From the human T2T-CHM13v2.0 reference genome, Homo sapiens: a stretch of 64,000 bases of DNA. The position numbers and the translations under genes were made by a program. Under the pieces are notes generated by a model. The model saw only the letters and a program-made list of their open reading frames with translations. It searched no databases and was not told where the DNA came from. Positions within the stretch are counted from its first letter, which is position 1, and every line of letters starts with the position of its first letter. Shown here piece after piece: positions 1 to 64,000 of this stretch. The stretch is taken from assembly GCF_009914755.1 (NCBI RefSeq), contig NC_060931.1. One strand, 5' to 3'.

Positions 1-23
1 TGTAGTAATATTTTTTATAACTA

Positions 24-494
<471 letters not shown>

Positions 495-781
495 TTATAG
501 CATGTAAGTTCCACCTGGTTCAGAGGACTCCTTCAACAGAAGATGCTTTACTATTCCCAGGATACAGCCAGGTCCTGCACAGTTGAGGCCAACATGTATT
601 GAACCAGCAGCATCCCCAAGACAGCTGCTTGGCTCGGGATGTAAGGCTGCACTGGTCACACTTGACTGAGGCCCAGAGAGCAGACCAGAGCAGCCCGTGC
701 CCATGGAGCTCAAGAACTGTGCAAGGAGAAGTCCGCACAAATAGGATGCCCACTGTCCCCCATTTCCACAGAGCAGTTGCC
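495..781 (-). ncRNA. Candidate downstream exon of a minus-strand spliced transcript (3' end uncertain)
   Basis: Minus-strand acceptor ctctcctctttgtgtgccAG|GGCAAC at 783/781; unique, GC-richer sequence than its surroundings. Confidence 0.45.
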
Positions 782-1543
782 CTGGCACACAAAGAGGAGA
801 GGGTCATTTATCAGAAGAGACAATCACTTGAAATAGGGTGAGTGAAGTGACTGATATGCCCTCCATATATCTGCCGGCCTTACGTTTCACCACCAAACTC
901 CAATCGCATCTTCATTGCTTGTCAGAGTATGATCGGGACCACTTGTGTCAGGGTGACTCAGGATGCTTGGAAACCCCATTCCTGCATCCATGCAAGACCT
1001 ACTGAGTCAACATTTCTTTTGGTAGATCTCAACAATCCATGTTGCTACAAGAGACCTGGACTTGAAAATTAAAGTTTGAGATTCCCAACTCTCTTTTTAT
1101 TTATGTTTTGCATGCTTGAGATATCAAGGTTACCATGCAGTTATTAGTATAATTTTATGTTTTCAATAAGTTTCTCATTATTTATTTTCTAGGCATGCTT
1201 TTCAGTGTTCTAATATTCACAGCTATTTTCTTTATTTTCTCCATTTTTTTCTCCAGAATTCTGTATTGGCTGCTTCATGGCCTTTGCTTCTGGTCAACTC
1301 AGGGCTAAATGGTATGGCCAGTGGCCCCAGCAATCTACACCTGATGATGGAGACCACGAAGTGTGTGATCTTAGGAGGTAAAATTCTGTTGATGATCAGC
1401 AACAACTGATGTAGCTCCCAGAAAACATAGCCCTGCCATCTTTGACAACTATTCCTCCAAAGTTATAGTAGATGGTCTAGTGAAAATTAGCTTGTGGGAT
1501 GCAAGGTGGACAAGAAGACTATCCTACCAAGTAGGTGTCTTAC

Positions 1544-1636
1544 CTTGAGTCTTCCATGATTTGAAAGTGTCCATGTATTTCGCGGTGTTCTGATGTGTCA
1601 CAACATTTCTTCAACACTCCTGTAATCCCAGGGGGA
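1544..1636 (-). ncRNA. Candidate internal exon of minus-strand transcript
   Basis: Acceptor tatttctctctctgaatttAG (alternative AG gives exon start 1619); donor AAG|GTAAGA at 1544/1543. Confidence 0.55.
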
Positions 1637-2375
1637 CTAAATTCAGAGAGAGAAATAACAAAAACACAATTTAGAAACCAAAAGAGAAAATGCTGACTCC
1701 AATCATCTACCCACAGGGTTTAACCCTAGCTAAGAAATCAGTGTTATTAAATACCTGAATATTTGGCTTTCAGCCATGAAGTACTTGGCAGTGTTTGAGG
1801 AATTTCCTAGAGTAGTTCTACGTCCATCCTTGTCAAGAAGAAGAAGAAGCAATGTTTGTTGTCGAGTATGCCAGAGTCCTGAATCCTATCCACCAAATCA
1901 GTTTAGCCTTTTTTAGAGATGCTAGATCCTATGCCCTGACAAGCTTTGTTACAGACTTTTTTTCACTGAATTATTTTTAATCTCCTAGTAATTTTAAGAT
2001 TATTTTGATAAAAGGGAAGAGTTCATACTTTCATATTCCATTAAAATTTGGTCCTAAAATGACAACCTTCATAAAGCCTTTTCAAAAGAAACTACTCTTA
2101 AGCAGATTGTAGGCCAAATATTTTCCAAATTTGCTTACCTTATTGTGCTGTGGGCACTAAACACTAAGCTGCTTAAAAGACCTTTGTCTTTAAAATGACA
2201 TATCTTCTGAATTTAGGAAATTTTCTAAGTGATTTTCAGACCTATAAAAAGTACATTCTCTTGTCTAAACATGTCCCCAAAATGCCATAACTAAAAGACT
2301 CCAAGCTCATTCCAGGGCTGATGTGAAACTTCTTCCAGATCCATTTAACCTAGGCTGGACCACAGTACCACTTAC

Positions 2376-2494
2376 CGATCCATAGATCAAGGGAGCTGTT
2401 GGCATGGGTGTGGACAGAGCTGGAGTGCCTGTACTGCTGAGTCCTAAATTTCAGCGTTGGATAGAGCTGGAGGTAGAAAGATTTGGTGTCCTGG
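2376..2494 (-). ncRNA. Candidate internal exon of minus-strand transcript
   Basis: Acceptor ctccctgtattgccacAG; consensus donor TCG|GTAAGT at 2376/2375. Confidence 0.55.
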
Positions 2495-4064
2495 CTGTGG
2501 CAATACAGGGAGTCCAAAAATGTAAATTGTAGCCTAACCCTTAGGTTATTATGAAGAAACATTTGTCATACATTACAGATCATTCTGTTCCATGTTCTAA
2601 TTTCTCCTTTTTAGTTAGATGTAGTGGCAATAAAAGGTTACTCAAAGGAATGCTGGGAAAATTAAAATAGATATTATATATACAACAAAGCGTAAAGTTT
2701 AGAAAAAAATCTCAAGTGATACCATGTATTAGTGCTAAATATTATTATATAGAAAATATTACACCCATTCAAAAATGCCAAAACCTGAGACCTCCAGAAA
2801 TAGCATATAGGTATAAGGGAATCCCTATTGAGAAGGAGGGAAGAAGAGAATTGCAGAAATAAAGTCATGTTTTCAGGAATAAGATTAAAAAAGAATTATT
2901 TTATTTTTAAGGATACAAAAATTACCACTTGAGTTTTCTTATTTAGGAAACAAATAAATTTTGGCTTTAAAAATGAAAAGGCATTCATGAAGACATAGGG
3001 ATAGCTTTGTTTTATAAAAGCTAAGAGTAATAGCATGTTGAGTGGTCCTGCAGATAAATTTCTGTTCCACATAAGGAAAGTTCTTTTATTAATTTGAGCC
3101 CATGAATTGAAGCAGTGTGTTGTCCATAACCTAAGAGTCCCTATTTTCCTGGTGGAAGGACTTCAAACTTTGTAGATAGCAGCTGACATTGGAAGTGGCT
3201 TCACAACTTGAGTGACTCTGATTCTAAGAAAACTCAAGAGAATTGTTCTATGTTAAATCAGTTAATGCCTTTGGATCAGGATGCATCACTTTCAATAATA
3301 AGAAGGGTCCTTTCAGACAAACTCAAGTGGGATTGTGAGTCTGATGGATTTTAAGGAATTAAAGAGAATTTGTAATGTATTAGAATATTAGAAAATGAAG
3401 TGATTTTTTTAAAAAAGGAAATGTGCTTGCTACAAATCTATAGATTAGTTAGCTTGAATAATTTTGGGGCAACATCTAAAGAAATTTTCAATATTTTGAG
3501 TACTTCAAGAGAAAATTTCTGATGTGGGAGAAAGTGAAGCAATCTCAATAAAATCTGCACCAGGTAGAATATTATTTTATCAAATAATCACTACATAGTA
3601 AAATGAGAGCCATAGTATATGTAAATATTATTCATGTGTATATGTTTCCATGTGTGTGTGCACACACTTGAAAAAACTCTTCCTAATAATTAAATTGAAT
3701 CACAGGTTCATATCTTCCCAAAGAAAACCATTTCAATAATAAAATAATTATCAATAATTATTGGGAAAATGTTGGCATGCCATTTCCAGAACTACTGATT
3801 CTTTTAATGTGACATTGGCAATTTAAAAGCTATAATTTTGTGGCTTCTAAGGAGCCACTGAAATGCTTAAAGAGAGGAGTCAGCAACAAATCTTACACAA
3901 GGAAGGTGAATCACCATTAGTTCTCATAGGGGGGAAGCTGTTCTAAACTTCTCCAATAGATTTTTCTGAGAAAGGCAGGAATCTCATGGCAGTTTTAGAA
4001 TTAATTTAATGTACATTAAGAGCAAAAAAAATATACATTCTTAGACTCTGAGTGAAAGAAAGGC

Positions 4065-4513
<449 letters not shown>

Positions 4514-6611
4514 TAAAATGGCTATAATAAGGATTAAGTACAATAAAGTTGATGGTGCACCTGACGGAAAGGTGGGATCGCAGTGCTAGTTGCTCTTTTC
4601 TCACCTTCAGATTTTATCTGAGAATGAAGAACATGCATTATGGTTTTGTTCCATAGAGAGCAACCCACATTTCCCTCTGCATTTTAAATTTTAGCAAAAC
4701 TCCAAGATCAAGAGCCTGTCTTAAATATTCAAAAAATGTATCATAAATAATGAAAATAAAATGAAATTGTCTTGGACTTCAATGAGCAAATCTCCATGCC
4801 TTCCACAATAGTGTTAAATAGACGGATGTCTTCTTTCATGTCAACGAGAAATAGTTTTCACAGTGGATAACTTATTTTAATATAATGAGTTAAAAATTGA
4901 AGAAGCATCTGCACCTGTCATTTCATTGTCATTAGAAGGAAAAAGTAGATTTTACAACACCAAAGTCAAAACTACTAGAAAATTGAAGAATATATCCTAC
5001 ATCAACACTAAAAGACTCCATCCTGTATGTTAATTCAGTGTCTTATTTGGAATCATGTTTCATTGATAAAGTATCTTGGTGGACCCCTAAAGCAGTGCAA
5101 ATTAAAACAAGATATTTCTCCTGGTATAGAAGATACATGAATAGCACTAATAAAAATAATCTAAGACCAAACCATCCATGATGTCATGGTATAGATTCTG
5201 TGGAATTAACAGTAAACTAACTGTTGGGGTATGAACATAACTGATTGTTTAGTTAAAAAAAAAGGTAATATTTCTGTTCATACTAACATAGGTCTTTGGG
5301 TGGTACTGATTGATCGATAAGAGGTAAAAAATCACTATATTAAGTCTATTGCCAACTTCATTCCAGAGTGAGGCATGGTAAATCATTTGTAATGAATCTA
5401 GTGGTGATGGCTTTCTAGGGGTTTTACTGTTTATCACATAATGTAAAGTAAATTCTAGAATGATTGGACTCATTTTAGTAGCTATAATCTACCCAAAATT
5501 CAGTATAAAAGAGAAAATATTAAGGACCTAAGAGGTATTAATCCACTTAAATGAATTTACATAATAAAAAATAAAATGAGAAAAATTCAGATAACGAGTC
5601 TTCCTTAAATAGGGAAGATTATATCATCTATTAGAAAATAACATATAGTAAAAGACAAAACAATGAGTTGAAGATTAAAAATAATTTCTTCTAGTGAGCA
5701 TTTTTAAAATATATGGTTTTTTAACATATAACCTTTATATGTACAGTTGAGATTTAATGTAATACATAAATGTTTACATCCACACATGTATACTATAGTA
5801 AAGATTTTAAAAATGAAGATTTAAAAACATGCTTGTAAATAATTTATGAAAAAAGAAGATGTCATATTGGAAAACTGAATAATTCTCAGAAATGAATAAT
5901 AAACAAAACACTACATATCGATTCTAGTAGAATTCTAGCAATTCTGGTAGCAATGAAACTTCTATAGAAAGAGTAAAGTATATTCTGTAAATTTTTTTTA
6001 TCAGAAAACAATAAAATCCGAAAATAAACAAGCCCAGAAACCTACTTAAGCACAAAGAAACGGAATGGAGAATACAGGAGAAAGTAAATAAATAAAATAT
6101 TTGCAGAAATTAATAAAATAGACTACAAACATACAATAGAAAGCATGGAAAGTAAGAAGTTTATTATTTGATAACTCCAATTCAAAATGCATATAAATAC
6201 TTTTAAATGAATGAATGAATAAGCATAAAGAAATAAAATAACACTGGCAAATTTAATCAGACATAAATTAAAAAGTAAGGAAGGCACAAATAAAAATTAA
6301 AAATTAAAATAGGAATACAGTTCAGGATAAAATAGATTATAAAGTTAACTAGAAAATTCCAATTACAAAATTAATTTATAAACTTGAAAAGTTATATATA
6401 ATAAACCATCTATATAAAATTAACCATGTAACTTCTTACAATTGGTTCATAAATATCTGAAGAATCCTATATTTTAAAATTTCAACCAGTAATTTAAAAA
6501 TCTTGTAATACCAGACTAAAAAAAGATAATTTACATTCCAACTCTTCCCATGAAGCTAATGTAACCTAAACATATGAAAGAGACATGACTCAGGTAAGAA
6601 AGGAACATACA

Positions 6612-7964
6612 CCCTCAGAAATAATACCACACATCTACAACCATCTGATCTTTGACAAACCTCACAAAAACAAGAAATGGGGAAAGGATTTCCTATTTAA
6701 TAAATGGTGCTGGGAAAACTGGCTAGCCATATGTAGAAAGCTGAAACTGGATCCCTTCCTTACACCTTATACAAAAATCAATTCAAGATGGATTAAAGAC
6801 TTAAATGTTAGACCTAAAACCATAAAAACCCTAGAAGAAAATCTAGGCAATACCATTCAGGACACAGGCATGGGCAAGGACTTCATGTCTAAAACACCAA
6901 AAGCAATGGCAACAAAAGCCAAACTTGCCAAATGGGATCTAATTAAACTAAAGAGCTTCTGCACAGCAAAAGAAACTACCACCAGAGTGAACAGGCAACC
7001 TACAGAATGGGAGAAGATTTTTGCAATCTACTCTTCTGACAAAAGGCTAATATCCAGAATCTATAAAGAACTCAAACAAATTTACAAGAAAAAAAACAAA
7101 CCCCATCAAAAAGTGGGCAAAGGATATGAACAGACACTTCTCAAAAGAAGACATTTATGCAGCCAAAAGACACATGAAAAAATGCTCATCATCACTGGCC
7201 ATCAGAGAAATGCAAATCAAAACCACAATGAGATACCATCTCATGCCAGTTAGAATGGCGATCATTAAAAAGTCAGGAAACAACAGGTGCTGGAGAGGAT
7301 GTGGAGAAATAGGAATGATTTTACACTGTTGGTGGGACTGTAAACTAGTTCAACCATTGTGGAAGACAGTGTGACAATTCCTCAAGGATCTAGAACTAGA
7401 AATACCATTTGACCCAGCCATCCCATTACTGGGTATATACCCAAAGGATTATAAATCATGCTGCTATAAAGACACATGCACACGTATGTTTATTGCGGCA
7501 CTATTCACAATAGCAAAGACTTGGAACCAATCCAAATGTCCATCAATGATGGACTGGATTAAGAAAATGTGGCACATATACACCATGGAATACTATGCAG
7601 CCATAAAAAAGGATGAGTTCATGTCCTTTTTAGGGACATGAATGAAGCTGGAAACCATCATTCTCAGCAAACTATCACAAGGACAAAAAACCAAACACCG
7701 CATGTTTTCACTCATAGGTGGGAACTGAACAATGAGAACACTTGGACATAGGAAGGGGAACATCACACACCAGGGCCTGTTTTGGGCTTGGGGGAGGGGG
7801 AAGGGATAGCATTAGGAGATATACCTAATGCAAATGATGAGTTAATGGGTGCAGCGCATGAACATGGCACATGTATACATATGTAACAAACCTGCACGTT
7901 GTGCACATGTACCCTAGAACTTAAAGTATAATAATAAAATAAATAATAAATAAATAGAAAAAAA
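6612..7964 (+). mobile_element. 5'-truncated L1PA (PA4/PA5-like): ORF2 C-terminus, 3' UTR, poly(A)
   Basis: ORFs 6585-7253 and 7126-7374 translate to L1 ORF2 (FNKWCWENW..., [13 protein letters not shown]); L1PA 3' end ...gtaccctagaacttaaagtataataat. Confidence 0.97.
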
Positions 7965-8220
7965 TTAACACTGGAAATTTTTTAAATATGGGATGTAAGT
8001 GCCAGATCAGAAGTTGTACTTAAGGATTTTATGTGACTCTCCTGTGTTAGCTGGAAACATCACCACAATAAGAAAGAGGCGACTCTAGAATTAGGAAGCA
8101 ATACTTCTGAATCATTATCAGTAATGTGATAAGGGTTACCATAAATTGCTTGATTTTACTGTGCTTCACTCACCACACTGAAAATGGGGTGATTAAAATT
8201 ACCTTCTCTTTAAAAAAAAA
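7965..8220 (+). other. L1 3' transduction (unique DNA, ATTAAA, second poly(A))
   Basis: TSD aagaaaggaacataca at 6596-6611 and 8221-8236 encloses both the L1 and this segment; ATTAAA 8192-8197; A-run 8212-8222. Confidence 0.9.
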
Positions 8221-8763
8221 AAGAAAGGAACATACAATTCAATTTTACTCATTAACATAAGTGTACAAATCCTAAACATTATATGATTAAACCAAGTACA
8301 TTAACATGTAAGACAAATCATCATGTACATAGCTAATTTTCTGCTGTTAAAAAATGTGTGGATGAAAAACAGAATAAGCATTAATCAAATTGATGTAATT
8401 CACCACTTATGAATTAATATGATTATTTCAATAATATGTAGAGTAACTGTAAGATGAAAATTAACACTCATTCACTGTAAAATTTAAAAATAATTAAGTG
8501 GCTAGAAGAGAACTTCCTGAACTTGAAAACATGTTCCATATATTTGAAAATCTATCCAACCCTACAGAACATATCTTTCTCATAGGTTACCTGTAAAAAT
8601 AATTATTTAACAAATCAAGGAAAAGACAAGGATGCCAACTATCACAGCTTCTTGAAACATGTTATAGAATTTCCTAGCCAATGGCAGTAAATTTGTCTTA
8701 AATAATGAGGTGAGCTTTAAAAGAAATAAACATGATGACTGTATTTTCCCTTAACTCAGTTAG

Positions 8764-8890
8764 GGATTTGGATCCTGCTCCTAATCCACCTCGGTTTCCA
8801 TCGCAGGTGATTAAAGCAACATTTGCCTATATCAGCAATTGTCATAAAACCAAGTTAAAAAGCATTTTAGAAATTCTTTCCAAAAGCCCT
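8764..8890 (+). pseudogene. ATM: Orphan copy of a 127-nt ATM coding exon (recalled as c.4110-4236; exon 28, or exon 30 in old numbering)
   Basis: ttttcccttaactcagttAG|GGATTTGGAT ... AAAAGCCCT|GTAAGT; open reading frame; no neighbouring ATM exons in window. Confidence 0.92.
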
Positions 8891-9762
8891 GTAAGTATAC
8901 ATGATGAGTTTAATAATAGAGCATTCCTTCTTTTTTAGGTAAAAAAAATCTTTGTAAGTACATCTTAAAGAGGAAAAGTAAACAAATGAAAAATTTATCT
9001 CATAATTAAAAAGGAAAACATTCATTTACAAGTTTAAATGGTATTTTAATTGTCAGCATTAATTGAAATATGTTACATATGAGAACAGAATCTTGTGACA
9101 CTTTAGTCATATATTAGCTCAGGGAATATATCTACTTTTTCATAGGAATATACTATTTTATTGTAGTTTACTTTCTGAAAATTAAATAAAATACAGTCAT
9201 CATTTGAAAAAGTTTTGCTCATAGACCAGTGAACTTCCAAAATGAAAATTTAGATTTTAATAACCCCCAAATTCAAAACTATTTTTCTACTGAAAAACTA
9301 TACTTTCAATAAAATCACAAATGACATATCACAGTCCAGATATATAAATCAGATTATCTAAATACCTTTCACCCTCAATAACTTAAATAATCTTAAATGA
9401 TCTTATAATAATTTTATTAAAAAATCTTATAAAGTTAAAAGGCAATTCCACAAATGAGCCTCAGTATTACTTCAGATCAGAATCAAAGCTCTATGCCAGT
9501 ACTGTAAAAGCAGTATTTTAAGACATGGCAATTAACACTTATTTAGACAGCGTGAAATTACATATGTGAAAGTACTTTCTCAGATATTATTACTATTTTA
9601 TATGCCCAGCATAGTAGGGCACATTAAAAAAAAAAATAAAGCATATTTTCAAGTAGCTTACAATCAAGCCAGGAAAACAACTCTAATGTTCATATACAAC
9701 TCAGAGACATTCACATCCAAATTAAATTGTACAGATAATAAAGTACAATAAAGAAAAGGTGG

Positions 9763-9859
9763 GGCTGGGTACGGTGGCTCATGCTTGTAAACCCAGCACT
9801 TTGGTTGGCCAACACGGGGGAATCACTTGAGGCCAGAAGTTCAAGACCAGCATGTGCAA
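9763..9859 (+). mobile_element. Partial Alu left monomer inside the ATM-derived insert
   Basis: ggctgggtacggtggctcatgcttgtaaacccagcactttgg... ends abruptly in the A-tail. Confidence 0.85.
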
Positions 9860-10219
9860 AAAAAATAAATAAATAAAAAATAAACATAATGAAAATAGCT
9901 GATTATATAATTGTCTACAATGAAAATTCAAGAGAATCTATAGAAAATGTATTATATTTCATTAAAAGATGTAGACAGAGCAATATATAAAGGTATAGAT
10001 AAAGGATTAATGTATAAGAATGAACTGCACTTTTATGTACAATCAGGAGTTAGGTAATTAAACTTTTTAAAATAACAATCATAGTAGCCATAAGTTACAT
10101 GATGCCTAGGAAAAAATTTAACCAGGATAATCCAAAATATTTATAGAAAAAAATTTAGGCCTTTTTTCTATGGCACTATATAAAGCTAGGCATTTTTTCC
10201 AATAGAGAAAGACAGACAA

Positions 10220-10424
10220 GGAGGAAGAGAGTGAGGGCAGTTGAGAGAGACAGTGAGAGAGACAGAGAGAGATAGACAAATTGGAAGACTTTTGACCTCA
10301 TGTTACTAGATGCAGAAGATTATTTAACATAGTACTATATCCATTTATAGTATAAAAAGATACACAGATGATGGATAGAGACATGATAGATGATAGATGA
10401 TGATGATGTTGTAGAGAGAGAGAG

Positions 10425-10452
<28 letters not shown>
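10220..10452. repeat. (GA)n / (GATA)n / (GACA)n simple repeats
   Basis: Directly visible. Confidence 0.9.
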
Positions 10453-10455
<3 letters not shown>

Positions 10456-11469
10456 CAGATAGACAGATAGACCGATATCTTCCTTAACTTAATAAAAAAT
10501 ATTCATTCTAAACCTCCAGAATATGATTACACTGGATTTGCAAAGTTAAGGATTTGTCATAGCATGTTTTGGCAAAAATTTGAAGAGATGAGCAGTCACT
10601 TGCTGTTGTACTTGCTGGTATCTTTGGAAAAAAATTAGAGTTTATTTTGCAAATAAACATGCCTGTTCCTTAGAATCCTGCAGCAATTTGACTTCTCTAG
10701 ATATAGTTTCTGTACAAACCATTACATATAACTGTCAAGGAATGGGCACATGAATGCTTATAGCAACACTATTTTGACAGCAAAACTTGGAAATATCCCA
10801 AATGCTCATCAGGAAGAATAGGAATATAGAATGGGCATGTAGTATATATGAAATACTCATAGTGTAGGTGAAACAATATGGATGTATGGTAGAAGCATAA
10901 TATTGAAAAAATATTTTAAGAGATGTGTATATATATATATATGCTTTTTTTGCATAAATCTCTAGTATAAGAAAAACTTTTGAAATAACATATACATTGG
11001 TGTGGTAACATTTTATTTTTTGAAAAGCAAAGCAATGATGAATGCGCCCAAGAGGAGAGGAGGCAAGGGCAGTGTTTGCTGAGAAGCACTAAAGGTTGTC
11101 TCAGTGCCATTTATGTTATGCATGTACTGAAGTAATATGTTGAAGACCTTGCACTTTCTCTTTTGTATCAACTGCTAGACAACATAATCACAAAGAAAGA
11201 AAGAATGTCAGGTTTAAAATACAGCTAACTAGAAACATAAATATGTAAAATGTAGTCATTAAAAAAGCTCAATGCATAGATTAAACAATAGATTAGATAG
11301 TGGTGAAGAAAGAATTATTGAAATGAATGATTACTGAATTGGAAGATATATTGTGGAGATTACAGAATTCAGCAAAGAGAAGAGAGCAAGTCAAAAAAAG
11401 AAAGATATGCAAACACACATTGCACGTGCTCTGAAAACACAAGCGGTAGTATACTTGTCATAATATTCA

Positions 11470-14150
11470 GGTCTTGTATATCTAATAATATTTTTAATAA
11501 TGTATATGATTTCTTAAAAAATATCTATTATGCTGAGGTTTCAAATTTGAGCAAAGTTGTTATGTTTTTACATTTTCTACTATGATTAATACATTTTTAT
11601 ATGTATGTATTTTTTCTTCATGGTTCATGTATTTTTTTTTGTATGTTTGTTTCTTTCCAGAAACTTAAGGTTTGATTTTGCCAGTTTTTTCATTATTTTC
11701 CAACATTTAAATTAATTTTTTTCCTTCAATTAAAAAAAGTTATTCTTACTTTTTCTGAATTCCTGTATTGAACACTTAACAAAATTATATATTTCTTGTT
11801 TGTTTCTAGGTGAACACCCTGAGGTAAATATATTTCCCCTCCAAGTACCATGTTAAATAAACTCCATAGGTTTGCTTTTGGTTTATTTTATTTTTTGGTT
11901 AATTTTAAAAATTTGTAATATTCATTATTATGTCCTCTTAAACCGATTAGTTATTTAGATTTTTTTTAATTTCCAGTTTTGCTTGTTTATTTGCTTTACT
12001 ACTACTTAGTTTTTTATTTTAAATATGATTGGTTATGGTTAGAAAATATTCTTTATATATTCTTAGACATTTGTTGACATGCATTGAGACCTACACAGGC
12101 TCGATTTTTCTAAATAGGTGCTTTAAAAATGTATATTATCATTTTGTTGAGTGCTGAATTATATAAGCAGGTAAGTCTTCGTATAAAAGGGGCATATTGA
12201 GTCCAAGCAAAATTTAAAAAAATAAATCCACAACTTGACACCTCCATATCTCAAAAAAAAGGCAATCTTAGCACCACCAAAAAATATAGATTTCCTGGAA
12301 AAAAATAACAATTAGGCTGACAACATATTGTATAACTCAGCATCCTATTGTTTGATTACTTCATACATATGGTTTGGGTAATTTAATGCTTCCTGAATAT
12401 CAATATTCATATCCTTCAACTATTAAAAGAATTCTCAGCCACTCTCTTCAAATATTGCTTGTCTTCTAGTCACTCTACTTTATCTTTCTCAAATTAGGAA
12501 TATGTTTTACTGTCTCATCCTGTCACACATGTATCTTTTCCCTTCTTTTACATATTATCTTTTTTTTCTTTTTTTTATTAAACTTTAAGTTCTAGGGTAC
12601 ATGCACACAACAGGTTTGTTACATAGGTATACATGTGCCATGTTGGTTTGCTGCACCCATCAATTCATCATTTACATCAGGTATTTCTCCTAATGCTATC
12701 CCTCCTCCAGTCCCCCACCTGCCGACCGGCCCCAGTGTGTGATGTTTCCCGCCCTGTGTGCATGTGTTCTCATCGTTCAACTCCCACTTATGAATGAAAA
12801 CATGTGGTGTTTGGTTTTCTGCCCTTGTGATAGTCCTCTAGATCCTTGAGGAATCGCCACACTGTCTTCCACAATGGTTGAACTAATTTACACTCCCACC
12901 AACAGTGTAAAAGCATTCCTATTTCTCCACATCTTCTCCAACATCTATTGTTTCCTGACTTTTTAATGATTACCATTCTAACTGGCATGAGATGGTATCT
13001 CATTGTGGTTTTGATTTGCATTTCTCTGATGGCCAGTGATGATGAGCATGTTTTCATACGTCTGTTGGCTGCATAAACGTCCTCTTTTGAGAAGTGTCTG
13101 TTTATATCCTTTTACATATTTTCTATCTCATATTTCTGTGGTGCATTCTAGATAGTTTCTGCATCTCTATCTTATAATTTAGTAACTCATCTTCAAGTTG
13201 TACATGATCTAAACTTTTAGGCTATTGGTTTTGACAGACATATGGCTTCTGTTTGGTTCTTTCTCAAATATGCCTGCTTCTTATTCACTGTTCATGTCTT
13301 TTTATTATTTCCTTTTGTAATGCCTTTAATCATTTCAGATGTTTTTGTAATTTTCACCTACAGTTTGACTCTCTTAAATTATCCAAATTCTAATCTGTTG
13401 TTACTTTGCCTGCTCACTGTTTACCCATGACATGCTGGCACTAGACCCATGTGCTGTGTGCTTGTGTATTTCATCATTTTTAATGGATGTATGATTTACA
13501 CAGTAAAAGGAATAGAACTTACAGTTTTCTGAGTTTTAATAAATCAGCAAACCTGCAACCATCATTATTTAAGAAATTTTCTTTACAAACAGCCCCAATT
13601 AACTGCTACCCAGAGGTAAGTACTGTTTTGATTTCTTTTACCATACATTAGTTTTGCCTGTATTTGTGATTTACATAAATATACATCTTAAGCATGCACT
13701 CTTTTGTCTTTGCTTTGTTTCTGTTCAACATAATTTTTAGCTTCATTCATGTTGCTGCATGTGTCCATATTTTCTTTACCTTAATGTCTATGTATTAATT
13801 TAATTATATGAGTACACTTCAATATGCTTATTCATAACACCCAGATTTGGCTAAAGTGAATAAACTGTGATGATCATTCTAATATAATTCTGTAAGGACA
13901 TTTGCTTTAATTCATTTTTTGTAAACACCTATCAAGTGAATTGCTGGATGTTTGCGCAGGCCTTTTTAAATATTATTAAGAGACTGCCAAACTGTTTTCC
14001 CAAGTAGCTGTACTATTTTCTATTTCACAGACAATGTGCAAGAGTATCAGTTGCTCATGGTTCTCACCAGCATTTGATATTGTTTGGTCCATTTAATTTT
14101 CATCATTGTAATGCATGTGTCCTTGTATTTTAATTGCTAATTTTGTATTA
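11470..14150 (-). mobile_element. Ancient L1M fragments, minus strand, surrounding the L1PA at 12561-13108
   Basis: T-rich degenerate L1 motifs, including a 3' UTR-like stretch at 13.5-14.1 kb. Confidence 0.55.
12561..13108 (-). mobile_element. 5'-truncated L1PA with an internal deletion
   Basis: L1PA 3' end on minus strand; TSD cttttacatatt(a/t)tct at 12545-12560 and 13109-13124; junction near 12835. Confidence 0.93.
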
Positions 14151-14469
14151 TGAGCACATCTTTGAAAAAGATCTTATCGTGAAGAATCCTATGTTTGGTG
14201 CTGGACATTTCTTTCGGGTATTCCAGTTGCAAAACCAGCCTCCAACTACATTTTACCCTAATATCTGCTTGAAAGTGACTGGGCTGTGCAGGTATTAAAA
14301 GCGTGAACATCAAATTTCTTAGAAAGAGCATCATTTAAGGACTTTTACTGAAGAATATTTTTCTTGCCAAACCCAGACTGAGATAGAAAAGACTCTGCAT
14401 GATCTCCTTTTGCCAGTGGGTGGATTTATTTTTTTCTAGTTCTCATTTATGATGTAGTAATGTACTCAT

Positions 14470-15150
14470 TTTCAAATGACAGGAAAACTGGTCCAAAATG
14501 ACCTAAACACAGAGGGGTTTATTTGTTCACTATGTCAAAAATTCAGAGGTTAGAATTCTAGGGTTGACTGGTTGCGTGTTTCATCTGCATGGCTAGCAGA
14601 TACCTGTGGCTTCTCCAAGTATCACAAAAAAACTCCAAGCTGGGTGAAGGAGACTGGGAAAATGACCAAAACAAAAATTACTATTAGTAGGGTTTTGCTT
14701 TTTGTTCTTAAAGAGACACATACATAGCTGACCCACAAAAACTCCCTTGATAGATGTATATGACATAGTTACCTTTATTTGCAAGAAAAACTTGGGAAAA
14801 GTGGATTGTGATGGGAGTTGCATTTCAATTTGTCTGTCATAGTCCAGAAAACAGGCTAACGGTTGCCCATGAACAATCTCAGTCCCTCCACATGGAACAT
14901 ACTCACATCTTTAAGAAGTAACATCAAAAGTCACCTAGATTACCATCAGTTTGTAATCTATTATCTGTGATTTGAGCCAGTCTCAAGCTCAATGATAACC
15001 TATCTGTCTCTGCAGTGTTGGAGCACACATAGAAGAGTTACAACAAAATTCCCATTAAGAATAAAAAATGGAAAACAGGTATCCGTGGCACATGATAATC
15101 CTGATGGTCAGGAAAAGAAAAACTCTAACCCCTAACAGGAGATCCAGTGC
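14470..15150. mobile_element. Old MaLR (MLT1-like) fragments
   Basis: Weak resemblance to recalled MLT1 LTR/internal sequence. Confidence 0.35.
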
Positions 15151-15157
15151 TTTGTTA

Positions 15158-16738
15158 TTATCATGGGATCCTTAGGGAGTCACTTCACCAGCCAGAAATC
15201 TCTGTGCCTAGAGGCACTTTCTGCCTGAGTATTAGTTGCTGGGCTCGTTCCACCCACTCAGAATGGTAGCTGCGTCCAGCTCACACTACTGTCCCGGATC
15301 CCACACCTGCCAAGGGCAAGCGAGGTGTAGAGCAGGAAGGAGTGTGTGGTTGAGTGAGCATGGGGTCTGTCCACTGTAGACAGCCAGGTACGCTAGCTGC
15401 TGTGGTGGGGTAGGCAGCTGCAGGTGCCAGCACAGGTGCCAGCACTATGTGAGGCTGCAGCAGGACCAGATGTACTGCACATGGCTTCCGCTGCAGGCAT
15501 CTACCTCTGGACGAGGGGATGCAATGGTACCCGGAAGCCTGGAGATGCCAGGAGCCACAGAGCCCCAAAGAGGGTGACATAGCCCTAGCTCAGGGAACCC
15601 CTAGGTCTGAGATCTCTGAAGGACTGCAGCTCTTCTGTCCTTCTCATCGCCCGCAATATGGCAAGTGGCAGGGGCATGTTTCAGCCCTGTTTGTGTTACA
15701 GCTTTTACAGTCCTGCCATTTGGAGGTTCCAAAGTTCTTGTCCCACATCCAGAAAGAATGAGCTATGTGGATAACTGGAGGGTTAGCAAGGTGGAGAGGA
15801 GCTTCACTCAGCAACAGAACAGTTCTCAGGAGACCCAAAGTGGGTAGCTCCTTTCCACAGGCAGGTGGTCCCGATGACGGTTTAGCTCTCAGCAGAGAGG
15901 AGAACTGGAGTGAGTAGCTCCTATCTGCAGGCAGGTCATCTCACAGAGTCAAGGATACCTGAAGTGGGTAGCTCCTTTCTGCAGTTGGTAGTCCTGACAT
16001 CTGAGTCTGGCTGAGTCCCGGGTTTTTATGGGCTCAGAAGGAGGAAAGTATATGCCATGGGCAGGCCCAGAGAAAGCACCACAAGTTCTCACTCTGGACT
16101 GCAGACTCTACTCATAACTGGCAGCCTGGCCCCCAGTCTTCAGGCTGTCCCTGACTTGAAGGTGGGGTTTTACCAGGGACCTGTCCCTTTCCACCAAGGA
16201 GTCTGTCTACCTCCTGCCACCATCAACATGTCATCTATGGTGCCCAGGCAGTTCATGCCAAGGGGCCCCTGCAGGCCCGAACTGAATCGCTCTCATCCCC
16301 ACTCAGCCTCCCTCCTGTGCTTGTTGGCACCCAAAGTCTGGAGAGGGCTGAGGCAGCAGGCAGCTGGCATGTCAGTGCCACCCCAAGCATGTGCACAACC
16401 AGCTGGGTAGTGACAGCACCCAAGTTTGGCCTTAACTTTGCTCCATAGCAGGTGCTAAGAGTGAGGAGGAATGGGAGCAGACATTTCTGAGCCTGGCTGG
16501 GCAGGGGGATTCCTGGGCTCCCAAGAATGCAGGGATGCCTGGGTGCAGAACCATGGCTGGGTGGAGGCAGCTGCACCTGGGAGTGCAGGGCTTCTGACCT
16601 GCCAACTCAGAAGAGGGCAGGGCTCCCTCCTGTCCCTGGCCCCTGCCTGCTCTGTGAGTGCACAGTCCCAGCCACACCTCCGCTGCTGCAGCTGGCATCC
16701 CCACTGTGGCTGCTCCAGATGGGCTGCTGAGGCCATCA
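15158..16738 (-). mobile_element. MER52-family solo LTR (ERV1)
   Basis: GC-rich 1.6-kb block with termini tcatgggatcctt... and ...gccatca, and gtgggtagctcct repeats typical of MER52. Confidence 0.8.
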
Positions 16739-17779
16739 GTATCTATTCTGGGAGACTCAGGCTCTGTGCTCTGAGAGGAGTTCCCTTATCCACTATCAAC
16801 CATAACTACAACTTCATTGAGCTCTAGGCAAAATACCCTGTATGAGCTGTTCAGTTTCCACACCAAGTTCTGTGTGTGTGGCTTCATTAACAATCAGATT
16901 TCTTTAAATTTGAATAATCATTGAAGGCAAGTCTTATTTTTTTAATCCCCTGATTGATTTTCATAAGAATTTGCCAAAGTCTAATCTATTTGCTTCTTGT
17001 CGATTTCATGTGTGAACTACTAGGACTAAGACCACAGAGAGGCCTAGCTATTTGTTCCTTTGCCACCTCAATTTCCCAGTGATGGGTGTTTCCAGATGAA
17101 GGAAATATTAGCAAGAGGACACATCATTCCTCTTCTACAGCTTTCTGTAAGACAGACACTTTCTCTCCCACTGATATTTTTGACGCTGCTTTTTAAAATA
17201 CATCAAACTTAGCCTTTCTCTCCCTGTGTGTTTGATCAGTGTTTCACAAGTATCAAAAGCTTTAGTTCATTTTTTCTCTCATTTTATACTCAAATAAACA
17301 TCTGAGGTAGACAGGCCTGGCATTATTTGTGCAAGTAACAGCTAAAGACTTCAAGGCTGGAGGTATTTAAGTCATGCTGCAAGGCAGCACAGCTGGGTGT
17401 GTGCTGGCCTTGGTGCAAAACCACTGGTGTTTTGATTCGTAGTCCAGAATTGGTGTGCTGCACCATGAAGAGTACTAATACTATGGCTTAATGACAGTCC
17501 TCACAACTTCCTGTTATAGCATATTAAATGTACACCTTGAAAACTATCCTTACCACATCTGGCCCCACAACGTAATGGTTAGCACTCTGGACTCTGAAAA
17601 TTATCCTTAACAAGTAATAGATGTTTCCACTCCTTGGTCTAATAGGCCATGGAGTTCACCCAGTGCAGATGTGAACTGTAGGAAGCACCCTGAAATAACA
17701 ACTCTCTTCTCCAAACAGATAAGTTTCAATGTGAGTGAGTAACATCTGAGAGAAGCAGGAGCAATCCTGTTGCCACTGG

Positions 17780-17959
17780 GTCTCAATCATTAGCTTGCAT
17801 CAGAATTGCCTGCAATGCTCCTGAAAACACAGTCTGCTGTGCCCCATCCCCAGAGTTTCTGAGGCAGCAGATCAAGGTTAGCACTTCAAAATGTGCATGT
17901 CTAGCAATTCCCAGATAGTGTTTATCTGTCAATCCCAAGACCACATTCTGAGAACCACC
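17780..17959. mobile_element. MER5A-like hAT DNA transposon
   Basis: gcatcagaat...ccccatccccagagtttctga...ccacattctgagaaccac. Confidence 0.75.
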
Positions 17960-18874
17960 TGTGATAGCTGATTTCATATGTCAACTTGAGCGGGCCATGG
18001 GGTGCCCAAATATTTTGTCAAACACTAATCTGGATGGTTCTCTGGGGATGTCTTTGGCTAAGAAGACTGAATGAAGCAGATTGCCTTCCTTAATGTAGGA
18101 AGGCCTAATCCAGTCAGGTAAAGGCACCAAGTAGAACAAAAAGTTCAACTCCACCTAAGTAAGGGAAAATTCCTCCTGTCTGAGTACCTTGAAGCTGGGA
18201 TATCAGCTTCTTCCTGCCCTTAGACTAGAACTGAAACATCAGCTTTTCCTTGGAATGAAACTCATGCCGTGTTCCACAGTGGGCATGTCTATGTAAACCT
18301 ACTCCCAAAGGCTGAGGAAGCTGAGAAGCCAGAGACAGAGTCTGAGATATCCAGTTTCTCAGAAACACTAAATGGGGACTTACAAACAGAACCATGCCCT
18401 GGACAGCCACAGGATGGGATGGTGGATTCCATGGAGTTACCCCCAAGACATAGGGCTTATGCACCATGGGGACAGAATGTCCATGCTTCAGCAGGGATGT
18501 GTAGAACAATTGCTTAAGGGCAAGATTTATGGTAAGTACATGTTTACACAAGGAACAGTGGATAGCACAGAAATCTTAGAGGCATTCCCAAAACCAGAGT
18601 TAGTCAGAAGTCAACATATAGGATGAGCATCCGGGATAGCGTTACTTTAGCCTCCACACACCATCAGCTCTCCTGGGTCTCCAGCTTGCCAAGCCAGCCT
18701 GAAGATCTTGGACTTGCCATGCTCCGTAATCCTGTGAGCCAATTCCTATGATCTCTCTCTCTCTACATATATGTATATAAACACACATCCTATATACATA
18801 TAAACACGCACACATTTACAGGATATATGCATATCCTATAAGTTCTGCTTCTTTGGAGAACCCTGACTTATACA
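17960..18874 (+). mobile_element. MLT2 (ERVL) solo LTR
   Basis: tgtgatagctgatttcatatgtcaacttga ... ggagaaccctgacttataca; 5-bp TSD ccacc at 17955-17959 and 18875-18879. Confidence 0.9.
18270..18658 (-). mobile_element. Solo LTR (LTR47-like) nested inside the MLT2
   Basis: TG...CA termini; minus strand begins tgtggaggctaaagtaac; interrupts MLT2 colinearity. Confidence 0.7.
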
Positions 18875-19379
18875 CCACCACTGTAGGAACTTCACCAGGT
18901 GATAATGAATATTGGATATTTGATGGCTGATGTTCTAAAGAAGCATAACAGTTAGATAAAATAATAATTACAATAATAATAATGAAGCCAAGTTAGCAAC
19001 AGAGCCAAGGCTGAGAAATCCATACACTTTCCATTTACAAACAAATAGTCGACTTTTTTTTTCCTTTAGCTCTTGGTAAAGTAATCAAAATGACCATTCA
19101 CAAAATGTATTTGTCTACCCAGCTGTATTTGAGGAATTTTTTTTTTTTTTTTTTTTTGGTCAGAGAATGAATTTCTCTCTTTACACAGGCCTCTTCCCAG
19201 TTCCAACCCTCAAATCTTTGAAAAGCATATTGATTACACAGCAAGCAGCTGCAAGCCCAGATTTCCCTGCCCACCTTGCTGGGGGTCCAATCCTCTCATG
19301 CTGCACTGCACCTCAGCCTCCCCCTCCCCATGGCTCTGGCCATGTCAGCCACGTTATGAGTTTTGCGTGTGTCTCCCTC

Positions 19380-19870
19380 TGAGAAACGAAGGGCAGAATC
19401 TGTGTTTCTTCATATTTGTGCCCCTCTGGCTCTCCACATGACAATTATTCCTGGTAGATTGCTCGTGAGCAGTGGATACTGCTGAAAACCTGCAAGAATG
19501 GATGCTGGGTGAAGAGCAGAGGTGCCCCAATAACTAATCATGCTAAACTTAGTGAGTGAACAAGTAAAAGCCTGAACACAAGAAGAAATCTGTGAGTAAA
19601 CCAAGATGATGGAAGTATTATTGTTTAAATTTAAAATTTAAGCCAAGGGAATCACGATGGGATCATGATTATAATCCTGAGCTTTAGATTAGTCTAAGTG
19701 AGAACTTTCAAAAGTTGCATAAACTCTTTCAACCTCAGTGTCCTCAAATATAAAGTTAAAGTCATACCAGTGCTTCCCTCATAGAAATAGTGTATGCGAG
19801 GGGAGGTAAAACACATAAATCCCTGGGACTAGAATCTGACCAAACTTTAAATATTAGCAAGTGTTATTTT
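19380..19870. mobile_element. L2 and MIR fragments
   Basis: Degenerate L2 3' motif (~19380-19560) and MIR core aacctcagtgtcctcaaatataaa (~19730). Confidence 0.5.
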
Positions 19871-22444
19871 ATTATTTTGTTTATTTTTTGTGACCTGTAA
19901 ATTGCTTTGTAAGCCTCTTCTGAGATACAAACTTTCCTTCATACTCTGATCAAGGATTAGGTTAGAAGTTTAAAGTAGCAAAATTTATTGTCAGAAGGTG
20001 AGACTGTCTTAATGAATTCAGAATATGTTAACATCTGTGGTAGGTGTGCCTAGGCTTTGGAATAAATCTAAAATTATCATAGCAAAATATTTTTATAGCT
20101 TATAATCCCCTCTTTCTTCCTATGGGCAAAACATTCAGTATTAGGTGGGGATGTGACCGATGGGAACTTTTGGGATGACTGTGAAAAATGCAGTTCTCAA
20201 CATATGCTACAGATGAGTTAATAAATGTTGTTAAACCTCATCAAATGTAAAGACCCCCCCACATCCCACAAAACAGGGAACATTAAACAGCGTCACTGCA
20301 AGCATCATTTTGAAGGTCTTCTCCTTGGCATCTGTGTATCTCCAAGTCAGTGGACAGACCATAGGGAGTAAAGGCCTGGGCATAGCATGGAACTTCAGCT
20401 TCCATGCATCCTGATTTCCATCTGGCTGATCAGGAGCCATCCAATCAATTTCATCTCTCCCATATGGCCCAGTACTTGCCAAGGAGATGTTTCATGATGT
20501 AGAATTTCTAACGACCATTCAAATACCTCACAGAAACCCAGACATCTAGTGAGTCAGTTGGTCTGTGCAGAAGATTCCTCCATATCACTAAGGAAACTCG
20601 AGATGCTGTGGTTTATTCAGAGGAATAAACAAAGATTTGATAAAACAGAAACAGTTCAGAAGAAAAAGGTAAGCACCAGACTTGAATGTTAAGGTTGTGC
20701 CCTAGGGACAAGTTTTAGGCATTCAGTGGTAGAATCTGACTCTGGGGACAGATAATGAGATTTTTATGTAGTCCTGGGATACATACACTTATTCTTAGCT
20801 CCTAGACCAAGCATTGAGAAACACAGGAGCGAATTTTGAAGTGCATTTAACTCCAGATTCCACCCGAAGTGCCATTACTTCATGCCCCTAAGGCCTCATC
20901 TCAGCTAAGGGCACTCCATAATGACAATTAAGTATTTGAACATGAACCTTTACTTGCTTAGCATAAAAATAAACCAAAATTGAAAGTAAGGAAAACACTT
21001 CTAAGTCAATGCACTCAGTATCAGTAATACCATTGCAATACTGATATAAAACGAAGCTCAATCAATCCACTTCATACTCTCCAAACTCTGGAAGTCTGCA
21101 CCTGCCATGCTTTTATGCATAAAACACTGAACAGCACTCCACCACCACCACTAATATGCTAAAACCTGTTCATCCATCTCATCTTAGGTTATTTCATTCC
21201 ACAATGGAAAGCCTTATTTGACTTTCAAAAGATATTTGCTGCCTCTTTATGTTAATCTTCTATTTTCTCTACATTACACAGTGTTTTACTTTCCTATGCA
21301 CTCATTTGTATCTCTGAGTGGGCTAGAAGTTCCTGGAGGACAATGCTCATGTCTTGGTCCCTGTTAGTCTCCAGTTGAATGATGTACCTGGCAAATAGTA
21401 GATTTTTCAATAAGTATTTCTTGACTGGTTGACTGAGTGACTGTCTAACAAACATTTTAGAGAATTACATTGTACTAAACCATATGCTTAATACTGGCAT
21501 GAAAGGTATCTGCTGAGTTTATTTCAAAGTGCTAACTCCTGAATGGCACCTGTTATCTCAGGGTCAGTTGGCTTAGTGAGTTCATTGAAATGTATCTACA
21601 ACTTCATCAAAATAGCTGTATGTCTCAGAAATTTGCTGCAATGGGTATGTGCAGCCACAATATAGAGTAGAATCTTCACTGTCAAATGGTCTTTTTGACG
21701 TTAGGCCCTTCCTCTGGGTACTTTGGGTTTTAATTTGTGGACGGGACACTCCTTTTTATGTTCCAAGTATATAGGTAAATAAAATATAAACCTTAGGCTT
21801 GTTCACACACATGAGGTACAGAAAGATCTGATTTCCCCAAGCTTACACTAAAATTAGAAAAAACAAACAAACAAGAATTCGAGAGGTGAAGTGACATAAA
21901 TCATTAATAAATTAGTGGCTTTAAAACAGAAAACAGCTGATTGAATGTTTTTAAAGGTTCTAAATAACAGCAATTAAATCAAAGTAATGACTGAAGACAA
22001 AATTAAACGGTTTGAAATTGTAGCAAATGAGTGTAAAACTTTTAGAATGTGGTTTTTACATTCCTTTAATATGTTTCTTTAAAATGTCCTCTTTCTGAGG
22101 AATGAGGCTAAAGAAATTTAAAATATTCATTGGACTGTACTCTTTTGTGAGAACTTCCTCCCACAAAAAAATTTATTAAATTGGACTAAAAATGAAGAGC
22201 TTTATATTAGGGATGATTTTCATCCCTAACAACTGCTTTTCCTTGATAACTTGAAAATAAAATGCCCACATAGAATGCTTCAATTGGCTAGAATTTGGAA
22301 GCTTGGACACTCCCTATTTTAACAAGTGTTAGTGAAAACTCAGAAATAAATTTGGTGCAAATGAAATGTACAAGATAAACACATCCATTTCGCCTTATTC
22401 TCCTGAATTCTTCCACAACGTATAGGTATAATTTTAGCGAGCTC

Positions 22445-22810
22445 CCTGCAGGACTGAACCTTTGTGTCATCACAGAGTTTATGTGTTGAAATCCTAACCC
22501 CCAGGGTGATGGTATTGGGAGGTGGGACTTGTGGGAGGTGATTCATTCATGGGGATGGAGCCCATGTGAATGGTATTAGCATCTGCATAAAAAAATCCCA
22601 GAGAGCTCCTTCCCTGCTTCTAGCATGTGGGGATACAGCTAAAAGGAATTGTCTGGGAACCAAGAACACGGCCTCACAAGACACCAAATTTGCTGGTGAC
22701 TTAACCTTGGATTTCCCAACCTCCCAAACTGTGAGAAACAAATTCCTGTTGTTTCTAAGTTACCCAGTCTATGGTATTTTGTTATAGCAGCATGACCACA
22801 TTGGGACAGA
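22445..22810 (+). mobile_element. MLT1A-like MaLR LTR
   Basis: atgtgttgaaatcctaaccccc ... actgtgagaaacaaattcctgttgttt ... tatggtattttgttatagcagc. Confidence 0.85.
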
Positions 22811-22919
22811 CCTGTGCCTTTTATTTTCACATGTGAATGAACTTCCTTTGACCGACTTTCAGAGTATGTAGATCTGACCTAAGCCCTAATAAGTATAAAA
22901 AATATCAAATGTTTTGTTA

Positions 22920-23261
<342 letters not shown>

Positions 23262-23619
23262 TCAGATGGTATGTCTAATCGTTACTAATTTTAGCTATGG
23301 ATCAAACCAGATTATCTGAAGCATGTATATTTCAACCTTTTATAATAACTCATAATGAATTAACTATCAGTGGTATGGTACAGGCCTTTAAAGAAAACCA
23401 TCATTAAATAAAAAATACCTTTCATATTTTCTTATTTAAGAATGCATTGGGTGCATTAAGGGCATCTCCTGCATCCCGCAGGCCACAGTCCTCCCCCTGG
23501 CCCCATGCTCTTTAAGTGAATAAAGGGAAAAATGCATTTTCATTCCTCAGTTTCTGAAATCACCATATATATTTTATCAAACAGATTCCATATTGTAAGT
23601 TGTCTAGTAATGCAATGGA

Positions 23620-23790
23620 CTGGGGAAGTGATTCTTAAATTTTAGTACATATAAGAATCACCTGGATATCTTATAAACTGTTGATTTCCAGCCCTTGTCC
23701 TCAAAATTGCTTATCCCAGCAAATCTCATCAAAGGAATTTACATTGCTAATTGGCACTGAAGGTGATTCTGACATAAGTTGTATTTCGCC
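23620..23790. mobile_element. MER5-like DNA transposon fragment
   Basis: agtgattcttaaat...ataagaatcacctgg...aggtgattctga. Confidence 0.55.
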
Positions 23791-24301
23791 TTTGATTCTA
23801 CATTCCCACCCCATACTACAATGCTTTTGACAAGCTTGAAAGAGGATGTTCTTTAAAGTTGACTTTATATTCCTTAATTTCTCAACTTCAATCTTAAAAT
23901 ATGTTTCTGGGGCCTCATTAAATTTGTTTAAAGTGTGTACCTATTCTTATTTTAATATTTCTAGTATGAAATAACTCTATAGGGCTTGTATTTGCCAACA
24001 ATATCCTATTGTTTGCTAGTATAAACATTGAAGGCAGATATAGCTCCTAAACGTATTCATATATATTCTATTTATTTAACAAAGTTTTTAAAATCTAAGT
24101 ATCTAATATCACATGTCTTTCACTGACTTTGGCTCTATAGCTGTAGGCAATCAGTCTTGCAGTGCATTAGCTACTGTATAGCCCTAATCTTCTTTCTGAA
24201 CAGTTCCATTTCTTTTTCATCATCATTGCTCCTTCCCTATATTTCAGACCATGATATTTTCTATACTTATTACATCAATTACAATAACCTGTCATCTTTA
24301 G

Positions 24302-24684
<383 letters not shown>

Positions 24685-25037
24685 GACTCAATGTTTCAAA
24701 TCACTTAATCAGAAATTAACATCTCTTGTTATTTTGTTTAGCCATGGAATAGTGATTCTTGCAGCAATTCAAGAGTTTATAAAACAAACATATTTTGGTT
24801 AAATGCAATATCCCCAAACTGCCAAGCCAGTCAAAAACCACAGCTAATCATCGTACCCTGTCATCATATCTGTATTTTACCTACAGATTTAAAATAAATG
24901 TATACCAATTCGAATAATAGAGTTAAAATAACAAAAAATAAACAAACCTATTATAGCATACTGAATTTCCCCCAAATATAAATTACAAATCAATAATCAT
25001 AAATGAAAGATATTTTATGGCATTTAAAAAAACTTAC

Positions 25038-25224
25038 CTGGTACGTTAAAATTCTTCATCACTTAATATTATCTTCTTTTCTCCAACTAGTGAAGCATTA
25101 GGCTTAAATTATCATTTCTAGTGCAGTATTCTTTACGTGGTAGAAAAACCAAAAATAATGTTCATTACACCAGAATGAATGTAAACGAACTAAAAGATTA
25201 TCTACCAGAATGAATGTAAAAGAA
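25038..25224 (-). ncRNA. Possible exon of minus-strand transcript (acceptor uncertain)
   Basis: Perfect donor CAG|GTAAGT at 25038/25037; candidate acceptors at 25190 and 25225 lie in a 35-bp tandem duplication. Confidence 0.3.
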
Positions 25225-25879
25225 CTAAAAAATTATCTATCACATTTCTTCTACTCCTTTTTCCCTTTGTTTTCAACTCCAGAGAGTTGAAAGAATAGAG
25301 AGAAGGTAGGTGTTGTTTTCCTGGACCACATTTAAAAAAACATTAAATACCAAGGAACCTGTGGTTATTTTACATGAATAACAAATAAAAAGGAGTGTTG
25401 ATAGGCACTGCATATTCAGTAGTGATCATCTTAAGAATACATGAATAAATGCTTGTAAATCTATTTGTAAAAAATACAAAAAGACTTCTTCTAGCCTTCT
25501 TTTATCTTGTATCAATGGATAGGTCATCTGCCTGCTATTCCATTTTCTCTAACTCCTTTCCCTGAAGCTGAGTTCTGAAAATTATTATAAGGGTTTGAAC
25601 TGTAGTGAAGTACTCATCTGTAATTACTATATTTAGACTTGAAGTTTTTGTTGATGCTTCAGTTTATGTGTTACCATAGATTGAAAGCAGACAGTACAAA
25701 AAGATTTTTGAATGATGGCATGAGAAACTCTACAGAACCTTTTTCCCAGCCGAATGATCATAGCTGATAAAAATTATTTTTTTAAAAAAAGAACTATTTA
25801 AAGTCTCTAGAAACTGTCTTATGGGTAAGTAGGAATGGAGGACAAGAAAACTTAAGAAATTTACCAAATCTTAATATGA

Positions 25880-26900
25880 ACAGTGAAAGTTAGTGGCATG
25901 TGAACCATAGCTTGCTCTGTCTCCCTGCCTCATGGCTCAGAATGATGGAAGCTCAAATCCCAGTGGCTATAGCCAAGAACACAGGACTCCCTTTCCCTCT
26001 ACCTTTTATTCTAAAATTATGGCATCTCTCCAGGAAGTGCAGAATACCATCATTTCTCATCCTCCACCCCTGCTTTGTTTTGCATAAGCTCTATTCCAGA
26101 CAAGGCTGGATAAGAAGAACAGGACTTTCTTCTTCCATCCAGGCCTCATTTAGAGAGGGGAAGCCCCAACAAAGGAACAGGAGGCCAGGAACACTGAACC
26201 CTTATCAGCCTCACCCCAGATCACTTGTAAGTTACCTGTTCCATGCTGGTCAGGCAGCCCAAGAAGACTAGAAGTGATCACCACTTGTCAGTGCCCTATT
26301 CATAAAGCAAGGGAGTAACTTGAATAAGAGAAGCATCTCGTCCCTACCCATGCTTTGGAGTAGGGTTCAGAGTTGCTTCTCGGAAGGAGAGTGAAAACAT
26401 AAGAGCAGAGAGCTCCATGGGCTTCATTGCCTCTGTTTGGAACAGATTGTGAAGAAGTTCAACCCTAAAGGTGCTTTCAAAAACAATGGAGACTTCAGTA
26501 GTAAACAGTAAAGAAGAGGCTGGTAACTCCTTATTAGCAACAAGCTAAACATTGGACTAGCTAGAAATTTATCAGAGAAAATCAAGAAAGAGAAAGATGA
26601 AAAGAGACCACCTAGCATGTCAGTGAAAGCCTCAAAGACCAATCTTAAAGTCTATAAAAGGGCCCAACATCAATTATATCACAAGTGAAACAATTTATGC
26701 CCCACCCAGGCATTGTTAAAGCAATAGAATCAGCTGGCAATTAGTGGAGCCTAACTTCTGGGTGTGATATCAGCAGATGTAGGCAGCATAACCGAGATAT
26801 CAAGGAAAGCAACTTTTGAGTCCCCTCTTTCATAGTGAAAGCCCACATGCCAAAGGCTGACCCATCTGAGGACAAAATTAGATGTTTCACACTGTGGCTG
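25880..26900 (+). mobile_element. Old L1M 5'-region-like fragment
   Basis: Resemblance to recalled L1M 5' end sequences only. Confidence 0.35.
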
Positions 26901-27429
26901 AAATATACTTCACTAGAAGATACTTACAGGCTTTTATTATAAGCCCCAGCCTGTGCTCCACACAAGGTTATTGCACAGATAACTTTTCTATACTAGCACT
27001 CTTGCTTCTTTCTATTCTTTCTTGCTTGGGCTCACACAATCTTATTAACTCCTATTTAGCAGGTCCAATTAATATAGCTTTAAAGGCAGATTTCCATGTT
27101 TCTGTTTTATAACACTACATAGAGGAAATGTCCCCTAGTCAGACACCCTAATTATCTCCATAATATATTTAGGTAAATTAAATAAAACTAGTTAACACAT
27201 TCAAACACCAGTTTTACTCTAAACTTATTTTTTTTCTATTTTACATTTTCTTATACACCCAGTAATGCACCTCTCTGAGAGAAGAAACAATCATACCTGA
27301 ATTTCACTGGTAACCTTTACTTTCAGTAACTGACTACAGCATATCTGCTATTTTATACCATGGGGAACCTCATGGCCACTTGTAAATCAAGCTTCCCTAT
27401 CTCCTTCCCTTTCATTACTTCTCTTCTCA

Positions 27430-28215
27430 AAGCACAGATTTCAATGAGCCAGGATCATGCTAGTGACTCCCATATCTGACACCAACTATTCTGACACCAA
27501 CCCTAACTGAGGTAGTACAATTCAATTCTGCCATGAACCACCCAGAGTTAGCACAGACTCAAGAAGTTAAAGGGCACAGTCCACAACAAGATTGTCTTCA
27601 GTTCAGATCAACTGGCTACAAATCGAGAATATTTCCACCACCCTCCTCAGGTCTTATAATTTCACTAGAACCACTCATAAGACTGAGGAAAACACTATAC
27701 TTAGCATTACAATTTTATTAAAAAGGACTCCACTCAGAAATAGCAAAACAAAGAGATACACAGGGTGAGGTTCCCAGGGGTCTGGAATATAGAATTCATA
27801 TGCCTTCTTAGGTTGCATCATTCTCCTTGCATGTCAGTGTGTTCACCAATCAGGAAAGTCCACTGAGCATTAGTGTCCAGGGTTTTTGTTGAAATGTAAT
27901 TACATAGGCATGGTCAATGTAATCCATTGGCCACATAATTGAACTCAATGTACAGCCTCCCTCCCTTCCACAGAGGTTAAGGGTAAGGCTGATATTGTTG
28001 GCACAAAACTGCAAGCCTCTAATCATATGAGTGGCCTTTCTGACATTAGCAGCCTCAATCTTAAAAGCTATTTAAGGTCTTACCATGAGTCACCTCATTA
28101 GTACAATTTCAAGTGTATTTCAAGGGGGCGTTGAATAACCAAGATACTTCCATCATTGGAAAGTTATAAGAGTTTTTAGAATTTTAGTGGTAAGAAAGTG
28201 AAAGAAAGGCCAGAC
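27430..28215. mobile_element. MER21-family LTR
   Basis: tctgacaccaac motifs, caattcaattctg, gagtcacctcattag, agagtttttagaa typical of MER21. Confidence 0.75.
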
Positions 28216-28744
28216 AATTTTTAAATTATACAACAGGAACTTCAAAGTTGAAAAGCTTATATAAAAAAAAGAACTCATATGAGTAACCAGAACCACCTTC
28301 TTAAAACACTGAGAAAAGTAAACACACACATACACACAGCAAATATTAAAGGGTAATAAATATTAGAGCAGAAAGTAACAAAATAAAGACTGGGAAAATA
28401 AGAGAGATAATTAATGATACCAAGATTTGGTTCTTGGAATAGACCAAAATATTGACAAACCATTAGTTATATTAGTAAAGAAAAAAAAAACAGAGACAGG
28501 ATGCAACTTAATATCAAGAATGGAAGAAGAGGAGATATGGCTACCAATGTTGTAGAATAATAAAGAGGCTTATAAGAAAACACTATAAACAACTTATGCC
28601 AAAAAATTTGGTCACTTAGACAAAGTGAACAAATTCTGAGAAAGTACCAAAACTGACTCACAAAATTATAGCAAATGAGAATAGATCTATAACAAGAAGC
28701 TGAATTAAAAAATTAAACATTTCTAATAAAAAAAACTCAGTCCT

Positions 28745-29122
<378 letters not shown>

Positions 29123-29544
29123 TTACAAAAATATTAGAAGAGGAGAGAGCACTTTCCAAGTAATTCGATGACGCAAGTATTATGCTGTATCAAAACCAGA
29201 AAAAGATAGAGAAAAATAAAACTAGAGGCCAATGTCTCTTACAAAAATATATGTAAAAACTGTCAGGAAAATACTAGCAATTGAATCCAGAAACATAAAA
29301 AGATTACACACAAAGATCAAGTGCAATTTCTTCCAAGGATGCAAGAGTGCCATAACATCTTAAAGTTAATTGATGTAACACACACTATCTCAAAAGACAC
29401 AGAAAAAATCATTTGACAAAATTCACACCCCATTTATATCAACTATATAAAGTGTCCAGAACAAGCAAATCTATAGAGGCAGAACTTTTATCAGTGGTTG
29501 TCTAGAGTTGAGGGTGGGGGTGGCTGTAAAAGTAGAGCGACTGC

Positions 29545-29870
<326 letters not shown>

Positions 29871-31249
29871 AAAAAGCAGAGTGACTGCTAATTGGAGATG
29901 GAGTTTCTTTTACAGGGACTGCTGTTAAAATGCTCTAAAATTGATTGTGGTGATAGCTGTGCAACATTGTTTATATACTAAGATGCAATGAATTGTACAC
30001 TAAGCGGCTAAATTGTATTATATATTCATTATATTACCATAAAGCTTTTGAAGAGAAAAATTGCAAAAGTGCAAACGTAAAGTCAAGTGGAAATGACACT
30101 CCAAGGTATATGAATAGAATAAAAGGAAAGAAAAATATACAAGTATATATAGTAATGAGACCTACTTAATTAGATGCATAGAATTATATGATCTATTTCA
30201 GTCACTATATTAAATTTGGCATAATACAGAAGACATGTAAGAAAACTAATAAAGCTCTTAGATTCTCATTTGAGCAGACCCCCAAATGAGATGTTTTTTA
30301 TGTCCCAATTTTAAAGATTATTTTGCTCTGGAGGATTTAGGATCTATTTTTTTCATTAGTTTTCAGAAGAAAAAATCATTTACTTAAATCAGAGCTGGCT
30401 TTAGTAACCACAAATTTTATGCAGTCATATTAATATTTGAGAAAAAATATATTTAAATCTAAATATTTCACCCAGGAAAATATTATAAATTATGGTATTT
30501 GTACCTTTGGCTTTACAAAAATTAAAACAAAAAAAGCCCTGAGTGTTTATTGAAATAAATACTAAATATACTGTTAACAAAAAAAAAATCTCAGCAGAGT
30601 CCTGCTTCGTGTTATATTAATGTTATATTAATGTTACAGCTACTACTTTTTCCTTTTTAATGTTTAATAAAATCATGAATTATCATCAGAAATCTAAGAA
30701 TAATTCTCTAAAACTGCACTGCTTTCTCACAATGTGTAATTCATCTAAATACAAAGAAAAAAATAACTTACACCCATACACCAAAAAATTAGTATCCTTT
30801 AGACACTTTGATCTCATATACAATACGTATTTTTGCTCTTGTGTACTTATTATCCTGAAAAATAAATCTCTAGAACTTAACAAATATAGTCAATAAAACG
30901 TAACTTCACTGTAATTAGATTTGCAGTAATAAAGTAGTATGGAGTTTACAAAATTTAAAGAAAGTGAACATATTATATGATGTATTGTACTAATTAGGTT
31001 TGTTTTTATTTTTATATTTTTTGAATTATGCATTTACTATAATTCTTCTGGGTGAAAGCAAAACAAAATTCACCTTTTATTTTTTGAAAGAGTGAAATGA
31101 AAAGGTCAAGTTCAAGCCACCTAAAATTTATAAATGTTCAACTTTTGTATCTTCTAACAAAATTAATTCAATCTATCCCTTTATTATTTTATTGATTTAT
31201 ATATTGTTGCTGAACACATTTATTAGCTGCCTAGCTTGGCACTATAAAT

Positions 31250-31251
<2 letters not shown>

Positions 31252-31285
<34 letters not shown>
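31252..31285. repeat. (TG)n microsatellite
   Basis: Directly visible. Confidence 0.97.
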
Positions 31286-31286
<1 letters not shown>

Positions 31287-31524
31287 TGTATATACACGTT
31301 AGAGAGATATGTTTTCTACATATTGGGACAGTTGCTGTGACAGTCTTCTCAACTAATAAATACAACAATTTTTCAGTGTGCTTTATTATGGAACCATTTT
31401 ACCTGTAATATGGCGTACTTTGAATTTAATTTCAACTTCCTTACCATAGTTTTGTAAATAAGACTAAAGGAAATTTGTGCTGGAGGAAGAGCAATGTTGC
31501 AATTATTGCCAATATTTCCAAATA

Positions 31525-31713
31525 ACTAAAAGAACGAAATTGTAATGTTTCCCAAACAAAGAAATAATAAGTGCTTGAAGTAATGGAAACCTAATTAGCC
31601 TGACTTGATCATTTCACATTGTATGCTTGTATCAAAATTTCACATGTGCCCCAGAAATATATACAACTTTTATATATACATATTAAAAATTTTAAATTGA
31701 TTAATAAATAAAA
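31525..31713 (+). mobile_element. L1MA-like 3' end
   Basis: cctgacttgatcatttcacattgtatgcttgtatcaaaatttcacatgtgcccc, then A-rich tail. Confidence 0.8.
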
Positions 31714-31774
31714 ATGTTGGGAATATTAAAGAGTGGACCTATAAACTCACTCTTATTACAGTGGTTCCTATTTA

Positions 31775-31783
31775 TTTATTTAC

Positions 31784-31814
<31 letters not shown>

Positions 31815-32103
31815 TTTTTTGAGGTGGAGTCTCCTTTGTCACCCAGGCTGGAGCGCAGGGGCGCAATATTGGCTCACTGCAACTTCCACCTCCCTGGTTC
31901 AAGAGATTCTCCTGTCTCAGCCTCCTGAGTAGCTGAGATTACAGGTGCCCATCGCCTCGCCAGGCTAATTTTTTTGCATTTTCTTTAGTAGAGACAGGGT
32001 TTCACTATGTTGGCCAGGCTGGTCTCGAACTCCTGACCTTAGGTAATCCGGCTGCCTCAGCCTCCCAAAGTGCTGGGATTACAGGCATGAGCCACTGCGC
32101 CCA
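31775..32103 (-). mobile_element. Alu with (TTTA)n tail
   Basis: TSD gtggttcctattta. Confidence 0.96.
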
Positions 32104-32404
32104 ATCCCTGTGGTTCCTATTTAAATAAAGACATTTTTTCCCCGTCATTCCACTCTTTTTGGTTGTATAAATCTAGCACATAGCATAATGTCCTGAAATT
32201 ACTCACTTATCATAGGTTTTGAAACGATCGCTTGCTCAAATGTCTTTCCTTCTAAATTGATAGCACAAACTGTGATTTTTCACCATTAAATCTCAATTAC
32301 TTGGTACAATGTTTGACAGATACTTCGTTTTCAATAATGTTTATTAAAAGAATAAATTATGAATATGTTTAACACCTACGTTAAGGTTCCAGAGAGACAG
32401 AACC

Positions 32405-32560
32405 ATATATATTTTATCTCTCATTTTATATATATATGTGAGATTATATATATTATATATGAGATTATATATTATATATGAGATTATATATATGAGATTA
32501 TATATAATATATGAGATTATATATAATATATAAGAGATTATATATTATAGATAATATTTT
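32405..32560. repeat. AT-rich degenerate tandem repeat (gagattatatat... units)
   Basis: About six imperfect copies of gagattatata(t) visible. Confidence 0.8.
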
Positions 32561-33179
32561 TACTAATTATTAATTAGCAAGAGATCTCATTTTCTTAATT
32601 GCTTAGAAAATGGTGAACTCTGTATTTAGGTTAAATCACTGGTAGCTTGGAAAACGTTATTGTATCTCTGATAGTTTGTCTAGTTGCTTTTTTTTAATCT
32701 TCAAAAATGCCTATCATTTTAATAAAACAGATATCAGGTATGAAGTCTTGGTAAAAATTTGACTTACTCTTTATAAATCCTTATCCAATTTTGATTCAAT
32801 TTTGTAAAAAACGTTATAAATTTTGCTTAAATGATGTTTGACTATTAATGACCTTCAGATATCCTGTCACTCTTCAAATAAATATTATGTGGCACAATTA
32901 TCCATATTTCATAGATGGGAAAACAAAGTTCCCCAAATGGGTGATGAGTTTTAAAAATCACGAAACTGGTGTCAGAACTATAATTGAAGCCCAAATTTGA
33001 AAGCCGAGGTACGAATTCTGGGCTGCCCACCTTCCCTCTGTACCACATGCTTAAAGATGCTGGACATAAAATCACATTTATGCACATATACAAACGGTTT
33101 CAGGCAAACCTCGTAATCCGTAGGATGAGAATGTTCTTGGAGTGGACTGCTTCATCTCTCCCGTATGCTCTTTCTGCTG

Positions 33180-34056
<877 letters not shown>

Positions 34057-35604
34057 TGATTACAGCACACTCTGGTTGACAAAAATGGAAGCCTTTTGAT
34101 TAACTTAATGTATGTAGACAGATTATGTTTAACTAATTTAAAAATCTTTCTTCAACCATTTGGGTTACATTTCCCAATAGCCGGGGAGTCTTTTAGCATC
34201 AATGACCAAAATTTCTGAATTAAAAAAAAAAAGAATCATTGGTTTGAAATGTCTCAAAAGCAATACTCTTTTCTTTTCTGGGTTGATAAAGGATGGAGTA
34301 TTGTCACAAAATATTAAAATTTATGAGACATCTTGGAAATGATGGGTAAATGTGAAGAAAATACTATAAAGAAATTTTCTGGAAAACCCAGGATTATGAT
34401 TTTTTTATAGTTTAAAAATCACAAAATTTGATTTTGCAATAAGCCTTCTAAAATTCATATTTCCTACTAAATATAATTTATAAATCCATTTATATCATCC
34501 TGACTTTTGCAATGAAACAAAATTGGCTCTAGACTTTCTGCCTGTCTTTTGTGTGAAGTCCATCACCTTCCCAAGATTTCTGCGAATAGACCTGACATTG
34601 CTGTGGTCTCTGCCAAATCGGAGTTTCTGCTTTCACTGAATTTACTTATTTCCAACAAGATTGCTATGAAATCAAAACGATGTTGTGTTTTGTTTGTTTG
34701 TTATGTTTTGTGTGGTCGTTGTATTGTATAAATCAATCTCATCATTTGCAGGGATTTACAACTCTATAGATAGCAACGATTGAACATACCGTTTCCTCTA
34801 ATTTCTTAATTTAGAATGTTTTCCTTGCATCTTTGATACAGATTTCCATGACTACAATCATAATACTGCTCCATTCCTCCATCTTTTTGTGAGTATACCA
34901 TTTCTTTAAATACATCTGAAATGTAGTATGTAGTGTGCAATATAAGAAAGAGAATCTAATCTATTCTGCTGGCAGGTTCAGGGTCTTTTCCAACTTACAA
35001 CTTCTTTAACCCACACCTACATCCACCATTGGGAGCCCAAGGAACGTTTATATCCATAAATCCTCAAGAGTGTTACACAGCACTTTGACATTTGCCTTCA
35101 TGACATCATAATAACTCATTACCTATTAAAAAGTGACTTTTTTTTAAACTATTGAATTACATACAGTTCATTGCTGTAACAATACCCAAAACACAATGGT
35201 TTCATAAAATAAACATTTACATCTTGCTCACTAGACAGCCATCTAGGGATCTCACAAATGCTAATGCTTAGAATATAGTGAAAACCTGTATAGGGGACTA
35301 TAAAAATATCTTTCATTGGTCCCTGATTCCACCTGTTATAGCTCCTTTGGGAACTTGAGAATCACCACTACACCCTAACTTCTTCTGAAGGGATCATTGA
35401 TATGCACACTTTCTGCAGAACTCTAAAGCATTCTCAGCTGTTCTCTTGTTTGAGCGTCTAGATAAAAAGCTATAAAGCTGTTTTAAAACTTGAACAAGCA
35501 AAGAATTTTTAGTCTAAAACTTTGCTATATTTAATTATAGTCAGACATCTATGTTGATTAAAACAACCAAAATTATATCAAGACATAATTACAGTTCCTA
35601 ATTT

Positions 35605-35915
35605 TATTTCTTTGTTTTTGTTTTGTTTTTTGACACATGGTCTTCCTCTGTTGCTCAGGCTGGAGTGCAGTAGCACAATCGTGGCTTACTCTAACCTCCA
35701 CCTACTGGGCTTAAGCGATCCTCCCACCCCAGCTTCTCGAGTAGCTGGGACTACAAGTGTGCACCACCATACCTGGCTAACTTTTTTTGTACTTTTGTAG
35801 AGAAAGGGTTTCACCATGTTGCCCAGGCTGGTCTCCAACTCCTAGGCTCAAGTAATCTGCCTGCCTCAGTCTCCCAGAGTGCTGGGATAGAAGGTGTGAG
35901 CCACCATACTTGGCC
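35605..35915 (-). mobile_element. AluJ-like
   Basis: Diverged Alu with ctcctaggctcaagtaatc (J-type). Confidence 0.92.
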
Positions 35916-36381
35916 TGTTCCTTTGTTTCCTTAACATGGTGTGTTTGTTTGTCTGTTTCTCTCTCTTCTACTAACCCCCAACCCACCTTGTCCCTCTCAA
36001 TTCAATGGAGACTTCCAAAAGTAGTCTTTTTAACCCTGTAATGCCATGCATTCCAAACTCAACTCCCTTTCATGCATACTTTGTGACCTCGTCAATTCTG
36101 TCCTATGTACATATGTTTATTTATAATCTTGTCAAATAAGAATCCAAAAGTTTTCCCAGTATATCATGAGTCTCCATTGATTCAAACTGGTCTATCTGTT
36201 TTCTGGTGCCTGCTGTCCTACAAAATAGGTGGTGTTACATATTTTAGGTGTTTTTGTAAATAATATGATTAGTGGGACATTCTGGAAACCACAATATGGA
36301 TCTCAGAAATAAGAAAGGGTACAAGTCCATACACTGTTATAATAAACCAAGAGTTTCCATAGTTTGGAATTTAATGATGAA

Positions 36382-36490
36382 AAAGGAAGGAAGGAAGGAG
36401 GGAAGGAAGAAAGGAAGGAAGGAAGGAAGGAAGGAAGGAAGGAAGGAAGGAAGGAAGGAAGGAAGGCAGGCAGGCAGGCAGGCAGGCAGG
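36382..36490. repeat. (GGAA)n(GGCA)n microsatellite
   Basis: Directly visible. Confidence 0.97.
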
Positions 36491-36869
36491 CTAAAAGAAT
36501 CTAAGAATAATCAAATTTATATGATAACATAATAATAATGATGATATTTGTAATTTTGGAGCCCAACTCTGTGCCCATACTATGGTAAGCTCTTAAAATA
36601 TACTTTCTCCCTTCACCCTACATATTTTTAGCATGTATACTATTACACTTATTTTACAGTTAAAAAAACTAAACTTCAGAATAATAAAGATGCTTGCTGA
36701 AGATGATACACTGCTAAATTTTTTATTCTTTGTTTAGAATCTTTTCATTAAACATTGTTGGGTCCCTTCAGTTATCATAACAAACTCTTATGAATTTGAT
36801 TTCAATTTATGGTAGGTAGAATTCTAAGATGATTCACATGACCTTGTATTAATCATGTTTTTTTTCCCC

Positions 36870-37370
36870 TGTATTTTATGATGGTTTCACATCTTGAGAA
36901 CCTTCCTGCCTATGGAGAGATTGCCCCTTCCAGTGTAATTCAAGCTAACTCCTGGGAGTTTTTAGAGATAAAACACAACTTGCCTTTGAACATACTTTTC
37001 ATATAGAAATCAAATAGTACAGCCTATGCCTCAAATCACCTTCATTATCTAACTCTCGCACACAATGCCAATTCTTTCCCTATCCTAAATCACCCCAGGG
37101 CCAGGAGCAAGCTAGAGACTACCCTTATGTTCCAGAGCCTGTTAAAATTATTCCAATGATCCCATCTTCCCTTCTTTCCCATAGAAAACACAATACAGCC
37201 TCTGGGGCAGGCTTTCTCTTGCACCTTCTGCCTCCTGGCTGATCATGGTGCTTTCTCAGATGCCCTTGCATGATGCAGCCTGGCTCCCTTGTCTTGGAAA
37301 CTTTCAGTGATATTCTTTCAATGGCATTGACCTGTCACCTCTGTAAATTAAAATCCCATGGGTTTTAGAC
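36870..37370 (+). mobile_element. ERVL-type solo LTR (MER54/MER74-like)
   Basis: TG...CA block with ctaactcctg, ttagagata and cctaaatcaccccagggccagg motifs. Confidence 0.55.
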
Positions 37371-37853
37371 AGCCCTCTTTCTTCTGCAGCCTCCTTCTCC
37401 TTGAGTGTGGATGAAACCCATGGCTAAGATGACACATCGCTCCCTTAATTGTATTATGTACTATGGCAATGGGGGAGGTTATCCTGGGCATGTGCTAATC
37501 AAGTGTGCACTTTAAAGGCACCACTTTTTTCCAGCTGGTTATAGGAAATTATTTGATTAGCCTGGAAAATGACAAACATCATGTTGTTCATTGCTTAAGG
37601 GAGTCAAGTCGTAAGAAATTGTGGTGGCCTCAAAGTGCTGAGGGTTTTCTCAGCCAATAGTAGAAACACAGTGTACCTAGCCCTGAATCCCCGTGGAATG
37701 AATTCTGCCAAAAAAAAAAAAAATTCAAGACTGGTAAAAGGATCTTGAACCTCCAGTAGGAACTGCAGCCCCAGTGGATACCTTTATTTCAGCCCAGTGA
37801 GACTCTGAACAGAGAATCCAATCACCCTGAGGAGGAATTCTGACCACGATATA

Positions 37854-40800
37854 CGGTGGACCCTTGAACAACACCAGTTTAAACTGCATGGGATCACATA
37901 CACACAAATTTCTTTTCAACAAATATATTAAAATACTTTTTTAGGGAATATGTGACAATTTGAAAAAAAACTTGCAAATAGCATAGCTTAGAAATATAAT
38001 AAAAATTTAAGAAAAAATTAGATATGTCATGAAGACAGAAAATATTTGTAGCTACTAGTCTATTTCACTATCACTACCATAAAATGCACACAAATCTGTT
38101 ATAAAAATTAAAATTTATCAAAATTACACACACAAACACAAAACATACATGGTACCATTCAGTCCAGAGAAATGTAAACAAACATGAAGATGGAATATTA
38201 AATAATAACTGCATAAAATTAACTGTAGTAATGCTGTACTACTCTAATAATTTCAGAGCCATCCCCTGTTGCTATTGCAGGGAACCCAAGCGTTGCTAAG
38301 ATCCACTTAAAATGCCCTGTGAAGATAATCATCTCCATGTGAGCCTCTCATCTCTTCAGTAAATTGCTTATCCCAATAAAAAGCAATCTCTCATGGCTCT
38401 TGCATATTTTTTCATTGTGTTCGATGCAACATGGTAAATCTTGAATAACCTATACAAAGTACCACTAGTTAAGCTGGAAGTGTTCACAAGAAGGAGAGAA
38501 AAGTCATGGCATTACGAGAAAAAGTTGAATTGCTTGGGATGTACCATAGACAGAGGTCTGCAGCTGCCATTGCCCACCATTTTAAGATATATGAACTCAG
38601 CATAAATATCATTGTGCAAAAGAAAAGAAAATTCAGGAAGTCATAGCTGCACCTCTTCCAGCAGTCATGAAAATCTTACACTGTTTGGGAAATACCTTTT
38701 TATCTCATATTGAAGATGCAGCTTTTATGTGGGTGCAGGCTGGCTACATAAAAGGCGTAACTATAGACTCATATGATTTGAGAAAAAGTAAAGTCATTAT
38801 ATGACAACTTAAAGCAAAAGGAAGGAGAAGAATCTAAAGCTGAAGAATTTAATACCAGTGTAAAAATGGTTTGATAATTTTAGCAAAAGTTTTGGCTTAA
38901 AAAAATGTCAAGATTACTGGAGAAGCAGCTTCTGCCAACCAACAGGCAGCAGAAAAGTTCTCAGATGCCATTAAGAAAATCATTAAGAAGGCAGAATATC
39001 TGCCTGAACAGGTTTTTAATGCAGACAAAAGTGCCCCATTCTTGGGGGAAAAAAAAGCCACAAAGGACACTGATTAGCAAGGAAGAGTAACGAGCATCAT
39101 GATTTAGGCCAGGAAGGGATAGGCTAACTCTTCTGTTTTGTGCAAATGGCAGTCCAATTTATGATCAGGATTGCTCTTATCTATAAAGCTGCTAACCCCA
39201 GAGCCTTCAATGGAAAAGATAAACACCAGCTGCCAGCTTTTTGTTTGTACAACAAGAAGCCCTGGACAATGAGAACCCCTTTTCTATATTGGTTCCATCA
39301 ATGGTTTGTCCCTGAAATCAGGAAGTGCCTTGCCAGTAAGGGACTGCCTTTAAAGTTATTTTAATATGGGACAACACTGCTGTTCTCCAAGAAACTCATT
39401 AGTTCAACACCAGAGGTGTCAAAGTGGTCTACCTGCTCCCAAACACAACATCTCTAATTCAGCCTTTATATCAGGAAGTCCTAAGTTGGGTTCTTATGCA
39501 CAGTAAGAGGAGGATTGTCAATCATCTATGGAGAGGACGGTCAAGGCTATAGAAGAGCATCTTGAGGGAACATCATAGAAGTCTGGAAGGATTACACCAT
39601 TGAAGATGCCATTGTTGTTACAGAAAAGCCTGGAAGGATTACACTATTGAGGATGCCATTGTTGTTACAGAAAAAGGTGTAAAATCCATCAAGTCAGAAG
39701 CAATAAATTTCTATTGGAGAAAACTATGTTTAGATGTTATACATGACTCCACATGATTAAAGACAGAGCCAAATCAAGGAAATCATGAAAGAGATTGTAC
39801 ATATGGAAAAAGTATGGGAGTGGTGGTGTTGTAAATGGTTTCAAGTTACAAATCTTGGAAAAATCAGGAACTAATAGACACCACACCAGAGGGATTAACA
39901 GAAGATGACTTGGTGGAGATGAGTGCATTCAAACCAGTGCCAGATAATGAGGAGGACATAGAATAAGTAGTGCCAGAAAACAAATTGACAGTAGACAATG
40001 TGGCACAAGGGTTGTCATTATCCAAGAGTGCTTGCTTTTGACTTCTTTACAACATGTATCCTTTTATGATAACTGAGCCCTGACACTAAAGCAAATGGTG
40101 GAAGAAGACTTTGTGGAAGAAGAAATATATAGAAACATTTTTTTAGAGAAACAAAAAAGCAAAAAAAGTTACACAAAAATTACAATATATCTGCATGGTT
40201 GTGGGGAGTAAAGAGTTATACTTGGATTTTCAACTGCACAGGGGGTTGGTGCCCATAACCCTCACATTGTTACATGGAGTGTTCCTGCCTCTCCTGCTTC
40301 CCCTTCCACATCTACCACCTCTTCTTCCACTTCCTTTCCAGGATAGTGGGACCAGCTCCCCCTCTCCCTCCTCCTCTTCAGCCTACTCAACATGATGACC
40401 ATGAGGACGAAGACCTCTATGATGACCCGCTTCCACTAAATTATTATTAAATATATTTTCTCTTTCTTATGATTTCCTGAATAACATTTCCTTTTCTCAG
40501 ACCTATTTTAATGGAAGAATAGGCAGTTCCCTTTTTTTTGTTTTGCTTTTTTTGTTTGTTTTTTGTTTCTTTTTCTTTTTTTTTTTTTTTTTTTGAGACA
40601 GAGTCACTCTGTCGCCCAGGCTGGCGTGCAGTGGCACGGCATGCTCTTGGCTCACTGCAACCTCTGCCTCCCAGTTTTAAGCAATTCTCTGCCTCAGCCT
40701 CCCGAGTAGCTGGGATTACAGGCACCTGCCACCATGCCTGGTTAATTTTTGTATTTTTAGTAGAGATGGGGTTTCACCATGTTGGCCAGGCTGGTCTTGA

Positions 40801-41019
40801 ACACCTGACCTTGTGATACACCCACCTCAGCGTCCCAAAGTGCTGAGATTACAGGTGTGAGCCACCACACCCAGCCTAGGCAGTTCATGTTATTAATAAG
40901 GCTTCCAGTCAACAGTAGGCCATTAGTAGCTATGTTTTTGGAAGCCAAAACTTATACTGAGATTTTCAACCACTCGAGCATTGTTGCCCAGATGGTCTGC
41001 ATTGTTCAGGGATCCACTG
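37854..41019 (+). mobile_element. Full-length Tigger2 (TcMar/pogo) with decayed transposase
   Basis: TIRs cggtggacccttgaacaa / ttgttcagggatccactg; TA at left end; frameshifted CENP-B/pogo-like coding remnants at ~38480-39700. Confidence 0.9.
40530..40876 (-). mobile_element. Alu inserted in Tigger2
   Basis: TSD taggcagttc. Confidence 0.96.
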
Positions 41020-41553
41020 TGAATATGAAACTGCCAATTGTGTGGTAGTTTGATACACAGAAACATAAAACTAATACAGGAATTCTACTATATTGAGTTA
41101 TTTATTTTTTATTTTGGCTCCCTCCCTCTATGATCTAATAATATATTATCCAAAGATTCCAATATAATTGCTATTGGTATATGTTAAAAATCTTTCAAGT
41201 ACATAGAGAAATTTACAATTGCTCTTTAAAATGTTTTCCTTTTTACATTTCTTGAGAGGTAGGCATATGAGCACATTTCTGCATGATTTTAAAATATATT
41301 TTATTATCTGAGTTTTTGTTATTTTTGTTGGCTGCTCAAATTAAATTAGGTCTGTCAAAAAGTAGTCATGCTACCATTTAGAGAAGGATGTAGCAGTGTA
41401 CAATGATTAAGTTACAAAGTTTAGTAATTTTAAAGTATGCCAATCATTCACAAAATATCAAGTCAAAATCACTTTTGATTTTTATCATATTCTCCAAGCT
41501 TTAAACATATACTACATAATATTCTATACAAAAATATCATTCCCTTTTTCAAG

Positions 41554-41742
41554 TATATGTATATACATATATATGTATATAATATGTGTATATACACGTA
41601 TTATATACATACACGTATTATATACATATATAATACGTGTATATATACACACATATATATGTGTATATATACATATTATATACATACATAATATGTGTAT
41701 ATATACACATACATATATATATATGTGTATATATATATATAT
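41554..41742. repeat. (TA)/(CA)/(TG) mixed microsatellite derived from an Alu tail
   Basis: Lies inside the Alu TSD tcaagtatat. Confidence 0.9.
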
Positions 41743-42027
41743 TTTTTTGAGACGGAGTCTCGCTCTGCTGCCCAGGCTGAACTGCAGTGGTGTGATCTTG
41801 GCTCACTGCAACCTCTGCTTCCCAGAGTCAAGCAATTATCTGCCTAAGCCTCCCAAGTAGCTGGGATTACAGGCACCCATCACCATGCCCAGCTAATTTT
41901 TGTATTTTTAGTAGAGATGGGGTTTCACCATCTTGGCCAGGGTGGTCTTGAACTCCTGACCTCATGATCCATCTGCCTTGGCCTCCCAAAGTGCTGGGAT
42001 TACAGGCATGAGCCACCGCACCCGGCC
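41743..42027 (-). mobile_element. Alu (AluS-like)
   Basis: Reverse Alu consensus. Confidence 0.96.
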
Positions 42028-42299
42028 TCAAGTATATTTCTAATACATTTAGGCCCTGTGTAGATATTTGAAGACTAAAGCCAAGCACTGAGAAAAAGAA
42101 TTAAACTTGATTTTCCTAAAATCATGAAATGACTGCAATTTACAATAGAAAGATATAATTACATTATTTCATGATTTAAAGCATTTGAACACTTTTACAT
42201 TAGCTTTCTTTGAAAAAGCCTTCCAATTATCAGATTAAAAGAATTAAAAAAAAACACACAGCTGTATATAAGTACATATACCTTCATGAATGCTAAAAA

Positions 42300-44660
<2,361 letters not shown>

Positions 44661-47600
44661 TAATAAGGGAAGGGACAAGATGATCAACTAGAAACAGCTG
44701 CAGCTGGAGGCTCCCAGCAAGAATGAAAACAGTGAGCGAATCCTGTACCGGCAACCAAGATATCCAGGTTCTCTCATTGAGACTGACTAGGCAGTAGGTG
44801 CAACCAAGAGAGAGTGAGGAAAAGCAGGGTGGAGCGACGGTTCATCTGGGAGCTACATGGAGCGAGGGGAGCCCTCACTCCCAGCTATGGGAAGTGGTGA
44901 CTGATTGTGCTACCCTGCCCGGGAAACCGTGCTTTTTCCATGGATCTGTGCAACCCATGGATCAGGAGTTCCCCTGGTGAGTCAATGCCACCAAGGCCTT
45001 GGGTCTGAAGCACAGAGATGTGTAGATTCTCAGTGGCCACTCGGCTGGAGACTACTTAAGGCCACCAAGTTCTTGGGCGAAGGGGTAGCTGTCATCATCA
45101 CAGATGTCTGCTGCCTAAGGCAACTAAGCTCCCAGTGGGAGGAATGGCAGCCATCACTGCAGCTCTAGTCTGCTGTTTTGATTTGCTGGTGAAAGGGAGA
45201 CTGGGTGGATTGGATACAGGAGGAATTCCCCACAGGGCAGCACAGCAGCTCTCACAGATTGTGGCCAGACTGCTTCTTTGGTCTGGATCCTGACCCATCC
45301 CTCCACACCAGGTGGGGCTTCCCTGTCAGAAGTTCAGCAGTTCTAGCAAGAGGTTTATGAACAGAACTCTGATCTCCCTGGGATGGAGCCCCTGTGGGGA
45401 GGGGCAGCCACAGTCTCCATGAATTAGTGCACTTAGTCTTTCATCCTGCTGGCTCTGAGGAATCTGGGCAGTCTGGACTAGAGATGGATTCCTACCAGTG
45501 TGTCACCCCCTCTGCCAAGCAGCAGCCAGAGTGCTTCATTAAGCCGATCCCTTATCCTGTGACTCTTGACTGGGTGAGACCCCCAACAGGGGTTACCAGA
45601 CACTTTGTACAGGAGCTTTCCCAGTGGCAACAGGTCAGTGCCCCTCTGTGACAAAGCTCTCAGAAGAAGGAGTAGGCAGCTGTCTTTGCTGTTCTGCAGC
45701 CCCCACTGGTGACACCTCCAGGTGCGGGAGGGACCCAGGTGAATAGGTTCTGGAGTGGAACCCCAGCAAACACTACAGAAGAGGTGCCTATTAAAAGAAA
45801 AGCAAACAAACAGAAAACAACAACAGCAGCATCAACAAAAATGCCCCCACAAAATCCAAAGAATTTCCAACCCAGAATTTGATATCCAACCAAACTAAGC
45901 TTCCTAAACAAAGGAGAAATAAAATCATTTTAAGACAACAAATGCTGAGGGAATTTGTCACCACCAGGCGTGCCTTGCAAGAGCTCCTGCAGGAACCACT
46001 AAATATGGAAAGAAAAAACCATTACCAGCCATTACAAAACACACTGAAGTACAACACTGACCAATGACACTGAAGGAACTACATCAACATGTCTGCAAAA
46101 TAACCAGCTAGCATCATGACAGGATCAAATTCACATATAACATTATTAACCTTAAAAGTAAATGAGCTAAATGCCACAATTAAAAGACACAGAATGGCAA
46201 TCTGGATAAAGAGTCAAGACTCTTCTGTGTGCTGTCTTCAAGAGAGTCATTTCACATGCAAAGACACACATAAGCTCAAAATAAAAGGATGGAGAAAAAT
46301 TTACCAAGCAAATGGAAATCAGAAAAAAAGCAGGGGTTGCAATTCTAGTTTCGAATGAAACAGACTTTAAACCAACAAAATCAAAAAAGACAAAGAAGGG
46401 CACTACATAATGGTAAAAGGTTCAATTCAATAAGAAGAGCTAACTATCTTAAATTTATATTCACCCAATACAGGAGCACCCAGATTTATAAAACAAGTTC
46501 TTAGAGACCTATAAAAAGACTTAGACTCCTACACAAAAATAGCTGGAGACTTTAACAGTCCACTCTCAATGTTAGACAGATCATTGAAACAGAAAATTAA
46601 CAAAGATATTCAGGATGTGAACACAACTTTAGATCAAGCAGACCTCATAGGAATCTACAGAACACTTCACCCACAGAGAACATAGTATATATTCTTCTCA
46701 GCACCACATGGTACTTAATCTAAAATTTATCACATAAATGGAAGTAAAATATCCCTCAGCAAATGCAAAAGAACTGAAATAATAACAGTCTCTCAGACCA
46801 CAGCACAGTCAAATTCAAACTCAAGATTCAGAAAGTCACTCAAAACCATACAACTATATGGAAATTGAACAACCTGCCCCTGAATGACTCCTGGGTAAAT
46901 AATGAAATTAAAGCAGAAATCAAAACTTTCTTTGAAACCAGTGAGAACAAAAAGACAAGATACATGCCAGAATCTCTGGGATGCAGCTAAAGCAGTGTTA
47001 AGAGACACATTTACACCACTAAATGCCCACATGGAAAAGATAGAAAGGTCTCAAATCAACACTCTAACAACACAATTAAAAGAGCTAGAGAAGCAAGAGG
47101 AAACAAACCCCAAAGTTAGCAGAAGACAAGAAATAACCAAGATCATAGCTGAACTTAAGGAGATCCAGACATGAAAACCCCTTCAAAAAATCAACAAACC
47201 CAAGAGTAGTTTTTTTTGAAAAAAATAAATAAATAAAACAAGTAAACCACTAGCTATATTAATAAAGAAGAAAAGAGAGAAGAATCAAATAGACACAATA
47301 AAATTGATAAAGGGGATATCACCACTGACTCCACAGAAACACAAACAACCATCAGAGAATATTATAAATGCCTCTATGCAAATAAAGTAAAATCTAGAAG
47401 AAATGGATAAATTCCTGGACACATACATCCTTCCAAGACTGAACCAGGAAGAAATTGAATCCCAGAATAGAACAATAACAAGTTCTGAAGAGGGAGCAGT
47501 AATAAACAACATACCAACCAAAAGGAGCCCAGGACCAGATAGATTTACAGCTGAATTCTACCAGAGGTACAAAGAGGAGCTGGAACCATTTCTTCTAAAA

Positions 47601-47682
47601 TGATTCCAAACAAATTAAAAGGAGAAACTCCTTCCTAACTAATTTTATGAGGCAAGCATCATCCTGATAGCAAAACCTAGCA

Positions 47683-48045
47683 GAGAGAGAGAGAGAAGGA
47701 AAGAAGGAAGGAAGGAAGGAAGGAAGGAAGGAAGGAAGGAAGGAAGGAAGGAAGGAAGGAAGGGAGGAAGGAGAAAGAAAAAGAAAGAGAGGGAGGAAGA
47801 GAGAGAGAAAGAGGAAGAGAGAGAGAGACAGAAGGAAGGAAGGAAGGAAAAGAAATGGAAAGGAAAGGAGAGGAGAAGAGAGAAGAAAAGAAAAGAGAAA
47901 AGAAAAGAAGGAGGGAGGGAGGGAGGAAGGATGGAAGGAAAGAAGGAAGAAAGGAAGGAGAGAAGAGAGGAGAGGAGAGAAGAGAAGAGAATAGAAGAGA
48001 AGAGAAGAAAAGAGAAGAGAAGAGAAGAAAAGAGAAGGGAAGAGA
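47683..48045. repeat. ~360-bp polypurine (GGAA/GA/GAGAA) expansion inside L1 ORF2
   Basis: Almost purely A/G; interrupts aaacctagcagaga...agaaacttcaggc. Confidence 0.95.
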
Positions 48046-50251
48046 AACTTCAGGCTAGTATCCCTGATGAAGACTGATGCAAAAATCCTCAATTAAATAC
48101 TGGCAAACTGAATCCAGCAGCACATTGAAAAGCTTATCCACCATGATCAAGTCAGCTTTATCCCTGGGAACCAAGGCTGGTTCAACATACTCAAACAAAT
48201 AAATGTATTTCATTACATAAACAGAACTAATAGATGTAGAAAAAGGCTTTGATAATATTAAACATCCCTTCATGCTGAAAACTCTCAGTAAACTAAGTAT
48301 TGACAGAACATACCTCAAAATAACAAGAGCCATTTATGATACACCTACAGCCAACATCATACTGAATGGACAAAAGCTGGAAGCATTCCCCTTGAAAACT
48401 GGCACAAGACAAAAATGCCCTCTCTCACCACTCCTATTCAATATAGTATTGGAAGTTCTGGTCAGGGCAATCAGGCAAAATAAAGAAATAAAGCATATTC
48501 AGCTAGAAAGAGAGGAAATCAAACTGTCTTTGTTTGCAGATGACAGGATCCTATATCTAGAAAACTCCACTGTCACAGCTCTAAAACATCTTAAGCTGAT
48601 GAGCAACTTCAGCAAAGTCTCAGGACACAAAAACAATGTGTGAAAATCACAAGCATTTCTACACACCAACAATAGAAAAGCAGAGGACCAAATCATGAAT
48701 GAACTCCCACTTACGATTGCTACAGAGAGAATAAAATATCTAGGAAGAGAGCTTACAAGGAATGTGAACGACATCTTCAAGGAGAACCCATAATGACTTC
48801 TCAAGGAAATAAGAGAGAACACAAAAAAATAAAAAACTATTCCATGCTCATGGATAGGAATAATCAATATCGTGAAAATGGCCACACTGCCCAAAGAAAT
48901 TTAAAGATTCATTGTTGTTCCAATTAAACTACCATTGATATTCTTCACAGAATTAGAAAAAACTTCTTCAAAATTCATATGAAACAAACAAAAAAAGCGC
49001 ATATAGCCTACACAATCCAAAGGAAAAAGAAGAAAGCTGGAGGCATCATGCTACCCGACTTCAAACTATACTACAAGGCTACAGTAACCAAAATAGCATG
49101 GTGCTAGTACTAAAACAGACACATAGACCAGTGAAACAGAATAGAGAACTCAGAAACAAGACCACACACCTACAAAACAATCTGATTTTCTACCAACCTG
49201 ACAAAAACAAGCAATGGGGAAAGGATTCTCTATTTAATAAATGGTGCTGGGATAACAGGCTACCCATATGCAGGAAATTTGAACTGGACCCCTTCTTTAC
49301 ACATTATACAAAACTAAACTCAAGTTTTTAAAGACTTAAATGTAAAATCCAAAACTACAGAAACCCTAGAAGAAAATCTAGGCAATATCATTCAGGACAT
49401 GGGCACAGGCAAAGATTTCATGACAAAAACCTCAAAACTGATTGCAACAAAAGCACAAATTGGCAACTGGGATCTAATTAAGCCAAAGAACTTCTGCACA
49501 GCAAAAGAAAATATCATCAGAGTGAACAGACAACCTATAGAATGAGAGAAAATTTTTGCAATCTATTCATCTGACAAGGGGTTAATTTCCAGAGTCTACA
49601 AGGAGCTTAAACAAACTTACCAGAAAAAGACAACCCCATTAAAAAGTGAGCAAAGGACATGAACAGGCACTTCTTAAAAGAAGACATTTATGCGGCCAAA
49701 AAACCTGAAAAAATCTCAACATTATTGATCATTATCAAAAGCACAGTGAAATACCATCTCAGGCCAGTCAGAATGGTGATTATTAAAAAGTCAAGAAACA
49801 GCAGATGCCAGCAATGCTGTGGAGAAATAGACACACTTCTACACTGTTGGTGGGAATATAAATTAGATCCATCATTGTGAAAGACAGTATGGCAATTCCT
49901 CAAAGATCTAGAACCAGAAATACCATTTGACTCAGCAACCCCATTACTTGAAATATATACACAAGGGAATATAAATCATTCTATGATAAAGATACATGAA
50001 TGCATTTGTTCATTGCAGCCCTATGCATAATAGCAAAGATATGGAATCAACCCAAATCCCCATCTATGACAGACTGGATTTAAAAAATGTGGTGCATATA
50101 TGCCATGAAATACTATGCAACCATAAAAAGGAATGAGATCATGTCCTTTGCAGGGACATGGATGGAGCTGGAAGCCATTATCCTCAGCAAACTAATGTAG
50201 GAACAGAAAACGAAACACTGCATGTTCTCACTTAGAAGTGGGAGCTGAACA

Positions 50252-50486
50252 TTAGGAAAAATAGCTAATGCATGCTGGGCTTAATACCTAGGTGACAGGT
50301 TGATTGGTGCAGCAAACCACCACGGCCCATGTTTCCTATGTAACAAACCTGCACATCCTGCACATGTACACCAGAACTAAAAATAAAATAAAATAAAATA
50401 AAAAAGAATACAGGAATTCCTCAGAGATACTGCAGGTTTGGTATCAGACCACCACAATAAAGCAAATATCACAATAAAAAAATAAT
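50252..50486 (+). mobile_element. Nested short L1 3' end with a transduced Tigger1-like terminus
   Basis: TSD aagtgggag(c/g)tgaaca at 50236-50251 and 50487-50502; L1 tail, A-run, Tigger1-like cagg...cctcagagatactgcaggtttgg...aataaagc, second A-run. Confidence 0.8.
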
Positions 50487-51368
50487 AAGTGGGAGGTGAA
50501 CAATGAAAACACATGGACACAGGGAGGGATACAACACTCACTGAGGCGTTTTGGTGTAGATTGTTGGGGAAAGAGAGCGTCAGGATAAATAGCTAATGCA
50601 TGCTGGGTTTAATACCTAGGTGATGGGTTGACAGGAGCAGCAAACCACCATGGCACACGTGTACCTATGTAACAAACCTGCACATCCTGCACATGTATCC
50701 TGGAACTTAAATTAAATTAAATTAAATTTAAAAAAGAAATTCAAATAATAAATTGAGATGTTTCAGTTTTGTTTCAAGTGGCATTCCATCAGGAAAAAAA
50801 CATTAGAAATAAAAGTAATACAAAAATCAATTGATAATTATTGAATTATTGAAAGTAATTTAAATTCAATTGAATAATTGAAAGTACAAAATAATTAATG
50901 AAAGCTTCGGTTTTTCAAAGTGGAATAGTATAAACCTTCTATCATAAGCTAATTGAAGTAAAACTAGCATAGTGATATTTTGGAGAAATTGTGGAACTTC
51001 AAATATAAAGACACTGTCATAACAGGAGAAAATACATAGATTAAGTGTAATGACCATCATGCTATCAGCAAATATTACAGTAATACAGACCATTTACAAA
51101 AAGTGTATTATTTATACATTTTATAACATGCTTGTCTGTAAATGAGCCTAGAAATAAATTTAAAAAATTTAAAACCTATGTTGTCAGAAAAATAAAGAAA
51201 CAATGCTAAAGTCAGAGTTTAAAAAAATGCCAAGATGGATGTTTTGAGTTGGATAATTAAAGCATATGAATGCTATGGTCATTAATTTAGAAAGATACAA
51301 TTAAAAAATAGATGTACATACTGATTTTGAAATATTTAAGCACACATATTAAAAATTCAAGAGTGATC

Positions 51369-51800
<432 letters not shown>

Positions 51801-54439
51801 TCAATCAGACTTTAGAAATAATTATTAATAGCTCATTACCTAAAATATGAGTAAATATTAAAATACATCAAATAGCAGAAATAAAAACTGAATTTGAAAA
51901 CTAACATTTATCAAAATCAAAACACACAGAGACACACTCATGTGCATACATATTTGCAATAGTATTAGATCACAGAGGAAATCTCAAAAATTTTAGATAA
52001 TAGGAATTATATAGAATAGGTTATTTTATTACAGTGGTATCAAATTTGAGTCAATATGAAAGTATCAAAAATCAATAAATAAAGTTTATTGGGCTTAAAT
52101 TTTACTCTTAATTAACTCAGGATATGAAAAAGAAGACACAATTGGAAACATAAAATGTTCAGAACTACTTACTTAAATCTACAGGGTACATATATATTGC
52201 ATTAAAAATAAAACAAAATAGGTAAGGTATCTAAGAAAATAAATACACATTTAAATTCTGTGGCCCTACTATCAACAAGATATACCTATTATTTATAGAA
52301 TAAAATAAATAATAAAAATATAAATGATAATTAATAAAACCAGAAAGGAATTAAATAAGGAGAATTTTAACTCACATTTGGTGCATTAGAAAAAATTTTA
52401 CAAACTTATGAAATATACAAACCTGCAGCAAAATAAACCACAAAACCCAGAGAAAATATATTACAATAGATAATTAATGAAAATAGTTTAAAAGTTGATA
52501 AAACTACAGATATAAACAATAATATAGAAAGGCTTAAAGTACTATAAGCAAATAAATGAAATAAATGTTAAAATGTAGTAAACATCTTTTTTTCTAAAAA
52601 AATTAACAAAATTATAGGAAAGTTAGAAAAAATAAAATTTAATATATAGAATAAGTAAGATAATAATAATTAAGGACATTATTTGAATGAAATGCAGCAA
52701 ATATTTACATACAGGCAGAAAACATTTGAAGGAAAATATTACAGTGTCATTAATAAGGAGATAATGCTTACTCTTTTTGATACTTTTGAAACAATTGTAA
52801 AGGATGAACAGTTATTTAAATCAAAACATTCTAGGAAACTGATCTAACCTTAGTCACAAAATAAGACAACAACAGCAAGAATGAAAGTCAGAAAGACGGC
52901 AGAAGCAGCACCAGGCCACAGCCTGCATCTGTAAACTGACTTAACAACAATATATGGATCAAGTTGCCTTTCTGAGAATTCCATAAGCCAATTAAAAAAT
53001 TGTAGCACATAAATGAGGTCAAAGTCAAGAAGACTTACACCAAAGCAGGGATTTGCTTATTTTAGATCCAAGCCCTATCTGCCATCTTACTCAAAAATTT
53101 ACAGAACTACCAGCAACCAGCTCTTCCCTCAATTGGAAAGAGAAGAATGGGCTGTTTTCTGGCTTTTTGGGAAGATGCTTAAGGGAGTAGTCTCTGTCTA
53201 GCCTGACTCAGAACACTGATTGGAAAGGCAGCATAGGATAGATGCCAGGTTAGGAGCTGCAAAGAAAAAATTATTGTGTGAATTACAGTCCAAGGGAGAC
53301 TGAAGTAGTACATACAGATACAATGAAAAGTAAGAGAGTATAGGCTCTTGAGAAGAAAACAGTCAAGCCTCTGTCACAGGAAAATTACACATGCAAGGCC
53401 AGAGATGATGCATCTCCAGGGAAGGGCTGAGAAACTAAGCTAGCCTGATTGGTGTAAGTGCTCTCCTGTACAAACCCATTTCAGAAGACTGGAAAGAGGT
53501 TTTTTTCATATACTTAAATACCAAGAGAAGATTACATGGTATACAAAAAAAAAAAAAGAAAGAAAGAAAGAAAAAAATATGGCTTAATCAAAGGGTAAAA
53601 CAATGAGTTTCCAAAAACTGACCTTAAAGAAATGAACTATGATTACCTAACAAAAACTCAAACTAAGAAATTATTTTTTATAGTACAAGAATACTATATC
53701 CACAGAAAGTGTCCTTCAAAAATGAAGAAAAGTTTAAGACTTTCACAGATAAATAAAGGCTGAGACATTTTACCACTGCTAGGTCTGCCCAACAAGAAAT
53801 TCTAAGGGAGTTCTTTGAGTTGAAATGAAAGGAAGCTAGAGAGCAGCTCAAACCATATGAAAATATAAAACTCCTTTCTAAAGATAAATATATGGACAAA
53901 TAAATAATCTGGTAATATCATAATATGGGTGCATAGATCACTTTAAATTCTGTATAGAATTTAAAGCATAAAATAATTATAAATCTGTGTTAATGAATTA
54001 ATATTAAAAGATTTAATTGGGAATATTAATAACATAAATGGGGTGTGTTATCAGTTAAAAATAGACTGTTACATAACCTTATATTGTTTATGTAATCCCT
54101 ATGGTAACCACAAATAAAATTCCTATGGAAGATACATAAAAGTTGAATAAACAATCAAAACAGTTCACTCACAAAAAATCAATGAAACATAAAGAAAGGC
54201 AGTAAGATAGTGAAAAAAGGACAACATAACTACGAGACACACAAATCAATTAATAAAATGCCAAACAAATTTTTTAAAAGAACCTACCATGTTAAAGAAA
54301 AAAAAAATTTCCACATTATTTTCTAACTATTGCTCCATTGTTCCATTTCATTCTTGCCTTTACAGCAGTTTTTTCAAAAGGGGTTTCTCTAGTCACTTTC
54401 TCTACTTGTTTACCTTTCTAAATTCATCTTAACTTTTAA

Positions 54440-54960
54440 CTAAACCCAGACAAGTATTTATGAAGTATGCATAAACTATAGAGACTGAAGAAACAGACAC
54501 CATCTACCCACTATTACCATTAATTTTGAGCATTCCCATTAATGTTAAAATTCCCTGTATGCCACTCCTAGATCCAGTTCACTTCTTTCTCCTTTAGAGA
54601 TAATCACCATCCTGAATTTCTTTACGGTTTCCCATGTTTATATTCCCAATAAGCATATCTCAATATACATTTCATTTTAAATGAGTGAAGTTATACTGTA
54701 TCTGTTACTGACTTGCTCATCTTGCTCAACATTATGTTTCTGAGATTCATCCATATATAAATACTACGTAGCTGTACTTCATTCATTTTCACTGCTGTAT
54801 TCCACTGTATGGGTATATCAAAGATTTTCCATTTTATTGTTGATGAACATTTGGGTTGTATCTAAATTTTTGCTACCTTAAACTGCACAGCTATGTGCAT
54901 TCTTGTTTTGTCTCCTTCTGTCAAACTATAGTAAAGGACCAAGCTTTTGGGATTTTCCCT
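54440..54960 (-). mobile_element. L1ME/MC-like 3' UTR fragment
   Basis: cttgctcaacattatgtttctgagattcatccat...gatgaacatttgggttg. Confidence 0.7.
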
Positions 54961-55373
54961 AATGTGTTGTGGATTGATGTTTTTGTAAAATACACTAAAA
55001 ATGCCTCATCATTGTCAAATTGCTATAAAAATATATAAACCTTTACTCTAAAAAGATGTCAACAGCAAGTCATTCACTATCAGCAATTACTTTAAATGTA
55101 AATGGATTAAACATTCTAATAAAAAACAGGTTAGCTGAATTGGTAAAAAAACAAAATACAACTATGTGCTCTCTGAAAAAGACTAAGTTTTGATTTAAGA
55201 GTGCATATAGGGTGAAAGTGAAAAAATATAAAAAACTGTCCATGCAAATGGTAACCAAAAGAAAGCAGAGGTGACTATACTAATATCAAAGAATATTGAC
55301 TTTGAGCCAAAACTGTCATGAGAGAGAAAAAAGACATTATATAATAATAAAAAAATCAATTTGACTGGAAGAT

Positions 55374-58012
55374 TGATATAGTTTACATATTTGTTCCCAC
55401 CTAAATCTCTTGTTGAAATGTAATCCCCAGTGTTGGAGGTGGAGCCTGGATTCACCTTTGAATCATGGGAATTGATTCCTCATGGGTGGCTTGGGCCATC
55501 GTCTTGGTTGTAAGTGAGCTCTCACTCCGAGTTCACATGAGATCTGGTTGTTTAAAGTATGTGGCACCTCTCATTCCACTCTCTCTCTCTCATTCCTGCT
55601 TTCAACATGTGACATACAAGCTCCTTCTTCATGTTCCACCATGAGTAAGAGCTCCCTGAGGCATCCTCAGAAGCCTAGGGATGTTAGTACTATGTTTCCT
55701 ATACCGCCTTCAGAACCATGAACTAATTAAACCTTTTCTCTTCATAAATTATCCAGTCTCAGGTATTTCATTACAGCAATGCAGGAATGGCCTAACACAG
55801 AAAATTGGTACCAAGAGTGGGGTATTGTTATAAAGATACCTGACAATTTAAAAGCAGCATTGGAACTGGGTAGAGATTGGAAGTGTTTGGAGGGCTCAGA
55901 AGACAGGAAGATGTGGGAAATTTTGGAACTTTTCAGAGACTGGCTATATGGGTTGTGACCAAAATGCTGACAAGGATATGAAATGAAGTCCAGGCTGCTG
56001 TGGTCTCAGGTGGAAATGGGGAACTTATTGGGAACTGGAGCAAACCTCATGTATGTTATGTCTTAGCAAAGAGCTTGGCTTCATTCTCTTCATGCCCTAG
56101 ATATCTGTGGAAGTTGGAACTTAAGAGTGATGGTTTAGGGTATGTGGCAGAAGAAATGTCTAAACAGCAAAATTGAAGATGTAGCCTGGCTGCTTCTTAC
56201 AACCTGTGCTAAGATGTGGAAGCAACAAAATGACTTAACAGTGGAACTTAATTTAAAAGGGTAGAACATAAACATTTGAAACATTTGCAGCCTGGCCATG
56301 TGGCAGAGAAAGACAACACATTTTCAGGAGAGGCTGTAGACCAACCACTTGTTAGAGAAATTTGCATAACTAAAAAGGAGACAAGTGCTGATTGCCAAAG
56401 CAATGGGCAAAAGGCCTCAAAGGTATTTCAGAGACCTTCATGGCAGTTCGTATCATCCCTGACCTAGAGGTACATGAGGGAAGAATGATTTCCTGAGCCA
56501 GGACAAGCCAAGGACCCTGCTGACCTGCCCAGTGTCAGAACACTGCTCCCCGTATCCCAGCCACTAAGGCTCCAGCCTTGGCTCTATAGGCCCCATATAA
56601 CACTTATGCAGCTGCTCCAGAGAGCACAAGCTACCATAAGCACTGGTGTTTTCCACAAGATATTAAGCCTGTGGACACACAGATTGCAAGAGTAAATGAG
56701 GCTTGGCATCATCCACCTATATTTCATAGGATGTGTGGAAAAACCCAGGTGCTCAGGCAGAAGCCTGATGGGTAGAACCCTCACAGAGAACTTCTACTAG
56801 GGCAATGTCAAGGGGAAATGTGGGGTTGGAGCACCCGCACAGAGTCCCCAGTGGGGCACTGAATAGTGGAGTTCTGCAAAGGAGGCCACAATTCTCCAGA
56901 CAGTAGAATGATGGATCCAATGGCAGCTTGCGCTCTGCACCTGGAAAAGCTGCAGGCACTCAACGCCAACCCATGAGAGCAGCCATGGGGTCTGAATCTT
57001 GCAAAGCCATAGAAGCACAGCTGTCAAGGCCTGAGGCGTCTACCCCTCACAGCAGTGTGCCCTGGATGTAAGGCATAGAGTCAAAGGAAATTATTTTGGA
57101 GCTTTCAGACTTAATGACTGCCCTGCTGGGTCTGAACCCTGCAAAGCCATAGAGGCACAGCTGCCTAAGGCCTAGGGAGTCTACCCCTCACAGCAGTGTG
57201 CTCTCTAGGTAAGAGTTAGAGTCAAAGGAGATTATTTTGGAGCTTTAAGACCTAATGACTCCCTGTTGGGTTTCAAAACTTGATGACTGCCCTGTTTGGT
57301 TGCATGGAGCCTGTAGTCCCTTTCTTTTGGTCAATTTTCTCCCTTTCAGAATGGGAATGTTTACCCAATGCCTATACCTACATTGTACCTTGGAAGTAAC
57401 TAACTTGTTTTGATTTTACAGGCTCAGAGGTGAAAGAGACTTGCCTTGTCTCAAATGAGACTTTGGACTTTGGACTTTTGAGTTAATGCTGGAATAAGTT
57501 AAGACTTTGGGTGACTCTTAGGAAGGCATGATTATGTTTTGCAGTGAGAAAGGCATGCAATTTGGGAGAAGCCAGGGACAGAATTACATAGTATAGATAT
57601 ATGTCTCTACACAAATCTCACGTTGAATTTTAATCCCCAATGCTGGAGGAGAGGACTGGTGGGAGGTGTTTCGATCATAGGGGTGGAGCCCTCATTAATG
57701 GCTTGGGCCATCCCCTTGGTGATGAATGAGCTTTCACTCTGAATTCACACAAGATCTGATCATTTAAGTGTGTGGCACCAACCCTTCACTCTTTCCCTCA
57801 TTTGCTCCTGCTTTCATTGTGTGAAGTACCTGTAACCACTTCACCTTACACCACAACTGAAAACTCCCCAAGGCTTCACCAGAAGTGGAGCAGATGCCAG
57901 CACCATGCTTTCTGTAAAGCCTACAGAACCATGAACCAATTAAACCTCTATCCTTTATAATTTATCCAGTCTCAGGTATTTCTTTATAGCAGTACAGGAA
58001 TGAATTAATACA
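55374..58012 (+). mobile_element. Complete MST-type MaLR element: LTR 55374-55799, internal region, LTR 57584-58012
   Basis: Two homologous LTRs; internal region begins gaaaattggtacc; TSD aagat/cagat. Confidence 0.92.
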
Positions 58013-58495
58013 CAGATATAGTGAATTTAAAAATATATGCCCATCACAGCTTCAAATTATACAAAGAAAACTGACTGAATTGAAGGTAAAAATAGAAAGA
58101 AATAGAATGATACTAGGAAACTTTAATACTCCACTTTAAATAATGACTAGAACAACCAAACAGAAGAGAGAACTTAAACGCTATAAACCATTTGGACTTA
58201 ACAGGTCACTAAAGAACACTTACCCCAACAAAAGCTGTTTAAATGCACAAGTAATATTCCACAAGACAGAGTATAGATTAGCTCATAAAACAATTCTAAA
58301 CAATTGTAAAAAGGCTGAATTCAAACAAAGTATCTTTTCCAACCAAAATGTGGTAAAACTAGAGATCAACAGCATAAGAAAAACTTGTAAAATCAATGAA
58401 TGTGTGGAAATTGGACAACATACTCTCAAATAACAAATTAATCAAAAATTAATCACAAAAAAATTAGAAAAGATTTTGAGACAAAGAAAAAACTA

Positions 58496-58886
58496 CTATA
58501 TCAGGCTTTCTTGAATTTCTATGAAGAAATACCTAAGACTGGATAATTTATCAAGAAAAAATATTTAATTGGATCACAATTCAGGCTGTACAAGCACGGC
58601 ATTGACAACAGTCAGCTTTTGGGGAGGTCTCTGGAAGCTTTTACTCATGGAGGGACGTGAAGCACATTATATGGTGAAAGCAGGAATAAGAGTGAGAGGG
58701 AGGTACCACATGCTTTAAGCAGACAGACCTTACTGTCACAAGGACAGCACCAAGAGGATGCCACTAAACCATCCATGAGAAATCAACCCCCATGATCCAG
58801 TCATCTCTCACCAGGCCCCATCTCCAATACTGAGGATTACAATTCAACATGAGATTTGGGTGGGGACAAATATACAAACTGTATCA
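58496..58886 (-). mobile_element. MST-type solo LTR
   Basis: ...gaggattacaattcaacatgagatttgggtggggac...aaactgtatca; TSD actac/actgc. Confidence 0.88.
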
Positions 58887-60309
58887 ACTGCAAAATACCA
58901 AATTTAAGGGATGCAGTGAAAACAGCAGTAAGAGGGAAGCTAATAGCTGCAGATGCTTACATTTTTAAAAAGTAAACAACTTTAACCTCAAGAAATCAGA
59001 AAAATAAGAAAATGCAAAACAAAATTTAGCAAAAACAAAAAACAATAAAGAATAAAGAAGAGATAAACAGTATGCATAAACAATAAAAATTCAACAAAAC
59101 CAAGTATTGGTTTTTGGAAAAATAAAAAAATTGGCAAACACAAAGCTAGATTACTTAAAAAAAGAGACACAATTCAAATAATTTCAGAAATGAAAGAGGG
59201 AATATTACAACTGATGCCAAAGGGGTTAAAAAAAGATTATAAGATAATACTATGAGCAACTATATGCCAACAAATTGAGTGATGTATATAAAAAAGATAC
59301 ATTTCCAGAGGCATACAACCTTCCAAGAATGAATTATGAAGAAATTTTAAATATAAAAGATCTATAACTAATAAGGTGAGTGAATCAGTATTTTTTAAAA
59401 TGTAGCAAAATACTAATAAACAGAAGCAGTGAACCATTTGGCTTCACTGGAGAACTATACCTAAAATATGTAGAATTAAAACTAACAATCCTGTAATTCT
59501 TTTCAAAAGTTAAAGAGGTAGAAACACTTTCAAGCATTCTATGAGGCCAGTATTATTACCCTGATTTTAAAGCCAGGCAAATATACCACCACAAAAGAAA
59601 AATACAGGCCAATATCCCTAATGAACTTTGATGCAGCAGTCCACAACAAATAATTACCAAAATGAATTCAGTAGCATATTAAAAAATTATATATTATTAG
59701 CTATGAGATCAATTTCTGGTATGCAAAGATAGGACAACATATAAATATTAATGTGATATATACCACGTTAACAAAATACAAGATAAAAAATATGTGATTA
59801 TCTAAATTAATGCAAAAACCCATTTGATGCACTCCAGCACCCTTTCATAACAAAAACACTGAATAGCAATAAAATGAAACTACCTCCACTTAATAAAGGC
59901 TATATATGAGAAGCCAGTAACTAAGATCATGCATAATGGTGAATGACAGAAAGCTTTTCCTCTAATAGCAGGAAGAAGCCAATGGTGCGCCCTCTCATAA
60001 CTTTCATTCAACATAGTACTGGAAGTCTTAGACTAGGTAATTAGACAAGACAAGGACACGAAAGCCATCCAAATTGAAATAAAACAAAGAAGTAAAATTG
60101 TATCTGTCCAGAGATGACATGATCTTATATTTAGAAACTTTTAGATTCCACAAAATACAACTGCTAAAATCAATAAAAGGATTCAGTAAAGTTGCAGGAT
60201 ATAAAATTAACATAAAATATCTGTTGTGTTTTTATATAATAATAATAAACAAGAAATCAAAAAAGAAAATTAAGAAAACAATCTCATATACAATAATTTG
60301 ATTATGGTT

Positions 60310-60365
60310 TGATATGGTTTGGCTGTGTCCCCACCCAAATCTCATCTTGATTTGTGACTAATACA
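60310..60365 (+). mobile_element. Collapsed THE1-like LTR retaining only its two termini
   Basis: tgatatggtttggctgtgtccccacccaaatctcatcttga joined to gactaataca. Confidence 0.75.
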
Positions 60366-61707
60366 GCATTCAAAATAATACAATGCTTGGGAATAAACTG
60401 AATCAAAGAGACTAAAGACTTGCACAAGAAACTACAAAACAATGCTTAAAAAATTTAAAGACACAAATAAATGGAAAGACATCCCATATTCATGGTTTGG
60501 AAAATGTGATGTTGTTAGAATGTTCATACTAACACCCCAAAATCTAGATATTTAATACAATCTTTATCAAATCCAGATGACATTTTTGCTGAAATGGAAA
60601 AAATAATTCTACAATTCATATGAATTCTCAAGGGACTCAAATAATCAAAACAATCTTGAAAAGCAAGAACAAAGTTGATGATCTCATATTTCTCGATTTC
60701 AAAACATATCACAAATTTTCAGTAATCAAAACAGTGTACTATTGGCTTAAAACCAGACATTGAACAATTGAACAAAATAGTAAGACAAGAAATAAACACT
60801 TGCTTGTATGGACAATGAAACTAGAAGTATGTCATGACCACTCGATGTGGAGCAAATAGTCTCTTAAACAAATGGTGTTGGTGAACTGAAGTTCACATAC
60901 AAAAGAACAGAGTTTGATCCTTACCATGCACTATATACAAATATCTAAAAATTGATTAAAGATCTAAATGCAGGACCTAAAACTATACAAATCCTTGAAG
61001 ACAACATAGAAAAAAAAGCCTCATTGTACTAAATTTGGCAATGATTTCTTAAATATTATACAGAAAGCATAAGTAAGAGCAAAAATGTGCAAATGAGACT
61101 ACATAAGGATGTAATTGTTGTTAAAATGCCCATACTACCCCCACAAAAATCTAGAGATATAATACAGTCCCTAACAAATCCAAATGACATTTTTGCAGAA
61201 ATGGCAAAAAGTCCTACAATCCATATGAATTCTCAGGAGACTGAAATAATCAAAACAATCTTGAAAACAAGAACAAAGTTGATCTCGTATTTCTTGACTT
61301 CAAAACATGTTACGAAGCTACAGTAAATATACAGTAAGTTATAGTTTTTACTGTAGCTACTGTAAAAAGCTACAGTAAAAAGTTACAGTAAAAACTTAAA
61401 ATATTTTGTGCATCAAAGAAAACAATTAACAAAGTGAAAAGCCAACCTACAGAAAGGAAAATATTTGCAAATCACACATCTGATAAAAGATAAATACCCC
61501 AAATATATAAATATCTCCTACAATTCAGTGACAAAATATATAAAAACTCAAAAATAGGCAAGGAACTTGATTAGATATTTTTCCAGATAAGATATACAAA
61601 TTGCCAACTAGTATATGAAAAGATGCTTAACATTACTAATAATCAGAAAAATGTAAATTAACAGCACAATAAGATATTATCTCACACCCATTAGGATGAC
61701 CACTATC

Positions 61708-61774
61708 AAAAAAAGAGAGAAAGAAAGAAAGAAAGAAAGGAAGGAAGGAAGGAAGGAAGGAAGGAAGGAAGGAA

Positions 61775-61836
<62 letters not shown>

Positions 61837-61862
61837 GAAAGAAAGAAGGAAGGAAGGAAGGA

Positions 61863-61921
<59 letters not shown>

Positions 61922-61938
61922 GAAGAAAAGAAAGAAAA
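61708..61938. repeat. (GAAA)n/(GGAA)n compound microsatellite inside L1
   Basis: Directly visible. Confidence 0.97.
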
Positions 61939-62638
61939 TAACAAGTGTTATTGAGAATGTGGAGAAATGTGAACCCTTGTGGATTGTTGGTGGGAATGTA
62001 AAATGGTGTATCTGCTGTTGAAAACGGCATGGGAGTTCCTGAAAATTAAAAACAAACAAACAAACAAACAAAAACTACTATGTGATCCAGTAATCCCACT
62101 TCTGGGTATATAGTCAAGAGTTGAAAACAGAACCTCAAAATGATATACGCACTAATGCTACTTGCATCATTATTGACAATAGCCAAGATATGGAAGCAAC
62201 TTCTATGCCCTAGAATGAAAGAATGGGTAGACAAAATGTGGTGTATACACACAAAATACAATATTATTCACTCTTACAAAGAAGAGAATCCTGTTAAATA
62301 CTGCAGCATAGAGAAACCTCGAGAACATTTGATCAATTGGTCTAGTTGTGGAAGGTAAGATAATTAGTCAAATATAACAGTTATGGAGTACTACAAATGG
62401 GCATTGTATATAGTTACGTATGCTTCCTTCTAAATAATACTTCAAACAAAGAAATTAATATTAATACATACTTTCAAACCCCTATAAAGTTAACATTAAT
62501 TCCTAAAAAAATTAGAGATATTTAAAAATCTTCAGCTTCTTTATTATTTGGTAATATGTTCTTCAGCATTAAAAAAATCGCACATTAATGTCATTTAATG
62601 GTACCAGGTTTACATCAAGTCCAGACAAATATTTCTAG

Positions 62639-62929
<291 letters not shown>

Positions 62930-63377
62930 CTAGATATTAATTTTTAAGTTGTTTTTTCTTCCAACATCTGAAGTCATAGAAGGTATTCAAATTAAATAAG
63001 TTAAATAGTTAAATAAGATAAATGAATAAATAAGGTGTCTAGTAGTTATTTATTCAATTGAGATGTTTAATGAATTGGAGGCTATCAATAGTTTTTTTTC
63101 CCCCCGAAACATTATCTTCAATGTAGCATTAGTAAAAGTTTTGAAACAAGTAAGGAAATAATTCAGGAAACTCATGAAGGTAGTTCTCATACTCATTTAT
63201 TCACTCAATTTTGACTGTGCATTTGGGAAGAACTAGGAACCATTTTTGAGACTGAAGAGGTACTATTAAATAAGGCCCTAAATTTTATAAGCTGGTGCTG
63301 ACACCAGTGGAACAAACAGGTCTCATTATGCAACTATGTATTAACTTTTCAGAACATTTAAAAATATGATTTGTTAC

Positions 63378-63655
63378 TTTTTATTATTTATTTATTTATT
63401 TATTTTTGAGACAGTGTCACTCTGTCTCTCAGGCTGGAGTGCAGTGGCATCACTGCAATATCCACCTCCCAGGTTCTAGTGATTCTCCTGCCTTAGCCTT
63501 AGTAGCTGGGATTACAGGCATGTGCCACCAAGCCCAGCTAATTTTTGTATTTTTAATAGAGATGGGGTTTCACTATGTGGGCCAAGCTGGTCTTGAACTC
63601 CTGACGTCAAGTGATCAGCCCCCACCTCGGCCTCCCAAAGTGGTGGGATTACAGG
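63378..63655 (-). mobile_element. Alu, slightly 5'-truncated
   Basis: (TTTA)n tail; ends at gggattacagg. Confidence 0.93.
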
Positions 63656-64000
63656 AATTTTTATTTCTTTACAAAGACCTTTTACATGCTCTTTGGGTTT
63701 GCTCCTCCTCCTGGAAAATGAGTTAAGATTCACACAAAGCAGATAAAGCAGATAGCTTTATCCAAAGGAAAGCCCTGGTACTGTCTGTCACTCGTAATGT
63801 CCACAATTAAACTCAGGACATTTGATTCCAGTTCCATTTGGAAGTTAAACTAGTGCTGTGTTTCCTAAAGTAGGCTAGAAGGAAATGCTGACTCTTCTGG
63901 ACTGGTGGCAACAGTACTTAGAAAATGGCTTTTGGGATAAGTAAGTGAGGCTAGGTAAACCTCTTAACCAGGTGGTTTTACTTCTACCTGTCAGAGGTTT

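What the first reader, a model, noticed from the sequence alone, without database searches (positions are those of the whole stretch)
8719..9887. Unspliced ATM exon-plus-intron fragment retrotransposed in trans (raw material for exon shuffling)
Seen: a 127-nt open exon (8764-8890) with intact AG and GTAAGT sits in a ~1.14-kb insert that interrupts an old L1. The insert has an A-tail from 9858 and a ~15-bp imperfect TSD beginning at an L1 endonuclease-type site (ttt|aaaag), but contains no L1 sequence of its own. Knowledge: the peptide matches ATM (recalled [42 protein letters not shown]; here H>R and H>Q). Inference: L1 machinery copied an intron-containing RNA in trans, so this is neither a processed pseudogene nor a segmental duplication. 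I recall such an ATM copy on chromosome 7 being published (Ejima and Yang 2003), so it is probably known, but it is the most striking object in the window.
Basis: partly seen in the sequence, partly recalled or inferred. Interest (0 to 1): 0.85.

Follow-up and report, generated by a model that had tools for sequence, protein, structure and literature searches.

The report
ATM exon fragment retrocopied with inversion
A 1.1-kb piece of the ATM gene (one exon with intron on both sides) was copied onto chromosome 7 by LINE-1 machinery from an RNA read off the strand opposite to ATM, and its front half was flipped during insertion; it is real, unusual, and probably already published.

Summary
Window 8764-8890 is a 127-nt exon with AG and GTAAGT intact. 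Its peptide is 40 of 42 identical to ATM residues 1371-1412. The insert has an A-rich tail, a 15-20 bp target-site duplication at a TTT|AAAA site, and contains no L1 sequence. It lies inside a very degraded L1 ORF2.

- Window 8734-9190 is ATM sense, chr11:108296458-108296914, 97% identical.
- Window 9188-9859 is ATM antisense, chr11:108296471 down to 108295790, 95% identical.

The blocks share 11-14 nt of source sequence. There are 3 nt of microhomology at the inversion joint and 5 nt (GATGA) where the 5' duplication meets ATM sequence. This is the twin-priming signature.

The A-tail sits on the antisense block, so the template was a polyadenylated RNA antisense to ATM that ended inside an Alu left arm. 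It was not unspliced ATM pre-mRNA.

No minus-strand L1 ORF2 lies within 33 kb upstream at the source. That favours mobilisation in trans over an orphan 3' transduction. Divergence is 3.1%, roughly 13-16 My.

This is probably the case of Ejima and Yang 2003. That paper could not be read here.

The parts
8221..8718 (+). Left flank: degraded ancient L1 ORF2 (reverse-transcriptase region), the host element
   Evidence: tblastn of natural L1 ORF2 (from L030/L028): residues 510-570 on 8221-8409 (E 0.006) and 621-651 on 8561-8653. The top HSP was reached by 0 of 100 shuffles.
8719..8738 (+). 5' copy of the target-site duplication. It is preceded by TTT, giving a TTT|AAAA endonuclease-type site. Its last 5 nt (GATGA, 8734-8738) are also the first 5 nt of ATM homology.
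   Evidence: 17 of 20 identical to 9873-9892, core 15-mer 14 of 15. ATM alignment starts at 8734.
8734..9190 (+). Block A: ATM sense strand, chr11:108296458-108296914. This is the inverted 5' part of the cDNA. It holds the 3' end of the upstream intron (8734-8763), the exon, and 300 nt of the downstream intron.
   Evidence: 445 of 459 identical, plus/plus.
8764..8890 (+). ATM exon copy, 127 nt, computed as c.4110-4236 and encoding residues 1371-1412. AG and GTAAGT are intact. There are three base changes giving H1380R and H1384Q. The polypyrimidine tract is 2 nt shorter and there is a T to A change at -5.
9188..9190 (.). Inversion joint. The 3 nt AAA could belong to either block.
9188..9859 (+). 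Block B: ATM antisense strand, chr11:108296471 down to 108295790 (upstream intron read backwards). This is the 3' part of the cDNA, joined to the A-tail. Its first 11-14 nt are the reverse complement of the first 11-14 nt of block A.
   Evidence: 647 of 682 identical, plus/minus..
9763..9859 (+). About 97 nt of an Alu left arm, in sense orientation, at the 3' end of the copied RNA. The source Alu in the ATM intron is full length and continues past this point.
   Evidence: Weak Rfam Metazoa_SRP match to model positions 1-44 at 9764-9809, E 0.36, below the gathering score. 49 of the 52 genome matches cover only this part.
9860..9877 (+). A-rich tail with no counterpart at the ATM locus (non-templated poly(A), now decayed to A/TAAA)
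9873..9892 (+). 3' copy of the target-site duplication. Its leading A residues merge with the tail.
9893..10168 (+). Right flank: continuation of the same degraded L1 ORF2
   Evidence: tblastn residues 685-706 on 9898-9963 and 753-773 on 10106-10168. A single HSP for residues 621-706 crosses the rebuilt empty site in one frame.

Best explanation
An RNA transcribed from the strand opposite to ATM covered at least chr11:108296914 down to 108295790. That stretch holds part of the intron downstream of one ATM exon, the exon itself, and the upstream intron as far as an Alu. The RNA ended about 100 nt into the Alu and carried a poly(A) tail. LINE-1 ORF2 protein used it as a template.

Shown:
- The endonuclease-type site TTT|AAAA, a 15-20 bp target-site duplication, and a non-templated A-tail.
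- Two ATM blocks in opposite orientation, with 11-14 nt of shared source sequence.
- Microhomology of 3 nt at the inversion joint and 5 nt at the 5' joint.

Inferred (twin-priming model):
- The bottom strand was nicked and primed on the poly(A), then copied the RNA up to about position 108296471.
- The top-strand 3' end (...GATGA) annealed to an internal complementary pentamer of the same RNA at 108296458-462 and copied the RNA's 5' part up to 108296914.
- The two cDNAs were joined at an AAA microhomology. This left the exon-bearing 5' part inverted, so that it reads as ATM sense on the plus strand.

Also inferred:
- The RNA was not an L1 read-through, so mobilisation was in trans.
- The event happened roughly 13-16 million years ago.
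- The copy has since drifted neutrally and is not used as an exon.
For: - Identity: the exon peptide is 40 of 42 identical to ATM, E 1.3e-20.
- Copy number: in the whole-genome search the only non-Alu matches besides self were two places on chr11, on opposite strands. The tool scored 40 of 2504 candidates, so this is a lower bound.
- Blocks and ends: searches give block A plus/plus at 445 of 459, block B plus/minus at 647 of 682, an overlap of 108296458-468..471, an AAA joint, and GATGA shared between the duplication end and the block A start.
- Tail: the source Alu continues with non-A sequence where the chr7 copy switches to A-rich tail, so the tail is not templated.
- Target-site duplication: 17 of 20, core 14 of 15, at TTT|AAAA.
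- Known hallmarks: 5' inversion with small indels at the breakpoint, duplications of 4-20 bp, a poly(A) tail and TTTT/AA-type sites are listed as hallmarks of LINE-1-mediated insertion, and inversions are reported for processed pseudogenes too (passages of PMC4859970). Twin priming joined by microhomology is described in passages of PMC10760644.
- Source locus: tblastn of two L1 ORF2 translations over chr11:108280000-108329999 found three places, none on the minus strand above 108296914.
- Divergence: 35 of 1114 aligned positions, 6 of them in CpG context, with 4 gap events.
Against: - No canonical poly(A) signal lies within 35 nt of the RNA's 3' end. The nearest AATAAA is about 105 nt upstream. 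How the RNA came to end and be adenylated inside an Alu is unexplained.
- No antisense transcript or promoter was shown here, and the RNA's 5' end is unknown.
- The ORF2-based scan cannot see L1 pieces made only of UTR or ORF1, nor an L1 that was polymorphic and later lost. Cis mobilisation as an orphan transduction is therefore not excluded.
- Twin priming is a model that, according to the 2023 review passage, still needs experimental validation.
- The host-L1 call rests on weak protein hits (E 0.001-0.013). My colinear-chain statistic was uninformative: 14 of 100 shuffles reached the observed value.
- The age depends on substitution rates recalled from memory, not measured here. No primate orthologue could be examined.
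Confidence: 0.8

Rival explanations
1. Orphan 3' transduction (cis). A retrotransposition-competent L1 once sat on the minus strand in an ATM intron above chr11:108296914. Its read-through transcript was severely 5'-truncated or twin-primed within the flanking sequence, so no L1 sequence remains. The source L1 was later lost or never fixed.
For: Orphan transductions that hold only read-through sequence are documented, one from a non-reference L1 (passages of PMC10760644; table of PMC4859970). The insert has all the ORF2p scars. The ORF2-only scan would miss UTR-only remnants.
Against: No minus-strand L1 ORF2 lies between 108296915 and 108329999 in this genome. The only upstream hit is an old plus-strand fragment, 50% amino-acid identity, at 108306114-108306509. 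There is no second A-tract and no L1 3' end inside the insert.
Confidence: 0.1
2. One reading: an unspliced sense ATM pre-mRNA fragment was copied in trans.
For: The exon with both splice sites reads in ATM sense on the plus strand.
Against: The A-tail and the endonuclease-type site are attached to the antisense block. The sense block abuts the 5' duplication with only a 5-nt microhomology and no A or T run. A sense template would put a sense block next to the tail.
Confidence: 0.03
3. Template switching between two RNAs. ORF2p copied an antisense RNA, then jumped to a sense ATM pre-mRNA (for example within a sense/antisense duplex) and copied the exon region.
For: ORF2p template switching is known from U6/L1 chimeras (passage of PMC4859970). 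It would also produce opposite orientations.
Against: It does not predict that the outer end of block A (108296458) lies within 14 nt of the inner end of block B (108296471). It also does not predict that block A begins with the last 5 nt of the target-site duplication. Twin priming predicts both.
Confidence: 0.04
4. DNA-level duplicative transposition or segmental duplication of ATM sequence, with an inversion.
For: Intron sequence is present, and the insert is two blocks.
Against: Homology ends inside the duplications. The insert has a non-templated A-tail, a TTT|AAAA site, a 15-20 bp duplication, and an exact in-frame rejoining of the host L1 ORF2 when the insert is removed.
Confidence: 0.02

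Closest known systems
ATM segment on chromosome 7 of Ejima and Yang, Hum Mol Genet 2003;12:1321 (title seen only in reference lists; text not held; that it concerns this ATM copy is recalled)
   Same: By its title it reports trans mobilisation of genomic DNA by a retrotransposon as a route to exon shuffling.
   Different: I could not check whether the paper describes the inversion, the antisense template, the Alu 3' end or the dating. Those points may or may not be new.
Processed pseudogenes with 5' inversion (L1 ORF2p acting in trans on cellular mRNA)
   Same: Target-site duplication, endonuclease-type site, poly(A) tail, 5' inversion with a small indel or overlap, and no L1 sequence (passages of PMC4859970).
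   Different: The template here was not a spliced mRNA. It holds intron sequence on both sides of an exon and ran antisense to the gene.
L1 3' transduction and orphan transduction
   Same: Moves unique genomic sequence, including exons with intron flanks, and can leave no L1 sequence.
   Different: No source L1 in the required position and orientation at the ATM locus.
Twin-primed L1 insertions (Ostertag and Kazazian 2001; paper not held; model as summarised in PMC10760644)
   Same: The 3' block is joined to the tail, the inverted 5' block abuts the 5' duplication, there is a short overlap at the breakpoint, and both joints show microhomology.
   Different: The template is not L1.
CFTR exon 9 copies dispersed in the human genome (Rozmahel et al. 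1997; seen only as a reference; content recalled)
   Same: An exon with intron flanks copied to other chromosomes in association with L1.
   Different: As I recall it, those copies travel with L1 sequence and were further amplified by duplication. The ATM copy is single and carries no L1 sequence.

Membership tests
L1 ORF2p-mediated (target-primed) insertion | Target-site duplication of about 4-20 bp flanking the insert | tested here: met
   8719-8738 against 9873-9892, 17 of 20; core 15-mer 14 of 15. Size range from PMC4859970.
L1 ORF2p-mediated (target-primed) insertion | Insertion at a TTTT/AA-like endonuclease site | tested here: met
   The plus strand reads TTT|AAAAG at 8716-8723, so the bottom strand reads TTTT/AAA. 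Exact nick position is ambiguous by up to 5 nt because the tail merges with the duplication.
L1 ORF2p-mediated (target-primed) insertion | 3' poly(A) tail not encoded at the source | tested here: met
   9860-9877 is A-rich, while the source continues with non-A Alu sequence.
Twin-priming 5' inversion | Inverted 5' block next to the 5' duplication and direct 3' block next to the tail, both from one contiguous source | tested here: met
   Blocks A and B map to chr11:108295790-108296914 contiguously, in opposite orientations.
Twin-priming 5' inversion | Small duplication or deletion at the inversion point, and microhomology at the joints | tested here: met
   11-14 nt overlap; AAA at the inversion joint; GATGA at the 5' joint.
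Twin-priming 5' inversion | Both blocks made in one event rather than by a later inversion | not testable with these tools
   Needs outgroup genomes. Block divergences are 2.2% and 3.7%, which does not decide it.
Processed pseudogene | Introns removed; copy of a mature mRNA in sense | tested here: not met
   Intron sequence lies on both sides of the exon, and the block joined to the tail is antisense to ATM.
L1 3' transduction (including orphan) | A source L1 immediately upstream, in the same orientation as the transduced RNA | tested here: not met
   No minus-strand ORF2 hit in chr11:108296915-108329999. UTR-only or lost elements would not be seen.
Segmental or DNA-level duplication | Homology running past the insertion scars, with no tail and no duplication | tested here: not met
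   Homology is confined to 8734-9859.
Host element is L1 | Flanks align colinearly to L1 ORF2 and rejoin when the insert is removed | tested here: met
   the scores are weak. DNA-level and Pfam/PDB searches were negative.

The most novel reading that the evidence does not exclude
The vehicle was an antisense transcript, and that is why an exon with both splice sites survived: ATM's splice signals are invisible on the opposite strand. On this reading, antisense or read-through transcription across genes, not rare unspliced pre-mRNA, feeds L1-driven exon copying in trans. In addition, the RNA ended in about 97 nt of sense Alu left arm plus poly(A). That resembles the end of an Alu or left-monomer RNA and may have given this otherwise ordinary RNA access to nascent ORF2p. 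The SRP9/14 ribosome-docking route this assumes is recalled, not tested. If neither point is in the 2003 paper, both are new and testable.
Probability: 0.2. Interest if true: 0.55.

Novelty: already known. Interest (0 to 1): 0.4.

Why it matters
It is a clean natural example showing that L1 machinery can copy an exon together with its splice sites without carrying any L1 sequence. That is the raw step needed for exon shuffling in trans. The junctions show that the template ran antisense to the gene and that the insert was built by two priming events. This changes which cellular RNAs should be looked for as donors.

There is also a practical point. A 97%-identical copy of one ATM coding exon sits on chromosome 7. 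It differs by three bases in the exon and could attract mis-mapped reads or primers in ATM testing.

The copy itself shows no sign of use. Its exon length is not a multiple of three, it lies on the strand opposite to the only annotated transcript, and its changes look neutral.

Tried and rejected
- Pfam on 65 stop-to-stop ORFs of at least 40 aa from window 6000-13500: no L1 family. Seven weak unrelated matches, all far below cut-off.
- PDB and Pfam searches with the short flank peptides 8586-8690 and 9877-9990 (Pfam also with 8668-8754 and 9944-10057): nothing meaningful.
- Whole-genome DNA search with the flanks. The left flank (539 nt) gave self plus 3 short weak matches. The right flank (543 nt) gave self plus 63 short matches, all inside query 324-530. 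No long L1 match was found, though the tool skips very common words.
- My colinear-chain score for the host L1 was reached by 14 of 100 shuffles, so I dropped it as uninformative. The single-HSP score was reached by 0 of 100.
- Rfam over 8600-10000: two sub-threshold matches only, mir-306 at E 0.81 (taken as chance) and the SRP 5' domain at E 0.36, which lies in the Alu.
- An A-rich priming site in the source. The Alu's middle A-rich linker lies 23 nt beyond the copy's end and those 23 nt are absent from chr7, so internal priming there was rejected.
- Literature. Ejima and Yang 2003 and Ostertag and Kazazian 2001 are not held. Of the 7 papers citing the former I opened 3, and they give only the reference or a one-line mention. 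Searches for Ejima + twin priming + ATM, for 'Ejima and Yang', for ATM + exon shuffling + in trans + chromosome 7 + LINE-1, and for ATM + exon 28 + pseudogene + chromosome 7 + 7p11 found no description of this copy.
- No primate genome is available, so no empty site was examined.

Full report
**What is there**

The window is T2T-CHM13 chr7:53940001-54004000.

At 8762-8896 the plus strand reads AG, then a 127-nt open stretch (8764-8890), then GTAAGT. The 42 codons at 8765-8890 match human ATM residues 1371-1412 in four sets of solved ATM chains. Identity is 40 of 42 and E is 1.3e-20. The two differences are H to R and H to Q. From those residue numbers the exon is c.4110-4236. Its exon number is recalled only: 28 in the current 63-exon numbering, 30 in the older one.

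**Relation to ATM**

I searched the window's own genome with 8738-9860. It returned 52 matches from 40 scored of 2504 candidates, so counts are lower bounds.
- One match is the query itself.
- 49 matches cover only query 977-1123, which is an Alu.
- Two matches lie at the ATM locus on chr11, on opposite strands.

Local BLAST of window 8600-10000 against the fetched ATM stretch gave three HSPs.

| Window | chr11 | Orientation | Identity |
|---|---|---|---|
| 8734-9190 | 108296458-108296914 | plus/plus | 445 of 459 |
| 9188-9859 | 108296471 down to 108295790 | plus/minus | 647 of 682 |

The third HSP is a weak 113-nt Alu-to-Alu hit.

So the insert is ATM-derived from end to end and homology does not pass the proposed duplications. 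It consists of two blocks in opposite orientation.

**Junctions**

- The 5' target-site duplication is 8719-8738 and the 3' copy is 9873-9892. They match at 17 of 20 positions, and the core 15-mer matches at 14 of 15.
- The duplication is preceded by TTT, so the site reads TTT|AAAA. This is the LINE-1 endonuclease type, as in the TTTT/AA sites tabulated in PMC4859970.
- The last five bases of the 5' duplication (GATGA) are also the first five bases of block A at the ATM locus.
- At the inversion joint three A residues could belong to either block.
- In ATM coordinates block A starts at 108296458 and block B starts at 108296468-471. So 11-14 nt are present twice, in inverted orientation.
- Block B ends about 100 nt into an Alu that is full length in the ATM intron. 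There the source continues with ordinary Alu sequence, whereas chr7 switches to an A-rich run. The tail is therefore not templated by the source DNA.

**Reading**

The following are the listed hallmarks of LINE-1-mediated insertion: a duplication of 4-20 bp, an endonuclease-type site, a poly(A) tail, and a 5'-end inversion with a small indel at the breakpoint. Inversions are reported for processed pseudogenes as well as for L1 and SVA (passages of PMC4859970).

[quoted passage not shown] That passage adds that the model still needs experimental validation.

The anatomy here fits the model point by point.
- The block next to the tail is the direct 3' part.
- The block next to the 5' duplication is inverted.
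- That inverted block begins exactly where the top-strand 3' end (...GATGA) could pair with the RNA.
- The two blocks overlap by a few nucleotides at the source.

The consequence is that the RNA had the sequence of block B. It ran antisense to ATM from at least 108296914 down to 108295790. The exon reads in ATM sense on chr7 only because the 5' part of the cDNA was flipped. 'Unspliced ATM pre-mRNA' is therefore the wrong description. ATM's splice sites are not splice sites on an antisense RNA, so no escape from splicing is needed.

**Cis or trans**

An orphan 3' transduction would need an L1 upstream of the RNA, that is, on the minus strand above 108296914. I took natural L1 ORF2 frames from the genome (loci L028 and L030) and ran tblastn over chr11:108280000-108329999. 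It found three places.
- Minus strand at 108281147-108282866. This lies downstream of the RNA's 3' end, the wrong side.
- An old plus-strand fragment at 108306114-108306509, 50% amino-acid identity. This is the wrong orientation.

Nothing on the minus strand was found in the 33 kb above the segment. This favours trans mobilisation. It has limits: the scan cannot see UTR-only pieces or an L1 that was polymorphic and later lost.

**Host element**

DNA searches of the flanks, Pfam on 65 ORFs, and PDB/Pfam searches with short flank peptides did not identify L1.

tblastn with the natural ORF2 did give colinear plus-strand hits on both sides.

| ORF2 residues | Window |
|---|---|
| 510-570 | 8221-8409 |
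| 621-651 | 8561-8653 |
| 685-706 | 9898-9963 |
| 753-773 | 10106-10168 |

The spacing across the insert fits only if about 1.15 kb is removed. When 8739-9892 is removed in a script, a single HSP for residues 621-706 crosses the joint in one frame, at E 0.013. It pairs degraded versions of two reverse-transcriptase motifs.

None of 100 shuffles reached the top HSP score (28.9 bits, against a maximum of 25.0 in shuffles). A chain statistic I devised was uninformative, with 14 of 100 shuffles reaching the observed value.

I accept 'interrupts an old L1', with moderate confidence.

**Age and fate**

With the microhomologies trimmed, the two copies differ at 35 of 1114 aligned positions and by 4 gap events. 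Six of the differences are in CpG context. That is 3.1%, or 3.2% with Jukes-Cantor correction.

| Substitution rate per site per year, per lineage | Age |
|---|---|
| 0.5e-9 | 32 My |
| 1.0-1.2e-9 | 13-16 My |
| 2.2e-9 | 7 My |

The rates are recalled from memory, and no outgroup could be examined.

The exon carries three base changes, which alter two codons. The acceptor's pyrimidine tract is 2 nt shorter, with a T to A change at -5. The exon's 127 nt is not a multiple of three.

By the hub's table the only transcript here, LINC01446, runs on the opposite strand, and the insert lies in its intron. So exon shuffling is only a potential here and is not realised.

**Unexplained**

Why the RNA ended and was adenylated inside an Alu is not explained. 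No canonical signal lies within 35 nt of the end, and the nearest AATAAA is about 105 nt upstream.

The terminal 97 nt are an Alu left arm in sense orientation. Rfam gives only a sub-threshold match to the SRP RNA 5' domain (E 0.36). That such an end could have helped the RNA reach ORF2p is a speculation based on recalled Alu biology.

**Known or new**

I saw it only in the reference lists of three of the citing papers I opened. Its text is not held.

I did not verify it. Four further searches found no other description of this copy.

I therefore file the object as already known. The antisense-template and twin-priming details may or may not be in that paper.

Noticed in passing
window 6573-7719 (+): A much younger L1 ORF2 3' portion, 83-85% amino-acid identity to natural L1 copies, including a 227-aa open frame at 6570-7250. 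It coincides with the NCBI-masked stretch 6609-7993 and lies just upstream of the old L1 that hosts the ATM insert.
   Followed up: partly
window 12836-13111 (-): Another L1 ORF2 C-terminal fragment on the minus strand, 80-84% amino-acid identity. It matches the masked stretch 12726-13128.
   Followed up: no
window about 10201-10407: All 63 non-self genome matches of the right flank fall in this stretch. Most cover about 75 nt at roughly 10204-10278 (76-82% identity), often several per locus in clusters on chr20, chr14, chr15, chr22 and chr2. This looks like a short dispersed or satellite-associated repeat. Its family is not identified.
   Followed up: no
window 9617-9630 against L003 1053-1072: An A-run is 11 nt long in the chr7 copy and 19 nt long in the ATM intron. 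This is a length-variable mononucleotide tract.
   Followed up: no
chr11:108281147-108282866 (L035), minus strand: A sizeable L1 ORF2 remnant in an ATM intron, antisense to ATM, 55-87% amino-acid identity by piece. It lies downstream of the mobilised RNA's 3' end, so it is not a candidate source for transduction.
   Followed up: partly
window 8765-8890: A 97%-identical copy of an ATM coding exon that is not in the hub's gene table for this window. It could attract mis-mapped reads or primers in ATM testing.
   Followed up: no

What the first reader, a model, noticed from the sequence alone, without database searches (positions are those of the whole stretch)
8732..9860. Twin-priming inversion implies the mobilised RNA was antisense to ATM
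Seen: atgatgactgtatttt (8732-8747), just upstream of the exon acceptor, reappears as its exact reverse complement at 9188-9203. Inference: 9188-9858 is the intron upstream of the exon in inverted orientation, with a 16-bp duplication at the breakpoint. In twin priming the poly(A)-adjacent block keeps the RNA orientation, so the template would be an ATM-antisense transcript, and the exon reads 'sense' only because it is in the flipped 5' block. The target sequence (aaacataatga) also shares microhomology with the insert start (aaacatgatga). This would be fossil evidence of a germline antisense RNA inside ATM. AATAAA motifs are at 9737-9742 and 9747-9752, more than 100 nt before the tail, so the polyadenylation mechanism is unclear.
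Basis: partly seen in the sequence, partly recalled or inferred. Interest (0 to 1): 0.75.

Follow-up and report, generated by a model that had tools for sequence, protein, structure and literature searches.

The report
Inverted retrocopy of ATM-antisense RNA
A 1.1-kb piece of the ATM gene (one exon with its flanking introns) was copied from an RNA made on the opposite strand of ATM and pasted into chromosome 7 by the LINE-1 machinery, with its front half flipped; this is a tidy example of a known process, not a new one.

Summary

- **Source mapping.** Window 8734-9190 matches chr11 108296458-108296914 on the plus (ATM-sense) strand at 97%. Window 9188-9859 matches the adjoining chr11 108295790-108296471 on the minus strand at 95%.
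- **Overlap.** The two blocks share 11-14 nt of source. The 16-nt inverted repeat is this 14-nt overlap plus 2 nt (AT) that fit the target-site duplication.
- **Insertion hallmarks.** The insert is followed by an 18-nt A-rich tail that the source does not encode. It is flanked by an exact 10-nt duplication, AAATAAACAT.
- **Mechanism.** This is the geometry of LINE-1 target-primed reverse transcription with twin priming. The tail-adjacent block gives the RNA's sense, which is antisense to ATM.
- **What remains open.** How the RNA got its tail is unexplained: the only AATAAA shared with the source lies 108 nt upstream. Nothing shows that the RNA was a stable or regulated transcript.
- **Origin of the RNA.** No L1 3' end was found within about 30 kb upstream.
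- **Age and status.** Divergence of about 2.6% suggests an insertion in the great-ape stem. It is a new member of a known kind, of modest interest.

The parts
8724..8733 (+). 5' copy of the target-site duplication, AAATAAACAT. It could extend left to 8719 or right to 8738 if mismatches are allowed.
   Evidence: Exact 10-mer repeated at 9878-9887 (D1/D10, 27). Chance controls gave 1.1e-3 to 1.7e-3.
8734..9190 (+). Block A, the inverted cDNA primed from the top strand. It reads ATM-sense: 26 nt of upstream intron, the exon, and 300 nt of downstream intron.
   Evidence: Equals C11:108296458-108296914 plus strand, 97%; L003 1501-1957, 445 of 455 aligned bases identical, 2 indels; reciprocal hit.
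8760..8890 (+). Copy of the ATM exon encoding residues about 1370-1412. The frame is open, with 2 amino-acid changes (H to R, H to Q).
   Evidence: phmmer against PDB ATM chains, E 8.5e-21, chain residues 1371-1412; acceptor and donor context read.
8734..8747 (+). First copy of the 14 nt present in both blocks (source L003 1501-1514).
   Evidence: part of inverted repeat I5.
9188..9201 (-). Second, inverted copy of the same 14 nt. Its first 3 nt (9188-9190, AAA) can equally be the end of block A, so this is junction microhomology and the overlap is 11-14 nt.
   Evidence: Block A alignment ends at 9190 and block B starts at 9188.
9188..9859 (+). Block B, the non-inverted cDNA block next to the tail. 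The top strand is the sense of the template RNA and is antisense to ATM (upstream intron).
   Evidence: Equals C11:108295790-108296471 minus strand, 95%; L003 1514 down to 833, 647 of 672 identical, 2 indels; reciprocal hit.
9762..9859 (+). First ~97 nt of the Alu that lies in the ATM intron (Alu-sense on the RNA). The insert ends inside it.
   Evidence: Carries the source Alu's idiosyncratic bases. The source Alu is full length, L003 about 627-930.
9747..9752 (+). The only AATAAA shared with the source, 108 nt before the tail. 9737-9742 is AATAAC in the source.
9860..9877 (+). A-rich tail (A6 T A3 T A3 T A3), not encoded at the source.
   Evidence: The source continues CACAGTGAAACCCC... at this point. 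Only 10 tail-like A tracts occur on the plus strand of the 64-kb window.
9878..9887 (+). 3' copy of the target-site duplication, AAATAAACAT.

Best explanation
Window 8734-9877 is a single LINE-1-mediated insertion made by target-primed reverse transcription. It is a 1125-nt copy of unspliced RNA transcribed antisense to ATM, spanning one ATM exon and both flanking introns. Proposed steps: (1) L1 endonuclease nicked the bottom strand at the T-rich site complementary to AAAAGAAATAAACAT. (2) The T-rich end primed on an A tail at the RNA's 3' end, and cDNA ran from source position 833 to about 1514, giving block B. (3) After the top strand was cut 10-15 nt away, its 3' end (...AAACAT) annealed inside the same RNA at about position 1500 and primed a second cDNA towards the RNA's 5' end, 1501 to 1957, giving block A. 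(4) The two cDNA ends were joined at a 3-nt AAA microhomology. The result is TSD, inverted block, non-inverted block, A tail, TSD. Shown here: the strands, breakpoints, overlap, untemplated tail and duplication. Inferred: the order of events, the identity of the enzyme, and how the RNA acquired its tail. For the tail I favour non-canonical adenylation of a nuclear RNA end, or an early template switch from an L1 poly(A) tail.
For: (1) Strands and adjacency: block A matches the plus strand and block B the minus strand, and the two are contiguous on chr11 with an 11-14-nt overlap. (2) This overlap fits published 5'-inverted insertions, where the overlap median is 12 bp (quartiles 4-17) and the TSD median is 13 bp; 3 of 23 processed pseudogenes there were 5'-inverted (PMC12016303, sections read). 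(3) The tail is absent from the source. (4) An exact 10-nt TSD abuts the first ATM base on the left and the tail on the right. Chance controls gave 214 of 200000, 11 of 6744 and 110 of 63980. (5) The inverted block starts exactly at the TSD, with similarity between target and source (window TAAACAT versus source TAAA-AC) and AAA at the internal junction. (6) No ATM-derived sequence lies outside 8734-9859, and there is no third copy in the genome. (7) A TTTT/A endonuclease motif lies on the bottom strand 5 nt beyond the exact TSD edge (motif list).
Against: No AAUAAA-type signal lies within 10-35 nt of the tail site, and the nearest shared AATAAA is 108 nt upstream, so ordinary polyadenylation of the RNA is not supported. 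At the exact 10-nt TSD edge the nick context is ATTT/C, not a listed motif. The canonical TTTT/A reading requires a 15-nt TSD with 2 mismatches in the 3' copy. The empty site could not be examined because the flanks are unique in this genome and no other primate genome is available. The TSD is A-rich and sits beside an A-rich tail, so part of the match carries little information. No antisense transcript at this ATM position was found in print, and no RNA data could be consulted.
Confidence: 0.85

Rival explanations
1. Same antisense RNA and twin priming, but the tail is not a poly(A) tail. Reverse transcription was primed on the A-rich middle linker of the source Alu (AAAAATATAAAAAA, 23 nt beyond the end of block B), and the 23 nt in between were skipped or later deleted.
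For: The source has this linker 23 nt downstream. The tail is short (18 nt) and T-interrupted, like a linker. One Alu on chr17 (L005) shows GGGCAA joined directly to its A-rich linker, so this loss does occur. That locus was picked by similarity to the query including the tail, so it says nothing about frequency.
Against: It needs an extra 23-nt deletion plus several base changes in 18 nt, where about 2.6% divergence predicts fewer than one change. The observed A6TA3TA3TA3 does not align convincingly to CCA5TATA6.
Confidence: 0.07
2. Orphan 3' transduction. The antisense RNA was read-through from an L1 (or SVA) lying in ATM in antisense orientation, and 5' truncation removed all of the element.
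For: It would supply a promoter for antisense transcription and cis-preference for L1 proteins. The window holds a possible L1 3' transduction only 500 bp away.
Against: blastn with a 1.35-kb L1 3'-end probe (window 6609-7960; a 961-nt subsegment of it, 7000-7960, is high-copy) found 0 hits in 31.9 kb covering the source and about 30 kb upstream. Of 68 ORFs of 45 aa or more in the first 10 kb, the only reverse-transcriptase hit is on the ATM-sense strand. It does not solve the tail problem. SVA and elements absent from this genome were not tested.
Confidence: 0.04
3. Two templates. Block B was copied from an antisense RNA, then the same growing cDNA switched to a sense ATM pre-mRNA at position 1957 and copied back to 1501, with no top-strand priming.
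For: Template switching by L1 reverse transcriptase is documented (PMC4476161, passages read). The AAA at the junction could mediate a switch.
Against: The end of the second block (1501) would lie within 14 nt of the end of the first (1514) only by coincidence, whereas twin priming predicts it. An antisense RNA is still needed for block B.
Confidence: 0.04
4. DNA-level event. An ATM fragment with a fold-back inversion was captured at a chromosome break on chr7, and the tail and duplication are pre-existing A-rich target sequence.
For: The local sequence is 70% A+T, and the TSD motif resembles the AAAT units of the tail.
Against: It requires an A tract to sit exactly at the end of homology (10 such tracts on this strand in 64 kb) and an exact 10-mer repeat at the other end (about 1e-3), jointly about 1e-6 by my arithmetic. 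It also leaves the twin-priming geometry unexplained.
Confidence: 0.03

Closest known systems
5'-inverted L1 and processed-pseudogene insertions made by twin priming (Ostertag and Kazazian 2001, recalled and cited within PMC12016303; the original paper is not held)
   Same: Inverted 5' block, non-inverted block next to the tail, the two blocks adjacent in the template with a short overlap, a single TSD pair, and microhomology at the junctions.
   Different: The template is neither L1 nor a spliced mRNA. It is an unspliced RNA from the strand opposite a protein-coding gene.
Processed pseudogenes / retrocopies of mRNAs
   Same: Trans-mobilisation of a cellular RNA by L1, with an A tail and a TSD.
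   Different: Both intron flanks are retained and the RNA sense is antisense to the gene. No polyadenylation signal lies at the usual distance from the tail.
Poly(A)-extended snRNA pseudogenes and U5/L1, tRNA/L1 and 5S/L1 chimeras (PMC4476161; bioRxiv 10.1101/2025.02.02.635956)
   Same: RNAs that are not normally polyadenylated end up with A tails and TSDs. The proposed routes are nuclear surveillance adenylation or an early template switch from the L1 tail. Antisense-oriented partners are explained by twin priming.
   Different: Here both blocks come from one RNA species, and that RNA is a long Pol II-type transcript rather than a small structured RNA.
L1 3' transduction, including orphan transductions
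   Same: Unique non-L1 sequence is mobilised with a tail and a TSD.
   Different: No L1 3' end was found upstream of the source in about 30 kb.

Membership tests
L1-mediated (TPRT) retrocopy | Sequence copied from a distant source locus, bounded sharply | tested here: met
   Only chr11 108295790-108296914 matches. Homology stops at 8734 and 9859.
L1-mediated (TPRT) retrocopy | 3' A tail not encoded at the source | tested here: met
   An 18-nt A-rich run at 9860-9877; the source continues with Alu sequence.
L1-mediated (TPRT) retrocopy | Target-site duplication of about 7-20 bp flanking insert plus tail | tested here: met
   Exact 10-mer at 8724-8733 and 9878-9887; chance about 1e-3.
L1-mediated (TPRT) retrocopy | L1 endonuclease motif (TTTT/A and variants) at the first-strand nick | tested here: inconclusive
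   ATTT/C at the exact TSD edge. TTTT/A lies 5 nt further and implies a 15-nt TSD with 2 mismatches (motif list).
L1-mediated (TPRT) retrocopy | Empty site in an outgroup or paralogue | not testable with these tools
   The flanks are single-copy and no other primate genome is held.
Twin-priming 5' inversion | Inverted block at the 5' end, non-inverted block next to the tail | tested here: met
Twin-priming 5' inversion | The two blocks abut in the template with a small overlap or gap | tested here: met
   11-14-nt overlap (L003 1501-1514). The published overlap median is 12 bp.
Twin-priming 5' inversion | Microhomology where the top strand primed and at the internal junction | tested here: met
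   AAA at 9188-9190. Target ...TAAACAT versus source TAAA-AC at the 5' junction.
Processed pseudogene (spliced mRNA copy) | Introns removed; sense of the RNA equals sense of the gene | tested here: not met
   Intron sequence is kept on both sides of the exon, and the tail-adjacent block is antisense to ATM.
Orphan L1 3' transduction | Source L1 immediately upstream of the transduced sequence, same orientation | tested here: not met
   0 blastn hits of an L1 3' probe in 31.9 kb. 0 of 68 ORFs with L1 domains on the minus strand in 10 kb.
Canonically polyadenylated transcript | AAUAAA-type hexamer 10-35 nt before the cleavage site | tested here: not met
   The nearest shared AATAAA is 108 nt upstream. 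I saw no variant hexamer in the last 35 nt; that check used a recalled list of variants.

The most novel reading that the evidence does not exclude
The template was not transcriptional noise. It was either a recurrent germline antisense transcript crossing ATM exons, for example read-through from the convergent neighbour C11orf65 (whose minus-strand orientation and 3' end about 19 kb upstream I recall from memory and did not verify), or an exosome-targeted nuclear RNA that was oligoadenylated at a breakage point inside an Alu. The fossil would then show that L1 samples unspliced, surveillance-tagged nuclear RNAs in the germline.
Probability: 0.15. Interest if true: 0.5.

Novelty: new member of a known kind. 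Interest (0 to 1): 0.35.

Why it matters
This insert lets the strand of a long-vanished RNA be read from DNA alone, because the tail and the twin-priming geometry fix the template's sense. It documents that, roughly 10-25 million years ago, a heritable cell lineage contained an unspliced RNA antisense to ATM that ran through a coding exon. It also adds a case of an RNA with no normal polyadenylation signal gaining an A tail before or during L1 capture. In practice, the chr7 copy is 97% identical to an ATM exon and its splice sites, so it could attract mis-mapped short reads in ATM testing. None of this changes the current understanding of L1 biology.

Tried and rejected
- **Paralogous empty site.** Both 600-nt flanks were searched in the genome. 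The left flank gave only a chr6 match further upstream and three weak short hits. The right flank gave only GA-rich tandem-repeat hits from about 10200 onward. Nothing was usable.
- **Structure bridging the distant AAUAAA to the tail site.** I tested an idea borrowed from HTLV-1, which I recall from memory. The fold of the 176-nt source RNA had z = -1.08, with 28 of 200 shuffles folding at least as well, and the tail site was not brought next to the signal. Rejected as unsupported.
- **Rfam on 7900-10600.** 0 matches at E up to 0.1.
- **Other retrocopies from the ATM neighbourhood.**
  - The 3457-nt query found only the two chr7 blocks besides Alus.
  - The 10-kb query was swamped by Alus: 39 of 70119 candidates were scored and even the self-hit was not listed. 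Uninformative.
- **Pfam on three ORFs of the L1 probe.** 0 families. Probe identity rests on its more than 10000 genomic candidates (run on 7000-7960 of the probe), NCBI masking, and my recollection of the L1 3' end.
- **Chimeric origin of the Alu piece.** Its divergence is higher (8 of 98 versus 27 of 1029, Fisher p = 0.008). However, the changes split 4 on the source lineage, 3 on the copy and 1 unclear, judged against 5 other Alus, and the source's private bases are shared. No support.
- **Literature.**
  - No paper was found on an ATM fragment on chr7, on an ATM antisense RNA, or on C11orf65 orientation.
  - The search failed on syntax and was rerun.
  - The Ostertag and Kazazian paper is not held.

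Full report
**Observation**

The 16-nt string at 8732-8747 recurs as its exact reverse complement at 9188-9203. This is pair I5, and I read the sequence. It is the only perfect inverted pair of that length among the 23 pairs reported for 8300-10300.

**What the two halves are**

A search of the window's own assembly with 8700-9900 gave two non-repeat hits, both inside chr11.
- Window 8734-9190 equals C11:108296458-108296914 on the plus strand, at 97%.
- Window 9188-9859 equals C11:108295790-108296471 on the minus strand, at 95%.
- All other hits were Alu matches to 9715-9880.

The reciprocal search with 3457 nt of the chr11 locus returned the same two chr7 blocks with the same boundaries and nothing else but Alus.

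The exon in block A (8760-8890) translates without stops. It matches human ATM residues 1371-1412 in solved structures (E 8.5e-21), with two substitutions. The next ATM exon follows in the chr11 locus on the same strand. So ATM is on the plus strand of chr11, block A is ATM-sense, and block B is ATM-antisense.

Base-level alignments place block A at L003 1501-1957 and block B at L003 1514 down to 833. The source interval is therefore one continuous 1125 nt. The insert breaks it at about 1501/1514 and flips one part.

**The breakpoints**

- *Overlap.* Source positions 1501-1514 (GATGACTGTATTTT) occur in both blocks.
  - In block B the T is a C-to-T change.
  - In block A the AT at 8732-8733 is most simply the end of the target-site duplication, because AAATAAACAT at 8724-8733 recurs exactly at 9878-9887, right after the tail.
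- *Internal junction.* The bases AAA (9188-9190) fit the end of block A and the start of block B equally well. This is a 3-nt microhomology, and it makes the true overlap 11-14 nt.
- *5' junction.* The target (TAAACAT) resembles the source just before 1501 (TAAA-AC). The target bases after the duplication (AATGA) resemble the source GATGA. An alternative reading is therefore a 15-nt duplication, AAATAAACAT[G/A]ATGA, with one mismatch.

**The tail**

After the last source-matching bases (…GACCAGCATGTGCAA, 9859) come 18 nt of A6TA3TA3TA3, then the duplication. The source instead continues CACAGTGAAACCCCGTCTCTACC and then the A-rich middle linker of a full-length Alu (L003 about 627-930). The tail is therefore not templated at that position.

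**Controls**

- A 10-mer ending at a random point recurs within 45 nt after a point 1126 nt downstream in 214 of 200000 trials.
- For A/T-rich 10-mers the figure is 11 of 6744.
- Of all 63980 window 10-mers, 110 occur in the real 45 nt after the insert.
- Only 10 tail-like A tracts exist on the plus strand of the 64-kb window.
- By my arithmetic the joint coincidence is of order 1e-6.
- No ATM-derived sequence lies in the 600 nt on either side.

**Mechanism**

The layout is TSD, inverted block, non-inverted block, A tail, TSD, with the two blocks adjacent in the template and slightly overlapping. This is what twin priming produces. In that process a cDNA primed from the poly(A) tail stays non-inverted, and a second cDNA primed internally from the other DNA end is inverted (PMC12016303; abstract, background and the section on 5' inversions read).

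That study reports:
- overlaps with a median of 12 bp (quartiles 4-17);
- TSDs with a median of 13 bp;
- 5' inversions in 3 of 23 processed pseudogenes.

The present values (11-14 nt overlap, 10-15 nt TSD) are typical. The tail-adjacent block carries the sense of the RNA, and here it is ATM-antisense, so the template was an RNA antisense to ATM. Block A also needs an antisense template, because on the top strand it is the extended primer, that is, the complement of the template.

The endonuclease motif is ambiguous. The bottom strand reads ATGTTTATTT/CTTTT/AAAGC. The exact 10-nt duplication implies ATTT/C. The canonical TTTT/A, 5 nt further on, implies a 15-nt duplication whose 3' copy has 2 mismatches next to the tail.

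**How the RNA got a tail is not explained**

- Only the second AATAAA (9747-9752) exists in the source. The first is AATAAC there.
- The shared motif lies 108 nt before the tail.
- I saw no known variant hexamer in the last 35 nt; that check relies on a recalled list.
- Folding the source RNA from the signal to 40 nt beyond the site gave no significant structure (z = -1.08) and did not bring signal and site together.

Published routes for A tails on RNAs that lack normal polyadenylation are an early template switch from the L1 RNA's own poly(A), and nuclear surveillance adenylation (PMC4476161, passages read). Either would fit, and neither can be tested here.

A third route is priming on the Alu's A-rich linker 23 nt further on, with loss of the intervening 23 nt. 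It needs extra events. One chr17 Alu shows such a loss, but that locus was selected by similarity to the query.

**Where the antisense RNA came from**

- *Orphan 3' transduction from an antisense L1: no support.*
  - An L1 3'-end probe from the window (6609-7960; its 7000-7960 portion has more than 10000 genomic candidates) gave 0 blastn hits in 31.9 kb spanning the source and about 30 kb upstream.
  - Of 68 ORFs of 45 aa or more in the first 10 kb, the single reverse-transcriptase match is on the ATM-sense strand.
- *Read-through from C11orf65.* From memory, the neighbouring gene C11orf65 converges on ATM from the minus strand and ends roughly 19 kb upstream of this segment. Read-through from it is a candidate, but I could not verify the annotation (searches gave only locus lists).
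- *Literature.* Searches found no paper on an ATM antisense RNA or on this chr7 fragment.

**Age**

- Outside the Alu, 27 of 1029 aligned bases differ: 10 of 455 in block A and 17 of 574 in block B.
- With a recalled neutral rate of about 0.5-1.2e-9 per site per year and two diverging lineages, this gives roughly 11-26 million years. That places the insertion around the great-ape stem. This is an inference and was not tested.
- The 98-nt Alu piece is more diverged (8 of 98, Fisher p = 0.008). Compared with 5 other Alus, the changes split 4 on the source lineage, 3 on the copy and 1 unclear. This looks like faster Alu decay or conversion, not a foreign origin.

**Comparison and verdict**

It works like, and meets the tested criteria of, an L1-mediated retrocopy with a twin-priming inversion. 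It is not a processed pseudogene in the strict sense, because it is unspliced and antisense. It fails the test for an orphan transduction.

It is a new member of a known kind. The geometry is textbook, and the unusual part is the template. One fossil proves that the RNA existed once in a heritable lineage. It does not prove a stable antisense gene.

Noticed in passing
window 6596-8236: A second L1-mediated composite lies 500 bp upstream. It consists of a 5'-truncated L1 3' end (about 6612-7962, with its own A-rich tail), then 245 nt that match chr6 (C6:8267089-8267333, minus strand, 94%), then an A11 tail at 8212-8222 with ATTAAA about 14 nt before it. The whole is flanked by the duplication (AA)GAAAGGAACATACA at 6596-6611 and 8221-8236. 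It looks like an L1 3' transduction or an L1/mRNA template-switch chimera. The chr6 locus has no L1 upstream in this genome.
   Followed up: partly
window 9627-9637; L003 1057-1078: The antisense RNA carried an internal A run: 19-20 A in today's source and 11 A in the copy, a 9-nt length difference. It was not used for priming.
   Followed up: no
window 9762-9859: The Alu-derived end of the insert is about three times more diverged from its source than the rest (8 of 98 versus 27 of 1029). The changes fall on both lineages, including T-to-C changes in the source that created CpGs.
   Followed up: partly
L005 (C17:77156713-77156827): An Alu in which GGGCAA is joined directly to the A-rich middle linker, an internal loss of about 23 nt. 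It resembles the end of the chr7 insert plus its tail.
   Followed up: no
window 10200-10480: A GA-rich repeat region that is 75-83% similar to tandem arrays on chr1 (178.05 Mb), chr21 (41.02 Mb), chr22 and acrocentric short arms.
   Followed up: no
window 8760-8890: The copied ATM exon and its splice-site context are 97-98% identical to the real exon. Short reads from this chr7 copy could be mis-assigned to ATM.
   Followed up: no
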